Assembly: GCA_018238545.1 (NCBI GenBank)
Contig: JABCTC010000002.1
Span: forward strand, 32,001-96,000
Length of the DNA stretch: 64,000 nucleotides
Source of the DNA: Candidatus Heimdallarchaeota archaeon
Lineage (GTDB): Archaea > Asgardarchaeota > Heimdallarchaeia > Heimdallarchaeales > Heimdallarchaeaceae
Reading direction: 5' to 3'
Under the pieces are notes generated by a model. The model was not told where the DNA came from and ran no database searches. It saw only the letters and a program-made list of their open reading frames with translations. Below, piece after piece: positions 1 to 64,000 of this stretch. The position numbers were made by a program, and so were the translations under genes. Every line of letters starts with the position of its first letter. Positions within the stretch are counted from its first letter, which is position 1.

Positions 1-2
1 TC

Positions 3-221
3 AGTGGAAAGATAGGAAAGAGATACGCACGAGCAGATGAAATAGGAATACCTTATTGTGTTACAATAGATTATGATTCTTTGAAGGAAGGGTCTGTGAC
101 TATTCGAGATAGGGATACAATGAAACAAATTAGAGTTCCTGTAGAAGATCTAGAAGTAGTAATAGGCGAATTAAGTGAAGGAGAAGCTAAATTTGAAGAG
201 TTTGGAGATTTTCTCCCATAA
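3..221 (+). CDS. glyS: Glycyl-tRNA synthetase (alpha2 type), C-terminal anticodon-binding domain, 5' truncated by the window
   Basis: Manual translation, frame 3: [45 protein letters not shown]...FLP*. The IGKRYAR-DEIG-P and VT-RDRDT motifs are typical of class IIa GlyRS. Confidence 0.9.
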
Positions 222-271
222 AATAGTACGAACAGAAAAGAATAAAAAGAAAGGAAAAGGAGAAAAGAACG

Positions 272-418
272 ATGACTAAATATATCTGTCAACGATGTAA
301 AAATGAGATAACTCCAAGTGAATTAAGATTACTACCTGGAGTTAAATGTCCAAAGTGCAGCAACAGGATCTTGTTAAAACAAAGAAGTCTTATCGCAAAA
401 CCTGTAAAAGCTAGATAA
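272..418 (+). CDS. rpoP: DNA-directed RNA polymerase subunit P (Rpo12), 48 aa, absent from the ORF track
   Basis: Manual translation MTKYICQRCKNEITPSELRLLPGVKCPKCSNRILLKQRSLIAKPVKAR*: YxCxxC...CPxCxxRILxKxR...VKAR signature. Confidence 0.92.
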   Translation: MTKYICQRCKNEITPSELRLLPGVKCPKCSNRILLKQRSLIAKPVKAR

Positions 419-466
419 TTTTTGCAATACTTTTTATATTTCTCTTGTCATAATTAAGTTGATTAT

Positions 467-763
467 ATGCCAAGATCATGTAAAGTATGTGGGAGCGGAA
501 ATATAAGTTTAATATGGAGCAATCGATGGGGAATAACAGGATATTGTTCTTTTAGATGCAGTATGATAGGAAATGTTAACTATAATTTTGCTATTGCAGT
601 ATTTCTTGGTATAGTAGCTATATCTTTGATACTTATAGCATTAGTTATCCCAAATCCAGAGCCTAAAGCATTAGCATATGGTATAGCCGCAGGTGCGATA
701 TCTATTCCACTATCATTTTTAAGTGCAATTGGTTTCTATTTCAAAAGACAAGATAGATATTGA
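467..763 (+). CDS. Small membrane protein with N-terminal Zn-binding motif
   Basis: CKVC...YCSFRC followed by two hydrophobic helices and a basic tail. Confidence 0.65.
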   Translation: MPRSCKVCGSGNISLIWSNRWGITGYCSFRCSMIGNVNYNFAIAVFLGIVAISLILIALVIPNPEPKALAYGIAAGAISIPLSFLSAIGFYFKRQDRY

Positions 764-803
764 CAAAACTTTATTGGAAATCAATGCACAAAATCTTCTC
801 ATG

Positions 804-1226
804 TTAATACTCAAATTTTAGATTCTTCGTGAATGTATACCCTTGTAGCTGAAAATGAAATTCTATAAAATAGATGATATTCTCATTAAAAGAACATCTA
901 AGGAAAATAGTATGAGTCTCATTTACAGGAATAAAAAATGGAATAATTTCTACACTTTCGTTATTGTATACTCCTAAACTTATACATGGATTACTTGAAA
1001 CACTAACTAAAGTAATAGATGCGTTAAGACAAGTGATATTCACAGGTAAATCCAACAGATCACCACTAGCACTCTGCAACTCCCCTATTTCAAAAACAAC
1101 TGTTGGTTCTTGAAAGTTGTTTCCTCCAGGCAAAAGTAGAACGATAGTTGTGACGATTCCCCCAATAGTTATCATTGTGAGAATAATATAAATTGCTTCT
1201 CTCTTAGTCATTATATTACGTTTCAC
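804..1226 (-). CDS. Hypothetical membrane-anchored beta-rich extracellular protein
   Basis: N-terminal TM helix, then a beta-strand pattern with several N-x-S/T sequons. Confidence 0.6.
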   Translation of the reverse strand: MKRNIMTKREAIYIILTMITIGGIVTTIVLLLPGGNNFQEPTVVFEIGELQSASGDLLDLPVNITCLNASITLVSVSSNPCISLGVYNNESVEIIPFFIPVNETHTIFLRCSFNENIIYFIEFHFQLQGYTFTKNLKFEY

Positions 1227-1291
1227 AATAGTACAATAGAATAAACACTTTTACACTTTTCTATGAGAATTAATTGTTTTGAATGCATAGT

Positions 1292-2902
1292 TTATTCTAG
1301 GATTTCAATTATCTCTCCTTTAACTAATTTATCACTTAACATCTTTGATATCTCTACTTTAGCTACTCTTCCTAGTAACTTCTCTTCGGATTCAATACTG
1401 ACAGCAGGACCACTATATAATGGATAACAAATGTAAGTATTTTCTCTTACTTTGTCTTTTTCAGCTATTATGACTTCTATCTTTTTCCCTATCATTTGTG
1501 TTTTCTTGTGTTTATTGAAATTTATGATGGCTTTTTTCAATTCTTCACGTTTAACCTTCATCAGATATCTGTCATGAGTGATTTTAGCTCCTGTTACAGA
1601 AAAAGGTGAATTAGGTAAAGGTAGATAGCGATAAACAGTTATTTTTTCTGCAAAATCTACCAACTCCTTTTCAACAACTTTTCTTGTTATATCAAGAGAT
1701 TGTACTGTCTCTCCTGGTAAAGAATGTATAAGATATATTTGTGAATTAATTCCATTCTCAACAAACATTTTTGCTGCTTCTAAAGCTTTGCTCGGACTGG
1801 ATGGTCTCCCAATTTTATTACTGAGTATCTCATCGAAAGTTTCGCAACCTATACTCACAGCTGTCTTGGGAAGATGTTTCCCTACAATCTCAGCGATTTT
1901 TGGAGTAACTAGGGGTGGTTTAATATTTTCTATTGCAATACTACATTTGTGTTTTTGTTCATCTCGAATTTTTGCTAATGTTGACAATAATTCCTCTATT
2001 TTTTCTATGTTAGCTGGTGGATAAGTTGGAGAGTATATTGGTTTATTATTCGGTTCTCTATAATAATCAAGGAAGCCAGGAGCCGATAAGATGATTTTCC
2101 TTACACCCTTATTTAGAAGTGCTTCTATCTCGTTTTCAACCTGCTTTATTGGCTTACTTAATGGTGCTCCAAAAGTTGCTGGAACACTGCAAAAACCACA
2201 ACCTGGAGGAATATCCTCAGGACAATCACCATGTTTGATGGTATCTATGTCGTCACAGTTTCCACAATTACTGCAACCTCCTAAATCTCTTACTGTTTCC
2301 CCTCTATAATGATTAGAACACCCTCTTACTAATTCGACATAAACCTTAGAAAACCAATAATCTGGATAATCTGTGATATTGCCAACAGAAGGTTTGAATT
2401 CGTCAAATGCATTGAGTTTTTTCTTGTTTTTCTGTTCTATTAGGAATGATTTTCCTTCTTTAGTCCAAAAATAATCATCTTTGCTCTTATCTTCAAGAAA
2501 TGCGTTTGCTGAGAAATCATTTTTGATTAGATCATCTAAAACCCACTCTCCTTCACCTACTATACCAAGATCAATTTCATTTGTGAACAAAAATTCAGGT
2601 TCTGATAAAATCGGTCCACCAAGAATAATCATGCTTTCAGCATTTTTTTCTCGTATTTTTTTTAACGCTCGCTTTACTGCTATTTTGTCAACTGACATTG
2701 CACTAATTAATATTGTATCGGAATCATAAATTTGTGATCCCATCTTCCCCTCAATGATATCTTCCACCCGAGCAATTTGTGAATCTATATTATTCTTCAA
2801 ACAGATTCCTGCTAATAGCCGTGGTCCAACACCTATTGCATCGCGAGAAAATCTTCTTCGTCCTTCATTAGCTGCTAAAGCATCAATAATTAATATGCTC
2901 AC
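1292..2902 (-). CDS. B12-binding-like radical SAM protein with C-terminal TRAM domain
   Basis: N-terminal ISAMS/ILGGP/VGEGE (cobalamin-binding-like), split SAM motif RGC...CGFC, IGCET, LPGET, TRAM-like C-terminus. Confidence 0.8.
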   Translation of the reverse strand: MSILIIDALAANEGRRRFSRDAIGVGPRLLAGICLKNNIDSQIARVEDIIEGKMGSQIYDSDTILISAMSVDKIAVKRALKKIREKNAESMIILGGPILSEPEFLFTNEIDLGIVGEGEWVLDDLIKNDFSANAFLEDKSKDDYFWTKEGKSFLIEQKNKKKLNAFDEFKPSVGNITDYPDYWFSKVYVELVRGCSNHYRGETVRDLGGCSNCGNCDDIDTIKHGDCPEDIPPGCGFCSVPATFGAPLSKPIKQVENEIEALLNKGVRKIILSAPGFLDYYREPNNKPIYSPTYPPANIEKIEELLSTLAKIRDEQKHKCSIAIENIKPPLVTPKIAEIVGKHLPKTAVSIGCETFDEILSNKIGRPSSPSKALEAAKMFVENGINSQIYLIHSLPGETVQSLDITRKVVEKELVDFAEKITVYRYLPLPNSPFSVTGAKITHDRYLMKVKREELKKAIINFNKHKKTQMIGKKIEVIIAEKDKVRENTYICYPLYSGPAVSIESEEKLLGRVAKVEISKMLSDKLVKGEIIEILE

Positions 2903-3006
2903 ATGAACCCCTTGTAATCCTTTTATTTAAATTATTTTCTCAACTGGATACGAAAAGATATCTTTCAATGACAAAGTATAAGAAGTATAATTCTTTCTTT
3001 GTAATT

Positions 3007-3327
3007 GTGTCAGAAGACGAACTCTGCGATATTTGTGGATTACCAAAATTAGATTTGTGTGTTTGTGAAGAAATAGCAAAAGAAGAACAAATTGTTCGAG
3101 TTGTTATGGAAACCCGGAAATGGGGGAAGAAGTACACTGTTATAACTGGAATTGACCCTCAAGAGGTTGATCTTAGTGCTCTAGCCAAGAAACTTAAAAC
3201 AAAATTTGCTTGTGGTGGAACTGCTAAAGAAGGCAGAATTGAATTACAAGGAGACCACAGACATAAAGTTAAGGACCTTCTTGCTAAATTCGGCTACCCA
3301 ACTGATAATATTGAAGTACAATTCTAA
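3007..3327 (+). CDS. sui1: Translation initiation factor aIF1 (SUI1 family)
   Basis: CDICGLPKLDLCVCEEIAKEEQ, KLKTKFACGGT, IELQGDH. The probable start is GTG at 3007; the ORF track starts at 2968. Confidence 0.93.
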   Translation: MSEDELCDICGLPKLDLCVCEEIAKEEQIVRVVMETRKWGKKYTVITGIDPQEVDLSALAKKLKTKFACGGTAKEGRIELQGDHRHKVKDLLAKFGYPTDNIEVQF

Positions 3328-3332
3328 ACAAG

Positions 3333-3596
3333 GTGTCCTATATAACAGCTAATGATGAAGAACCTTTTGAAGAAATTTTTGGAGAACCTAGTGTTCGTAG
3401 GAGATCTATTAGAGAAACCCTTACCGTGTGTCCAAAATGTTTCTCACCATCTAAGATGACTCCTGGATTTTTTATAGCCTCCAGCTACAGTTGTGAAAAT
3501 CCAGAATGCAATTGGACTGGAACTCTAGCTATTGAAGTTGATAGAGAAGATTATAAAGAATTTTTGGAGAAACAAGGTCGCAAACCCATGAAGTGA
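3333..3596 (+). CDS. Small Zn-ribbon protein
   Basis: CPKC...YSCENPECNWTG; starts 5 nt after aIF1, probably co-transcribed. Confidence 0.7.
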   Translation: MSYITANDEEPFEEIFGEPSVRRRSIRETLTVCPKCFSPSKMTPGFFIASSYSCENPECNWTGTLAIEVDREDYKEFLEKQGRKPMK

Positions 3597-3650
3597 AAAT
3601 CTGCGAAACATAAGATTTATCTAATATGTCAAATAAATTGACCTATCACG

Positions 3651-4487
3651 ATGAATACAGCTATTGTAATAGATACAAGCAGAGAGATTCCTGACCAATG
3701 GTACAGTCTCTATAATATTTACCCACTAGGTTATGTTATCGAAGATAGCTCTGGACAAAAACATATAGAGAGAACGCAAATTCAATCTATTAGAACTCCT
3801 GAACTAATCAAATTGGTTTGTGAGGATAGAAATTCTAACCTCTTAGCTCCCAGCATCAAAGATTATGTTGAGCTTTATACCTATCTTTCTGAAACTTACG
3901 ATTCCATAATTAGTTTACATTCTTCTAACATTACTCCTGCTGTTTTCGAAAATGCTTTAGTAGCTAAGAAACTTGTTTCCGAAATTGACATTGATATCAT
4001 CGATTCTCATACATTTGGCGCTTCTTCAGGTATTTTCGTAGAAGAACTAGCTAAATTTGTCTTGGAAGCTAAAAATATCAATGAAATTCGTAAGGAAGCA
4101 ATCAGCCTAAACAAGCATATAAGTTCTATAATCCTTTCGAAGAATGATCAGTTGAACACTATTGGTCTTCGAAAAGGCAATTGGCAAACCGCTTTTGTGT
4201 CATCTTTCCGTCCATATGTTTTATATCAAGAACTATATGGTAGATGGGAAACTGTCAAACGAGGGAGAAATATCAAATCCTTTGTAAATGAGATAATCAA
4301 ACGGGTAGAGATTGTTAATCGAGCTAAGGAAATTAAAACAGCTTACATCACTCACCATGGATCTTTATCTAAAAATGCTAGAAAAATAAAAGATATTGTT
4401 TCTCATACAAATATTGTTGAAACTAGCCCATCTCTTGTTACACATTATCTTTTAGGAAAGAATTACATTGATTTTGCATTTCTCTGA
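3651..4487 (+). CDS. DegV/FakB-family protein, degenerate
   Basis: IVIDTS, YDSIISLHSS, IIDS pattern and typical length; the TSQ, LSG, GGR and HxG motifs are eroded. Confidence 0.75.
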   Translation: MNTAIVIDTSREIPDQWYSLYNIYPLGYVIEDSSGQKHIERTQIQSIRTPELIKLVCEDRNSNLLAPSIKDYVELYTYLSETYDSIISLHSSNITPAVFENALVAKKLVSEIDIDIIDSHTFGASSGIFVEELAKFVLEAKNINEIRKEAISLNKHISSIILSKNDQLNTIGLRKGNWQTAFVSSFRPYVLYQELYGRWETVKRGRNIKSFVNEIIKRVEIVNRAKEIKTAYITHHGSLSKNARKIKDIVSHTNIVETSPSLVTHYLLGKNYIDFAFL

Positions 4488-4490
4488 TTT

Positions 4491-5285
4491 CTACAATCGA
4501 TAAAAATCTTTTACATTTTTAGTAGTGATATAAGCCAAATCTTTCTCCTCGACTTCGAGCATCTTTGCAGCTTTACGACATAGAATTGGTATGCTGGAAG
4601 GATCATTCTTTTCTCCTTTCTCCAATGAATGAAAAGGACTATCTGTTTCAAACATTAAACTATCCAATGCTACAGCTTTCAGTGTTTTTTGAAAATTCTT
4701 TCTATAAACAGCGCTGGTAGGTACAGTTATGTACCAAGATAATCTTGATATCTCCTTTGCTTGTTCTTCAGTTCCTCCAAAACAATGCATTAAAACCTCA
4801 TCTGCTCCCATTTCCTTCAAAATATCTATCGCTTTTTCTTCTGCCGCGCGTGAATGAATTACTAATGGTTTATCTAATTCAATTGAGAAACCAATTAATT
4901 CTCTGAAAAATTCTTCTTGTTCCTTTCGCTTCTCATCTTCCTTAACCCAATGAAAATCGAGCCCTATCTCTCCTATTGCAACAGCATTATCAATATTCTC
5001 TAGATGGAATTTTTTAAGCTCTTGAACTCCTTCTTCTGTTATTTTTGATGTATCTAATCCAACAGATAGATAAACTCCCGGCAAATCCTTTGTTTTGAGA
5101 CCAAAATCATAATATTTTGATTCTATTGCACTGTTAATAATGTATTTTACACCACTTGCAACTGCTTTTCTAGTAAGTTTGACTACTTCTTCATATTCAA
5201 ACCATTCTGGAACTAAGTGGCAATGTCCATCAGCGTAAACCATTTCAGAGGTTCTTTCAATGTTTATATTAGCATCTGACTGCAT
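4491..5285 (-). CDS. tatD: TatD-family hydrolase/DNase
   Basis: DGHCHL, IGEIGLD, IHSR, MHCF, ETDSP. The real start is possibly 5243. Confidence 0.92.
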   Translation of the reverse strand: MQSDANINIERTSEMVYADGHCHLVPEWFEYEEVVKLTRKAVASGVKYIINSAIESKYYDFGLKTKDLPGVYLSVGLDTSKITEEGVQELKKFHLENIDNAVAIGEIGLDFHWVKEDEKRKEQEEFFRELIGFSIELDKPLVIHSRAAEEKAIDILKEMGADEVLMHCFGGTEEQAKEISRLSWYITVPTSAVYRKNFQKTLKAVALDSLMFETDSPFHSLEKGEKNDPSSIPILCRKAAKMLEVEEKDLAYITTKNVKDFYRL

Positions 5286-5325
5286 TAAATTCCCGAAATA
5301 GTAGTGTGTTTTTTCCTATATAAAA

Positions 5326-6300
5326 TTATAGCAGATTATCGGCGAAAAACTTTAACATTTTAATTCCTCGAATTTCTCGGTCAAAGGCGTCAACAGAAGT
5401 TAAATTGTCCTTCCCAAAAACTGATTCAATATATTTTATATTTTCCATATGCTCCATACGTCTATGTGAACAATATTGACAATTAGGGTTATCAGGATTT
5501 ATCATATTTACAACAACGAATTTATGTGCAATCGAATGAGAATCTAGTTCCTCAACAAGTCTTTCAGTTTCAAATATACTCATCATTGTTGGTATCATTA
5601 CTTTAACGAATTGTGTTCTCTCCTCATCCATAAGCAGATCTCTTGCTATGAGCACTTTTTCTTTCATAATCTCTAAATTCTCAATTGTGTTATCTTTTTC
5701 TCCCTTTGCACCAAAAAGAGACTTCATCATGGTCATCGCATTAGAAAGAAACGAGCGCATTTTCAGCATTCTCCCAAGGAATGAATCTAGGAATTCTGGA
5801 ATATTTAGAAGTCTTAGAGTATGTCCTGTGGGTGCTGTGTCTAGAATAATTGTATCATATGAATCATCATCTGCATACTCAAGAATTTTCGCAAAAGATA
5901 AGGCTTCATCCATCCCTGGCTGTGGCATAGATTGCATATCTTGCCCCAACCCCTGTATTTCCGATAATCCTGGAATGTTTGTTAAATCTGAGAAATCACT
6001 GGAATCCATTGGTTTTCCTATTACTTTTGAGATTTCATCTCCTGCTTTTTCAGGGTTAATTTCCAAAGCATATAGTTCACCTTTTATTCCTTCAACCTTC
6101 TCAATTTCTCCACTAGAGAAATCTAAATCGAATGAATCGGAGACGCTGTGAGCAGGGTCTGTAGAAATGATTAGAACTCTTCTACCGCTTTCTGCTAGAG
6201 AGATAGCTAGGGATGAAGCAACACTTGTTTTCCCTACTCCGCCTTTCCCTCCAACTAAAATGAATTTAAGATCCATCTCTAAAAGATTAGTAAGTGCCAT
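5326..6300 (-). CDS. Get3/TRC40-like ATPase (single-domain ArsA family)
   Basis: GGKGGVGKT, STDPAHS, PGMDEA, DTAPTGHTLRLL, Met-rich helical insert and C-terminal CQYC dimer motif. Confidence 0.88.
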   Translation of the reverse strand: MALTNLLEMDLKFILVGGKGGVGKTSVASSLAISLAESGRRVLIISTDPAHSVSDSFDLDFSSGEIEKVEGIKGELYALEINPEKAGDEISKVIGKPMDSSDFSDLTNIPGLSEIQGLGQDMQSMPQPGMDEALSFAKILEYADDDSYDTIILDTAPTGHTLRLLNIPEFLDSFLGRMLKMRSFLSNAMTMMKSLFGAKGEKDNTIENLEIMKEKVLIARDLLMDEERTQFVKVMIPTMMSIFETERLVEELDSHSIAHKFVVVNMINPDNPNCQYCSHRRMEHMENIKYIESVFGKDNLTSVDAFDREIRGIKMLKFFADNLL

Positions 6301-6347
6301 TGTTTTTTCTAAATAACAGCTATATATAAAAATAGAGAAGAAAGTAA

Positions 6348-7112
6348 TTATCTTTTCTTTTCGATTTTTCTCTTCTCTTCTTTCTTGCTTCTATGTTTAT
6401 CGGGCAATATTGAACTACCCCTTCTGGATTTTCTTTTATGCACTTTTTGAATAGCATATCTATCAACCAGAACCACAGCCCCTAGGATTCCTACTACACC
6501 TAAACAGAAGTACAAAATGTTTAACCATAAATCAGCTTCAAGTACATATTCTACTTCAACAGATTCAACAAACAAACTAAATCTCTGTGAACTGGAGAAA
6601 TATTCAATTCCTGTTCCATTTACGTAACTTACAGTGGTAGCTTCTAATGTGAAATTACCTTCTATTTTAGCTTGGAAATAGTAAAAATAGAAAATTGTTG
6701 CATTAACATCAACTTGAATGTATCTTTGAGTAGTTAAATTAAGAATTCCTATTGCCCATTCTTCGAAACTTGGATCAACTGTAGTTAGATTGTAAGCTGA
6801 TTCATTCCCCACATTAGTAATAGTCAAATTAACTCTTATCCATTCATTTGGTCTAACTAGGTGTGATGTTACCTCTACATCTTCATTTTGGATTGGCGAT
6901 GCATTGATTGACTTCTCTACAACCAAAATTGGACGATTTTTTAGTGTATCATTTTCTTGGTCTAAATTAGGAACAATGACTGTTTGTTGAAAATCTTCCG
7001 TTTTTATTAAGTTCCCAGTAATGGGTGTTGTATTTAGCGCTCTTGATACGGGAAGTCCTATGAATAATAGTGAGATGAACAAGACTAAACTAATTGTGAA
7101 TTTTCTTTGCAT
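6348..7112 (-). CDS. Type I membrane protein, translocon-associated protein beta (TRAP-beta/SSR2)-like Ig domain
   Basis: Signal peptide; LVVEKSI...VNLTITNVGNESAYNLTTVDPSF...GNFTLEATTVSY parallels SSR2 LLASKSL...[21 protein letters not shown]...GYFNFTSATITY (recalled); C-terminal TM and basic tail. Confidence 0.65.
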   Translation of the reverse strand: MQRKFTISLVLFISLLFIGLPVSRALNTTPITGNLIKTEDFQQTVIVPNLDQENDTLKNRPILVVEKSINASPIQNEDVEVTSHLVRPNEWIRVNLTITNVGNESAYNLTTVDPSFEEWAIGILNLTTQRYIQVDVNATIFYFYYFQAKIEGNFTLEATTVSYVNGTGIEYFSSSQRFSLFVESVEVEYVLEADLWLNILYFCLGVVGILGAVVLVDRYAIQKVHKRKSRRGSSILPDKHRSKKEEKRKIEKKR

Positions 7113-7191
7113 TAGATTCTTTCCGTTTAACTTCTAAACATGCTTCAAACAGCCAACTTAAATATTTTGCTCTTTGGTATTTTTCTTAAGA

Positions 7192-7212
7192 AAAGTGAAA
7201 TAAATTCACTTT
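7192..7212. promoter_or_regulatory. Perfect inverted repeat in the divergent TRAP-beta/degV promoter region
   Basis: AAAGTGAA-ATAAA-TTCACTTT. Confidence 0.4.
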
Positions 7213-7293
7213 ACCATATTATTTCAAAGAGAGTGAAGATTCCTAAGCTCTATGTAATTTCAACTCTCTAATTCTCTGTTATGTCCCTAATTG

Positions 7294-7338
7294 TTATTTG
7301 ACGCGATAATATGCTCAACTATTATATGACGAGATAAT
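7294..7338 (+). promoter_or_regulatory. Direct-repeat operator candidate upstream of the degV-degV-HAD genes
   Basis: TTATTTGACGCGATAAT (7294-7310) and TTATATGACGAGATAAT (7322-7338), 15/17 identical, just upstream of TATA-like TTTAATAAAA (7348-7357). Confidence 0.5.
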
Positions 7339-7377
7339 CACCAAATGTTTAATAAAAACCTCATTCTTTTGCACTTT

Positions 7378-8265
7378 ATGACCGTTAAAATTATATGTGA
7401 CACTAGCGCAGACTTGAATTTACCTAATGATGCTACACTTTATGAAAAATATGATATTGAATGGGTTTCAATGAATATACTGTTTGGTACTACAGAGTAT
7501 AAAGAGCTGATTAATTTAAAACCATCTGGTTTTTACCAACTTGTTCATGAATCTACCGAACACCCTACAACATCACAATCAACTCAACACGATCTACTTG
7601 CTGCTTATGAGAAACATGGTTCCAAATATGATGAAATCATATCAATACATCTTTCAAGTGCATTAAGTGGAGCTTATGCCAATGCAATAATAGCTAAAAA
7701 AATGTACAAAAGAAAGAATCCTGATGGCGCTGAAATATACGTGTTTGATTCTAAACTAGCAAGTTCCCCTTTTGGCTTGATCGCAATTAAAGCTGCTCAA
7801 CTTGCAAAGCAAGGGTTGAACGCTGAAACCATTATTGAAAAACTTACAAATTTCTTAGAAAATGATGATGTGATATACTTCACCGTTAAAGACATCAAAT
7901 GGTTATTTGAAGGTGGCAGACTAAGCCGAGCTAAGTATTTTCTTGGAAAGATGTTAAATGTGAATCCTATTCTTACTTTAATTGATGGGAAAATAGAATC
8001 AGTTGGGAAAGGATCAGGACTTGAAAAAACTCTCGATGCAATGCTAGATATGGCTATAGACAACTTGGATGGGGATATTGATAATATTACTCTTCACTTC
8101 GTTGAGGCTGAGACAAGAACTGAAATTGAAGAGTTTATTGGACGTGTAAAGTTGACTTATCCTTCAATTAAGATCGGAGAGACATTCACCTTAGGTGGAA
8201 CAATTTGTACTCACACTGGTCCAGGCACTATAGTAATAGTGGCAACAAGGAATTTTGAATATTAA
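7378..8265 (+). CDS. DegV/FakB fatty-acid-binding protein
   Basis: ICDTSAD, TTSQST, SSALSGAY, GGRL, HTGPG. The likely start is ATG 7378 (ORF track 7345). Confidence 0.92.
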   Translation: MTVKIICDTSADLNLPNDATLYEKYDIEWVSMNILFGTTEYKELINLKPSGFYQLVHESTEHPTTSQSTQHDLLAAYEKHGSKYDEIISIHLSSALSGAYANAIIAKKMYKRKNPDGAEIYVFDSKLASSPFGLIAIKAAQLAKQGLNAETIIEKLTNFLENDDVIYFTVKDIKWLFEGGRLSRAKYFLGKMLNVNPILTLIDGKIESVGKGSGLEKTLDAMLDMAIDNLDGDIDNITLHFVEAETRTEIEEFIGRVKLTYPSIKIGETFTLGGTICTHTGPGTIVIVATRNFEY

Positions 8266-8321
8266 GTAAAATGAGTAAGGTTTAAAACTTTCTCTTTTTT
8301 TTCTATCGTTAGGTTGTTAAT

Positions 8322-9203
8322 TTGACTGTAAAAATAATGACAGATAGCGCTGCAGATATTCCGCAGAAGTATATTGAGAAATATGATATAGGAATTGTTC
8401 CAACTGTTATCCGTTTTGGAGATGAGATTTTTTATGAAAATGTAGACATAAATCTCGAGCAATTTTATGAAAAATTCCAAAACTCTAGAACATACCCTCA
8501 AACTGCAAACCCTACGTTAAACCATCAGTATTCTTTGTACGAGGAATTAGGGAAACATTCGGATGAAGTTTTGAATATTGTGATATCTTCTGGTATTTCA
8601 GGATCTTATAATACAGCTCATATTGCTCATCGAAATTATAAACGCAAAGTTAAAAATCCATCCGATATTCATATATATGATTCTAAGTTTGCAACATTTG
8701 GAATAGGGCTTTTAGCCATAAAAGCTGCGGAAATGGCTAAAGAAGGGTGTAGTGTTGAAGAAATTGTACCTGTGCTGAATGATTTTAGATCTTCATTGAA
8801 AATAGGTTTTACGGTTGAGAACCTCAAATATCTACATCGAGGTGGAAGACTAAGTTTATCCAAATTTTGGGTTGCTAAAATCGCAGATATGAAACCAGTG
8901 ATTAATTTTATTGATGGAAAAATGGACGTCATAAAGACAGTGAGAGGGCATGAAAAAGCTGTTATAGAATCATTCAATTCAGTTTATGATGAACTTGGAA
9001 GACCTAGTAAATTCAACACCTATATAATGCATGCTAGAAATGAAGATTCAGCTCGATTAGTTAAGGAGCATATAGAAAATCAAATTCAACCAGAAGACTG
9101 GAATGTTTCTATTAGAGAAGTAGGAATGACTATAGCAACACATACTGGATCCGGAAGCATTGGAATATGCGTTGATACAAAGTACAAATTTTTGGATAAA
9201 TAA
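8322..9203 (+). CDS. DegV/FakB fatty-acid-binding protein
   Basis: MTDSAAD, TANP, SSGISGSY, GGRL, HTGSG. Confidence 0.92.
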   Translation: MTVKIMTDSAADIPQKYIEKYDIGIVPTVIRFGDEIFYENVDINLEQFYEKFQNSRTYPQTANPTLNHQYSLYEELGKHSDEVLNIVISSGISGSYNTAHIAHRNYKRKVKNPSDIHIYDSKFATFGIGLLAIKAAEMAKEGCSVEEIVPVLNDFRSSLKIGFTVENLKYLHRGGRLSLSKFWVAKIADMKPVINFIDGKMDVIKTVRGHEKAVIESFNSVYDELGRPSKFNTYIMHARNEDSARLVKEHIENQIQPEDWNVSIREVGMTIATHTGSGSIGICVDTKYKFLDK

Positions 9204-9209
9204 GGATAG

Positions 9210-9932
9210 ATGAAGATGAAATATAAATACATACTTTTTGATTTAGATGGAACTTTAATCCACTTTGAACCAGTGGATTTTATTAAAACCTATCTTGGTG
9301 CTGCTTCAAAATTTTTTATGGATTTGATTCCTGATCCAAAGAAATTCGTGAAAGAAATACTTAGTTCAACAGATGCTATGGAAAAAGGAGATGATGAAAC
9401 AACAAACACCTTACAGGAATTTCTGAATGATTTTTGTCCAAAATTTGATGTTAATTGTGAAGATATCAGACAAAGATTTCTAGATTTTTATCAAACAGAA
9501 TTTAAGGTTATTAAGCCTTTGATTACCAAAATGAAGGGTGCAATGGATTTACTAGAAATGTTAAAGAAAGAACATCCAGAAATGAAAATTATTCTAGCAA
9601 CTAATCCTGTTTTTCCCTTCGTTTCAATAGAAAAGAGAATGGAATGGGGCGAAATCTCTCAAGATTATTTCGATTTAATAACTCATGCTGAAAACAGTAC
9701 ATACTGTAAAGGCAATGGCAAATATTGGAATGAAATTCTCGAAAAAGTTGGGGGAACTGCAGAAGAATCTCTTGTAATAGGAAATGATGGCTATAGAGAC
9801 ATGGGGGCCAAAATTTATGGTTTTAGTACATTTTTGATTGAAGAAAATCTTGAAAATGAAGATAAAATGACTGAGGATATACAACCAGATTATCGAGGTA
9901 CTTTGGAGGATTTATACCATCTCCTCAAATGA
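9210..9932 (+). CDS. HAD-superfamily hydrolase
   Basis: FDLDGTL, LATNP, IGNDGYRD. Confidence 0.88.
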   Translation: MKMKYKYILFDLDGTLIHFEPVDFIKTYLGAASKFFMDLIPDPKKFVKEILSSTDAMEKGDDETTNTLQEFLNDFCPKFDVNCEDIRQRFLDFYQTEFKVIKPLITKMKGAMDLLEMLKKEHPEMKIILATNPVFPFVSIEKRMEWGEISQDYFDLITHAENSTYCKGNGKYWNEILEKVGGTAEESLVIGNDGYRDMGAKIYGFSTFLIEENLENEDKMTEDIQPDYRGTLEDLYHLLK

Positions 9933-9992
9933 GATAGCTAAACGAAAATGGTAAGACATTTAAAAGCTTCAACAGATATAATTTGAAGATAA

Positions 9993-11729
9993 ATGGCACT
10001 TGTTAATCCTGAAACATCTATTATTTTTGTTTATATATCATTCTTTTACAATTCTTTATTAGCTATTAAACTAATATATGATACTTTTGTAGGAAAGGTA
10101 GAAAAAAACAAAGTCGCGTGGAATATTATATCTGCTTGCTTAATTTTCGCTGGAACTTTACTCATGTTTATCTGGTTCCCTCGAGCATTTACTCCTGAAA
10201 TTGGATGGGATGCTTTCATTGGGCTTATCCTTCTTTTTGTGAATAACCTTACCGCAACAATTTTAGCTTTTATGAACAGAATTGAAGCTAATAGAATTGC
10301 AAAAATTGGAAATGTAATACTCACCTTATTAGCTCTTGTAACAATGATGCAGTATTTGCACAAAATATCAGCATTAACACCATTTATTCTTCCTCGTGGA
10401 CTAGGGTGGTTAACTCTAATTCCAAGTATTGGTTATGCTCAATTTCAAGCCTTTTTCTATGGATCAATTGGATATTTCTATCCAACATTGATATTCATTC
10501 CTATTGCTGTACCTATCAAATTTAGAAGAAAAATCGTGAAGAAGGATAAAAAAGCAAAAAGTTCTTCCAAAGCAATACAAAATAAAGAGAAACCAAAATC
10601 AACCAGCAGCAAATCTACATCTAGCCCGAAAAAACCTAAACGGAACGTGTTTCTTGATAAAATTGAAAGAGAAAAACCTGTAGAAATAGAAAGACCTCCA
10701 CTTTTTGCTAGCTTCAGGAGGTTTATGGATAATGCAACAAAATTTGTTTTTGGTGGTTTAGCTATACTAATTCTTGTTTTTGCAGGATTAGGAATCAGTA
10801 CAATGACTTCCTTCAACCAATATACATCTGCTGATTATCATCCTGTTTATCTCGATAGACCTGATTTTGAGTTCGGAGTCTCGTTGAAATCGGTTTCTTA
10901 TCAAACCATTGATTTATCTGATTACCAATCATTATTTCTAGAAGAGTTAGATTTGGTTGAAGATCTGGGTGTAACTGTGGCTAGATTGGATGTACGAATG
11001 GAGCTGTTAAACAACTTTGCAACGGAACTTACACAAATCATTGCATCTCTTAGAGCAAATGGGGTGAAAATAATGCTATCTACATACGGTTATGCTCCCC
11101 CTACTTGGTTTTTCCAAAATGTTAGTTTTGCAGATTATACTCAAGTTATTCATAATCAATCTGTTCAACTTGTACAATTGTATGAGCCTGACTATCTATT
11201 GATTTATCCCGAACCATTCGGTTTTTCCTCTGCTTTTGTTGCAGAATTGCAGGATGCGGATACATGGGTAAGTGTAATCGATGACACTTCCAACTTTATT
11301 CATTCAATATCAAATATAACTGAAGTGGGGATTAATCTTTCATTCAATGACTTTGATCCCTCAATAAATCTGTTCCAAAACTTGTGGGAAAATTCTACAC
11401 TTGATTTCGTAGGTCTAGATTATTACATAGTGCATGCAAGGGATTTAGATTTTAGCTATTACCTTAACATGGCAACAAATAATACTAAGGACTTTTGGTT
11501 CACAGAATTCGGTGTATCAGCAGTTGTTTATGGAGAACGAACTCAAGCAGGAGCATTAGCTGGAATGCTAGAGAACTGTCTTAACGACGAAAAAGTCAAA
11601 GGATTTGTCTATTATTCTTTACTTGATGATTTTTATGGAGCTAATACTCTAGGTCTTGTAACAGAAACAGGATATAGAAGAATGGCCTTCACAAAATACA
11701 AGGAGATTATCGCAGAAATATTGGGTTGA
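9993..11729 (+). CDS. Multi-pass membrane protein with C-terminal clan GH-A glycoside hydrolase-like TIM barrel
   Basis: About 6 N-terminal TM helices, Lys/Ser-rich linker, one more TM, then YPEP (acid/base), VGLDYY and FWFTEFG (nucleophile). Confidence 0.7.
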   Translation: MALVNPETSIIFVYISFFYNSLLAIKLIYDTFVGKVEKNKVAWNIISACLIFAGTLLMFIWFPRAFTPEIGWDAFIGLILLFVNNLTATILAFMNRIEANRIAKIGNVILTLLALVTMMQYLHKISALTPFILPRGLGWLTLIPSIGYAQFQAFFYGSIGYFYPTLIFIPIAVPIKFRRKIVKKDKKAKSSSKAIQNKEKPKSTSSKSTSSPKKPKRNVFLDKIEREKPVEIERPPLFASFRRFMDNATKFVFGGLAILILVFAGLGISTMTSFNQYTSADYHPVYLDRPDFEFGVSLKSVSYQTIDLSDYQSLFLEELDLVEDLGVTVARLDVRMELLNNFATELTQIIASLRANGVKIMLSTYGYAPPTWFFQNVSFADYTQVIHNQSVQLVQLYEPDYLLIYPEPFGFSSAFVAELQDADTWVSVIDDTSNFIHSISNITEVGINLSFNDFDPSINLFQNLWENSTLDFVGLDYYIVHARDLDFSYYLNMATNNTKDFWFTEFGVSAVVYGERTQAGALAGMLENCLNDEKVKGFVYYSLLDDFYGANTLGLVTETGYRRMAFTKYKEIIAEILG

Positions 11730-11739
11730 AACAGATAAT

Positions 11740-11820
11740 GAAGAATTAGTCTCAGACCGCCCATCACATCTCCTTTCCTTTCGGATCATAGACCGTTGTA
11801 TCATCATGAACGAATTCTTC
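11740..11820 (-). ncRNA. Box C/D 2'-O-methylation guide sRNA (double guide: 16S decoding site and 23S helix 93)
   Basis: Minus strand: GAAGAAUU-cguuc-AUGAUGA(C)-UACAACGGUCU-AUGA(D')-UCCGAAAGGA-AAGGAGA(C'-like)-UGUGAUGGGCGGU-CUGA(D)-gacu-AAUUCUUC. 8-bp terminal stem; both guides complementary to conserved rRNA segments. Confidence 0.88.
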
Positions 11821-11868
11821 GTTCAACATAAAAAACAGAAAATGTTTAAGGTTTTCTATCTCGTTTTT

Positions 11869-13146
11869 TCACAACATAGCATTGGACATAGATATGTAGC
11901 CTTCAATTTCGTTTTTAGCGATTCTAACAAATTCTAACAACTGATCAATATTCCCTTCAGTTGCAAATCTTTGAGTTTCTTCAAGTTTTCTCATCGCTTC
12001 CTCGAATTTTTCTTGTGCTTCTTTGAAGTTTTCTTGATCAAAAAGATAGATACCTTCTGTTTCTAGGGCGAGAGACTCATAAAATGAGCGTTGAGCTGTC
12101 ATATTGTAGATTAAAGTCTTACTTTTAATACTTGTTAGCAGTCCTAACGCTATATCAACAATTTCTACTGCTTTCAGGAATATTTCACTTGCTTTTTTAG
12201 GCTTGTCTTTCCTCTTATATAACTCATTGGCCTCTGCTTCGAATCTGCTAGCTTGAGTGATTCTAGATAATGCTAGATAGAGTCTTTGTTCCAAAAAATT
12301 ATCGCAAATACCACTAGCACGTGCATAGTATTTTGAAGCTATTGCAAAATATCGTAAAGCTTCATTGAAAAGACTCTTTGATATGTAATCGGTGCCTTTA
12401 TCCCAGAAAAATTCAGCTCGGTTAATAATATGAAGTTTAGTTATTTCATCGATTTTATTGTGAAGCTCATCCATCTCTTCGTCAAGAGATTGTAAAAAGA
12501 AATTAGCTTTCATTAATTCGGTTCGAGCATGAAGCAGATATTTTTTGTATAAATTTGTATTTTCCAATTTTGTTTGCGCTAAGGTTTTGTTAAGGGTATA
12601 TTTTGCTAAGGCAACCCTTGATTTTGCTATAAAATAATCTATTTGATTTTTCTCCTCATTTCGATTTTCAGAAAAAGCCTTGAAAAAAGCTATTCCCTCA
12701 TTAATTATCGTTAATTGCTTGTTTGGATCTGTTTCAATTGATGTTCTGCATATTCTTATCATACCTTCAGAGTAGTTTGTCCATTTGATCATTTCCTTGT
12801 AAACTAAATCTCCATCTACACCTCTTGAAGCTCTTGACCTAACTATCAATTTAAGGGCATCTTCAAAATGTTTGAGAGCTTTAGTGTAGTCTTTATTATT
12901 GAACAAATCATCAGCTTTAACTAAATATAGCATCCCTTCATAGAAATAGGAGAGCACCTTTGCATTAACGTTCTCCTCGCCTGCTTTTTGATAAGTGCTG
13001 AGAGTTTCAGAGTATTCAGCAAAAAGCTTGTTTAAATCTGAATAAACGGGCTCATAATGAATGAATTTAAAATCCGAGATATTTGAGCTCAAGTATATCA
13101 AACTAACATCTCTGCGTAAGAATAAAAAATTAACTGTTGTTTTCAC
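11869..13146 (-). CDS. Alpha-solenoid (TPR-like) protein
   Basis: Repeated A-x-x-L/F-x(4)-Y/F-x-x-A-x-x-x-F-x-x-A helical pattern. The start may be downstream (TTG ~13092). Confidence 0.7.
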   Translation of the reverse strand: MKTTVNFLFLRRDVSLIYLSSNISDFKFIHYEPVYSDLNKLFAEYSETLSTYQKAGEENVNAKVLSYFYEGMLYLVKADDLFNNKDYTKALKHFEDALKLIVRSRASRGVDGDLVYKEMIKWTNYSEGMIRICRTSIETDPNKQLTIINEGIAFFKAFSENRNEEKNQIDYFIAKSRVALAKYTLNKTLAQTKLENTNLYKKYLLHARTELMKANFFLQSLDEEMDELHNKIDEITKLHIINRAEFFWDKGTDYISKSLFNEALRYFAIASKYYARASGICDNFLEQRLYLALSRITQASRFEAEANELYKRKDKPKKASEIFLKAVEIVDIALGLLTSIKSKTLIYNMTAQRSFYESLALETEGIYLFDQENFKEAQEKFEEAMRKLEETQRFATEGNIDQLLEFVRIAKNEIEGYISMSNAML

Positions 13147-13194
13147 AACATGAGTGTTTCTAAAACTTAATTAAAGAGCAGATTGTGAAACCAA

Positions 13195-13854
13195 TTGAAA
13201 TTCATGAGTTCTATACAACTGATTGTATTTGATCTTGATGGAACATTAATCCAATCAAATATCGATTATATGGGAATTCGAGATGATGTAAGGAAACTGT
13301 TAAAAGATCTTGTTCCTCCAGATGAATATCAAATCATAAAAGATACGCCTACAACCATCTTGAACTTGGTTGGACTTGTAAAAAAGAAGGATACACTAGG
13401 TGGGCTTTATGAAAAAGCTTGGCAGCTTGTTGAGGATGCTGAACGAATAGGTTATGAGAATGCTCAGCTAGATGAAGATGTTCATTCAACCCTAAGTAAA
13501 TTACAACTGGAGAATTTTGATATAGCTATTTTTACCAATAATTCCAGAAAACTAACTGATTATGGAATGAAGAAATTTGAACTTGATAAGTATACAGACA
13601 TTGTAATAACTAGAGATGATGTCGAAGAAGCAAAACCAAATCCTGAAGGGCTTATTAAGATTATGAATCACTTCAACCGATCAATAGAACAGACAATTTT
13701 CATAGGTGATTCCTGGTTAGATGCTGAAACTGCTCAAGTAGTTGGTGTTGATTTTATCTATTTTGGTGATTCAAGTGCTCCAAGTACTCGTAGAAAGAAG
13801 ATAGAGGTTACGAAAGTAGTTAACAAAATAAGTGAAATATTAAACTATGTTTGA
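13195..13854 (+). CDS. HAD hydrolase (phosphoglycolate phosphatase-like)
   Basis: FDLDGTL, FTNN, KPNP, IGDSWLD. Confidence 0.88.
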   Translation: MKFMSSIQLIVFDLDGTLIQSNIDYMGIRDDVRKLLKDLVPPDEYQIIKDTPTTILNLVGLVKKKDTLGGLYEKAWQLVEDAERIGYENAQLDEDVHSTLSKLQLENFDIAIFTNNSRKLTDYGMKKFELDKYTDIVITRDDVEEAKPNPEGLIKIMNHFNRSIEQTIFIGDSWLDAETAQVVGVDFIYFGDSSAPSTRRKKIEVTKVVNKISEILNYV

Positions 13855-13917
13855 TTTTACTAGATATTTCTATGCAAAAGAAATTTAACCTATATAACAC
13901 TAATTTATACGATTAAT

Positions 13918-15342
13918 ATGAATCCATTTAAGATTAAAAAAATGACTATTTCTCTCTTATTAGTTGCTCTTTTTGCTATTTCTATTGTTCCCACTGTAAA
14001 TGTTTTGAGTGAAACCAATGGTGAAGAGGATATCAATACTATAAAGAGAGTTATTGTTTTTAGTGCTGATGCTTTCAGACATGATTACTTCGAAAAAACT
14101 AGTTTGCCAACAATTGAATGGCTAATTGGTGAAGGTGCAAAAGCCCTATACAATGTTCCTTCTAATCCCTCAGTAACAGCAGTTAATCACGTTTCTATGA
14201 TTACTGGAAATCATCCTGATGTTCATGGAATACTAGGAAATACTTTCTATGACTGGGTCGATAATAAATCATACTCATTGTTTGATGAAGCTACTGATCC
14301 TTATCGTGACACAAATACAGGTTTGCATTTGTTATCAACCCAACCCTCTGTCCTACATGCTGAAGAAAATGATATAGTAACTGCTGTGTTCGCGTGGCCT
14401 TATGTAGACGACGGAACAATGTATGGTGGAGCTGCTCCAACTTATGTTTATGACTACGATTATTTTGGTACAGAAAATACCCGTACTAACATGGGAATTG
14501 CAAGGAAAACTGTCGATACAATAATTGCCCATCCTGAAATTGGGTTAGCGTTTTCTTGGTGGCCAGCTGTAGATTCTAGAGGACATTATGCAGGTATAGA
14601 TTCAACCTATCTTATAGATGAGCTAGTAAATGTGGATAATGCGCTAGCTTATGTTATCCGAAGATTGCAGGAAGAAGACATGCTAAGGGAAACTATTATC
14701 ATTTTAACCTCTGACCATGGAATGGCTCCTGTCCATGATACTAATTTCTTCTTAGAAGAAAAATCCTATTTTGGGGTAGCCATGAACATGACTGGACTTG
14801 AACCTTATATAGCACATGATGCTGCTTTTGAATTACTTTACTTCATGGGAGAAACCAATGTCTCCAAAGTATCAGATTTTGCTAGTTGTCTTGAAGGACA
14901 AACTGGAATTGAAGGAGTGTTTGTTAATGAAGAGAACGAGGATATTGACATCTTTAATGCTAATAGAGGTATTAACATCTCAGTTTTTCTTGAACCAGGA
15001 TATTCTAGAAACTTTGGTGGCACATATGTAGGTATGCATGGCTATCTTAATACTAATACTGATATGCATGGAATCTTCATTGCTGCTGGTCCTGGCATTA
15101 AACAAAATATGACAATTGATGGAATTAGTATGATTGACATAGCTCCAACAGCACTATCACTTCTGGGTTCACAAAGTGATTTCGAAACAGAAGGTGTAGT
15201 ACTAAGTGCTGCAATAGGCGATAGGACAACTGAATTTCTTAACTCAAATTACGTTGTTGAGTCAGGAATAAGTTTAATTCCTGTTATAGCTTTCTTCGTA
15301 ATCGTTCCAATAATAAATGTTATTCGTAAAAAGAAGAAGTAA
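13918..15342 (+). CDS. Surface-anchored nucleotide pyrophosphatase/phosphodiesterase (alkaline phosphatase superfamily)
   Basis: Signal peptide; SADAFR, PSVTAVNH, D-x-x-GH, TSDHGM, GMHGY; C-terminal TM plus RKKKK. Confidence 0.88.
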   Translation: MNPFKIKKMTISLLLVALFAISIVPTVNVLSETNGEEDINTIKRVIVFSADAFRHDYFEKTSLPTIEWLIGEGAKALYNVPSNPSVTAVNHVSMITGNHPDVHGILGNTFYDWVDNKSYSLFDEATDPYRDTNTGLHLLSTQPSVLHAEENDIVTAVFAWPYVDDGTMYGGAAPTYVYDYDYFGTENTRTNMGIARKTVDTIIAHPEIGLAFSWWPAVDSRGHYAGIDSTYLIDELVNVDNALAYVIRRLQEEDMLRETIIILTSDHGMAPVHDTNFFLEEKSYFGVAMNMTGLEPYIAHDAAFELLYFMGETNVSKVSDFASCLEGQTGIEGVFVNEENEDIDIFNANRGINISVFLEPGYSRNFGGTYVGMHGYLNTNTDMHGIFIAAGPGIKQNMTIDGISMIDIAPTALSLLGSQSDFETEGVVLSAAIGDRTTEFLNSNYVVESGISLIPVIAFFVIVPIINVIRKKKK

Positions 15343-15365
15343 GTTTCTTCTTTTATCTTTTTTTT
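15343..15365 (+). terminator. Oligo(T) archaeal terminator
   Basis: GTTTCTTCTTTTATCTTTTTTTT immediately after the stop codon. Confidence 0.55.
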
Positions 15366-15403
15366 AAAAAAAAGCAATTATATACTAGTGCGTATATTGT
15401 AAT

Positions 15404-17206
15404 TTGATACTAATGAAATTAAGGTTAGTTTTCAGAGGGATGCTTACTCTAACATTCTTATGGGGGTTAGTGTATGCACTTGTAATGGGCGCTGTTGCGT
15501 TAGCATATTATTATGGTAGTTTTACAGAAGCACTAGGCATGTCTGCTCTTATCCTATTTCCCGTGGTTGTATCTCTGGGTATAATTTTACTGCAGTTTCT
15601 AATATCTCCTTGGCTGTTAGATCTGAGTTTTAGATGGATGCACAGAATGACTTGGATAGAAGTATCACAGCTACCTCCACACCTTGCTCAATATATTGTG
15701 GATCAGAGTCAACTTCATAATATCTCGATTAAGAAAGTTGGAATGATACATGACAATATGCCAACAGCTTTAACATATGGAAGATTCAAAAAGAATGCGC
15801 GAATAGTTCTTTCTGATGGGATTCTCAACTTACTAACTCCAGAAGAACAGAAAGCAGTTGTAGGTCATGAAATAGGTCATATTGTCCACATGGATTTCTT
15901 ATTTATGACAATAGCCTCGGCCGTACCAATGATCATGTATACTTTTTACATCTTTTCTAGAGGCTTACTTAGGTCTGGAGCTTTATCTAGTGGAGGAGAC
16001 AATAAAGCTGGAGCAGCTATTGCTGCAGTGGCTGTAGTAACTGTTGTCGTTTCCTATCTTTTCTATTTAATTAGTCAATTTATGGTTCTTTTCCTAAGTA
16101 GAGTCCGTGAGTACTATGCTGATAGATTCTCAGGGGAACAAACGGGGAATCCGAAAGCACTTTCAACGGCTTTAGTAAAAATTGCTTATGGAATGGTGAG
16201 CACTCAAGCTCAATATTCTGAGACAATAAACGATAAGACTGTTGATCGAAGAACAAGAGTAAGAACATATCGCAGATCATCTATGTACTCGAACTCTACC
16301 AGATCATTGAATATTTTCGATATTAAAGCTGCTAAAGGTTTAGTAATGACAGCTTATGCTCAATCCGCTGGTGGAGAACTCTCACCTGAAATGATTGTTA
16401 GAGCCGCTGCTTGGGATCTTGAAAGTCCTTGGGGTGGTTTCCTGGAATTGCAATCTACTCACCCGTTAACTGCAAAACGTCTTCTAGCTTTAGATGATTT
16501 AGCAGAAGAAAACAATATGAAACGAGCATTTCCTACACTTGGCACAGATCAAATCAAAGAAAGCCTTTGGGATGAGTTTTTGGTAGATGTTTTCCTACTT
16601 TACATTGTTCCTATACTCACTTTTGTACTTCCAGGTTTAGGGGCTTTATCCTACTTTTATGATTCTAGCACACAGTGGATGTGGATTGGTATAGGTTCTG
16701 GACTAGGGTTAGCTGTTCTATTATGGATCTGGAGAGTGGTTGTTCGATATCCTAAATTAGATGAAGAACTCCAATTGGTTAATGCCATGACTGCAGTAAC
16801 TGATGTAAGTGATGATGGATATGCAGAAGCTTCTCCATTCAGAGGGAAACCTATAAGGCTGCAGGGGACAATAATTGGTAGAGGAACACCCGGCTATTAC
16901 TTAAGTGAAGATGTTGTTCTTCAAGATCCTTCTGGAATTATTACTTTGGATTATAATCCTCTTTTTGGCTTCATGAGATGGTTTACTGCTCTATTTAGAG
17001 TTGATAGATTGATTGGAAACCAAGTGACAGTAATTGGATGGTACAGAAGAACACCAAGACCTATTGTTATGATTAAAAGAATGGAAACACCAGATGGTCA
17101 GGTATTTCGTTCAAATAAGAATATAGCTGGTTGGGTGTTAGTAGGTCTTTTAGCCTTAGGGGCTTTAGTGTGCATCTTTATGGGTTTGCCTTCAATTGGT
17201 TGGTAA
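15404..17206 (+). CDS. htpX: M48 (HtpX-like) membrane zinc metalloprotease, long form
   Basis: HEIGH, SRVREYYAD, LSTALVKI, STHP; extra C-terminal TM plus OB-like domain. Confidence 0.85.
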   Translation: MILMKLRLVFRGMLTLTFLWGLVYALVMGAVALAYYYGSFTEALGMSALILFPVVVSLGIILLQFLISPWLLDLSFRWMHRMTWIEVSQLPPHLAQYIVDQSQLHNISIKKVGMIHDNMPTALTYGRFKKNARIVLSDGILNLLTPEEQKAVVGHEIGHIVHMDFLFMTIASAVPMIMYTFYIFSRGLLRSGALSSGGDNKAGAAIAAVAVVTVVVSYLFYLISQFMVLFLSRVREYYADRFSGEQTGNPKALSTALVKIAYGMVSTQAQYSETINDKTVDRRTRVRTYRRSSMYSNSTRSLNIFDIKAAKGLVMTAYAQSAGGELSPEMIVRAAAWDLESPWGGFLELQSTHPLTAKRLLALDDLAEENNMKRAFPTLGTDQIKESLWDEFLVDVFLLYIVPILTFVLPGLGALSYFYDSSTQWMWIGIGSGLGLAVLLWIWRVVVRYPKLDEELQLVNAMTAVTDVSDDGYAEASPFRGKPIRLQGTIIGRGTPGYYLSEDVVLQDPSGIITLDYNPLFGFMRWFTALFRVDRLIGNQVTVIGWYRRTPRPIVMIKRMETPDGQVFRSNKNIAGWVLVGLLALGALVCIFMGLPSIGW

Positions 17207-17231
17207 TCTTTTTCCCTTTTTCTTTTTATTT
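17207..17231 (+). terminator. Oligo(T) archaeal terminator
   Basis: TCTTTTTCCCTTTTTCTTTTTATTT after the stop codon. Confidence 0.55.
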
Positions 17232-17290
17232 GTAACAATGTGTTAAAACATCAAAGTTAAATAATCACAAAAAAAGTTGTTTTCATTCTG

Positions 17291-18265
17291 GTGAAAGCAA
17301 TGGCTGAGAAAAAGACAAGTACAAAAGAAAAAGCCAAAGAAAAAGTTGAAGAGACCATAGAAGAAGAGAAAGAAGAAACAATTCTCGAAAAATATCAGAA
17401 GGCCGGTGAAGTTGCTAAAAGTGTTTTGCAACATGTAAAAGAAATGGCTAAACCTGGTGTTAAAGGTCTGGACTTATGTGAAACTGCAGATAGAATGATA
17501 GAAGAAGCAGGAATGAAAACTGCTTTTCCACTAAATGTGTCCGTTAATAATCATTGTGCTCATTATACCTGTCCTTGGGAAGATGACCTTGTTCTGAAGG
17601 AAGGAGATGTTGTAAAGCTTGATTGTGGGGTGCATTATGAAGGCTACATAGCAGATACAGCAGTAACTGTAGCATTTGATGATGTTCATAACGACCTGAT
17701 TAAAGCTAGTAGAGAAGCAACAGAAACAGCTGTTAAAGTAATTCGTGTTGGTGGATATACTGGAAAATTAGGTGATTTGACAGAAAGTATCATTGAAGGA
17801 TATGGATTTACAACAATTAAAGACCTCTCTGGTCATATGTTAATGCAATATAGAGTCCATGGCCCCAAAACTATTCCCAATGTTGCAGGAAGAAAAGGCA
17901 ATCTTATTCTACAAGATGAAGCATTTGCTATAGAAACATTCGCTTCAACTGGAGCAGGAGAATCTGGTCAAGATAGAAATAAATTGTATATTGTACGTCT
18001 AGCTGATGGAAGATTTCCACTCAGAACTGATGCTGCAAAACAAATTCGTAGGCTTCTTGATAAGGAGTATAACCGCTTACCAGTATCTACCAGATGGATC
18101 TACAAGCATGTAGGTGTTGCAAAAGCTAAGATGGGTTTGAGGGAACTCAAACAAGTAGGTGCATTGTATCAATATCATGTTTTATCTGATATTGCAGGTT
18201 CATTTGTGAGTCAGCACGAACACACCGTATACATGACACCTGAAGGACCTATTCGTACAACTTAA
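17291..18265 (+). CDS. map: Methionine aminopeptidase type II
   Basis: AFP-x-S-x-N-x-x-AHYT, KLDCGVH-x-x-GYIADTA, SGH, IETF, QHEHT with type II helical insert. Confidence 0.93.
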   Translation: MKAMAEKKTSTKEKAKEKVEETIEEEKEETILEKYQKAGEVAKSVLQHVKEMAKPGVKGLDLCETADRMIEEAGMKTAFPLNVSVNNHCAHYTCPWEDDLVLKEGDVVKLDCGVHYEGYIADTAVTVAFDDVHNDLIKASREATETAVKVIRVGGYTGKLGDLTESIIEGYGFTTIKDLSGHMLMQYRVHGPKTIPNVAGRKGNLILQDEAFAIETFASTGAGESGQDRNKLYIVRLADGRFPLRTDAAKQIRRLLDKEYNRLPVSTRWIYKHVGVAKAKMGLRELKQVGALYQYHVLSDIAGSFVSQHEHTVYMTPEGPIRTT

Positions 18266-18349
18266 TAATTCCTTCAAATTTCTTTCTTTTATTTCTTTCA
18301 ACTTTTTCATAAATTTTTACCTAAAACATTTTTAAACATTGTAGAGTTC

Positions 18350-19846
18350 GTGACACATATGAACTTAATCCTCAGCATCGACCAAGGTACTACGGGAACA
18401 CGTTCAATTCTATTTAACTCCAAAGGTGAAGAAGTAGCTAAATCATATGAAGAACATAAACAATTCTTCCCTTCTCCTGGCTGGGTAGAACACGACCCTT
18501 CTGAAATTTGGTTGAAGACATTAAAGACAATTAAAGATGCTGTTAATGTTGCAAAAATAGAATTTTCGGAAATTTCAGGAATAGGTATAACTAATCAAAG
18601 AGAAACAATAGTTGCATGGGATAAGAATACAGGGATTCCTTTACACAATGCAATAGTTTGGCAATGTAGAAGAACTGCAGGAATGTGTGATGAGTTAAAA
18701 AGCTCAGGTTATGCTGAAATTTTCAAGAAGAAAACAGGATTAGTGTTGGATCCCTATTTTTCTGGGACGAAGATAAAGTGGTTATTAGAAAATTCAGAGA
18801 AAATAAAACGCAATTTGGCTGATGATTCATTAGCAGTTGGAACAATTGACAGTTGGTTAATCTATAATTTAACAGGTAATCATGTAACTGATTATTCAAA
18901 CGCTTCCAGAACTCTTCTTTTTAATATTCAAACTGGAACTTGGGATGAAGAATTACTTGAAATATTAGACATTCCAAAACACATACTTCCAGAAGTTCGT
19001 CCAAGTAGCGATAAAGAAACCTACGGAGATACAGGTTCTCTATTCAGAGAATCCATTCCTGTTGCCGGAAATGCAGGAGATCAACAAGCGGCTCTTTTTG
19101 GGCAAAATTGCTTTGATCAAGGAGAAGTGAAAAATACTTATGGTACTGGAAATTTTATGCTGATGAATACAGGTGATGATGCCATATATTCAGATAATGG
19201 TCTTCTTACAACCATCGCATGGAAATTAGATGATACAATCACATATGCCCTGGAAGGCAGTGTTTTCATCACAGGAGCAAGTATTCAATGGTTAGAACAA
19301 GGATTAGGTATATTGGAAGACAAATCAGAGCTACCAGATATAATGAATACTCATCCTTCTACTGAAGGAGTGTATTTTGTTCCAGCTTTTGTGGGTCTCG
19401 GAGCTCCAGATTGGGACCCTTATGCTAGAGGAATAATTGTTGGTCTTACTAGAGGATCTACACGTGAGCATGTTATTAGAGCAGCTTTAGAATCTATATG
19501 TTATCAATCTGAGGATGTTTTCAAAGTTATGAGTATTGATTCTGGCGTTGATATTTCAATGCTTAGAGTCGATGGTGGAGTTACAAAATGTTCTCCATTA
19601 TTACAGTTTCAAGCTGATATCTCAAACGTTCTAGTTCAAAAACCCGTAATAACTGAAACAACTGCACTTGGCGCAGCTTATCTAGCGGGTTTAGCTGTTG
19701 GTTACTGGGAAAACCTGGACGAGATAAAGAGGAATTTTTTGATTGAACAAGAGTTTTTACCTTCAATGGAATCACAGAAAAGAGATGAGCTACTAGATAA
19801 CTGGAAAAAAGCTAAAAACAGATCAAAAAATTGGATAGATAACTGA
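18350..19846 (+). CDS. glpK: Glycerol kinase
   Basis: IDQGTT, GITNQRET, WQCRRT, PYFSGTK, GDQQAALFG, KNTYGTG, VDGG. Confidence 0.96.
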   Translation: MTHMNLILSIDQGTTGTRSILFNSKGEEVAKSYEEHKQFFPSPGWVEHDPSEIWLKTLKTIKDAVNVAKIEFSEISGIGITNQRETIVAWDKNTGIPLHNAIVWQCRRTAGMCDELKSSGYAEIFKKKTGLVLDPYFSGTKIKWLLENSEKIKRNLADDSLAVGTIDSWLIYNLTGNHVTDYSNASRTLLFNIQTGTWDEELLEILDIPKHILPEVRPSSDKETYGDTGSLFRESIPVAGNAGDQQAALFGQNCFDQGEVKNTYGTGNFMLMNTGDDAIYSDNGLLTTIAWKLDDTITYALEGSVFITGASIQWLEQGLGILEDKSELPDIMNTHPSTEGVYFVPAFVGLGAPDWDPYARGIIVGLTRGSTREHVIRAALESICYQSEDVFKVMSIDSGVDISMLRVDGGVTKCSPLLQFQADISNVLVQKPVITETTALGAAYLAGLAVGYWENLDEIKRNFLIEQEFLPSMESQKRDELLDNWKKAKNRSKNWIDN

Positions 19847-20278
19847 TTATTTCACCCATTATTTCAATAAATCATCCTCTAATCGTATTTGGTTTTGCTT
19901 ATAACACAAAACAATCGTATAAGTATCATTTATACAATCGTTTATACTGAAAATATAATAGATGTCTGTCTAGTATATTCACAAATTGTTATCTACTTCA
20001 TTCTCATTTTAAGCTATAAACTAAAGATGATAAAATCAAAAGAATATCTAGTTAAAGATAATTAAGTTATCTTCTAGTTGTTCGACACTTCTACTAGGTA
20101 AACCATTTCACAGTTATAGGTGCTTAAGATAGAACTTAAAGCTATCATTCTTCTATACCTATTATGTCTTACTCAGTTATACTTACAATTTTTTATTTTA
20201 TAGCAAAGTTTTCTATTCTAGTAACTTGTTAGTGATATATTGAATCATTTATCTCAGTGACTAAATTCGTAATCACCC

Positions 20279-20320
20279 AAATGAATAGACTCTTAACCTA
20301 AATGAATAGACACTTAACCT
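20279..20320. repeat. Tandem 21-bp direct repeat in a long intergenic region
   Basis: AAATGAATAGACTCTTAACCT / AAATGAATAGACACTTAACCT (20/21 identical). Confidence 0.85.
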
Positions 20321-20432
20321 AACTTAATGATTTTTCAATTAAACAAGAACTTAATTTGTTTAACGTATTACAAAACGTTTTTTTAGTGTAATTATTTTAC
20401 TTAACATCGAGACTTGAGACTGGGGTAAACGA

Positions 20433-20816
20433 TTGACAACATTGCGAGATTATATTGGGGATAACGAAAAAAAACTCGAAGAGGAAAGAAAAAAAGAAGC
20501 GGATAAACACACCGAACTTTTAGAGCAAATTCAACATGAAAAGAAACAAGAAGTTAATTTTACAGGATTTGATGGCAAGTTAAGTGAATTGGTAGATGGG
20601 ATAAGATCAATTCCAAATTATAATAATTTGAAGGGTTATATCAGAGAGAAAATTCTACCAAAGAATCCTAACATAGGCTATAAGAAGCTATCAATTCTTG
20701 CAGGACTAAATCTAGGAGTTGCTTTAGTAATCATGTATGACCTCTACAATGATAAATTAGAAGCAGAATATAATGAACTCCAAGATCCGTCATTAAATTA
20801 TCATTACGAAGATTGA
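20433..20816 (+). CDS. Hypothetical protein, charged N-terminus and possible HTH
   Basis: Clean 127-aa ORF with GGGGT upstream of TTG; KNPNIGYKKLSILAGLNLGVALVIM resembles a helix-turn-helix. Confidence 0.6.
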   Translation: MTTLRDYIGDNEKKLEEERKKEADKHTELLEQIQHEKKQEVNFTGFDGKLSELVDGIRSIPNYNNLKGYIREKILPKNPNIGYKKLSILAGLNLGVALVIMYDLYNDKLEAEYNELQDPSLNYHYED

Positions 20817-20825
20817 ATACAAACT

Positions 20826-21539
20826 TCAGTGCCCTTTGTTTAATCTTTGTCTCAAAGATTTAGGAAGATCTAATTCTTTCATTTTTTCTTGAACAGGTTT
20901 ATGATCATATTTTATGTGAACCATTGTAACATTGAGCGGTGATGTGTTAACAATCGCATAATGTGCTCCAGGTTTACCATTTCTTGGTTGTCCGATTGAT
21001 CCAGGATTAAGGAATTGGAATCTCTTATATTTATCTTTAATCGGAATGTGAGTATGACCTACAAAGAGCATGTCAGTCATAGTCTTTTCAGCGGCTTCCT
21101 TGAGCATGTTTTTCCATTCTTTTTCATCGGTAGCGACAAAATAATCGAATGTTTGAAATGGTGATCCATGGACAAGGTAAATTTTCTTGCCATTTCTTTC
21201 TATGATTTTCTTGCGAGGTAGTTTTGATAACCAAGTTAGATTGTCTTTTTTAAGAAACTTCTTGGTCCAAGTAATCATTTCATAAGCTGTAGGATTAAAA
21301 TAGAAAGCTGGTTCGTCTCCTACAACTCCAGCATCATGATTACCGTACATACTTATCGAACATTTTTCTCTAACGAGATCAACACATTCATTTGGAAAAG
21401 GATAATAACCAACAATGTCTCCTAGACAGATGATTTCATCAATATTTCGACGTTTTTCAATATCCTTTAGAGCAGCTTCTAATCCATAAATATTTGAATG
21501 TATATCGGAAATAACTGCTATTCTTACCAAATAACCCAC
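20826..21539 (-). CDS. Calcineurin-like metallophosphoesterase
   Basis: SDIHSN, LGDIVG, GNHD, HGSP, GHTH, NPGS. Confidence 0.92.
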   Translation of the reverse strand: MGYLVRIAVISDIHSNIYGLEAALKDIEKRRNIDEIICLGDIVGYYPFPNECVDLVREKCSISMYGNHDAGVVGDEPAFYFNPTAYEMITWTKKFLKKDNLTWLSKLPRKKIIERNGKKIYLVHGSPFQTFDYFVATDEKEWKNMLKEAAEKTMTDMLFVGHTHIPIKDKYKRFQFLNPGSIGQPRNGKPGAHYAIVNTSPLNVTMVHIKYDHKPVQEKMKELDLPKSLRQRLNKGH

Positions 21540-21672
21540 CTAAATGATTGTTGTTGAGCTCTTAACCTTAAATTAGTTTTGTATATTTGAAATTTGTCAT
21601 ACGTAAATGAATCTTGCTGTCGAAAGAGCTTAAATTAGTAAAACTTTTCAAGTTGCCTTTATTTGTGTTCAT

Positions 21673-22593
21673 ATGAGTTTTGAAACCTCCATAGGTTCCA
21701 TTGAAATTCGTAACCCTTTAATACTTGCTTCAGGTGTGTTGGGAACCACATACTCAACTCTTCAACGAGCATATGAAGCTGGTTTAGGCGCTGTTATCAC
21801 AAAAAGTATAGGACCACGACCAAGAAGTGGAAATCCTAACCCGAGCGTTTTCGCTTTACAAGAGATTAGAAGCTTGATTAATTCTATAGGATTAGCAAAT
21901 CCTGGATATCAATCATTTAGACATGACATTGAATATTTAGTAAAAAGTGAGACCCCAACAATAGTTTCTATCTTCGGAGAAAATCAAACCGAATTCTCAG
22001 AAGTACTTGACGGTTTAAAAGACCTTAATATTCTAGGTTTTGAACTAAATTTCAGTTGTCCAAATACTGAGAAAGGAGGATCACAAATAGGAACTGATTC
22101 TGAGACAGTATTTAACATTGTTAAAACATTGAAATCTAAAACTGATCTTCCACTATGGGTAAAGCTAACTCCTAATGTTAGTGATATAATAGAAATAGCA
22201 AATGCGGCGGTTAGAGGAGGGTGTGATGCTCTCGTTGCAATTAATACAATAAAAGCAATGGTTATAGATATTCAAACCAAACAACCCATTTTAGGCTTCA
22301 AGAGAGGAGGATTGTCAGGTTCAGCAATAAAACCGGTAGGTGTTCGTTATATTTATGACCTCTATGAAAGTTTAGGCGGAAGAATCCCGCTCATAGGTGT
22401 AGGGGGGATTTACAAAGGAGAAGATGTTGTAGAATATCTCCTAGCTGGCGCAACTGCCGTAGAGATTGGGTCCGCAATTGGTGTTGCATATCCTGAAAAC
22501 ATGATAAGATTCATAACAATGAAAATCAAAAAATACCTGAAAGAGCACAATTACTCATCCGTTGGAGAGATTACAGGAGGTGCCCATAAATGA
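21673..22593 (+). CDS. pyrD: Dihydroorotate dehydrogenase 1B catalytic subunit
   Basis: LASG, TKS, NSIGLANPG, ELNFSCPN, KLTPN, INT, GGLSG, GVGG. Confidence 0.95.
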   Translation: MSFETSIGSIEIRNPLILASGVLGTTYSTLQRAYEAGLGAVITKSIGPRPRSGNPNPSVFALQEIRSLINSIGLANPGYQSFRHDIEYLVKSETPTIVSIFGENQTEFSEVLDGLKDLNILGFELNFSCPNTEKGGSQIGTDSETVFNIVKTLKSKTDLPLWVKLTPNVSDIIEIANAAVRGGCDALVAINTIKAMVIDIQTKQPILGFKRGGLSGSAIKPVGVRYIYDLYESLGGRIPLIGVGGIYKGEDVVEYLLAGATAVEIGSAIGVAYPENMIRFITMKIKKYLKEHNYSSVGEITGGAHK

Positions 22594-23447
22594 CCAAACA
22601 AACTTTACCTAACACTAAACCAATTATGTGTAAAATAATTAAAAAAGAGGAAGAATGTGAAGATACTTACACATTTCTACTTGAAGTTCCTGTAAAAGTA
22701 CAAAGAGCAAAACCTGGTCAGTTTATTATGTTATGGGTACCTGGTGTAGATGAATTTCCAATAGGAATAGCAGGTTTTGAAAATAATTTTTTGGAAATAG
22801 GTGTTGCCAAAATGGGTGAGGGGACTGAAGCACTACTTAAAAAGGAAATAGGTGACTATTTGGGTATTAGAGGTTTCTATGGAAAGCCATTCAAACCTCC
22901 AAAGAAGGTGAAGGTCAATCATCTGTTAATTGGTGGTGGTTTTGGAATGACACCTTTGAAGATGCTTACGACCAGTTTATTACATCAAGAAGAAAAACAA
23001 GAAATTCATGTATTTGAAGGAGCAAGAACCAAAAGTAGGTTGATGTATCTAGAATGGTTTCAACATCTTCATGACAAGGAAAAACTTGCCTTTCATGCAT
23101 GTACCGACGATGGGTCATATGGAAATCAAGGATATCCAACTGTGGACTTGGAAAATTTTTTGAAAGAATCTGAAGATCCTTCTATTTTTTACGTAGCAGG
23201 ACCAGAACGTATGATGAAAGTAATTTTTGATATTGGCAAGAAATATGATAAAGTAATAGATATGCAAATGAGTCTCGCTGATAGATACATGCGATGTGGT
23301 TTTGGAGTGTGCAGTTATTGTGCGGTAGATCCGACAGGATGGCGAATATGTGTTGATGGACCAATATTCAATACAAAACAGTTAGAACAAATAACCGATT
23401 TTGGTGTCTATAAGAGACTTGATACTGGAGAAAAAGAGAGGATTTAA
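22590..23447 (+). CDS. pyrK: Dihydroorotate dehydrogenase electron transfer subunit
   Basis: PGQFIM, GGGFG, TDDGS, MRCGFGVCSYC...CVDGP [2Fe-2S] motif. Confidence 0.93.
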   Translation: MTKQTLPNTKPIMCKIIKKEEECEDTYTFLLEVPVKVQRAKPGQFIMLWVPGVDEFPIGIAGFENNFLEIGVAKMGEGTEALLKKEIGDYLGIRGFYGKPFKPPKKVKVNHLLIGGGFGMTPLKMLTTSLLHQEEKQEIHVFEGARTKSRLMYLEWFQHLHDKEKLAFHACTDDGSYGNQGYPTVDLENFLKESEDPSIFYVAGPERMMKVIFDIGKKYDKVIDMQMSLADRYMRCGFGVCSYCAVDPTGWRICVDGPIFNTKQLEQITDFGVYKRLDTGEKERI

Positions 23448-23450
23448 ACG

Positions 23451-24683
23451 ATGGTAATGTTTTCCAATCTTAGGGTATGGGATATAGGAAAGAGAGATTT
23501 TGTTCAACAAGATTTAGATTTTCAAAAAAATGAATCAAAATCCAAAACTTCTAGCATTGAAATAGACGCATCAGAATTAATTGCTATCCCTCCTCTGGTT
23601 GATATCCATGTTCATTTTCGTGAACCGGGATATGAATATAAGGAAAACATATTATCAGGTTCATCAGCAGCACTTTCTAGCGGAATTTCTACAGTTTTAG
23701 ATATGCCAAACACCAATCCTATTACAGATTCAGTGGCAACTATTTTACAAAAGAGAGAATTAGCTAAACGGCAGAATTACGTTGATGTCCTAGTCGCTTC
23801 TGCTTTAACTGAAAAAAATCTTTCAAACCTGGAAGAAATTGAAAAACATGCTGATGCTTACAAAGTTTTTATGTCAGAATCTTTTGGAAATCTTTCTATT
23901 AGTTATGAGACTATAGAAAAGAGCTTAGCAAAACTTGAAGATTTAGAGTCAAGGAAACCTATCTTTTTTCATGCTGAAGATCCAGAAATTCTTGAACAAA
24001 GCAAATCCTATAGTAGTCATAATAGAAGAAGACCTCCTGAAGCAGAAGCTAGCGCAATTCAACAAGTGCTATCTTGGGCTCTTGATTTTCCTAATTTAAA
24101 ATTCCACATAACTCATGTTAGCAGTGGTTTATCATTGAGAATTTTAGAAATATCAAAACATGTAAACGTAACTTTGGATACTTGCCCTAGATATATATAT
24201 TTAAACCAAGCCTCAGAGATGGAAGAAAAATTAAAACAAGTGAATCCTCCTCTTAGAACTAGTATTGATAGTGATATGCTTCTGAAATCCTTAGCTACAG
24301 GACTCATAGATATGGTGAGTTCAGATCATTCTCCTCATACCCTCGAAGAAAAACTGGAGAAGTCTATCAGTGGAATGCCGGGTGTTCAAGAACTAGTTCC
24401 GTCAATACTTTCTTTGATAAATAAAAGGGAAATAGAATGGGACAGAGCAATAGAAGCTCTATATGGATTTCCTTCTGCCTTACTCAATTTACCGAAAATA
24501 GATCTTAGTCAAAACATGGTAATTTTGAACATGTCTGATCCTATAAAAATAACCAAAAACTGGGTAAAATCAAAAGCTAAATGGTCTCCTTTTGAGAATC
24601 AGATGCTTGTTGGTCAGATGCTTTATGCTGTTAAAGAAGGTAAAATAGTGTTTGAGAATGAAAATTATCTCGATCAGAAATAA
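23451..24683 (+). CDS. pyrC: Dihydroorotase
   Basis: DIHVHFREPG, DMPNT, HAED, HITHVS, NPPLR, SDHSPH. Confidence 0.92.
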   Translation: MVMFSNLRVWDIGKRDFVQQDLDFQKNESKSKTSSIEIDASELIAIPPLVDIHVHFREPGYEYKENILSGSSAALSSGISTVLDMPNTNPITDSVATILQKRELAKRQNYVDVLVASALTEKNLSNLEEIEKHADAYKVFMSESFGNLSISYETIEKSLAKLEDLESRKPIFFHAEDPEILEQSKSYSSHNRRRPPEAEASAIQQVLSWALDFPNLKFHITHVSSGLSLRILEISKHVNVTLDTCPRYIYLNQASEMEEKLKQVNPPLRTSIDSDMLLKSLATGLIDMVSSDHSPHTLEEKLEKSISGMPGVQELVPSILSLINKREIEWDRAIEALYGFPSALLNLPKIDLSQNMVILNMSDPIKITKNWVKSKAKWSPFENQMLVGQMLYAVKEGKIVFENENYLDQK

Positions 24684-24736
24684 CCCTACTAGAGTTCAAA
24701 AACAATAATTAAAAATGGTCGCTTAATTCTATACTC

Positions 24737-25522
24737 ATGAGTGTTCAAGCACCCGTATTTGTTAAAAAATACGAAGAAGTAACTAAAAAGAAGAATAGTA
24801 TCCTTAGTGTTGGTTTGGATCCAGCGATACCACGTCAAAGGGAAAAGAATATTATACCTACAGAGGATAGAATTAACTTCATGGAGACAATTATAGATCT
24901 GGTCGCTCCATATACAAGTGTAATCAAAATAAATCGTCAATATACTTTAGGATTAACTATTGATAAAATTCGTACAATTAACAGACAGATACATTCGAAA
25001 CAAATGCTTTCTATGTCTGACCACAAACTGGGTGACATAGGTTCTTCTAACGAATCAGCTATTTTCTGGTTTAAAGAGGAAGAATTCGATGCTTTTACAT
25101 TTAATCCCTATAGTGGTAATGTGCTTGAAGCGACAGAAATGGCTCATAAACTTGATTTAGGTATTATAGTACTTACATTGATGTCGAACCCTCAAGCTAT
25201 CCTACAAAAACAAGCAATGATACAAGGAAAACCTCTCTTTCAACATATTGCTAGTTTATGTAAAGCAGCTAGTTCAGACGGGTGTGTTATAGGGGCAACA
25301 GCACATGTTGAGTCATCTGATATTATAGAAATTAGAAAAATCGTAGGGGACAATACTATCGCTCTAGTTCCTGGTGTAGGTGCTCAAGGAGGAAGTGCTG
25401 AAACGTTACTTAAGATCTTTGGAACAAAAACTATGGTTAATGTAAGCAGAGGGGTAATCTATTCTCAGTCTCCAGAGGAAGAAGCGAAGAAAATACAAGA
25501 AATGCTTAATGAATTACTGTGA
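24737..25522 (+). CDS. pyrF: Orotidine-5'-phosphate decarboxylase (type with VGLDP)
   Basis: VGLDP, DHKLGDIGSS, MSNP, IGAT, PGVGAQGG, NVSRG. Confidence 0.92.
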   Translation: MSVQAPVFVKKYEEVTKKKNSILSVGLDPAIPRQREKNIIPTEDRINFMETIIDLVAPYTSVIKINRQYTLGLTIDKIRTINRQIHSKQMLSMSDHKLGDIGSSNESAIFWFKEEEFDAFTFNPYSGNVLEATEMAHKLDLGIIVLTLMSNPQAILQKQAMIQGKPLFQHIASLCKAASSDGCVIGATAHVESSDIIEIRKIVGDNTIALVPGVGAQGGSAETLLKIFGTKTMVNVSRGVIYSQSPEEEAKKIQEMLNELL

Positions 25523-25523
25523 A

Positions 25524-26132
25524 TTATAGATGTTTTTCTATTAATTTCTTGTCGTGCTCTGATATATATTCCTCATCTAATTCCAAACACAGTTTGAAAA
25601 TTTCATTTATTTTAATGAAGGAATGAAGTTTGATATTTAGCTCTACTAATTCCTCTAGATTGCTTTGACTTCGATCAATAAGTACAATCAGATTATTGAC
25701 GACAAAATTATTATCTCTTAACGCTAAAATTCCAGGTATCTTACTACTACCTGTTGTTATCAGATCGTCTATGAGTACAACACTTGAGGCAGATGGAATG
25801 CTTCCTTCAACTATTTTCTTCAATCCATGTTCTTTTGCTTGAGGTCTAACAATAATCGAGGGGATACCTAGTTTATACCCAGCAACTGCAGAAAAAGGAA
25901 TTCCCGCGACAGCAACTCCCGCTAGAGCATCAACATCATGTATGCTCTTGATTATATCAATATAGCAATCAATTACGAATTCGAAGGTTTCTGGGTATGA
26001 AGAAATCAATCTCAAATCTATATAAAACCAAGATTTCTTTCCTGATTTTAGTGTGAAATCACCATATTTCAAAATATTATTCTTCAAGAGAAGTTCAGTT
26101 AGTTTTCTTTTCTTAATTTCCATCATATGCAC
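25524..26132 (-). CDS. pyrE: Orotate phosphoribosyltransferase
   Basis: GDFTLKSGKKSWFYIDLR, KEHG, LIDDLITTGSS. Confidence 0.95.
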   Translation of the reverse strand: MHMMEIKKRKLTELLLKNNILKYGDFTLKSGKKSWFYIDLRLISSYPETFEFVIDCYIDIIKSIHDVDALAGVAVAGIPFSAVAGYKLGIPSIIVRPQAKEHGLKKIVEGSIPSASSVVLIDDLITTGSSKIPGILALRDNNFVVNNLIVLIDRSQSNLEELVELNIKLHSFIKINEIFKLCLELDEEYISEHDKKLIEKHL

Positions 26133-26135
26133 CCT

Positions 26136-27653
26136 TTATTCGTATTCTATTGTTCCAGGAGGTTTTGATGTTATGTCATATAGAACTCTATTGATGCCTG
26201 GAACCTTGTTTATTAGTTGATTAGATATCTCTTCTAACACTTCATAAGGTAGTTTGCTCCAATCAGCTGTCATTGCGTCAAGTGATTCCACTGCACGAAT
26301 AGCAAGCATGTATTCATACGTTCTTTTATCTCCCATAACACCAACTGATTTTATAGGAATTAGGGCTGGAAACACTTGCCAAAGAGAATCATACAATCCA
26401 TTTTCCTCTATTATTTGATGAACTACCACATCTGCTTTTTTTAAGATGTCAAGGCGCTCTTTTGTTATATCACCTAAAATCCTGATAGCTAATCCTGGTC
26501 CAGGGAAAGGATGTCGGTTAATGAATTTTTTCGGTATATCCAACATCTTGCCTATTTTTCTAACTTCATCCTTATAAAGATCATTAAGTGGTTCTACAAG
26601 TTTAAGAAGCATTTTTTCAGGAAGGCCTCCCACATTATGATGTGTTTTGATAACGTTTGCATGGTGACTAGGTTGGGCACTCTCAATTCTATCAGGATAA
26701 ATGGTGCCTTGTCCGAGGAAATCAAATTTTCCAATTTTATTGGCATTTTCCTCAAAAATCTCTATGAACAGATTTCCAATTATTTTACGTTTCTGTTCAG
26801 GATCTTTAACTCCCTTAAGAGCTTCAACAAATCTCTCTTCTTCGTTCACGGCAACGAAATTACTTACACCTAAATTGGAGAATATTGCTTTGACTTCTTC
26901 TGTATCATAATCTCTCATTAAACCAGTATCAACATAAATGAAGTGAGCATCAATACCTGCTCTAGCAAGCATAACAGCTGCTACAGTGCTATCAACCCCA
27001 CCGCTTACCCCCATTATTACTTTCTTGTCCCCCACAGTAGTTTTAATCTCATCTAACTTTTCTTCTACCCATCCTTCTAATTTCCATTCACTTTTGCAAT
27101 TAACAATTTTAAGAAAATTGTCTAGAATTTTATCCCCATTGGGTGTGTGAATAACTTCAGGATGAAACTGAACTCCAAAGATTTTCTTCTCGAGATTTTG
27201 ATAAGCAGCTATATTACAAATATCTGTGCTACCGATAGTTTCAAACCCTTCAGGTAAGGTTTTAACTTCATCAAAGTGAGACATCCAAGCTCTTTCTTCT
27301 TCCTCTAATCCCTCAAAAAGCGGTGATGATAAATTAAGTTTAACCATTTTTCTCCCATATTCTCTCTCTTCCCCAATATTTACCTCTCCTCCTAATGTTT
27401 GAATTATCATTTGATGCCCATAACATATTCCTAGAACTGGAACTTTTACATCATCAAAAAAATTGTCTTGTAACTTGGGTGATTCTTCTCTATACACATC
27501 ACCTGGACCACCCGATAAAATAAACCCATTATATTCGTCTGAAGGCTCATAAATTATCTCTGCATAAACTCCTAAATCTCGAATCCTTCTAGCAATTAAA
27601 TGACAGTACTGCCCACCAAAATCAAATATACCAATTTTATCCATTTTATTCAT
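26136..27653 (-). CDS. guaA: GMP synthase (glutamine-hydrolysing), single-chain
   Basis: DFGGQY, GICYG, QFHPE, SGGVDS, KTHHNVGGLP, PFPGPGL, KPPGTIEYE. Confidence 0.96.
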   Translation of the reverse strand: MNKMDKIGIFDFGGQYCHLIARRIRDLGVYAEIIYEPSDEYNGFILSGGPGDVYREESPKLQDNFFDDVKVPVLGICYGHQMIIQTLGGEVNIGEEREYGRKMVKLNLSSPLFEGLEEEERAWMSHFDEVKTLPEGFETIGSTDICNIAAYQNLEKKIFGVQFHPEVIHTPNGDKILDNFLKIVNCKSEWKLEGWVEEKLDEIKTTVGDKKVIMGVSGGVDSTVAAVMLARAGIDAHFIYVDTGLMRDYDTEEVKAIFSNLGVSNFVAVNEEERFVEALKGVKDPEQKRKIIGNLFIEIFEENANKIGKFDFLGQGTIYPDRIESAQPSHHANVIKTHHNVGGLPEKMLLKLVEPLNDLYKDEVRKIGKMLDIPKKFINRHPFPGPGLAIRILGDITKERLDILKKADVVVHQIIEENGLYDSLWQVFPALIPIKSVGVMGDKRTYEYMLAIRAVESLDAMTADWSKLPYEVLEEISNQLINKVPGINRVLYDITSKPPGTIEYE

Positions 27654-27665
27654 GTCCTAAATTAT

Positions 27666-28670
27666 CTAAGTTAAGAGTTCCTTTAATCTTCTTTGTCTCA
27701 TTGCTTGTTTTATCTCTCTACATATTCTTCGCGCCATACTCATTTCTTCATCAAATAGAAAACGTGAATATGGAGATCCGCTAACATAAAGAGTTGTTCC
27801 AGCAACTATCCTGCTTGTAAATTCAAAAGCAACAATTTCTTCTGGAGTAATGGCTAATTCTATGCAGAAAGGTCCTAGTAAACCAGGTGGGAATAATTTT
27901 TCTGCTGCTTCAACTAGTCTGTCTCCAAAGTCAAGTAATTCAGGAACTAATGATTCTCTAGCTATAAGAGGTTGATTGCCAACTACTTTGTAGCTAGGAT
28001 TTATTTTAAAATTGTTTTGCGATAATCTTCCTAAAGCATCCACATTTGTTTCATATCTCCTGTCAATTCCAAGCATCTCTACTCTATCTAGAATAATAGA
28101 ATGGAAATAATGCGGATACATTGTAACGCCAGTGATATATTCTTGAATCTGTGCTGCTTTGGCATCATCTTCAGAGATTGATCCAGCTGAAAGTAGTTCA
28201 ATTATTCTTTGTTCGTATTCGGATTGAGAAGAACAAAGGAAATAACCCAATCCTCCTTTTGCACCTGGAAACTTGACAATTGTTAGCCCATCAATTTCAT
28301 CTGAACTATATGATTTTGGAGTTCTAATATTAGCTTCCTGTAATAACTGATGATTTTTGTCTCTTACCCTCTCCCAGTGCATCCCTTCTTTGTTTCCGAA
28401 AACAGGAATCTGAATGTCAAGAGCTCTTTTTCCAAGAGTTGCAATAAGAGTCCCATGGGGTACAAAAATTTCATTCATTGAAGGTTCTTGAGTTAGCAAA
28501 TCTTCATAAGAATCTAGCGTTACAATTTCCTGTGCCACAGGATATCTGTTGTACAAATCTTCTTTCCCTTTAACACAATAGACCTTTGTATTGAACCCTT
28601 CCTGTTTTGCTCCATAAAGTATTTGGAGGGCAGAATGACTACCAATTGTTGAAATTATCAATATACTCAA
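27666..28670 (-). CDS. purP: Formate-dependent AICAR formyltransferase (FAICAR synthetase) PurP
   Basis: GSHSALQI, GAKGGLGYF, DRRYETNVD, VVGNQP, FEFTSRIVAGT. Confidence 0.9.
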   Translation of the reverse strand: MSILIISTIGSHSALQILYGAKQEGFNTKVYCVKGKEDLYNRYPVAQEIVTLDSYEDLLTQEPSMNEIFVPHGTLIATLGKRALDIQIPVFGNKEGMHWERVRDKNHQLLQEANIRTPKSYSSDEIDGLTIVKFPGAKGGLGYFLCSSQSEYEQRIIELLSAGSISEDDAKAAQIQEYITGVTMYPHYFHSIILDRVEMLGIDRRYETNVDALGRLSQNNFKINPSYKVVGNQPLIARESLVPELLDFGDRLVEAAEKLFPPGLLGPFCIELAITPEEIVAFEFTSRIVAGTTLYVSGSPYSRFLFDEEMSMARRICREIKQAMRQRRLKELLT

Positions 28671-28768
28671 GGAAACGCGAAATTAATCACTTTTTAATTT
28701 TTTAGTTTGATGTATATTCCTATGTTGTTCAGATATGTTGTGAAATTGTGTTATAGCAAGGTTTAATG

Positions 28769-28799
28769 AAAGACCAAGTGTTTAACTGATGCAAATGAC
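28769..28799. promoter_or_regulatory. Candidate purine-regulon operator, copy 1
   Basis: AAAGACCAA-N14-CAAATGAC, 99 nt upstream of the purP start (28670); identical motif and spacing at 30860. Confidence 0.6.
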
Positions 28800-28881
28800 G
28801 TTTGCAAATCCATGTAAAATGTGCTTCTTGTTTCATTATATGAGATAAAGTTGAACAAAGGCGTTGTTTAGGTTAATTTTT

Positions 28882-29976
28882 CTATGTCAAGATATATTTC
28901 AATCTATTTTGTTCTATTGCTTTCTTTATCTCCATGCTCACTCTTTTTCCTGAAGAAGTTGGTTGTCCCCAATAAACTGCCGAATATTGACTACCAATTC
29001 CCATAAAACTATTTGTTCCTCCACCCATTCTTGTGGATACATCAAAGACGATAAATTCATAATCTTTAGTAATCATCGTTTGTAAGGCAAACGGCCCTAT
29101 CATCCCTGGAGGATACAGATGCTTTGTTGCTTCAACAAAACGGTCACTCATGGGGTAAACATGTCTTAACATTGATTCTCTTAAGGTAACAGCATAGTTT
29201 CCAATTTCTTTCATTTCTTCATCGAATCCCAGCTTGATTTGCTGATTAGCTGGTAGTCTTACAATTCCATCCAAGTCAGTAACAAATCTTCTGTCTATGC
29301 CTAATAATTCTGATCTTTTGAATAATGGAGAATAGAAGAAGTTAAAATTGAAAGTAACTCCAGAAATGAATTCTTCAATAGATGCCTCGTGTAAATCTTC
29401 TTCAAGAATTGTTCCATTTTCTATTCGTTTTTCCAGTTCTTCCTCAAAATCCTCACGATTCTTAGCAACAAAGAATCCTCTCTCTACTCTCTGTTTTGCA
29501 TGATGAATCTTACATATGACAGGTCCATCGATTTCTTTAGCATTCTTGTAAACTTTTGGGTATCGAATGTTAGCTTCTTCAAGTATTCTGTAGTAGTTGT
29601 GAAATCCTGTTCTCTCTTCAGTCTTCAATAATTCCCGACTACCAAAAATAGGTACTTTGAATTCTTTTTCGATTCTATTGAATCCACAATAAACAACAAA
29701 GGATCTGTTAGGAATAAAGATACAACTCTTCTCGATTAATTGTTCTTGAATATCAAAAATATCTGAAAAATTGTCAACTACAATCATGTCATCAATAATT
29801 CGCGTATATCTATTGTAGGGTTCTTCTCTCCCCTTTTCTATAATAACAGCTGTTTTGAATCCGACTCGTTTAGCTCCATCTAGAACATCTAAAGCCGAAT
29901 GTGACCCTATTACTCCAATAGTTATTTCTTCTTGATTGTAGTTGTTTAATACATCTGTAATCATTTTATCACCCAA
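28882..29976 (-). CDS. purP: PurP-like protein (second PurP paralogue, ERGFF type)
   Basis: GSHSALDVLDGAK, PNRSF, ERGFF, GPFALQ, DVSTRMGGG. Confidence 0.88.
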   Translation of the reverse strand: MGDKMITDVLNNYNQEEITIGVIGSHSALDVLDGAKRVGFKTAVIIEKGREEPYNRYTRIIDDMIVVDNFSDIFDIQEQLIEKSCIFIPNRSFVVYCGFNRIEKEFKVPIFGSRELLKTEERTGFHNYYRILEEANIRYPKVYKNAKEIDGPVICKIHHAKQRVERGFFVAKNREDFEEELEKRIENGTILEEDLHEASIEEFISGVTFNFNFFYSPLFKRSELLGIDRRFVTDLDGIVRLPANQQIKLGFDEEMKEIGNYAVTLRESMLRHVYPMSDRFVEATKHLYPPGMIGPFALQTMITKDYEFIVFDVSTRMGGGTNSFMGIGSQYSAVYWGQPTSSGKRVSMEIKKAIEQNRLKYILT

Positions 29977-29981
29977 ATCCG

Positions 29982-30761
29982 TTAAGCGTCCTCTGGATAA
30001 GATTTTAACACTTTGAATGGAATTCTATTGAGTTCTGTTATCTTTCCCCAATGCTTTCCAACACCTGTAAGGATTATTACCTTGACTGGAACACCACTTG
30101 AACGACGAACAAGTTCAACTAAGGCTTTTTGAGTCGATCCTGACCTAATTACGTCATCCACAATCAATACTCGTTCATCATGTTTAATAAATTTCTCGGG
30201 AAGATAAATTGTTTCAATTCTTCCAGAAGTCATAGATTGAATGTCCTCAGCTATACATTCGGTTGACCCCAAAGGTTTTTTCCTACGGGCATAAACACAA
30301 TCTATGTTAAGTAGATGTGCTAGTGTCATTGCAACAGGTATTCCATCCACTTCAGCTGTAATTATCTTATCAACATCTCTTGGGATAATACCTTGTTGAA
30401 TGGCTAAAAATAGAATAGCTTTCAGTGTTTTTGAATCATTCAGTAAGTAAGTATTATTTACAGCTGTATTGCCAAAATTATCTGTCCATTCTCGAATATG
30501 ACTCCCAATTAAATCTTTGATAGTTAAACCTAAATCTTTGTTTTCTATCAATACCTTGAGAATCTCACTTTTCAATTTTGATTTGGGCAAGGCTTTTCCA
30601 TTAATGTATCGTGATAGATTTGCAATAGATACTTCTACATTTGATTTAGCTAAATAATCTTTCATAGATTCCAATGTATCAAAACCTTTGAAAGCCATTT
30701 TTAGAAGATTAAGAGTCATCAACTTTTCTTGAGCATCAATATAACTTTCCGCAGAACTCAT
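29982..30761 (-). CDS. HTH-phosphoribosyltransferase regulator (PurR-like)
   Basis: N-terminal HTH (SIANLSRYINGKALP) plus PRT domain (TAEVDGIP, LIVDDVIRSGST); located inside the pur cluster, divergent from purC. Confidence 0.8.
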   Translation of the reverse strand: MSSAESYIDAQEKLMTLNLLKMAFKGFDTLESMKDYLAKSNVEVSIANLSRYINGKALPKSKLKSEILKVLIENKDLGLTIKDLIGSHIREWTDNFGNTAVNNTYLLNDSKTLKAILFLAIQQGIIPRDVDKIITAEVDGIPVAMTLAHLLNIDCVYARRKKPLGSTECIAEDIQSMTSGRIETIYLPEKFIKHDERVLIVDDVIRSGSTQKALVELVRRSSGVPVKVIILTGVGKHWGKITELNRIPFKVLKSYPEDA

Positions 30762-30859
30762 TGATACAACGTTTTCTTTTCAAGTATTATATTTTTGGTT
30801 TAACACTAGACTTATATTAAAACTGCAGTAAAACTTCGTTGTGTTTTTAAGTAATTTAT

Positions 30860-30890
30860 AAAGACCAATTTGCATTACATTACAAATGAC
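30860..30890. promoter_or_regulatory. Candidate purine-regulon operator, copy 2
   Basis: AAAGACCAA-N14-CAAATGAC, 99 nt upstream of the regulator start (30761), in the divergent regulator/purC spacer. Confidence 0.6.
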
Positions 30891-31054
30891 CCTGTCACCC
30901 AGTCTGATTAATCTTCATGGCTATTTTCAAACAATATATATTTTTCACGTGTTCTAACTGCGCTTAGTCGCAATATTTATTAATGCTGTCCTTTATTGGT
31001 TGCAGATACAACTATCTGATAATTTGCAGTATGGTGTAAAATGGGGCATTTGCG

Positions 31055-32056
31055 TTGGTATCGTATTCGGGGAAAGCAAAAGATGTTATAGTACTGAATG
31101 ATGGAGAAGTTCAGATTAATTTTCGAGATTCAATATCTGCTTTTGATGGTGTTAAGAAAGAAGAGTTAGCTGAGAAAGGAATAACTAACTGTCTTACATC
31201 AGTAAAGCTATTTGAAATACTAAATGATTATGGATTTAATACACATTTCATATCGAAAATAAATGATTCACAATTACTTTGTAAGAAAGTAACAATATTG
31301 CCTGTTGAAGTTATATGCAGAAATATAAGCGCTGGAAGTTTTTGCAAAAGATATGGGTTTGAAGAAGGTATTAAGTTCAAACAACCGTTAATCGAGTTTT
31401 TCGTGAAGGATGACGAACACCACGACCCCCTCATAACAGAGTCAGTTGCTGTTCAAATGAAACTCATTACAAAGGATGAAGCAATTTTATTAGAAGCTAT
31501 TACAAGAGCAGTAAATGAAATTTTGCTAAAAATATTTGATTTGATTTCTTTACAACTTGTAGATTTCAAACTAGAATTTGGAAGAACAACTGAAGGTCAA
31601 TTATTACTCGCAGATGAGATTTCTGCAGATACCATGAGATTATGGGAGAAAAAAACAGGGGAGAAGAAAGACAAGGATAGGTATAGGCAAGATCTTGGAG
31701 ATGTTATAGTTCATTATAAAGATATTTTGGAGCGATTAAATTCTATTCAGAAGCTTCCTGAATATAAACCTTTGAGTACAGTTCAGGTGATTATAAAATT
31801 AAGAAAATCTGTTCTTGATCCTGCTGGTGAAGTGATATTTCGTTCTCTTTCCAGAAAAGGATTCAAAAGAATTGAATCAGTGAGATTGGGTAAAAGTGCA
31901 GAGATTGTTTTCAATACAGTACCTTCATCTGATTTACAATCAGAGATAGAAGAGATATCAGAAAAGATCCTTTCTAATCCTATAATTGAGGATTTTGAAT
32001 TGAAGATACAACATCATTCAGAAAAAAGCGAAAAAGAACACTTTCAAGAAGAATAG
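31055..32056 (+). CDS. purC: SAICAR synthetase fused to C-terminal PurS
   Basis: SGKAK, FRDSISAFDG, EVICRN, VDFKLEFG, ADEISADTMRLW, DKDRYR; then a PurS domain VIIKLRKSVLDPAGE...VRLGK...LSNPIIEDF. Confidence 0.92.
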   Translation: MVSYSGKAKDVIVLNDGEVQINFRDSISAFDGVKKEELAEKGITNCLTSVKLFEILNDYGFNTHFISKINDSQLLCKKVTILPVEVICRNISAGSFCKRYGFEEGIKFKQPLIEFFVKDDEHHDPLITESVAVQMKLITKDEAILLEAITRAVNEILLKIFDLISLQLVDFKLEFGRTTEGQLLLADEISADTMRLWEKKTGEKKDKDRYRQDLGDVIVHYKDILERLNSIQKLPEYKPLSTVQVIIKLRKSVLDPAGEVIFRSLSRKGFKRIESVRLGKSAEIVFNTVPSSDLQSEIEEISEKILSNPIIEDFELKIQHHSEKSEKEHFQEE

Positions 32057-32064
32057 GTGACGGT

Positions 32065-32751
32065 ATGCAAATAGGGGTTACCAAATTTCCAGGAACTAAC
32101 AATGAACAAGATGTTCTTAGAGCTTTGAAAAGTTTAAATGTCAAAGGAGAACTAATCTATCCCTGGGAAGAAAAGAAGCTGGAAGATTTGGATGCTTTAG
32201 TTCTAGCAGGTGGATTTTCTTATGGAGATTATCTCAGACCTGGGGGTATTGCTGCTCAATCTCCAGTTGCAGAAAAACTTATCGATTTTGAGAAAAATGG
32301 TAAGTTTATCATAGGAATATGTAATGGATTCCAAATATTATGTGAAACAAAAATTCTTCCAGGTGTACTGACAACTAATCTATCAACTAAATTTATCTGT
32401 AAGTGGGTAAATATTAAAACTGAGACTGCCCGCAGTCCCCTTTTAAAGAACTTAGCTCCAATAATAAAGATCCCTATTGCTCATTATGAAGGTAGATACT
32501 ATCATAATGCTAGTGGGATTAAGAAAATTAATACTGAAGATTCTGTAGCTTTTAGATATTGTAACGAACAAGGTGAAATTACTCAAGAAAGTAATCCCAA
32601 TGGATCGATGGAAAATATCGCTGGAATTGTAAATGCCAAAGGTAATATTTTAGGCATGATGCCACATCCTGAACGAGCTAGTTTTGATTATTTAGGAACG
32701 GATTTCGGGAAACAAATTTTTGTAAATCTAATAGAGGAAATAAAATGCTAA
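32065..32751 (+). CDS. purQ: FGAM synthase glutaminase subunit
   Basis: FPGTN, GGFSYGDYLR, GICNGFQIL, NPNGS, MMPHPER. Confidence 0.96.
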   Translation: MQIGVTKFPGTNNEQDVLRALKSLNVKGELIYPWEEKKLEDLDALVLAGGFSYGDYLRPGGIAAQSPVAEKLIDFEKNGKFIIGICNGFQILCETKILPGVLTTNLSTKFICKWVNIKTETARSPLLKNLAPIIKIPIAHYEGRYYHNASGIKKINTEDSVAFRYCNEQGEITQESNPNGSMENIAGIVNAKGNILGMMPHPERASFDYLGTDFGKQIFVNLIEEIKC

Positions 32752-34922
32752 CAACAGAAGAATATAGTAGAATTCTTGATGTATTAGAAAGAGAGCCCAA
32801 TAAGGGAGAAGTAGCTGTTTTTGAAGCTATGTGGTCTGAACATTGCTCTTACAAATCTTCAAAGAGATGGTTCCACCTATTCAATGTAAAAGCCCCATAT
32901 GTCGAACTTGGGATTGGAGAAGGTGCTGGTTTAATAAATCTTGGAGATGATTTACTTGTTGGAATAGGGTTAGAAAGCCATAATCATCCGTCTGCAATCT
33001 CACCCTATGATGGTGCGGCAACAGGTGTTGGAGGAATTATTAGAGATATATTATCTCAAGGTTGCAAACCTATTGCAATTCTAGATGCTATTAGATTTGG
33101 GGAATTAGAAAAATCTCAACACTCTCAGTATCTCTTAGAGAACGTTGTTCGAGGTATTTCGTTTTATGGTAATTGCTGTGGAATTCCTACAGTTGGAGGA
33201 GAGGTAGAGTTTGCACCACAATTTGAAAATAATTGTTTGGTAAATGCAATGTGTGTAGGGGTGGTTCAGAAAAGCAAAGTGGTGAGAAGTATAGCTGCAA
33301 AACCAGGTTCATTTCTTGTTCTTTATGGAGCAAGAACTGGAAGAGATGGAATTCATGGTGTTTCTTTTGCTTCCAAGGATTTGAGTGATAAAAGCGATAG
33401 AGATCGACCTGCAGTGCAAATCGGAGATCCTTTAATGGAGAAAATACTTATTGATGTTACTTTGGAGTTAGTAGAAAAAGAACTCTTAGATGGATTACAA
33501 GATTTAGGAGGAGGGGGATTGAGTTGCGCAGTATCTGAAATGACACACAAAGGAAATACTGGAGCAATAATCAGGTTGGAAGATATACACCTTCGGGAGG
33601 ATGACATGGAACCTTGGGAAATATTAGTTTCTGAATCTCAAGAAAGAATGTTAGCAGTAGTAGAATGTGATAAGTTAGATGAAGTTGTAAGTATTCTAAA
33701 CAGACAAGATTTGACCTATGGAGTAATTGGTGAAGTTACAGATAATAGTCATTGTATTGCGTATTCTAGAGGAGAAAAAATTGTTGATTTACCAGTGGAC
33801 TTGATAGTAGATGGGTTCCCAGAACCGGAGAGAATCACTGAAAAACCAGATTACCTAAAAGAAGAAGATTCCGTTGTACCTGATTTTGAAGATTTAAATC
33901 AAGAAATTATCAAGCTTTTATCCTCTCCAAATATTGGAAGCAAAGCCTGGGTATATCAACAATATGATCAACATGTTCAAACGCAAACAGTAGTTCCTGC
34001 TGGTTCTGATGCAGCTGTATTGAGACTTGATAATGGAAAACATATTGCGCTCTCATTAGATTGCAATTCATTTATGGTTTATCTTGATCCATATAATGGA
34101 ACTGCAAACAGTGCAGCTGAAGCGATGAGAAATTTGATTGCAACTGGAGCTAAACCATTAGCATTTGTAGATTGCTTAAATTTTGGCAACCCAGAAAATC
34201 CTGATTCTTATTGGCAATTCGTAGAATCAATAAAGGGTTTAGGGCAGTTCTCACACGATTTTAATATCCCTGTTGTTGGTGGAAATGTTTCATTGTATAA
34301 TGAAAGCTTCATCGAGGATAAGAGAGAAAGAATCAACCCTTCACCAACAATAGGTATGATTGGTATAATTGAAAACCCTGAAAAACTGATTAAAAACAGC
34401 TTTCAAGAAAAAGGAAATTTTGTAGTGACTATCGGAGAGTGTGACGGCAATCTTAATGGTTCAGAATTTTTAAGAAATAATTTTGGTATTCTTCAAGGCA
34501 AAATATCACAATATGATAAACAGAAAGAAGTATCTTCTCGAAAAGCAATTGAAAATTTAAATCAATCTGGATATATTAAGAGCTGTCACGATGTCTCTAA
34601 TGGAGGTCTAATTACAGCTTTAGCTGAAATGACTTTCGAAAATGAAATCGGTGTAAAATTAGATCTTTTAGAAAATGATTCCTTTATAAAACTCAAACTA
34701 GAAGAATTTCTTTTTGCTGAAACACCTTCTAGATATGTTATAGAAATACATTCAGAGCATATTGAAAGTGCAACTAAAATAATTGAAGGTAAGGTTTCTT
34801 TCAATATTATTGGGAAAACTAATTCTCAACCAAAAATAGAAATAGAGAACTTTCTAATATTGGAGATTAAACAACTGAAAAATGCGTGGAACAAGGCTAT
34901 TTCACAATATATGGAGGATTAA
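32745..34922 (+). CDS. purL: FGAM synthase subunit PurL (small type)
   Basis: [53 protein letters not shown]. Confidence 0.96.
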
Positions 34923-34924
34923 AA

Positions 34925-35335
34925 ATGATTGACATTATAGCAGGAAGTAAAAGTGATGAAAAGATTGTTCAGAAAGCAGTCACGATTTTAGAAAAGTATG
35001 ACACATCATTCAATGTATATTATATCTCAGCTCACAGAGACCATGATAAATTGGTAGAGACAATTAAAACATCTTCAGCGGATATATTCATCTGTATAGC
35101 TGGTTTAGCAGCTGCTCTACCTGGAGTTGTAGCATCGTTAACTGACAAACCTGTAATAGGGGTCCCTGTTTCTGCTGCCTTAAATGGATTAGATGCATTA
35201 CTGTCTATGGTTCAAATGCCTAAAGGGGTACCAGTTGCAACCGTAGGAATTGATAATGGTCAAAATGCTGCTCATTTAGCTGTTAGAATTTTACAATTAA
35301 AAAGAAAGGAAGGAATAAGTGAAAAGAATGACTAA
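34925..35335 (+). CDS. purE: AIR carboxylase / N5-CAIR mutase PurE
   Basis: [35 protein letters not shown]; likely ATG start 34925. Confidence 0.93.
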
Positions 35336-36365
35336 AAATACAAAACCTCCTTCAACATATGCAGAAGCTGGAATTGATTTGTCGTTAGAAGCTCAAATTC
35401 TAAAAACAATCAACTATTATGTGAAAAAATCCTTTCAATTTGGTGATGTTGTTGCAAAGGAAGGACATTACGCAAATATGATTAAATTAGGTGATATCGG
35501 TTTAGCTTTAACTTCAGATGGGGTTGGTACTAAATTACTTATTGCTCAAGATGTAGGGAAACTTGACACAATAGGAATCGACTGTGTAGCAATGAATGTT
35601 AATGATTTACTTTCAATGGGAATTCCTCCAAAAGCATTTGTTGATTATTTAGCAATATCTGAATTGAATAAATCGCAGATTGAAGCGATAATTTCTGGAA
35701 TTTACAAAGGCTGCGAACTGTCGGGCATTCCCTTATTAGGTGGAGAGCTAGCAACTGTACCAGAGTTGTTGGTTGATAAGAAAAATGCTTTTGATATCGC
35801 AGGAACTGCCTTGGGAATAGTTTCTCTTGATAGTGTTATTGATGGGTCAAAAATTAAACCTGGTGACTCTGTTATAGGGATCACAAGCAGTGGATTACAT
35901 TCAAATGGATATACTATTGTAAGAAAAATACTTTCAATCAAATACACACTAAGTGAAAGTTTTCCATGGGGAAGAGAAGTATTCGAAGAACTCTTGGAAC
36001 CAACGAGGATTTATGTTAAAGCAATACTAGATCTTATAGAAAATTGTTCAGTGTCAGGTTTAGCTCACATTACTGGGGGTGGTCTTAAGAAATTATTCAG
36101 ATTAACTGATTATGGTTTTGAATTGACTAATTTCCCAAAACCATTGAATATATTTGAGGAAATTCGTATATTGGGTAAAATTTCTTTCCAAGAGATGTTT
36201 TCAATTTTCAACATGGGAATTGGTTTTGTTGTTGTTGTTCCAAAAGAAGAGGAAGAGAAAGCACTTGAAACATTAAATAAACATTTCAAAACCATCAGAA
36301 TCGGAGAAATAGTTGAAGATCCATTAGTATCTATTTCTAAGTATAATGTGTTATTTACAAGGTGA
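35319..36365 (+). CDS. purM: AIR synthetase
   Basis: [50 protein letters not shown]. Confidence 0.96.
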
Positions 36366-36366
36366 A

Positions 36367-36972
36367 ATGATGAAAGTAGCTGTTCTAATATCTGGAAGAG
36401 GCTCTAATCTTCAGGCAATACTTAAAGCTGAAAATAATAAGAAGTTAGGCAATGCTGAAATTAACTTGATTGTCAGCAGTAACCCCAATGCAGCAGGTTT
36501 AGAATTTGCAAAAAATTATAACAAATACACAATTGTTCTTGATCCAAAGAACCATGCTGATAAAACTAAATATGATTCCAAATTAAAATCTATATTGCTT
36601 GAAAATAATATTGAATTGATAGTTTTAGCCGGGTTTATGAGAGTTTTATCACATTCATTTGTTGACTATTTTAAGAACCAAATTATCAATATTCACCCAT
36701 CCTTACTCCCAGCTTTTCCGGGTTTAAATATTCATGAAAGGGTATTAGACTATGGAGTGAAATATTCTGGATGTACAGTTCATTTTGTGAATGCAGAAAT
36801 TGATGGAGGGCCTATCATTGCCCAAAGAGTGGTTGAAGTGTTAGATGGGGATTCACCTGATTCATTAGCAGCCAGAATTTTAGTCAAAGAACATATTCTG
36901 CTACCAGAAGTGATTAAGAAAATTTCAGAAAAGAAGATTAGTGTAAATCAAAGACGAGTGAAGGTAAATTAA
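36367..36972 (+). CDS. purN: Folate-dependent GAR transformylase
   Basis: SGRGSNLQA, LAGFMRVL, NIHPSLLP, GCTVHFV, DGGPII, EH; likely start 36367 or 36370. Confidence 0.95.
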   Translation: MMKVAVLISGRGSNLQAILKAENNKKLGNAEINLIVSSNPNAAGLEFAKNYNKYTIVLDPKNHADKTKYDSKLKSILLENNIELIVLAGFMRVLSHSFVDYFKNQIINIHPSLLPAFPGLNIHERVLDYGVKYSGCTVHFVNAEIDGGPIIAQRVVEVLDGDSPDSLAARILVKEHILLPEVIKKISEKKISVNQRRVKVN

Positions 36973-36973
36973 G

Positions 36974-38371
36974 ATGTGCGGTGTTTTAGGTATAAATGGA
37001 CCAACAACACTTGGTCAAGGTAAAGTTTTGCTTCAAATGCTTACACATAGAGGACAAGATGCAAGTGGAATTGGATGGATTGAAGAAAAAACAAGCAATA
37101 TTAAAATTATAAAGAAAGATAGTTATCCAGATTTGCTAGAATTAGATGAAACTAAAGAAACTTCTAATTTAATTGGATCTACAAGATATCCTACATTTGG
37201 AACAAGAACTGATAGTTCTAATATAGAAAAATATGCACAACCTTTTACCTTCAAAACCAAGAATGGAACATTAGTAATAGTACACAATGGAAATATCACC
37301 AATATTCATAGTATAACAACTAAAAGCTATGAAAGTGATACAGAATTCATTGTTGAGTTTCTTGGAAGTTTACTAAATAAAACTCAAGGAAATCTAAATG
37401 AATCAGTCAAAATGTTTATGGAAAAAGTGGATGGAAGCTATTCAATTATAGGGACGTTGGATGAAACACAATTTTCTTTCAGGGATCCAAGGGGTATAAG
37501 ACCTTTGGTAATTGGACGGAACGAAAATATTACTGTTATTAGTTCAGAAAGTGTTGTTCTTCAAAATCTTGGTATTGAAAATATTAGAGATATCCAACCT
37601 GGAGAATTAATTGTTTGCAAAGAACAAGATATCCAGAGTTTTCAGATTTTAGTAAAAGATCATGCACACTGCATGTTTGAGTATGTTTACTTTGCTAATC
37701 CATGTTCAATTATCGAAGAGCGACTAGTTTATGATGTTAGGTTGGATTTAGGAAAGGAACTAGGATTAAGAATAAAGGAGAATAATCTGGAAATTGATTA
37801 TGTTGTTCCTGTTCCTGATACTTCAAGACCTGCAACACAAGGTGTATCCGAAGTATTGAATATACCTGTACGAGAAGCCATTATCAAGAACAGATATCTT
37901 CAACGTACCTTTATCATGAAAAGCAAACAAGAACGAACAAAAGTTGCTAAAAGCAAATATCTCTATACAGCTAAATATATCAAAAATAAAAACATCCTGG
38001 TTGTTGATGATTCAATAGTTCGAGGTTTGACAAGTCAAAAAATCGTCAAGGATTTAAGAAAACTAGGAGCTAATAAGATATATTTTGCAGTAACTTGTCC
38101 TGCAATAAGATTTGCTTGTTATTATGGTATAGATTTTCCAACTGATGAAGAATTGATTGCTTCAGGTCACACAGTAGAAAAAATCAAGGAAGTTCTTGAT
38201 GTTGATGGAGTATTTTATCAGAGTATTGATTCATTAAAAACTGCAATCGGTTTCTCTGATTTATGTACTGCTTGTTTATCTGGAAGTTATCCAACTCCTT
38301 ATGCTCAAGAAATTAGAATCAAGTATTTGAACGGCGAATTAAAAGGTAGAAGTCATTATGAAGAGGTCTAA
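36974..38371 (+). CDS. purF: Amidophosphoribosyltransferase
   Basis: N-terminal MCG, HRGQD, HNGN, CMFEYVYF, VDDSIVRG, CYYGID, CTAC. Confidence 0.95.
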   Translation: MCGVLGINGPTTLGQGKVLLQMLTHRGQDASGIGWIEEKTSNIKIIKKDSYPDLLELDETKETSNLIGSTRYPTFGTRTDSSNIEKYAQPFTFKTKNGTLVIVHNGNITNIHSITTKSYESDTEFIVEFLGSLLNKTQGNLNESVKMFMEKVDGSYSIIGTLDETQFSFRDPRGIRPLVIGRNENITVISSESVVLQNLGIENIRDIQPGELIVCKEQDIQSFQILVKDHAHCMFEYVYFANPCSIIEERLVYDVRLDLGKELGLRIKENNLEIDYVVPVPDTSRPATQGVSEVLNIPVREAIIKNRYLQRTFIMKSKQERTKVAKSKYLYTAKYIKNKNILVVDDSIVRGLTSQKIVKDLRKLGANKIYFAVTCPAIRFACYYGIDFPTDEELIASGHTVEKIKEVLDVDGVFYQSIDSLKTAIGFSDLCTACLSGSYPTPYAQEIRIKYLNGELKGRSHYEEV

Positions 38372-38373
38372 AA

Positions 38374-39627
38374 ATGTCTGATAAGGTTCTGTTAATAGGT
38401 AATGGTGCAAGAGAGCATGCAATAGCGAAAAAAATTGTAGAAAATGGGGGGGCCTTATATTCTTATATGTCAAGAGAAAATCCTGGGATAGCTGATTTAT
38501 CCAAAAAATTCCGTATTGGTAAACTCGATGATTTCACTAAACTAAAGAAATATAGAAATGTCGATTATGCAATTGTAGGGCCTGAAAACCCCCTTTCTGA
38601 AGGCATAACTAATTACTTGGAAGATAAACTAAAAATACCAACTTGTGGTCCAAGAAAAGAAGTAGCAAAAATAGAGTCGAGCAAGATTTTTACTCGATAT
38701 TTACTTGATGCATATGATATACCAGGAAATATTCCTTATACGATTTGCAGATCAATTGATGATTTAGAAGATGCTATTCACGAATTTGGCTTGGAAATAG
38801 TTATTAAACCAGATGGTTTAACTGGAGGGAAAGGTGTAAGAGTTCATGGAGATCATTTCACCTGTTTTAAGGGTGTGAGAGATTACGCAAAACAATTACT
38901 AGCTCAGGATACAGAATTTCTTGTTGAAGAAAAGATTAAAGGAAAAGAGTTTTCATTACAAGTTTTTACTGATGGAAAATCGATAACTCCTATGCCATTG
39001 GTTCGAGATTATAAAAGGGCCTACAATGGAGAAAAAGGACCAAATACTGGATCTATGGGTTCGTATAGCTTACCTTCTCATGATTTGCCGTTTTTGTCAG
39101 AGAAGGATATCCAATCTGCGATTGGAATTTTAGGGAAAACAATTAATGCACTGAAAAAGGAAACTGGAACTGATTATAAGGGAATATTATATGGTCAATT
39201 CATGAAAACAAATGGCAAAATTCATGTGATTGAATTCAATGTAAGATTTGGTGATCCTGAAGCTATTAACGTTTTAAAACTTCTCAAAACAGATTTCAAT
39301 TTAATCGCTCAACAAATAATTGATGGGACTCTTGGTAGAACAGAATTTTCTAATCAAGCTACTGTCTGTACATACCTTGTTCCAAAGGGATATCCAACGG
39401 ATCCTAAAGAGAATAGACCTATCAAAGTTGATACTAACATGAATGCTGATTTATACTATGCTTCAGTATTTAGAGAAAAAAAAGAAATCAAAACAACAAA
39501 AAGTAGAGCTATTGCAATAATTGAAACAGGGTCAAATCTAGAAGAAGCAAAACAAAAAATTAATGATAATATAACAAAAATAAAAGGAGATCTCTTCTAT
39601 AGGAATGATATAGGCGTTCTTTTATAA
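38374..39627 (+). CDS. purD: Phosphoribosylamine-glycine ligase
   Basis: GNGAREHA, GPE, ESSK, GLTGGKGV, DYKR, GPNTGSMG, EFNVRFGDPE. Confidence 0.96.
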   Translation: MSDKVLLIGNGAREHAIAKKIVENGGALYSYMSRENPGIADLSKKFRIGKLDDFTKLKKYRNVDYAIVGPENPLSEGITNYLEDKLKIPTCGPRKEVAKIESSKIFTRYLLDAYDIPGNIPYTICRSIDDLEDAIHEFGLEIVIKPDGLTGGKGVRVHGDHFTCFKGVRDYAKQLLAQDTEFLVEEKIKGKEFSLQVFTDGKSITPMPLVRDYKRAYNGEKGPNTGSMGSYSLPSHDLPFLSEKDIQSAIGILGKTINALKKETGTDYKGILYGQFMKTNGKIHVIEFNVRFGDPEAINVLKLLKTDFNLIAQQIIDGTLGRTEFSNQATVCTYLVPKGYPTDPKENRPIKVDTNMNADLYYASVFREKKEIKTTKSRAIAIIETGSNLEEAKQKINDNITKIKGDLFYRNDIGVLL

Positions 39628-40101
39628 TTTACGATTTAGATATTTTTGTTCCAGTAATCGATCACAATATACACATCTTAAGATAAGTGGATCCTTCGAA
39701 ACAACATCAAACGAAGACACTATTGGTTCATGAGCATTTGATACGCAATTTGGATTAACACAGTCAACGAAATCTTCTACATGATTAGGAACCTTTAGAT
39801 TTTGTTTTTCTTGAACTTTATAATCTACAATAATGTTTACAGTTGCTGTTGGGGCAATAAAGGAAAGTTTCTGTGTATCTTGTGGTGTAAGAGCTTTTCC
39901 TCTTATTTTTACAACGTCTTTTAGTTTCATCTTTTTAGACGCAACCCTCATAGCTAATGCGACAGTATAAGGATAATTAGAATCTATACCAAGAATTTCA
40001 AGAATCTTCAAAGCCTTACCTGGGGGTATTCTATCTATAACTGTGCCATCTTCGATTTTTGTTACTATCAACTTTTCACTATTTTCACTCATTTTAATCA
40101 A
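39622..40101 (-). CDS. pyrI: Aspartate carbamoyltransferase regulatory chain
   Basis: IEDGTVIDRI, CVNPNCVS, CVYCD Zn site. Confidence 0.95.
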   Translation of the reverse strand: MIKMSENSEKLIVTKIEDGTVIDRIPPGKALKILEILGIDSNYPYTVALAMRVASKKMKLKDVVKIRGKALTPQDTQKLSFIAPTATVNIIVDYKVQEKQNLKVPNHVEDFVDCVNPNCVSNAHEPIVSSFDVVSKDPLILRCVYCDRLLEQKYLNRKL

Positions 40102-41011
40102 TTCCTAAATATATTAGAATTAAAGCCATTCTTACCCAAACACCATTAAGTGCTTGCTCAAAGTATCTGGAATGTTTGGTTTTATCAATGGAATAATCAA
40201 TCTCATCCACACGGGGAAGAGGATGTAAAATGATAAATCTGTCCTTAACGTTTTTGATGTCTTCTGTGGATATTTGATAAACTCCCTTAAGCCTTTCATA
40301 ATCAACAGGATCTGGAAATCGCTCTTTTTGAATTCGCGTCATGTAAAGAACATCAAGATCGGAGATGATATCTTTAAGATTCTCCTCAATATTATATTTG
40401 AATCCATTTTCCTTTAATCTCAAAGCTACATTCTTTCTTAGTCTAAGGGCAGGAGGAGCAATCAAATGAAGATCAATGTTTTCATACTTAGCCAAAGCGA
40501 ATAGAAGTGAAGGGATGGTTCTTCCATAGAGTAAGTCACCCATCACACCAATACTCAAATTATCAATTTCCTTAAACTCCTTTTTAATTGAGTAAAGGTC
40601 AAGTAAAGCCTGAGTTGGGTGCTCTTGCGAACCTGTTCCTCCTGATATCACTGGAATTGAAGCAAAGTTTTTAGCTATCTCTCCTACACCCTCTATATAG
40701 TGTCTTATGACTGCAATATCAGAATAAAGATTAATCATTCTTATCGTATCAGATATACTTTCACCCTTAACAGCGCTACTTACTTTAGCACTAGTAAAAC
40801 CTAATATTTGTCCTCCTAGCCGTAGCATTGCACTCTCAAAAGAAAGTCTAGTTCTTGTGCTTGGTTCAAAGAACAATGTTCCAAGGATTTTTCCTTTACA
40901 CTTATCTGCAAATTGATCAGGGTTTGATTCTATTTTAGAAGCAAGAGAAAAAATCTGTTCAATAAAGTCTTTGGAAATAATTCTTGTTGAGAATAAATGT
41001 TTTGGTATCAT
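40094..41011 (-). CDS. pyrB: Aspartate carbamoyltransferase catalytic chain
   Basis: FFEPSTRTRLSF, KGESISDT, HPTQALLD, RIQKER, HPLPR. The likely start is ATG 41011 (ORF track 41110). Confidence 0.96.
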   Translation of the reverse strand: MIPKHLFSTRIISKDFIEQIFSLASKIESNPDQFADKCKGKILGTLFFEPSTRTRLSFESAMLRLGGQILGFTSAKVSSAVKGESISDTIRMINLYSDIAVIRHYIEGVGEIAKNFASIPVISGGTGSQEHPTQALLDLYSIKKEFKEIDNLSIGVMGDLLYGRTIPSLLFALAKYENIDLHLIAPPALRLRKNVALRLKENGFKYNIEENLKDIISDLDVLYMTRIQKERFPDPVDYERLKGVYQISTEDIKNVKDRFIILHPLPRVDEIDYSIDKTKHSRYFEQALNGVWVRMALILIYLGID

Positions 41012-41170
41012 TTTTGTACCTTTTTTCCGAAAAGAGTAAAAAACAACTAAGTTATAAAAGATGTGATGAAACAGAGAAAATTTGCAAAATAATGTAAAAA
41101 CTATTTCCAACGAGATAGTTTTTGTGAAACCTAAAACAAGGATTAAATATGAAAAAACAATCTTACATCT

Positions 41171-41989
41171 ATGAGTACTCCCCTTCTTACTGATTTTGTA
41201 GACAAATATGCTGATGTTGTTAAGAAAAAAAACAGCATTTTATGTGTAGGTTTAGATCCAGCGTTGCCAATTCAGAGAATGAGGAAAGTAATTCCAAATG
41301 ATGACAGACTCGAATTCATGAAAAGAATAATAGCTGATGTTGCACCATTTGCAAGCGTAATTAAAATGAACAGACAATACCTAATAGGTCTTACTGCGGA
41401 TGAGATACGACAACTAAATGTTTTGATACATCAACAAGGTATGCTTTCTATAGTTGATCACAAACTTGCAGATATAAGTTCCTCAAACTCTTCTGCTATT
41501 TTCTGGATAAAAGAGGAAGGTTTCGATGCTTTTACCTTGAATCCTTATGGAGCGAATATCGAGGAAGCTACAAGAATGGCTCATGAAAAAAAACTCGGGA
41601 TAATTGTAGTAACCCTAATGTCAAACCCACAAGCGATAATTCAAAAACTGCTTAACATATACGAAAATCCCTTCTTTTTACATGTTGCGGAAATATGTAA
41701 ATTCGCTAAATCGGATGGTTGTATGATTGGAGCTGGAAGACATATTAAATTAACAGATATCGCCCAAATTAAACAATCTATAGGAAATAATGCAGTTGCC
41801 CTAGTTCCTATACTAGGTCAACATACAGAAAGTGCAAAGCATACAATTTTGCATTTTGGAGATAAAACACTAGTTAGTGTTGGTGGAGCAATTTTATACT
41901 CTGATAATCCCCCGTTAAAAGCCAGAAAATACCAAGAACAATTTAATGCTTATAGAGAAAAAGTAAGTCAGAAAAGTTTAGGAATTTAG
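41171..41989 (+). CDS. pyrF: OMP decarboxylase paralogue with altered phosphate-binding motifs
   Basis: CVGLDP, DHKLADISSS, MSNP retained; PILGQHTE and SVGGAI replace PGVGAQGG and NVSRGV. Confidence 0.8.
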   Translation: MSTPLLTDFVDKYADVVKKKNSILCVGLDPALPIQRMRKVIPNDDRLEFMKRIIADVAPFASVIKMNRQYLIGLTADEIRQLNVLIHQQGMLSIVDHKLADISSSNSSAIFWIKEEGFDAFTLNPYGANIEEATRMAHEKKLGIIVVTLMSNPQAIIQKLLNIYENPFFLHVAEICKFAKSDGCMIGAGRHIKLTDIAQIKQSIGNNAVALVPILGQHTESAKHTILHFGDKTLVSVGGAILYSDNPPLKARKYQEQFNAYREKVSQKSLGI

Positions 41990-42579
41990 ATTGTTGTGCT
42001 GGTAAAGACAAGTTCTTCCCCTTTGTAAGTTAATGTGCCTCTAACCAAGTTACTCCTTTTTAGTTCAGCTCTACATAATGGACATGTCTCTTTTTCTTTC
42101 AACCAATCCTCAAAGTGTTTTGGATGCCCTGCATAGTTGCAGTTTGGACAAAGAATTACACCGAGTTTCTCTTTATCTTTAAAATCAAATTTTTGCAGGC
42201 AAATTATACATTTTTCTCCAGAAATAGCTTCTTCGACTTTTCTAGCCCAACTGGATAATTCTTTCGCTTCTTCTTTATTTGTTTCTTTTGGATCCTTTTG
42301 CTGAATCTGATGAAGAACATTGAGAATTTTCTCTTTATTTACAAAGGAGATCGATTCAGAGGTTTCAATCTTTTCTTCTGCTTTTTCTAGAAAAGTAGCA
42401 ACTTGTTTCTTAATAGCTTTGAATGACTTCTGTAATCCAGTAGTGAGTTTATCTGAAAAAGTATCAGTATCTTTTTTTACTTTTTGCTCCTTAACAATTC
42501 TATTACCGCAATATGGACAAAAATCGCTCACTAAGGAAATCTGTCTTGAACAGAACTTACATCGCTTATTTTCACTCAT
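41986..42579 (-). CDS. Zinc-ribbon plus RING-finger protein (candidate E3 ubiquitin ligase)
   Basis: N-terminal CKFC/CPYC; C-terminal CIIC...CPNC...HPKH...WL...CPLCR. Confidence 0.82.
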   Translation of the reverse strand: MSENKRCKFCSRQISLVSDFCPYCGNRIVKEQKVKKDTDTFSDKLTTGLQKSFKAIKKQVATFLEKAEEKIETSESISFVNKEKILNVLHQIQQKDPKETNKEEAKELSSWARKVEEAISGEKCIICLQKFDFKDKEKLGVILCPNCNYAGHPKHFEDWLKEKETCPLCRAELKRSNLVRGTLTYKGEELVFTSTTI

Positions 42580-42597
42580 TTTTAAGAACCCTTGTTT

Positions 42598-43476
42598 TCA
42601 TGGTAATTCTTTTTTAGCTTCACATTGGGGGCAGTACCACCAACTTCCACCTTGTGGAGGGAAATATCTTGTCATTCCAATTCCACAGTTTTCACAAATT
42701 TCAGAATGGTCTTCAAATTCTAGTGCAATTTGTAGAAAATCATGAGTCTCGAAGAAATACTTTGAGAATTTAATAGCATCTAGAATCTTGTCTACTGCAC
42801 CTAATTCTAAAACTGAACCATGAATCCTATGAGTAGTAATGTAATCGTAAGCTTGGCGTGGTTTCAATTTGTCTTCAGCTAATGGTTGTGTTGCTATGTA
42901 CAAGTATTCAGAAGAATTTACAATCATCTCCATAAGACTACGGTTATGTAAACCTAATCCAAGCATATTGAAAGGAAACATGAAGATGTTAAGTTTAGAA
43001 TTTGAGGTAATAAAGAATGAAACAGTACCGATGGGTTCCAAACTATAAATTCCTATGTTATCCCCATACTTCCCTATAGAACTGATAAATTTCGTAACAA
43101 TGTCATTATCCCTTTGATCAACAACAGAATGGTCTAGGAATATCACAAGTGGTTTAAATTTTAATTTATGAAATAAAGTAAGCAGACCATTTATTTCTTC
43201 AAATCTAACAATGATCATGATTTGAAAGTCTGGAATCTCACCATGTAATAAGTTAAGAAAATTTACCATCTGTTCATTATATAAGTAGAATAAACAAGCA
43301 TTTGAGCCTGCTTTAGAAGTTCGTTTAAGAGCAGGTAAGAGTGCTTCATGGTTTTTAAGTAAATGATCATCAGGAATGTCCTCAAACCTTGAATATTTAA
43401 CGGAACCAACTATAGTTTTAGGGATAATATCTTTCAATCTTTCAAATTCGCTCATTGAACTCAAATACAAATACAC
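42598..43476 (-). CDS. Hypothetical protein: degenerate aldo/keto-reductase-like barrel plus C-terminal Zn ribbon
   Basis: FMFPFNMLG, IATQPLAEDKL resemble AKR-like strands; C-terminal CENC...CPQC. Confidence 0.55.
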   Translation of the reverse strand: MYLYLSSMSEFERLKDIIPKTIVGSVKYSRFEDIPDDHLLKNHEALLPALKRTSKAGSNACLFYLYNEQMVNFLNLLHGEIPDFQIMIIVRFEEINGLLTLFHKLKFKPLVIFLDHSVVDQRDNDIVTKFISSIGKYGDNIGIYSLEPIGTVSFFITSNSKLNIFMFPFNMLGLGLHNRSLMEMIVNSSEYLYIATQPLAEDKLKPRQAYDYITTHRIHGSVLELGAVDKILDAIKFSKYFFETHDFLQIALEFEDHSEICENCGIGMTRYFPPQGGSWWYCPQCEAKKELP

Positions 43477-43536
43477 TAGAGTTTTTTAAAAGTTATCGCA
43501 TTAACTTAAGTCCAACTTATATCTCAGAAAAAAGTA

Positions 43537-44778
43537 TCAAGCTCCTTCATAGAACAAATTATCCCATTCTTTATGGTCAATAAGAAACTGGCATTGATTT
43601 CTTTCTAACATTTCTAAAATATATGGAAGTGATTCATCATGAAGAGGTAAATTTTCCACTTCGCTAGAGTTCATCCTTTTCAGGTCTCTCTTGAGCGTTT
43701 CAAGTAGTATACTATCTTTCTGAATACGAATTGCTTCAAATGATGAGTTCTGTATTATTTTAGATTTTAAGAACGCAATTCGAGATAATACTGTTGAAAC
43801 ACGTCTGTTAAAATGCAACAAACCTTCTGGAATATAGCGGGGTTCAAAGAAAGGGATTTGATATTTCTTACTCATCTCATATCCTATTTTAATAGGATCT
43901 ATTAGATTCAGTTTATGGGAATAATAAGTATCTGGGATCCCACTTGGATGTTCATTTATATACAATTTAGTATATTTCTCAAGAAGTTCAGGATAGTACT
44001 CCTTTATGATGGAAAGCATCTCAACCTTGTGTCTCCCTGGGCGTAGAATTAATCCTCCTGTTATAACAAACTCAGCATTTACTTCTTGACATCTCTTGAA
44101 CAGATCTTCGAGATTCTTTCTTGCATCACCGATGAATGGTAGAAGAGGTGTCATATACACTCCTGCGGGTAAACCCTCTTCTCTAAGTTTTTGAACAGAT
44201 GAAAACCTTTCTTCAGTAGTACTCGCTCTTGGCTCAAAAATCATTTGTTCTTCTTGGTCTGATAATGTTATGGTAAGTGATATTCTTGCAAAAGATTGTT
44301 GATGTATTTTTTTGAGAATGTCAATATCACGAAGAACAAGAGTGTTCTTTGTAAGGGATCTAATAGAAAAACTGAAATCATATGCAATTTGAAGTAATTT
44401 TCTAGTTACTGATAGAACTTCTTCTGCTGGTTGATATACATCACAGATTCCTCCTCCAATGAAAAGAATAAACTTACTTGGGAGATTCTGTTTTGCAGAT
44501 TCGCTGATAGATGGCATAAAATCAACCAAAGTATCTGTACGTTGTCTGTTAACTGGGTAAAATCCTCTTCCTCGTAAGAATTGTTCTAATAGTTCAGGAG
44601 CATTAACTTTAACCTTAATATTGTTGCTGAATTCATCATGGAGGTAGAAGCGTTTTGCTTTGCCATTACAATATTTGCAATCGTGATAACATCCTTGATA
44701 GGGATTGAGATGATACTGTGTTTTGTGTGCAGTATTATGAATTAATGTTTTGGCAATAATTTTCTCTATCTGCATCAA
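43537..44778 (-). CDS. Radical SAM protein, spore-photoproduct-lyase-like (SplB/Rv2578c type)
   Basis: LNPYQGCYHDCKYC, DVYQPAE, LTK, RDID, FEPRA, PLLPFI. Confidence 0.88.
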   Translation of the reverse strand: MMQIEKIIAKTLIHNTAHKTQYHLNPYQGCYHDCKYCNGKAKRFYLHDEFSNNIKVKVNAPELLEQFLRGRGFYPVNRQRTDTLVDFMPSISESAKQNLPSKFILFIGGGICDVYQPAEEVLSVTRKLLQIAYDFSFSIRSLTKNTLVLRDIDILKKIHQQSFARISLTITLSDQEEQMIFEPRASTTEERFSSVQKLREEGLPAGVYMTPLLPFIGDARKNLEDLFKRCQEVNAEFVITGGLILRPGRHKVEMLSIIKEYYPELLEKYTKLYINEHPSGIPDTYYSHKLNLIDPIKIGYEMSKKYQIPFFEPRYIPEGLLHFNRRVSTVLSRIAFLKSKIIQNSSFEAIRIQKDSILLETLKRDLKRMNSSEVENLPLHDESLPYILEMLERNQCQFLIDHKEWDNLFYEGA

Positions 44779-44831
44779 AAATCACAAGATTAATCTTAGA
44801 ATAAAAAACGATATTTGAATATTTAAATATG

Positions 44832-44866
44832 AAAAAATAAAGAAATAAAAGATAAAAAGAAGAAAA
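44832..44866 (-). terminator. Oligo(T) terminator after fixX
   Basis: A-rich plus-strand tract, i.e. a long T-rich run on the coding strand right after the stop. Confidence 0.5.
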
Positions 44867-45178
44867 TCAGCTTTGTTTGAATTCTACTCCAAATCCACCT
44901 TTGGGATTGTTCCAGTCAACACTACCATGAGGACAAACAATACGACAAACTCCACATTCAAGGCAAGCTATGTAATCATACGATACGGGCCCTTCTGCAT
45001 CTTCCCCTTCAATGAATTTATAACAGTCAGTTGGGCAACAATAGACACAGTCATGTGTTGTGCATTTTGCTTTGCATATTGCTGGATCAATGGTTATATG
45101 TGCATAGTTATGATCTGATGTGAACTTTGTTAGATCTAGTTTTTCTTCAATTGTCATGACTTTCTTTGTATCGCTCAT
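44867..45178 (-). CDS. fixX: Ferredoxin-like protein FixX
   Basis: HI...C...C...CVYCCP, CLECGVCRIVC, WNNPKGGFGV. Confidence 0.92.
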   Translation of the reverse strand: MSDTKKVMTIEEKLDLTKFTSDHNYAHITIDPAICKAKCTTHDCVYCCPTDCYKFIEGEDAEGPVSYDYIACLECGVCRIVCPHGSVDWNNPKGGFGVEFKQS

Positions 45179-46485
45179 AATGAATTCAATCCTCCTATAA
45201 CGTCTTTGATTGCTCCTAGAAGCTTAGCTCGTGATAATATGTGCTTGATTGCAGCTCTGGTTATCTTTTCTCTCGGCTTTCCATCATTTTTCAATAACCT
45301 GTAGAAAAGACCATTGATTAGTTCAGGATAATGTGCGAAAATTCTTTCATTTTCGAGGAATTTTGCTGCTCTCTTGAATGTCTTTAGATCTTGGTAAGCG
45401 AAGCTTTTCTTGAGCTCATTTTTGTAAATTTTTGTAGATTTCTTTGTATAGTTGTTGGATTCAAGAATCTTCTTTGCAGCCTCTCCAGCTACTCTTCCGG
45501 ATTCTAAAGCAAAATTTATGCCTTCGATATAGAGACCAGCATTAAGTGCCATTCCTGCTGCATCACCAACTACTATTACACCATTTCCATAGAGTTTAGA
45601 GAGATTTTTGAAACCACCTTCAGGGATCATATGAGCAGAATATTCAATCATTTTTGCATCCTTGAGCAATTTTCTGATATATGAGTGATTTTTGAAATCT
45701 TCAAGAACATCTGTTGCTTTTAGTTTCTTGTCTGCTAATGATTTAGCATTTAGTATTAAACCAAAAGAAAGGGTGTTCTCATTGGTATAGAAAAAACCAC
45801 CACCAGGAACGCCACGAGAATGACCTAAAATCTCATTGCCTATTCCTTCAGTACCTGTAATATGGAACCTTTCCTCAATTTGCTTTTTTGGAAGTTCATA
45901 AGTTTCTTTCATAGCAACTGCATAATGATGAGCATGAGGATGTTTAGCCAATTTAGCTTTCTCAGTTAATATGCGATTTGCACCTTCAGCGATTATGACT
46001 AACTTTGCTCGTAATTCCTCTTCCCCAGATTTAATTCCTACAATCTGCTTGTCCTTCCAGACAAAATCCTCAACCATAGTATCAGGAAGAATCATTGCCC
46101 CAGCTTCTTCAGCCTTTTCGGATAACCACCGATCAAATTTAGGTCTTAAAACGGTTATACCGTTGTAAGGTGTTTGATTGAAATCACGTAAGTCGATGTC
46201 AATTGTCATTGTTCGTGCTTCAGACATCATTGTAATTTTCTTTGTTGTTAGATGTCTCTCAAAAGACTCCTTATCTTCCCAATAGTTGGGGACTAAATTG
46301 TGCAATACAGGACCATAAATAGCTGCACCACTGACATTTTTAGCCCCAGGGTACTGTCCTCTTTCTAATACAGCAACCTCGACCCCAGCACGTGCAAGAA
46401 CCAGAGCAGCTGCACAACCTGCAGGACCTGCTCCAACTATTATTGCCTCAAAATCATATTCTTCGGACATATGCTTTGAGCTCAA
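45175..46485 (-). CDS. fixC: ETF:quinone oxidoreductase-like flavoprotein FixC
   Basis: VGAGPAG, ERGQYPGAKNVSG, EYSAHMIPEGG, VGDAAG. Confidence 0.92.
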   Translation of the reverse strand: MSSKHMSEEYDFEAIIVGAGPAGCAAALVLARAGVEVAVLERGQYPGAKNVSGAAIYGPVLHNLVPNYWEDKESFERHLTTKKITMMSEARTMTIDIDLRDFNQTPYNGITVLRPKFDRWLSEKAEEAGAMILPDTMVEDFVWKDKQIVGIKSGEEELRAKLVIIAEGANRILTEKAKLAKHPHAHHYAVAMKETYELPKKQIEERFHITGTEGIGNEILGHSRGVPGGGFFYTNENTLSFGLILNAKSLADKKLKATDVLEDFKNHSYIRKLLKDAKMIEYSAHMIPEGGFKNLSKLYGNGVIVVGDAAGMALNAGLYIEGINFALESGRVAGEAAKKILESNNYTKKSTKIYKNELKKSFAYQDLKTFKRAAKFLENERIFAHYPELINGLFYRLLKNDGKPREKITRAAIKHILSRAKLLGAIKDVIGGLNSL

Positions 46486-46524
46486 AATATTGATTTATAA
46501 ATAAATCGACTTAACGAAAAAGTG

Positions 46525-47220
46525 TTAATCTTTCATATTGAGTCCATAACCCCAATTCCCGTCTTCATCATAATTGAAGGATTTAAACATGCCAAAAGCA
46601 TTCCAAACCTCATCAAAAACAGGTTGCATAAGTCGCGGTATGTTATCAACTTTGTTAATATCTTCAATGAAAATATCTTCTAATTTCAGATTTTCCTCTG
46701 AATATAAAGTAGGTTGAACACCTAGAATTTCTTTATTTAATTTCATTGTGTAATCCTTAATCTGGGCAAAAGAGAGATACATGAATACTGGAGATTCTAC
46801 ACCAATCCTACGAAACACTTCAAAATAATACGGGATAATTTTCAGTATTTCCTCTTCAAAAGCAATGCTAGGAATCTCTCTCTTTGAAACGATAGTTTTG
46901 ATTAGACTGCCTTCAACAGCTTCAATTATTCCTTTACGGTAAAGGTGAGCATATGATCTTGTATTCCCTTCCAAGTCTGTTGTATAGGTGAGAAAACCAT
47001 CAAATGTGTGACTTGTTTCAACACCAATAGATTTTATTGGAAGTAGATATTTTGGGTTCCTTTCTATAATTTCAATATTGTAATTAGGATCTATTGTCGA
47101 CCGTCCCTCAGCTATTAGATGGAGAATGATTTTTGCACCAGGAAGAAATCTTACTGGAGTGCGATTATTTTGTAATTCTTTTACTCTATCATTACGGAAT
47201 ATTCCATTCACAAATCTCAA
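46525..47220 (-). CDS. Hypothetical protein resembling the C-terminal domain of Schlafen/AlbA_2-associated proteins
   Basis: KIILHLI, FDG, SYAHLYRKGIIEAV, FDEVWNAFG...SFNYDEDGNW pattern (recalled similarity); own TATA-like TTTAAAAA upstream. Confidence 0.55.
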   Translation of the reverse strand: MRFVNGIFRNDRVKELQNNRTPVRFLPGAKIILHLIAEGRSTIDPNYNIEIIERNPKYLLPIKSIGVETSHTFDGFLTYTTDLEGNTRSYAHLYRKGIIEAVEGSLIKTIVSKREIPSIAFEEEILKIIPYYFEVFRRIGVESPVFMYLSFAQIKDYTMKLNKEILGVQPTLYSEENLKLEDIFIEDINKVDNIPRLMQPVFDEVWNAFGMFKSFNYDEDGNWGYGLNMKD

Positions 47221-47399
47221 TCCTTTTACTCTTTTTTAAATATCTTTTCTGCTGATGATACTATATTAGGACAGTTACTGAAGTACTATATTATGTTAGT
47301 GGAGATGGAATTTACTTTAAAGAAATAAACTAGGCTTGGATAATCTAAATGAAATCTTTAGAGCTCAAAATAACTTGAAAAAAAAAGTTAGAAGAGAAT

Positions 47400-48356
47400 T
47401 TACTTTAATTTCTCTTTTAGGATTGGTAGGATTGTATGCATGTCGCCGATGATGGCATAGTCTGCATAATTGATGATAGGTGCGCCTTCATCTGTATTAA
47501 TGACAATTAGCGTTTTTGCCTTAACTCCAGACATATGTTGAGGCGCGCCTGAAATGCCAGCAGCAATATACAAATCAGGAGATACAGATTGACCAGTTTG
47601 ACCTATTTCATAAGTCTCTTCAACCCAATGAACGTCAGTGCAAGCTCTTGTAGCTCCTATTTGACCACCAAGTAAATCAGCTAATTCACGTATAATTTGG
47701 AAGTTTTCTTTACCTGCAACTCCACGACCTGCAGCTACTATTACTTTAGCATCTTTAAGATTTACAGTTCTTTCTGCTTTCTTGATCTCAATGTGTTTCA
47801 CTAATCTGTCTGCATCATCAAAAGTAACAGAGACACTTGTGACTTCTGGGTTAGTTCCTGAAGGATTTTCATCTACAAAGAAAGCTCCTGGTCTAGATGT
47901 TGCAAAAGCAATATCACCAACTACTTGTGTTATTTTCATCGCTTGGTCGTCTCTAACGGGAGTGTGAAAGTGTATATTGTCACCTTCAACCATGAAATCA
48001 ACGAATCTCTGAGCACAAGAAGTATTACTTCTTACTGCCAATCTAGGAATCAAATCTTCTCCATAAACTGTTCCAGCTGCAACAACAAACCTTGGATTAA
48101 CTTGGTTGATTATTTCCATCATGACTTTTGTATATGTTGCACTTAGATATACTTCTAATTCAGGAGAAGTAACAGTAACGACTTGTTGAACACCATGTAA
48201 TCCTAACTCTTGAATCCATTCGTCTTTCAGATCTTTTCCAAGAAGCGCTCCAATTATTTCAGCACCCTTAATGGTTGTTTTAATCTTGTTTAAAATTCCA
48301 AGAGTGTTTTCTTCGATTTTATCATCTCTAATTTGGATAAATACTAATGTTTTCAT
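47400..48356 (-). CDS. etfA: Electron transfer flavoprotein alpha subunit
   Basis: AGRG, GATRA, IGQTG, LYIAAGISGAPQH, INTD, ADYAIIGD. Confidence 0.93.
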   Translation of the reverse strand: MKTLVFIQIRDDKIEENTLGILNKIKTTIKGAEIIGALLGKDLKDEWIQELGLHGVQQVVTVTSPELEVYLSATYTKVMMEIINQVNPRFVVAAGTVYGEDLIPRLAVRSNTSCAQRFVDFMVEGDNIHFHTPVRDDQAMKITQVVGDIAFATSRPGAFFVDENPSGTNPEVTSVSVTFDDADRLVKHIEIKKAERTVNLKDAKVIVAAGRGVAGKENFQIIRELADLLGGQIGATRACTDVHWVEETYEIGQTGQSVSPDLYIAAGISGAPQHMSGVKAKTLIVINTDEGAPIINYADYAIIGDMHTILPILKEKLK

Positions 48357-48360
48357 TTTA

Positions 48361-49161
48361 TTACGCTCCTAATTTAATTTCATCTTCTTTTAATTTAGCA
48401 AGAAGTTTATCAACCATCTCTTCAGGTTCTCCTTCATTAATGAGGAAGGTTTCTTTCTCGATAACAATGTTCGTAAGTGATATTTGCTTCAAAGAAGCAG
48501 CATCTGCATTAACCTCACTGGTTTCTAATCCCAAATCCGCAGCAGACCAAACAGGTATTACTGCTTTCTTAGCGGCAAGAATTCCTCTCATTGTTGTATA
48601 TCGAGGAATAAAATATTGACTGTCACTGCAACTTACTAGTGCTTTTTGAGGGACTTCAACAATTTTCTTTCCACCTTCTAGAACATGCCCTATTCTAAAA
48701 CCTGAGTCTATAATTTCCATTTCTTCAGCGGTTAAAACGCTAGGAATATTCAACATTTCAGCTAGCATTGCTGGTGCAGCATAAGAACTAGAAGATTGTT
48801 CTTCCACTCCAAGTAGAATCAGATCATAATCACCGATTTTATCCAATGCTTTGGCATAAATTTTGCTTAAAAGATATGGATCATCTGTGTAAAAAGCTTC
48901 ATCAGCTATTTCTATTGCATTTGTGCAACCCATAGCAATTGCTTCTTTGAGAGCTTTGTTTGGTTTAATGCCTCTCACACAGACTGCTGTGACCTCAGCG
49001 CCTTGGCTGTCTTTGAGTTTTAAAGCTCCTTCAATTGCATTTTTGCCTGTTGGGTTGATCACCAAATCATCATCACTTACTCGTGAAGCGTCAAAGTAAT
49101 CTACACCCTGTAATTTTACTTGAGTGCTTACTATTTGCTGTATAAAAACAACGATTTTCAT
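48361..49161 (-). CDS. etfB: Electron transfer flavoprotein beta subunit
   Basis: INP, ALKLK, AIAMG, DLILLG, PRY-x-x-MRGILAAKK. Confidence 0.9.
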   Translation of the reverse strand: MKIVVFIQQIVSTQVKLQGVDYFDASRVSDDDLVINPTGKNAIEGALKLKDSQGAEVTAVCVRGIKPNKALKEAIAMGCTNAIEIADEAFYTDDPYLLSKIYAKALDKIGDYDLILLGVEEQSSSSYAAPAMLAEMLNIPSVLTAEEMEIIDSGFRIGHVLEGGKKIVEVPQKALVSCSDSQYFIPRYTTMRGILAAKKAVIPVWSAADLGLETSEVNADAASLKQISLTNIVIEKETFLINEGEPEEMVDKLLAKLKEDEIKLGA

Positions 49162-49292
49162 ATTACTCAGAGTGTCTGAAGTTACGTGTTAAATAAACAT
49201 TACGTCCTTTCGGAAAATCAATAATGAGAAAACAGAAGAATTAAGAGGAAAAATGTTAAAAGTTAGTATAACTTACAATCAGTGGTATCGAA

Positions 49293-50351
49293 ATGAAAAT
49301 AGACAAAGAAAGCGTTATTCAAACACAAATAGAATTGAGCAATTTAATTGGCGTTCCAGGGCATGAAGAGGAAGTAGCTGAATATTTACTCATGAAACTT
49401 GAACATTTAAACGTTGACAAAGCTTGGATTGACCCTTTGGGGAATGTTTTAGCAATTAAAGAAGGTACCGACTCTAATGGTTTAAGAATATTATTGGATG
49501 CACATATTGACGAAGTAGGTTTTATGATAAGTCATATCGATGATAAGGGCTTTATCACCATTGAAACTCTAGGTGGGATTGATAAAAGATTGATGTTAGG
49601 AGCATTAATTCAGTTCAAGTCTGAGGGTCAACAAAGGATAATTGGAGTAGTTGGAGCGTCCCCTCCTCATATTACTAAGTCTGAGGATAGAGAAAAAGTA
49701 CCAGATATCAATCAAATGTTTGTGGATATTGGTTGTGATTCATATGATGAAGTTAGACAAAAAGATCTAGATATTGGATCAGTAGGTGCCTTCTATACGG
49801 AATGCAAAAAACTCAATGATGACACCTTATTAGGCAAAGCATTTGATGATAGAACTGCATGCAATGTAATCTTACACACACTAGAAAAACTGAAAGATGA
49901 ACCAATAAAAAATACAATCTTAGTTAATTTTGCTGTTCAGGAAGAAGTAGGTGGAAGAGGAGCTAGAGTCGGTGCTTATTCTTTAGAACCAAGCATAGCT
50001 CTAGCACTTGAAAATACCATAGCTAGTGATGTTCCTGGTGTCCCTCCACAGAAAATTATTACTACAATTGGTAATGGACCTGCAATAACAGCAGCTGATA
50101 GATCTCTAATAGTTCCAAAAAAAATACTGGATAGGATAAAGAAAGCTGCTGAAGAGCTAGGCATTAGTTGGCAATATAAAAAACCAATCTATGGTGGTAC
50201 TGATGCAGGAGTGATATCTGTAAGTAAATCAGGTATTCCATCAGGAGTTATTTCTGTACCATGCCGTTATATACATTCAAACGCGGGGTTACTAAAAGTG
50301 GAAGATATACTAAAGACCATTGAACTTGTTACAAAATTCCTGAAATTGTGA
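49293..50351 (+). CDS. M42 aminopeptidase (TET-like)
   Basis: AHIDEVG, KAFDDR, QEEVGGRGA, GGTDA, RYIHS. Confidence 0.93.
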   Translation: MKIDKESVIQTQIELSNLIGVPGHEEEVAEYLLMKLEHLNVDKAWIDPLGNVLAIKEGTDSNGLRILLDAHIDEVGFMISHIDDKGFITIETLGGIDKRLMLGALIQFKSEGQQRIIGVVGASPPHITKSEDREKVPDINQMFVDIGCDSYDEVRQKDLDIGSVGAFYTECKKLNDDTLLGKAFDDRTACNVILHTLEKLKDEPIKNTILVNFAVQEEVGGRGARVGAYSLEPSIALALENTIASDVPGVPPQKIITTIGNGPAITAADRSLIVPKKILDRIKKAAEELGISWQYKKPIYGGTDAGVISVSKSGIPSGVISVPCRYIHSNAGLLKVEDILKTIELVTKFLKL

Positions 50352-50357
50352 TTAAGT

Positions 50358-50939
50358 CTAATTTTCTTTATATTTTTCTTCAAATTCATCTTGTAGAATA
50401 TCCATTACTATCATATCATAGTACTTTCCTTGTACGAAAAACACTTCTCTTTTTCTTCCAACTTCTTTCCAACCAAGTTTTTTGTAAACATGAATGGCTC
50501 TTTCGTTGTAGTGAAAAACTCCAAGTTCTATTCTATGAAGGTTAAGCACCCGAAAACCGAATTTCATGAGGCAAATCGTGGCATCTGTTCCATATCCTTT
50601 ATCAAAATTTTCTGGATTATGGATGCCTATTCCAAGCGATGCTGTTCTGGAAGTCGCTTTAATTTCCTCTATACCGCAAGTTCCTATCAATTCACCTGTT
50701 TCTTTATGTTCAATAACAAATGTATAACCTATGCCTTTTTTGGTTCTTTCAATCGTACTGTTTATCCAATCCTCTTCCATTTTATAGGAGATTGGAATAA
50801 TAAAACCTAACCCAATTCTGGTTTGATAATTATTGAAATATTTCATTATGTCGTTTATATCTGTAACCTCTAGAGCTCTTAGTTTCACTTTGTCACCGAT
50901 AAATGGAGAACGAATATTATAAATATCTGACATTATCAA
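50358..50939 (-). CDS. GNAT N-acetyltransferase (RimJ/RimL family)
   Basis: KGYGTDA, LNLHRIELGV, NERAIHVYKKLG. Confidence 0.9.
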   Translation of the reverse strand: MIMSDIYNIRSPFIGDKVKLRALEVTDINDIMKYFNNYQTRIGLGFIIPISYKMEEDWINSTIERTKKGIGYTFVIEHKETGELIGTCGIEEIKATSRTASLGIGIHNPENFDKGYGTDATICLMKFGFRVLNLHRIELGVFHYNERAIHVYKKLGWKEVGRKREVFFVQGKYYDMIVMDILQDEFEEKYKEN

Positions 50940-51071
50940 CCCTTTTCATCTAATATCTTAAGAATATTTAGTTAAAGAAGAAACCATATTCTAATGTGAT
51001 TTAATAATATACGTAAACCACTGTTTATATATCTGAATTTTAGGTGTTAGTATATATAAGCAAAGAAAAGA

Positions 51072-54000
51072 GTGACAGGTATTAGTATGAGCTATATCAA
51101 CATTTTATTACAGAAAACGTTCAAAAGAAGAATAGGAAAAAATGTAGGAACTCTAGTAGCTATAGCTCTTGGTGTCTCCTTAATGGTGGGAGTCCAAATA
51201 ACAATAACAAGTTTTTCCACAACAGCTATAGATTTCTTTGTAGAGGCTATAGGTGAAAACGACATAATAATCAGCGGATTAGGATTTCCTATAACAGATT
51301 ATGAGTCTATTATTGAACAAATTGATGATTCGACGATTGAGTATGCAGCTATTAATGCACGTGTTACGCAAGATGTGGCAGCATACAATCTTGAATCAGG
51401 TATTTTAGAGAAAGGTGTGAGTTTTACGGGTGTTGAGTTAAACGAGGATCCTGTATTCGGGAAGTTTTATGATGAAGAGGGTAAAGAAATTAATAGAGTT
51501 CAATTAATGAATCTCTTCGAAAATGAATCTCATGTTCTTATTGGTTATAGTTTAAAAGATGAACTCAATGTAACTGTCGGATCTGACATAAAAATTCGGA
51601 TTGGCGAATTTGATGGATTCATATTTAATTATATCACCCATGATCTGAAAGTTGCAGGTTTTGTTAGTAATGAAGGGAAAGGGAAAGACTTTGGTGGATG
51701 GGCTATCTGGACAAGTATAGATAATATCAGATCACTTATTGGTTTTGCTCAAAATGACTGTACAGAAATAAACATCGCTCTAAGTTCAAATCATAAGAAA
51801 AATCCTATAGACAATGAGTATGCAATACAGATTGAAGAAGAACTTAAGATTCTACTGGATGCTGAAAATACAGGTTTGTTGATAATTGCATTTCGAGCTT
51901 TACTGCTGGATACTGCTGATGAAATAATATCTAATGTCTTGATTGCTTTTAACCTCTTTGGAGCTCTAATAGTCTTCTCAGGTGTTTTACTTCTTGTAAA
52001 TATTCAACTAATTCAAGTTGAAGATAGAATACAGCAGCTTGGAATCTTAAGAGCTATCGGTTCTAGACGAAGAGAAATTATCAGATTGTTTCTGGTCGAA
52101 TCAACTATATTAGGTGTTATTGGTTCATTTCTTGGTGTAGGAGGGGGATACATAATGTCCATTTTTCTTGTGAATAGAATAGGCAAAACATTCTTTGATA
52201 CCTCAATAGGATTACAACCCATAGTAACAGGAGGAGCGGTAATATATTCAATCGTCCTTGGATTGATACTGGCAGTAGGTGCAGGAATACTCCCAGCAAT
52301 ACGCGCTGCTAGAGTTGATGTAATAGAGGTAATAAGAGGCATAAAGAAAACAACAAGAAAAAGGTCAGGCAATTTCATAATGGGATTAGGGTTTGCATTC
52401 GTAATGGCAGGTATAGCTATTTTCGCAGCCCAAATGATTGTTTATGATTCTTTGTTTACCACGTCTGGATGGGACACAGCTGTAGAACAATGGATGTTTA
52501 TGGGTGGATCAGTTGGATTATTTGTAGGTATAAGTCTCTTGCTGGGATATGTAATTTCTAAAAAGGTTATGGGAAATGGGATTGGGTTGGCATTTATTGG
52601 AACTTCAGTATTAATGCTCATATTCTCCTTACCACAATTAAAAGATGCAGCTGAAAATAGCAAAATTTTAGCTACCTTGGCAGTTGTATTAGCTCTAGGG
52701 TCTATTATCTGGGTAGGAGTTAACCTAAGAACTGTTACTAATTTCATTAGAGGTGTAATGTATAAAACGAAATTAAAGAAAGGGGTTTCTCTAATTGCGA
52801 GTAAGTACATGACCTCAAAATCAATGAGAAGTACACTTACTTTTGGTATTTTTGCACTTGTTCTCACCATGAATATCTTTGCTGGGATCTATCAATCTAC
52901 TTATTCTTATAACACTCTTGAATCAGTTGAATTTTTGAGCGGTGGCGCGTCAATATTCTTAGAGTTAGACACTCCAATTTCCAATGATAGTCTTGTTAAC
53001 GTTGAGCAAGATCTTTATGCTGTTGATGAGGCAATAACTAATGTAAAAGGTATAAATTCTACGATAGCATTTATTCAGGTTGATCCGGAGGTAAGTGACT
53101 TGCACATTCCGGCGGATATATTTCCAACTTACGTAAACATGATCTTTAATGACACATTAAAGGATGGAGATGAATACGTATTTGATTTTATGTTTGATCT
53201 CTCATTGCCGTTTTTCTTTGATGATTACAAGCCTGCAGCTGCAGAAGAGTATCAGAGACAATACAGTCACAATATATGGGATTTCTTCTATAATAGGACT
53301 AAATTTAGTGTTGATGGTTCTTCAATAGATAATGAAAATGGTTTGCTTACCGTAATCTCTACAAGTCCTATGCTAGCGGCAGGGGACAGGTTTAACCTCA
53401 CTGGTTTATTTACAAATCCAACTGAAGTAATTGTTATCGCAACTGTAAGACAATACCCATTCAGCCAATCTAGAGGGCTGCCTGCTCTATTGATAACTCC
53501 GGATTTTCTAGGAAAATTAAGTTACAATTTTGCTTTATTCCCAAAACATACAAGGTTTTTAATTAGTACTTCTGAGGATTTTAGAGAAGGAGAAAATACG
53601 AGAATAGCAACGAAAATCGAGGGATTCTTTAACAGCAATACTTCTGTCCTGGTCCAAAACGAGGATTTTGTAGCAGCATCTGCATATAATGTATGGGATG
53701 TGATGTTAGAACTAGTTGACTTTCAAGTTAGAACCTTTGACTTCCTCCAATACTTTGTAGGTTTTGGGTTAATTGTTGGAGCTCTTGGAATGATAATTAT
53801 TGCAGTAAGAAATGTTTCAGAAAGAAGAAGAGAAATTGGGATGATGAGAGCGATAGGATATAAGAAAAGACAAATAATTGCTTCAATAATGATAGAGCTC
53901 CTCATTCTAGCTTTTCTGGGACTTATAATTGGCTTTCTAAATAGTGTTATTCTAGGATTGTCCTTTGCGATTGTGTACGATTGGTTACTAATAATACCTG

Positions 54001-54119
54001 CAACGAGAGTATTACTTTATACAGGAATAATGATAGGAATAGCGATTGTAGCTTCAATTTTACCTGGAATAAGAGCAAGTCAAATAACTCCAGCTGAAGC
54101 AATAAGATATGTAGGGTGA
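51072..54119 (+). CDS. Type VII (MacB/LolCE/FtsX-like) ABC permease with two tandem halves
   Basis: Two repeats of VxxRxxE/QLGxxRAIG and PxxRAxxxxxxExIR with large extracellular domains. Confidence 0.9.
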   Translation: MTGISMSYINILLQKTFKRRIGKNVGTLVAIALGVSLMVGVQITITSFSTTAIDFFVEAIGENDIIISGLGFPITDYESIIEQIDDSTIEYAAINARVTQDVAAYNLESGILEKGVSFTGVELNEDPVFGKFYDEEGKEINRVQLMNLFENESHVLIGYSLKDELNVTVGSDIKIRIGEFDGFIFNYITHDLKVAGFVSNEGKGKDFGGWAIWTSIDNIRSLIGFAQNDCTEINIALSSNHKKNPIDNEYAIQIEEELKILLDAENTGLLIIAFRALLLDTADEIISNVLIAFNLFGALIVFSGVLLLVNIQLIQVEDRIQQLGILRAIGSRRREIIRLFLVESTILGVIGSFLGVGGGYIMSIFLVNRIGKTFFDTSIGLQPIVTGGAVIYSIVLGLILAVGAGILPAIRAARVDVIEVIRGIKKTTRKRSGNFIMGLGFAFVMAGIAIFAAQMIVYDSLFTTSGWDTAVEQWMFMGGSVGLFVGISLLLGYVISKKVMGNGIGLAFIGTSVLMLIFSLPQLKDAAENSKILATLAVVLALGSIIWVGVNLRTVTNFIRGVMYKTKLKKGVSLIASKYMTSKSMRSTLTFGIFALVLTMNIFAGIYQSTYSYNTLESVEFLSGGASIFLELDTPISNDSLVNVEQDLYAVDEAITNVKGINSTIAFIQVDPEVSDLHIPADIFPTYVNMIFNDTLKDGDEYVFDFMFDLSLPFFFDDYKPAAAEEYQRQYSHNIWDFFYNRTKFSVDGSSIDNENGLLTVISTSPMLAAGDRFNLTGLFTNPTEVIVIATVRQYPFSQSRGLPALLITPDFLGKLSYNFALFPKHTRFLISTSEDFREGENTRIATKIEGFFNSNTSVLVQNEDFVAASAYNVWDVMLELVDFQVRTFDFLQYFVGFGLIVGALGMIIIAVRNVSERRREIGMMRAIGYKKRQIIASIMIELLILAFLGLIIGFLNSVILGLSFAIVYDWLLIIPATRVLLYTGIMIGIAIVASILPGIRASQITPAEAIRYVG

Positions 54120-54123
54120 TAAG

Positions 54124-54825
54124 ATGGAAGATGAAATTATACTCAAAACAGAAAACCTGCATAAAATATATGCTGAAGACACTTCTATGGAAGTACATGC
54201 TTTACGAGGAGTAAATATTGAGATTAAAAAAGGTGAGATGGTTGCGTTTATGGGTCCGTCAGGATGTGGTAAAACTACTCTCTTAAACCTTCTAGGTGGT
54301 ATTGATAAACCGACACGCGGTCAAATTTTCATCAATGGTCAAGACATTAATGAATTATTGGATACTGAGATAACAGATTTCAGATTACACAATATCGGTT
54401 ACATCTTCCAACTATTCAATCTCTTCGAATTCTTATCTGCACTTGAAAACACAGTGTTACCTCTGCTTCTAACTGATACAACTAAATTGGAGGCTGAAGA
54501 AGAGGCTAAGATGCTTTTGCGACAAATGGGATTAGGTGATAAAATTTATCATCTTCCCAATGAATTATCAGGTGGAGAGCAACAAAGAGTCGCTGTTTCC
54601 AGAGCTCTTCTGATGAACCCATCTATAATCTTAGGGGATGAACCTACAGGGGATTTGGATCAAGAAACATCATCGGATATTATGAACCTCTTTGTTTCCA
54701 TAAATGAAAACTATAAACAAACATTTCTCATAGTTACACATTCTGAACATATTGCCCAATTCTGTCATAGAACCATAAGGATAATTGATGGTGAAATAGT
54801 GGAATCTGGAAAGGAGGGATTATAA
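54124..54825 (+). CDS. ABC ATPase (LolD/MacB type)
   Basis: [27 protein letters not shown]. Confidence 0.95.
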   Translation: MEDEIILKTENLHKIYAEDTSMEVHALRGVNIEIKKGEMVAFMGPSGCGKTTLLNLLGGIDKPTRGQIFINGQDINELLDTEITDFRLHNIGYIFQLFNLFEFLSALENTVLPLLLTDTTKLEAEEEAKMLLRQMGLGDKIYHLPNELSGGEQQRVAVSRALLMNPSIILGDEPTGDLDQETSSDIMNLFVSINENYKQTFLIVTHSEHIAQFCHRTIRIIDGEIVESGKEGL

Positions 54826-56687
54826 TGCTAAATGAACAAATAGAGAAATATAGCACTCAAGAATTAAATGTTGAACTAACTCTAGGTATTCTTATCAACA
54901 AACTAAATAGAGATTCTCTAGATGTTTTAATAAGAAAACTAAGAACATATATCCTTCGTAAACTACGTGCAAAATCATTTGAAATTCTTGAAGTTAATAC
55001 CTTTCTTTTCTTCAGTTGTAGTTTCCCATTATCAAAGGTAGAACAACAAGACCAGAGAAAATATGTGGTAAATAAAGTAGAAACAATAGTTCAAAATTAT
55101 TGCAACAATGAATGTGATATATATTCCAAAACCATACAGAAAAACGTAGAAATTAAAGATATTACAAAAATGATAGTGCAGCTAGTTAAAAGCTCAAAAA
55201 CTCTGGAGAGAGCGGCTCTAATTAGACATATTGAGAACCAAGCAGATGACATAGATTTTAGAGTTGTTGGGCACGTTAGTGATGTTCTGTTAAACAGCTT
55301 TATTGCAATCTGGGATTTCCCTCAAGGTTATGAAGATATTATTATGTTCCCTGATTTGATTCTTAAACGAGAGATATCAGATAAGAAAAGTAATTTACCA
55401 CTTAAATTGATAGCTGGAAACCTTCTGATTATGCAATTTGGTAAAATCTGTTCACTCAACTTAAATTCCATCTTAGCATCAAATGAAGAAGCATTAATGT
55501 CACTAGACTTGGTTCTACAAGATTCAAAGAGAGTTCAAGAAATTGAAAATCAGATGAGTGATAAATTATGGAGAGTTCTTAGAGTAATTTTTGGTTTACT
55601 CTCTTCTACTCAACAAGCTATTTCTATACTATTAAAACAACTAAAACGAATATCAGAAGTAAGAGACGAGCTGGTTGAAGATGTTAAGCAATTAGATTAT
55701 GGACCTTTAATGGATTATATTATGTTCATAGATACAACAATGAATTGTGCAGAAAACATTTTGAGATTGAATAATCTCCAAGATAATGTCAAGCGAAACT
55801 ATCAATCCTTGCTGAAAATCATTAATAAATTCAAGGATGTTCAAAACAAAGAAATAGATGATATCCATGACCTGGCTCAAATTTTTATCCAAACGCTTAC
55901 CGAAATTCAGTTGATGAAATTCTTCTCTGACAAATTTAGGGATCTTGCTTATTTCCAAAACGTTCCTACAGAAGTAGCTCTAGAAAAAATAGATGCTATA
56001 TCAATTGAGAAAGATGAAATTCTAAAAGGTGTATCTCTGTTCAAGACATATATTCTAAAGAATTCAACAGTTTACGCACTACGTGGAGTTGATATAGAAA
56101 TTAGAAAGGGAGAAATGGTAGCGATCGTAGGAGCATCAGGAAGTGGAAAAACTACTCTCTTAAATCTACTTTCAGGATTAGATACACCAAATCGAGGTGC
56201 AGCATTTCTGTTAGGAAAAAACATTGATACCATGACAGATGCAGAAGTTTCAATGTTCAGAAGAAGAAACATGGGTTTTATTTTCCAATACTATAATTTA
56301 ATACCTCAGTTGACAGTGCTTGAAAATGTTATGCTTCCTGCTTTGATGATTAATCGCCCGAAGAAAGAAGCAAAGGAAAGAGCACTTGAGCTAATAAAGG
56401 AAGTGGGATTAGAAAGGTTTCAAAATCAGTTTCCAATTAAGCTTTCTGGGGGACAGATGCAACGAGTCACAATTGCTAGGGCAATGATAAATGATCCTGC
56501 AGTAATTTTTGCCGATGAGCCAACAGGAGACCTTGATTCTCAAACAGGAAAAGTTGTTATTGATTTAATCAGAAGATTTTCAAAAGAGAAAAACACTGCA
56601 GTAATCATAGTGACGCATGATATTGCAATGGCTAAAACATGTGATCGCATGATTCAAATAGGCGATGGAAAAGTTATTTCAGACTAG
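54825..56687 (+). CDS. ABC ATPase (LolD type) fused to a ~395-aa unknown N-terminal domain
   Basis: C-terminal [28 protein letters not shown]; long uninterrupted soluble N-terminal region. Confidence 0.85.
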
Positions 56688-58066
56688 AGATTTATTCTCT
56701 CAATCTTCTTTATTTTCTTTACCCATCTCTCAAACTTTTTCGGTGTTGTAGGATATTTGTTAGAAATCTTCTTAATTTTCTCTGCAATCATTAAACCTCT
56801 AGCAAGCTTGAACAGAAGTTTCGGTTTACGCATTCCTTTCACTAATTTTTGGAATATGGGTAATTTGACTGAAGTTGAACCCATAATTGCATCAACATCA
56901 CTTTGGGAAATGATTTCTTTTTCAAACAGATAGGAAAAATCACTAAAAGGAACAGCATTTAGTAATTTATGAACTGCGATACCTAGCCCTCCGTCGTAAC
57001 CGTAAACATTCCAAATTGTCACATTGTAATCCCACAGTTCTTCTTCACTGTAATTCTCATGTCTTATTGCTAATTCTATTTTTTCAGCTGCATAGAACCC
57101 GCTAAGTAGAGCTGGACCATGCCCTTCTCCGCTAATAGGGTTGACTAGCGTTGCTGCATCTCCACAAGTAATGAAACCATCTGCTACCATGGAGTAAAGA
57201 GGTAATCTTCCTGGAAGTGTGTCACCTGCAGCGTCTATTACCTTGACGTCAGGGAAGAATTTATTCCTCAATTCTTCAAGTACTTTTTTAGCATTGAAAT
57301 CTTTGTTTGAATCGTTAATTAGCCAACCAACACCAATGTTCAATAATCTCTCACCTCTTGAAAAGATCCAGAAATATCCTGGAGGTGGAAGCTCATCATG
57401 GGTCTCAATTCTCATTTGTTTTTGAAATTCATGGGGTTTAGGTGTTTCGATAATCTCTCTAAAGGAAACGATGATTTCTTTTTTAGGTAGTTTCTTTTGG
57501 AACTTGTCACATACTCTATCTGGAATATTTCTCCTAACAATTCCAGTCACTCCTGAACAGTCAGCAACAATCTTCGCATAGATGTTAATTTTATCACCAT
57601 TTTCTGTTCTTACTTTGCACCCGACAATTTTGTTATTCTTGATTATAGTACCAATAACTTTGTGTTTTGGCTTAAATTCAATCCCAGGAAAATCTACTAA
57701 ACTATCAAGAAGGCGTTGCCCGTATTTCAATCTATCAATAGTTTGAGAAACAAAAGGAATCCATAATTCAAAATCAGGAACAGGTTTGAAATGAGCTGAT
57801 TCTAAGTCTTCTCCAATTTCATCTCCCTTTGGTTGCTGGATTCCAGATAATTCAAATAATTTTCTTGTACTGTTAGGACTCAAAGCATCCCCACAAGGCT
57901 TATAACCGACATCTGCACGTTTTTTTTGATCTAACACGATACAAGGAATGTCTCGTTTTCCAAGATTTATAGCCAAACTTACGCCTGCTGGACCTGCACC
58001 AACAATCAGTACATCTGTTTCCAAATCAAGATTTAACATTATGAATACCATCAAAATAAACAGCAT
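56684..58066 (-). CDS. Geranylgeranyl reductase family flavoprotein
   Basis: VGAGPAG, KPCGD, PPGYFWIF, CGDAA, NPISGEG. Confidence 0.9.
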   Translation of the reverse strand: MLFILMVFIMLNLDLETDVLIVGAGPAGVSLAINLGKRDIPCIVLDQKKRADVGYKPCGDALSPNSTRKLFELSGIQQPKGDEIGEDLESAHFKPVPDFELWIPFVSQTIDRLKYGQRLLDSLVDFPGIEFKPKHKVIGTIIKNNKIVGCKVRTENGDKINIYAKIVADCSGVTGIVRRNIPDRVCDKFQKKLPKKEIIVSFREIIETPKPHEFQKQMRIETHDELPPPGYFWIFSRGERLLNIGVGWLINDSNKDFNAKKVLEELRNKFFPDVKVIDAAGDTLPGRLPLYSMVADGFITCGDAATLVNPISGEGHGPALLSGFYAAEKIELAIRHENYSEEELWDYNVTIWNVYGYDGGLGIAVHKLLNAVPFSDFSYLFEKEIISQSDVDAIMGSTSVKLPIFQKLVKGMRKPKLLFKLARGLMIAEKIKKISNKYPTTPKKFERWVKKIKKIERINL

Positions 58067-58133
58067 AATAAGTTTTTCACTTAGAAGGAAATACTCTATC
58101 CTTAAATATAGTATATTTTCATAATCAATAACA

Positions 58134-58595
58134 ATGACAATTTTAAAAATTGATTTTTATTTAGAAATGATTAACAAATCTCACGAAGCTTTTCGAGAAT
58201 TCTTATCTCATTTACCTGAAGATATTCTAGATTGGAGGGTGCATGAGTTTACACCAACTGTTCGTGAACAAATTACCCATATTATCCAAGATCAGATGTG
58301 GATAGTTAACTATATACTAGAAAAAAAAGAAGAAAAATACACTATTCCAGAAAATATTTCCAAGCTTCTTATAGAAGAAATAATCTCTGTTTACGATGAT
58401 TTTGTTTCAATTGCAGCAGAAAAACTCAGTAAAGTGAAGGACTCAAATTTAGCTGATGAAAGAAATTATAAGGAATATTCTCTGAACGTAGAAGACTGGT
58501 TATTTGAATATGTACATCATTTGAATAAGCATTGTGGCGAGATAAACATTGCCCATATTGCTTGGAAAAGAAAGGAAAGATCATCAAGTTCTTAG
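58134..58595 (+). CDS. DinB-family protein
   Basis: LDWR...TVREQITHI...HHLNKHCGEI four-helix His motif. Confidence 0.8.
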   Translation: MTILKIDFYLEMINKSHEAFREFLSHLPEDILDWRVHEFTPTVREQITHIIQDQMWIVNYILEKKEEKYTIPENISKLLIEEIISVYDDFVSIAAEKLSKVKDSNLADERNYKEYSLNVEDWLFEYVHHLNKHCGEINIAHIAWKRKERSSSS

Positions 58596-58600
58596 TTGCT

Positions 58601-59494
58601 TCATGATTTGCCTTCTAATGATTCTTCAGGTGTAAAAGGCTCTAAATGTATGATTAATTCTCTGAAAATCCCCTCATTTTCTAAATTTTGTTTGACTTTT
58701 TCTGAAACTTCATGAGCTTCAAAAATAGTCATTTGTGGGTCAACTAGTATATGAAAATCACCTGTATAATAGCCTAATATTGTTCTTAGTCTAACGATGT
58801 GAACTTCTTTTACATCGGGATGAGAAAGTGCAATCTCTGTTAATTTATCTAATACTTCTTGTGGTGCTCCTCTATCAAGTAAGTCTGGAATTGATACTTT
58901 AGCTATCTCAAAACCAGTAAAAATTATCAACCCTACAATTATGAAGGCACAAATAGGATCCAACCACCAGACATTGAAGTAAGAACCTACAACGGCTATA
59001 AGTACAAAAATTGACGAAAAAGCATCAGTCCTATAATTTTTGGCATTAGCGATTATGACAACTGAGTTTATTTTTTTCCCTATTTTGAATAAACTAATTG
59101 ACATAGCTGTCTTCCCAACAAATGAAATAACAGCTGCGATTATTATTAGATAGAGATAATCAACTGGGAGAAGTGTGTGGTTAACTAATCTTTCAATCGA
59201 TTCACTCGCTATGAAATACGATGAAATGAACAAAGTTAGAGCAATAGCTATACTAAAAACCAATTGAAATTTATGATGTCCAAAAGGATGGGAAGAATCA
59301 GCTGGTTTCTTGCTGACTTTCTCGCCAACACCGGCAAATGCTGCAGTTATCAGATCTAATATAGAATCAAATCCATCTGCAATCAAGCTTATAGATCCTG
59401 TAAAAAAACCAATTATTAGCTTCAATGCAACTAGAAGACTGTTTACTCCTACTGAAAGAATGTTTGCAATAGTTGCTGAGCTAAAGGATACCAT
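58601..59494 (-). CDS. Cation diffusion facilitator transporter
   Basis: SLIADGFDS, PADSSHPFGH, NYRTD, LDP, IHLEP. Confidence 0.93.
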   Translation of the reverse strand: MVSFSSATIANILSVGVNSLLVALKLIIGFFTGSISLIADGFDSILDLITAAFAGVGEKVSKKPADSSHPFGHHKFQLVFSIAIALTLFISSYFIASESIERLVNHTLLPVDYLYLIIIAAVISFVGKTAMSISLFKIGKKINSVVIIANAKNYRTDAFSSIFVLIAVVGSYFNVWWLDPICAFIIVGLIIFTGFEIAKVSIPDLLDRGAPQEVLDKLTEIALSHPDVKEVHIVRLRTILGYYTGDFHILVDPQMTIFEAHEVSEKVKQNLENEGIFRELIIHLEPFTPEESLEGKS

Positions 59495-59633
59495 TAACCA
59501 ATCTTCTTCTTTTATACCAATAAAGTTTATGTTACATGAATTTAAGGGGCTTGAAACGCACTCTAATAAGGTTAAATTTTACGTTGCATCCAATAATATA
59601 TCATATTTCATGTACATAGTTTAAAAAAAGAAA

Positions 59634-60599
59634 GTGTTAATTATGGAGGTATATGGAAAAAATTTAATCTTAGTTTTCCGGAAAAGAATGTATACCTTCT
59701 GGTCCTTTATACGGCATAATGTGTATCTAATAGGATACTGGATTGCTAAAATAAGTGGGGTTGTGTTGTTGTGTTTAATCTACAGGTGGCAGAGAGAAAT
59801 CAAAATTAGAAATCTGTTAAAGAAAAATCAAATAGAACATCCACTGAAAATTAGAATAAAACAGGACAAACATAGGAGACAAAATGATTTCGATGGTCTT
59901 TTCCTTTCAAGATTTTCCTGTCAGAAAGATGTTAAGTTGAATAATTTTGGCTTATTCATAATTCCTAGAAAAGGTGAAAGAGCTGAAATTGTTCTACTGC
60001 GTTATTCAGCTGTAGTAAAAGATTTGGGCTGTGATGTGTTTGTTTATAATAAACCTTCACGAGGAAATCTAAAATCCAAAAATAGGTTTTTAGAGTTAAA
60101 GAAACTTGTTGAATGTTATGAATATTATCAACTTAAAATTGGATTATTGGAGAAAGAAAGAATTTTCATTTTGACTGAGTCCAAAGGAAGGCAATTAGCA
60201 TTATCACTCTCAACTCAAGTAGAATCAAAAGGAATAATTCTTGATTTTACTAGAAAACGAAAACCTCCAAAGCAATGGCAAGGTTTGATGGGAAGAGTTA
60301 AATTTTTATCTCTAGTGAATTTAGTAACATCGATTATTGAGAAAGTAAAAACTTTATCAAAAACAGAAACTCGTACTGTTGAACTTCATACTCAACTGAT
60401 CATGATATCTAGAAAAGATAGAAAAGATAGATTGCTAGGATATTTGGAATACAAATTTGGCAATCTTAAGGAAGAATTGGTTAAACTTGCAATAGGGATT
60501 AAGGAAGTAGAGTTCACTCAAGAATTTAGAGAAACTATATTGCTAGTTTCACGTGATGGAAAGAGCAAAATTGAAGAAAAAAACAGAAATTATAATTGA
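59634..60599 (+). CDS. Hypothetical protein, degenerate alpha/beta-hydrolase-like with N-terminal TM
   Basis: LGCDVFVYNKPSRG...RIFILTESKGRQLALSL...KGIILD parallels the ABHD-type core. Confidence 0.5.
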   Translation: MLIMEVYGKNLILVFRKRMYTFWSFIRHNVYLIGYWIAKISGVVLLCLIYRWQREIKIRNLLKKNQIEHPLKIRIKQDKHRRQNDFDGLFLSRFSCQKDVKLNNFGLFIIPRKGERAEIVLLRYSAVVKDLGCDVFVYNKPSRGNLKSKNRFLELKKLVECYEYYQLKIGLLEKERIFILTESKGRQLALSLSTQVESKGIILDFTRKRKPPKQWQGLMGRVKFLSLVNLVTSIIEKVKTLSKTETRTVELHTQLIMISRKDRKDRLLGYLEYKFGNLKEELVKLAIGIKEVEFTQEFRETILLVSRDGKSKIEEKNRNYN

Positions 60600-60626
60600 T
60601 GTAATTTAGTAAAAAAAGAGGATAAA

Positions 60627-62027
60627 TTACTTGCCACCACTTACTTGAAGCGGTGAAAGTAACATCCATGGTGATTTGTGTCCATGTCGATTTTGTTGTT
60701 CTTTACTGAAATCCTCTATTTTCTCTAAAACTTCAAAGACAGTAGTACCGATCATTGCATTCTTTACAGGATATTGAACCTCTCCATCTTTAATGTAGAA
60801 TCCTTGATTTATCTGAGCTGAGATTTGAGGGTTACCAGACATATCAACGATAGAGGACCCTATCAAGAGAATACCTTCCTTAAGATCCTCAAGAAGTGTA
60901 TCTTTAGTAGTTTCTCCAGCTTTGATATCTAATGAGTACGTTGAAGGAGTAGGTCTTGAAGCAAAAGATCCACGAGATGCGTGACCAGTATTATCAAGTC
61001 CAACAAGGGGGGCAGTGTAAGAATCTGTTATGTAAGTACTAAGAATACCCTCCTTAACAAGGTTTAATTTTTGGGGAATTACTCCTTCATCATCGAAAGC
61101 GGAAGAATCGACACCTCCATGATAAAATGGATCATCTGTAATTGATAATTTATCTGAAGCAATTGCATCACCTATTTTGTCTACAAAGTAAGCTGTTCGA
61201 TTAAATACATTGAAAGCATTGATGCCAGATGAAATGATAGGGGAGATTGTTCCCATACAGCTATCAGGATCAAGAAGAATAGGCAAAGTTGCAGATTCAA
61301 TCTTTTGCGATCCAAGCATCTTTAATGCTCGAGTTCCCGCTTCTTTTCCTACAATTAAATGATCAAAGTCAGCTAACATTTTGGAAGAATCAAAGTAATA
61401 AGCATTTCCAATATCATCTCCATCTTGTATTTTAACACCTAGATAACCTGTAATTGATGTTTGTTTGGAAAACCTATCTATGCCTTGAGAATTAATGATA
61501 AATCTTTCGCCGCTACCTGCTGTAAAACTACCGCCTATTATGGCATCATCTCTTACTTGAGCTTCTTGTACTCCTTCGAGAATCATTACTGTGAAATCTT
61601 CAACTGATAATTCAATTATGTTTTGATCAAAACAACCTTTGATCTCAGGAGTAGGGCGAGTGTCCTCTGGCAATGACTTGAAATTTTCATCTGGTGGTGT
61701 GACTTTTGCTAACGAATAAGCATCCTTTACAGTTTTTTCAATTGAATCATGAGAAAATATGGTTGTAGAAGCCATACCTATTGCTTTGTTTTTTATGATT
61801 CTAACTCCTAAACCAGAATTGGAAACATCAGTAAACTTTCTTATGGATCCTCTTTCGAGTTGAACGTTTCTAGCAGCACCAAAAATGGTATAAGCTTCAA
61901 CTTGATCAGCACCAAAGGATAAACCAAGTTTAATTACTTTTTCAGCTAATTCATGTAAGTTAATTTTAGTAGACATTTTATTGAGATCCTCCAATAACAA
62001 TACCTGAAACACCAATATCTGGTCCAC
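60627..62027 (-). CDS. pmbA: TldE/PmbA family protein
   Basis: GLGVRII, NSQG, FDDEG, TGHA; lacks HExxxH. The likely start is ~61976. Confidence 0.9.
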   Translation of the reverse strand: MDQILVFQVLLLEDLNKMSTKINLHELAEKVIKLGLSFGADQVEAYTIFGAARNVQLERGSIRKFTDVSNSGLGVRIIKNKAIGMASTTIFSHDSIEKTVKDAYSLAKVTPPDENFKSLPEDTRPTPEIKGCFDQNIIELSVEDFTVMILEGVQEAQVRDDAIIGGSFTAGSGERFIINSQGIDRFSKQTSITGYLGVKIQDGDDIGNAYYFDSSKMLADFDHLIVGKEAGTRALKMLGSQKIESATLPILLDPDSCMGTISPIISSGINAFNVFNRTAYFVDKIGDAIASDKLSITDDPFYHGGVDSSAFDDEGVIPQKLNLVKEGILSTYITDSYTAPLVGLDNTGHASRGSFASRPTPSTYSLDIKAGETTKDTLLEDLKEGILLIGSSIVDMSGNPQISAQINQGFYIKDGEVQYPVKNAMIGTTVFEVLEKIEDFSKEQQNRHGHKSPWMLLSPLQVSGGK

Positions 62028-63372
62028 CAGCAGTAACTGGAATGCCTTGACCTTGTTTTCCGCACGTGCCTAAAAACTCCGGTGCCCATTTCTTTCCTAC
62101 GGCATAAGTATTCTGAAATACTTCTAAAGTCATTCCTGACATTCCCACATTACCAATCATGTCAGTTATCTCCCCATCTTCTATGAAATATCCCAACTGG
62201 CAAGAGAAGTAAAATTGACCTTTTGCAGGCATAACATATCCTCCATAGGAATTCTTCAGATAGACACCTTCTTTTGTAAGTTCAGCAATTTCTTCAAGTG
62301 ATTTATCACCAGAATCAACATATGTATTCCCCATTCTTGCTAATGGAGTGAAGTTGAAATTCATTGCTCGACCTGAGCCATTGGGTTCCATGTCTAAAGC
62401 AGTTGCTGTTTCCAGTGTATGGAAGTATTCTTTCAAAATACCTTTCTCCACAAGTACCCTTTTACGTGCTTTGGTACCTTCAGAATCATAATCAAAAGAA
62501 CCTCTCAATCCTGGTAAAGTTGGATCATCATAAACATTGATTTCTTCCACACCAACTCTTTTATTGATCCTGTTTTCAAGCACTGATTGTTTTGCGATAA
62601 CAGCGTCAGCTTCACAAGCATGTCCAAATGCCTCATGTACAAAAACACCAGTTAATGATGGGTCCATTATGACATTCATACGACCTGATGGAGGTTTTCT
62701 GGCAGATAGTAGTTTGAGAGCCATCCCAGCTGCTTCAAGGCCTTCCTTCTCAGGTTCCCATTTTTGAATTAGTTCCCATCCCCCTGTACCACCAATGGAA
62801 TCAAAAACAGATTGCATTTCAGTGCCTTCTCTCGCAATAACATTTTTCATAATACGAACAACGTGGTTCTCATTTTCCACTTTTGTACCCTTGCTGTTTA
62901 TTACACACTCTTTACTGTGTGTTTCTTGGTAAGTTGAAGATGTTTCGGCAATCCTGTCAGAAAATTCACGTGCTGCTTTTTCAGTTTGAATGATTTTTTC
63001 GAACTTAGTTTTTTTGTCAATTTCTCTTGGATCGATTTCGAGTTTTGTCATACCTTTTCCTTCAAAAACCCAATCATCCTTTATCTTTCTCTCTTGTTTA
63101 GCAAACTTTGAACCTATTTTTGCAATTCGTATAGCTTTTTCAGCCGCTTTCAGAATAGATTCTTCATCTATAGTAACAATAGTAGTAAATCCCCAAGCAT
63201 TATCGATTAGAGCTCTAATAGCAACACCACCTGTTGTCTGATTACTGACACTATCAAATCTTCCATTTCTAACTGTGAAAGATTCTCCCATGGCATAAGC
63301 ATAACGGATGTCTAAGAAATCTTTTGAGGGCATACTAATTTTGTTGATTACTTTCTCTATAGTATCTAACAT
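61978..63372 (-). CDS. tldD: TldD metalloprotease
   Basis: VHEAFGHACEAD, YDSEG, RMGNTY, CGKQGQ. Confidence 0.94.
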   Translation of the reverse strand: MLDTIEKVINKISMPSKDFLDIRYAYAMGESFTVRNGRFDSVSNQTTGGVAIRALIDNAWGFTTIVTIDEESILKAAEKAIRIAKIGSKFAKQERKIKDDWVFEGKGMTKLEIDPREIDKKTKFEKIIQTEKAAREFSDRIAETSSTYQETHSKECVINSKGTKVENENHVVRIMKNVIAREGTEMQSVFDSIGGTGGWELIQKWEPEKEGLEAAGMALKLLSARKPPSGRMNVIMDPSLTGVFVHEAFGHACEADAVIAKQSVLENRINKRVGVEEINVYDDPTLPGLRGSFDYDSEGTKARKRVLVEKGILKEYFHTLETATALDMEPNGSGRAMNFNFTPLARMGNTYVDSGDKSLEEIAELTKEGVYLKNSYGGYVMPAKGQFYFSCQLGYFIEDGEITDMIGNVGMSGMTLEVFQNTYAVGKKWAPEFLGTCGKQGQGIPVTAGGPDIGVSGIVIGGSQ

Positions 63373-63435
63373 TCTGTCCTTATGTTTTTTGAAATAATAT
63401 AAGTCTAGTTGTAAGACAATAGAAAAAAGGAAATA

Positions 63436-63999
63436 TTAGATAATAATGTCTGATGGTTCTCCACATTTCTTACATGATGCTTCTTTGCCAAGATTTTTCT
63501 TCTTTATTGTATAACCAGCTCTTTCTACAAGAATAACACCACAGTTTTGACAAAGAGTAGAGTTAATTTCAGAATATGGAAGATTTCCAGTATATACATA
63601 TTTCATCCCAACAGCTTCTGCTATCCTGCTGGCTTCTAGAACAGTTTCAACTGGTGTGGAAGGAACATGTTGCATTTTATAATGAGGATAGAACCTACTG
63701 AAGTGAATTGGTACTTTATCATTCATTGAATTAAGAACCCATTCTGCAAACTGTTTGATTTCCTCTTTATTGTCATTGTAACCTGGAATTAAGAGCATGG
63801 TTAGTTCGATATGGATACCTTCTGAAAACATTAATAGCACATTTTCTTTGATTTGTTCTAAACCAGGGAAATGAGCTACTTTTTTATAGAAATCTTGATT
63901 GAAAGCTTTAATATCGATATTTGCCGCATCTATGATACCAAATAGCTCAGTAAGTGGTTCTTTATTGATTAAACCATTGGAAACTAGTACGTTACCAAC
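63436..63999 (-). CDS. amrS: AmmeMemoRadiSam system radical SAM enzyme, C-terminal part (truncated by the window)
   Basis: Frame is open to the window end: VLVSNG...DAANIDIKAF...FY...LLIPGYND...PIHFSRFYP...YVYTGN...CQNC...CKKC. Confidence 0.85.
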   Translation of the reverse strand, partial: VGNVLVSNGLINKEPLTELFGIIDAANIDIKAFNQDFYKKVAHFPGLEQIKENVLLMFSEGIHIELTMLLIPGYNDNKEEIKQFAEWVLNSMNDKVPIHFSRFYPHYKMQHVPSTPVETVLEASRIAEAVGMKYVYTGNLPYSEINSTLCQNCGVILVERAGYTIKKKNLGKEASCKKCGEPSDIII

Positions 64000-64000
64000 A

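Follow-up and report, generated by a model that had tools for sequence, protein, structure and literature searches.

The window, i.e. the whole 64,000-nt stretch of DNA analysed, derives from a metagenome-assembled Heimdallarchaeaceae genome (G000; 3,628,557 bases, 34% G+C). It carries a cluster of genes for nucleotide biosynthesis, in the following order:

pyrD, pyrK, pyrC and pyrF, plus strand: start of the gene map
25524-26132, minus strand: pyrE, after guaA
26136-27653, minus strand: guaA, next after purP paralogue 1
27666-28670, minus strand: purP paralogue 1, probable start at 28661
28882-29976, minus strand: purP paralogue 2 (formate-dependent FAICAR synthetase family), probable ATG at 29964
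29982-30761, minus strand: candidate regulator of 259 aa, HTH-PRT (predicted XRE-type HTH, linker and type I PRT domain)
31055-39627, plus strand: purC-purS fusion, purQ, purL, purE, purM, purN, purF and purD, tightly packed
39622-41011, minus strand: pyrI-pyrB, true pyrB start most likely at 41011
41171-41989, plus strand: second OMP-decarboxylase-family paralogue, downstream end of the gene map

Almost all of the de novo purine pathway, and a large part of the pyrimidine pathway, is served by three to four spacers. The purP paralogue 2, which was absent from an earlier note on this DNA, is packed against the regulator gene and co-transcribed with it. The start of purP paralogue 1 at 28670 is the first TTG of the ORF; in the orthologues of four other species (L006, L008, L009 and L011), a stop codon rules out a start at this position, and only the counterpart of 28661 remains.

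The conserved signal in the upstream regions of about 20 Heimdallarchaeaceae genomes of one genus is a 20-bp dyad, ATTTGCA-N6-TGCAAAT. For a scan of G000 (7.3 million positions), the matrix was derived exclusively from sites in other species, with a ceiling of 86% identity for their regulator. Four sites lie in the window:

28800-28819, no strand assigned: P3, a weaker palindrome, GTTTGCA-N6-TGTAAAA on the plus strand (12.5 bits, rank 36)
30868-30887, no strand assigned: P2, palindrome ATTTGCA-N6-TACAAAT (20.2 bits, rank 3), in all 13 loci having the spacer
31022-31041, no strand assigned: P1, palindrome (19.3 bits, rank 4), in all 13 loci
41080-41099, no strand assigned: P4, palindrome located between pyrB and the second OMP-decarboxylase gene (22.2 bits, rank 2)

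The match ranked first lies within an ORF of no assigned identity, and a site ahead of guaB, on another contig, is ranked 10. Seven of the 12 matches of at least 15 bits are intergenic, vs. 15% expected (P ~6e-4). No excess was found when TTTGCA-N6-TGCAAA was counted genome-wide against other spacer lengths; the dyad signal is visible only when position and conservation are considered, not in a simple count.

P1 is located 14 nt ahead of the purC-purS start and approximately 38 nt past a conserved TTTATTAA word (30976-30983); across loci, it stands approximately 20 nt ahead of the purC start. In all 12 loci in which the regulator is divergent from purC, and also in G015, the spacer contains exactly two dyads (search allowing up to three mismatches), against a background of about 9 chance matches in ~65 kb of flanking DNA. 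The P1-P2 separation is always 141-155 nt across these 13 loci, P2 being nearer the regulator. P4 is kept in three relatives (G016, G010 and G002), and dyad sites are also carried by the pyrF spacers of three others (G012, G022 and G015). G010 and G002 have P3 at the equivalent position, and more distant species lack it; a metagenome pattern scan anchored on P3 gave nine matches, all in unrelated DNA. The guaB site is 50 nt ahead of the called guaB start, the true ATG being 21 nt beyond it. Of the 14 further guaB loci examined in the genus, 11 have a site scoring 11 bits or more between -59 and -70, including species without a purC match. The upstream regions of purA, purB and prs, and those of the three IF-2B-family genes, are free of dyad sites in G000. 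Of the genes at which the earlier note had expected a genome scan to find sites, guaB carries one and purA and purB do not.

The earlier note had favoured a DNA site over an RNA leader, and two results agree with this. Rfam gave no match in 27000-32000, and the two halves of the dyad decay independently: in a set of 46 distinct sites, the sequence departed from the consensus on one side only in 74 cases and in a matched way on both halves in 10. Such one-sided decay is consistent with a protein that contacts two half-sites rather than with a hairpin, and the reading of the dyad as an RNA or DNA hairpin was therefore rejected.

Pfam detected only the PRT domain in the HTH-PRT protein (neither PuR_N nor HTH_3). 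However, HTH_3 (PF01381) is found in a Thermococcus homologue, P0056 (28.1 vs. a cut-off of 23), which aligns column for column with the N-terminal part of the window protein. In an alignment of 25 sequences, the N-terminal signature R-Y-x-x-G-x-x-x-P (R51, Y52, G55, P59) is invariant and the phosphoribosyl-binding loop VLIVDDVIRSGST is conserved. In the AlphaFold model (pLDDT 92.7), helices 30-39 and 46-53 match an HTH. Foldseek matched the C-terminal 180 residues of the model to APRT structures (TM 0.84 on the target) and aligned the whole chain with B. subtilis PurR (1O57). The best solved match of a family profile (25 members) is the PRT domain of PurR (residues 102-235, E 9e-22), which scores better than XPRT and APRT (65 and 60 bits with the same profile). 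The loop for the 5-phosphate and ribose, DDVIRSGST, is kept. In the PPi loop, the HTH-PRT protein has an Asp (EVDGIP) where PurR has a Lys (ATKGIP), and PRPP is therefore uncertain as the ligand.

All of the curated APRT, XPRT, HPT and regulator models score below their cut-offs on this protein. The nearest sequence model is NF006328 (PRK08558, adenine phosphoribosyltransferase), with 144.8 bits vs. a cut-off of 184 over residues 12-254, HTH region included. TIGR01743 reaches 60 bits (cut-off 258.7), matching over the PRT part only, and NF045507 (GfcR) 23.1 bits (cut-off 300). As regards the label "adenine phosphoribosyltransferase", the architecture and the gene context argue for a predicted regulator. 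The PurR-like architecture proposed in the earlier note holds for the PRT domain, whose best solved match is PurR, but not for the DNA-binding domain, which is predicted to be XRE-type rather than a winged helix. Judged by its sequence, the HTH-PRT protein is a predicted analogue of PurR and not a member of the PurR family, because its DNA-binding domain is different, its score is below the threshold and the candidate operator is different.

The HTH-PRT gene is present in 21 of the 23 other genomes of the genus (52-95% identity). In some ten genomes of the genus, no match to purC was obtained, with G010 as the positive control. In these genomes the regulator is kept, divergent from pyrF and adjoining pyrC or pyrK, and the guaB dyad is kept too; six of them have no dyad by the regulator gene. 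These six species (G023, G011, G009, G007, G008 and G005) demonstrate that adjacency of the dyad to the regulator gene is not universal. In another family of the order, a 14.8-bit site is located 40 nt ahead of a regulator gene whose product is 36% identical. The family as a whole occurs in at least 372 loci, in Asgard lineages, Bathyarchaeia, Thermococci and others. Outside the genus, homologues do not adjoin pur or pyr genes; an IF-2B-family isomerase gene follows the HTH-PRT gene in 33 of 67 loci, and this neighbour points again to phosphoribosyl metabolism.

We infer the binding factor, the ligand and the sign of control from the observed motif, its conservation and ranking, and the architecture of the protein. 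The explanation that we favour, and consider fairly probable, is that the ATTTGCA-N6-TGCAAAT dyad marks the promoters of the purine-plus-pyrimidine supercluster and of guaB and is bound by a dimer of the HTH-PRT protein. The dimer would contact the dyad through a pair of XRE-type recognition helices, while a phosphoribosyl ligand (PRPP as a first guess) in the PRT pocket would alter DNA binding by analogy with PurR. The regulator would also control its own operon. The position of the sites relative to promoters differs between sites: P1, downstream of the TATA-like word of purC but ahead of its start codon, would suit repression, while P2, P3, P4 and the guaB site lie upstream of putative core promoters, where either sign of control is conceivable. 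The roughly constant P1-P2 distance suggests that these two sites may cooperate across the purC promoter. The purine regulon of the earlier note is retained as a candidate, with the HTH-PRT gene at its centre, but as a nucleotide regulon that covers pyrimidine genes as well.

The dyad might instead be a genuine operator for some other factor, the HTH-PRT protein being an enzyme or the regulator of something else. The six species keeping the gene with no dyad beside it would fit this, as would the IF-2B-family isomerase gene, rather than pur genes, next to half of the distant homologues, and the enzyme label of the nearest NCBIfam model. Nevertheless, we regard it as unlikely: the dyad stands beside the gene in 13 loci of the genus and in one of another family, the recognition helix hardly varies within the genus, in line with the constant half-site, every enzyme model scores below its cut-off, and an HTH would be superfluous for an enzyme.

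The proposed binding of the dyad by an HTH-PRT dimer also bears on the feature from which the earlier note had started, a bipartite repeat, AAAGACCAA-N14-CAAATGAC, upstream of two minus-strand genes. It is exact at both positions, with 17 of 17 bases identical and a spacer of equal length:

28769-28799, minus strand: copy 1; in gene sense GTC plus the half-site ATTTGCA, 14 nt, TTGGTCTTT, then CATTAAAC
30860-30890, minus strand: copy 2, which is palindrome P2 plus flanks

Copy 1 sits in the 210-nt spacer between the two purP paralogues, separated from the regulator gene by purP paralogue 2, and copy 2 in the 293-nt divergent spacer between the HTH-PRT gene and purC. The distance of exactly 99 nt from both start codons applies to copy 2; for copy 1 it is probably 108 nt, counting from the purP start at 28661. 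TTGTGTT was found 21-23 nt (start to start) toward the gene from each copy, as described. It is not invariant, strains in two public DNA runs having a C at 28749.

P2 falls inside copy 2: the CAAATGAC box is the outer end of the P2 half-site, and what had been read as spacer is the rest of the dyad. Copy 1 has a good half-site, ATTTGCA, and no recognisable right half-site; P3 adjoins it, directly upstream in gene sense. At the other end of copy 2 there is a promoter-like element:

30853-30862, no strand assigned: TATA-like word, TCTTTATAAAT in sense orientation, adjoining P2 and overlapping box AAAGACCAA; conserved in the five closest genomes

In the divergent spacer, the five closest genomes conserve P1, the purC TATA-like word and P2, and also TCTTTATAAA followed by ACTTAAAAA, plus an ATG-proximal AACCAAAAATAT word, while TTGG in box 2 and GTC in box 1 are variable. 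When upstream sequences were read by eye, a T-rich TATA-like word was seen 0-4 nt after P2 in most species. In G014 and G020, this same word lies approximately 30 nt ahead of the regulator ATG and is therefore read as the core promoter. The TATA box of the regulator gene may be TCTTTATAAAT or the ATG-proximal AAAAATATAAT. The AAAGACCAA box (TTGGTCTTT in sense orientation), which in the sequences compared is specific to the closest relatives, is probably the edge of a BRE/TATA-type promoter element adjoining the operator. The repeat would then be a composite, with CAAATGAC as the outer part of a dyad half-site and AAAGACCAA as a word that is probably part of the promoter. We conclude that the bipartite repeat is largely a by-product of an operator and an adjacent promoter-like word, and by itself of minor importance, even though a composite does not wholly account for the 17/17 match in G000.

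Decayed duplication of a promoter was considered as an origin of the repeat. Apart from the boxes, the upstream regions of the two copies are 34% identical in an ungapped comparison, which is background, and only 2 positions are identical between their 14-nt spacers; decayed duplication was therefore rejected. It is also improbable that the boxes are functionless by themselves, having arisen by chance or through a short gene conversion between the two promoter regions in the G000 lineage. In keeping with this reading, only G000 has the exact match, and the dyad half-site accounts for its ATTTG part. In G006, moreover, the two corresponding promoter regions have a different 15-mer in common, at near-equal distances from the starts (P ~0.01), which hints at occasional sequence exchange between the two regions. 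However, conversion followed by decay should not leave a 2/14 spacer between perfect boxes, and chance is unlikely given a first-order Markov simulation of both spacers, in which an exact bipartite match of at least 17 arose in 5 of 3000 trials (P ~0.002, a post hoc test).

The same simulation, the equal spacer length and the pairing of perfect boxes with unrelated spacers, a pattern expected of selection on two boxes, favour the original proposal that the repeat itself is a bipartite operator of the HTH-PRT protein, with paired boxes like the Bacillus PurBox. Strain variants point the same way, since differences in two runs spare both boxes of copy 1; in the comparison as a whole (contigs from four public DNA runs), the boxes and P3 were unchanged and one spacer base and TTGTGTT were altered, with only 5-7 differences to work with, too few to serve as evidence. 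Against this, the repeat has only two exact copies in the 3,628,557 bases, the next best having two mismatches, and the genes adjoining near-matches elsewhere in the genome (by mismatch count) are unrelated to nucleotides. The 9-mer AAAGACCAA is not over-represented in the genome (71 observed vs. 76 expected, with only seven intergenic copies). Relatives keep only the palindrome part of the repeat, plus the TCTTTATAAA word: at copy 2 the GTC of box 1 is unique to G000 and box 2 varies in G010 and G016, while at copy 1 box 2 is kept in G010 and missing in G002. No significant bipartite word is common to the two spacers of G010, the nearest relative, and the sites at purC, pyrB and guaB lack the boxes but all have the dyad. 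We thus consider the bipartite operator very unlikely.

A broader reading, which we hold tentatively but as a serious possibility, is that HTH-PRT proteins are a widespread archaeal family of phosphoribosyl-sensing transcription factors mislabelled as APRT. The Heimdallarchaeaceae member would run a joint purine, GMP and pyrimidine regulon via the dyad, and the relatives in Bathyarchaeia, Baldr-, Odin- and Helarchaeota would control the neighbouring IF-2B-family gene (ribose-1,5-bisphosphate or MTR-1-P isomerase). If so, archaea would have their first described regulator dedicated to nucleotide metabolism, and Asgard archaea their first proposed operator-regulator pair. The pair is concrete: a single protein of 259 residues that can be purified, and a 20-bp site of which four or five copies occur naturally. 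A widespread database label would be corrected, since the annotation as a salvage enzyme extends to over 370 loci. A PRT sensor domain would have been joined to DNA binding independently, with a DNA-binding domain other than that of Firmicutes PurR. The earlier note knew of no described operator for this archaeal family, and our literature searches likewise found neither an operator nor a description of the HTH-PRT family.

The closest known system is PurR of the Bacillus type, in which PRPP controls DNA binding (PMC8789054; family comparison in PMC10838023). The reference used here was PurR of B. subtilis and L. lactis (TIGR01743; PuR_N + PRT; PDB 1O57, 1P4A and 7RMW). [quoted passage not shown] However, the DNA-binding domain is a PuR_N winged helix in PurR and a predicted XRE/Cro-type domain in the Heimdallarchaeaceae protein, and the operator is the PurBox in the former and, as a candidate, the ATTTGCA-N6-TGCAAAT dyad in the latter. 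Moreover, the archaeal host uses a TBP/TFB promoter, and its regulon would extend to pyrimidine genes.

In E. coli, PurR belongs to the LacI family and acts at a 16-bp palindromic PUR box at purine, pyrimidine and guaBA genes. The E. coli operator and the dyad are both palindromic, and the joint control of purine and pyrimidine pathways is also proposed for Heimdallarchaeaceae, but the protein family and the effector (hypoxanthine/guanine) are unrelated. The half-site of the E. coli PUR box also contains GCAAAC, a likeness that is probably coincidental.

GfcR of Haloferax volcanii, the only characterised archaeal HTH-PRT regulator, consists of an HTH and a PyrE-like PRT domain; it binds its own promoter, controls sugar catabolism and uses what was once the PRPP pocket to sense phosphorylated sugars (PMC10838023). 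Like the predicted regulator in Heimdallarchaeaceae, it joins an HTH to a PRT domain, which in this archaeal transcription factor is catalytically silent. The two differ in the origin of that domain, which in GfcR comes from an orotate PRT, whereas the Heimdallarchaeaceae domain is in the branch of adenine/xanthine PRTs and PurR.

An exact 15-mer, ATTCATTTTTCATTT, was common to the promoter regions of the HTH-PRT gene (the candidate regulator) and purP paralogue 1 at locus L006 of the related genome G006 (P about 0.01). The distances of its copies from the two gene starts were nearly equal:

about -68 of the regulator gene, L006: ATTCATTTTTCATTT
about -60 of purP paralogue 1, L006: ATTCATTTTTCATTT

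This is a second, independent instance in which these two promoters have a stretch of sequence in common. Sharing of the 15-mer between them was not found in G004, the sister species of G006. The ORF-rule starts of purP paralogue 1 (27666-28670, minus strand) and pyrB (40094-41110, minus strand) were probably set too far upstream. The purP paralogue 1 start is most likely the TTG at 28661, and that of pyrB would most likely be the ATG at 41011 (its Pfam match opens at residue 37).

A purC (SAICAR synthetase) match was absent from about 10 of the 23 genus genomes (G023, G011, G009, G008, G005, G001, G007, G015, G017 and G013; 80-90% complete, one assembled in 20 contigs); G010 served as the positive control. 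Purine auxotrophy is thus possible in these species. The HTH-PRT gene was retained in these genomes, positioned between pyrF and pyrC/pyrK. Among the distant HTH-PRT homologues (L088-L154), 33 of the 67 loci, from Bathyarchaeia, Baldr-, Odin- and Helarchaeota and Hecatellales, had directly 3' a gene of the IF-2B family (ribose-1,5-bisphosphate or methylthioribose-1-phosphate isomerase family).

The window harbours two OMP-decarboxylase paralogues, 56% identical to each other:

24737-25522: OMP-decarboxylase
41171-41989, plus strand: second OMP-decarboxylase

G016, G010 and G002 alone have close orthologues of the second; in the other species the gene is single-copy. In the guaB genes of three species (loci L066, L069 and L064 in G009, G011 and G012, respectively), the IMP dehydrogenase match is split into two pieces (residues 3-309 and 307-481) inside a single open frame of 746-941 aa, which suggests that a large insertion, perhaps an intein, interrupts the gene in frame.

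The dyad ATTTGCA-N6-TGCAAAT, the candidate operator, was present with two mismatches on contig C47 of the window's own genome (465-484), 77 nt upstream of ORF 561-1760. The 399-aa product has about nine hydrophobic segments and no match in Pfam or NCBIfam; it is a possible transporter and putative member of the dyad regulon.

Finally, the plus strand at 28790-28809 of the window reads TGCAAATGACGTTTGCAAAT, and the gene-sense reading contains GCAAACGT. The PUR box bound by E. coli PurR has a similar half-site; this likeness is probably a coincidence.
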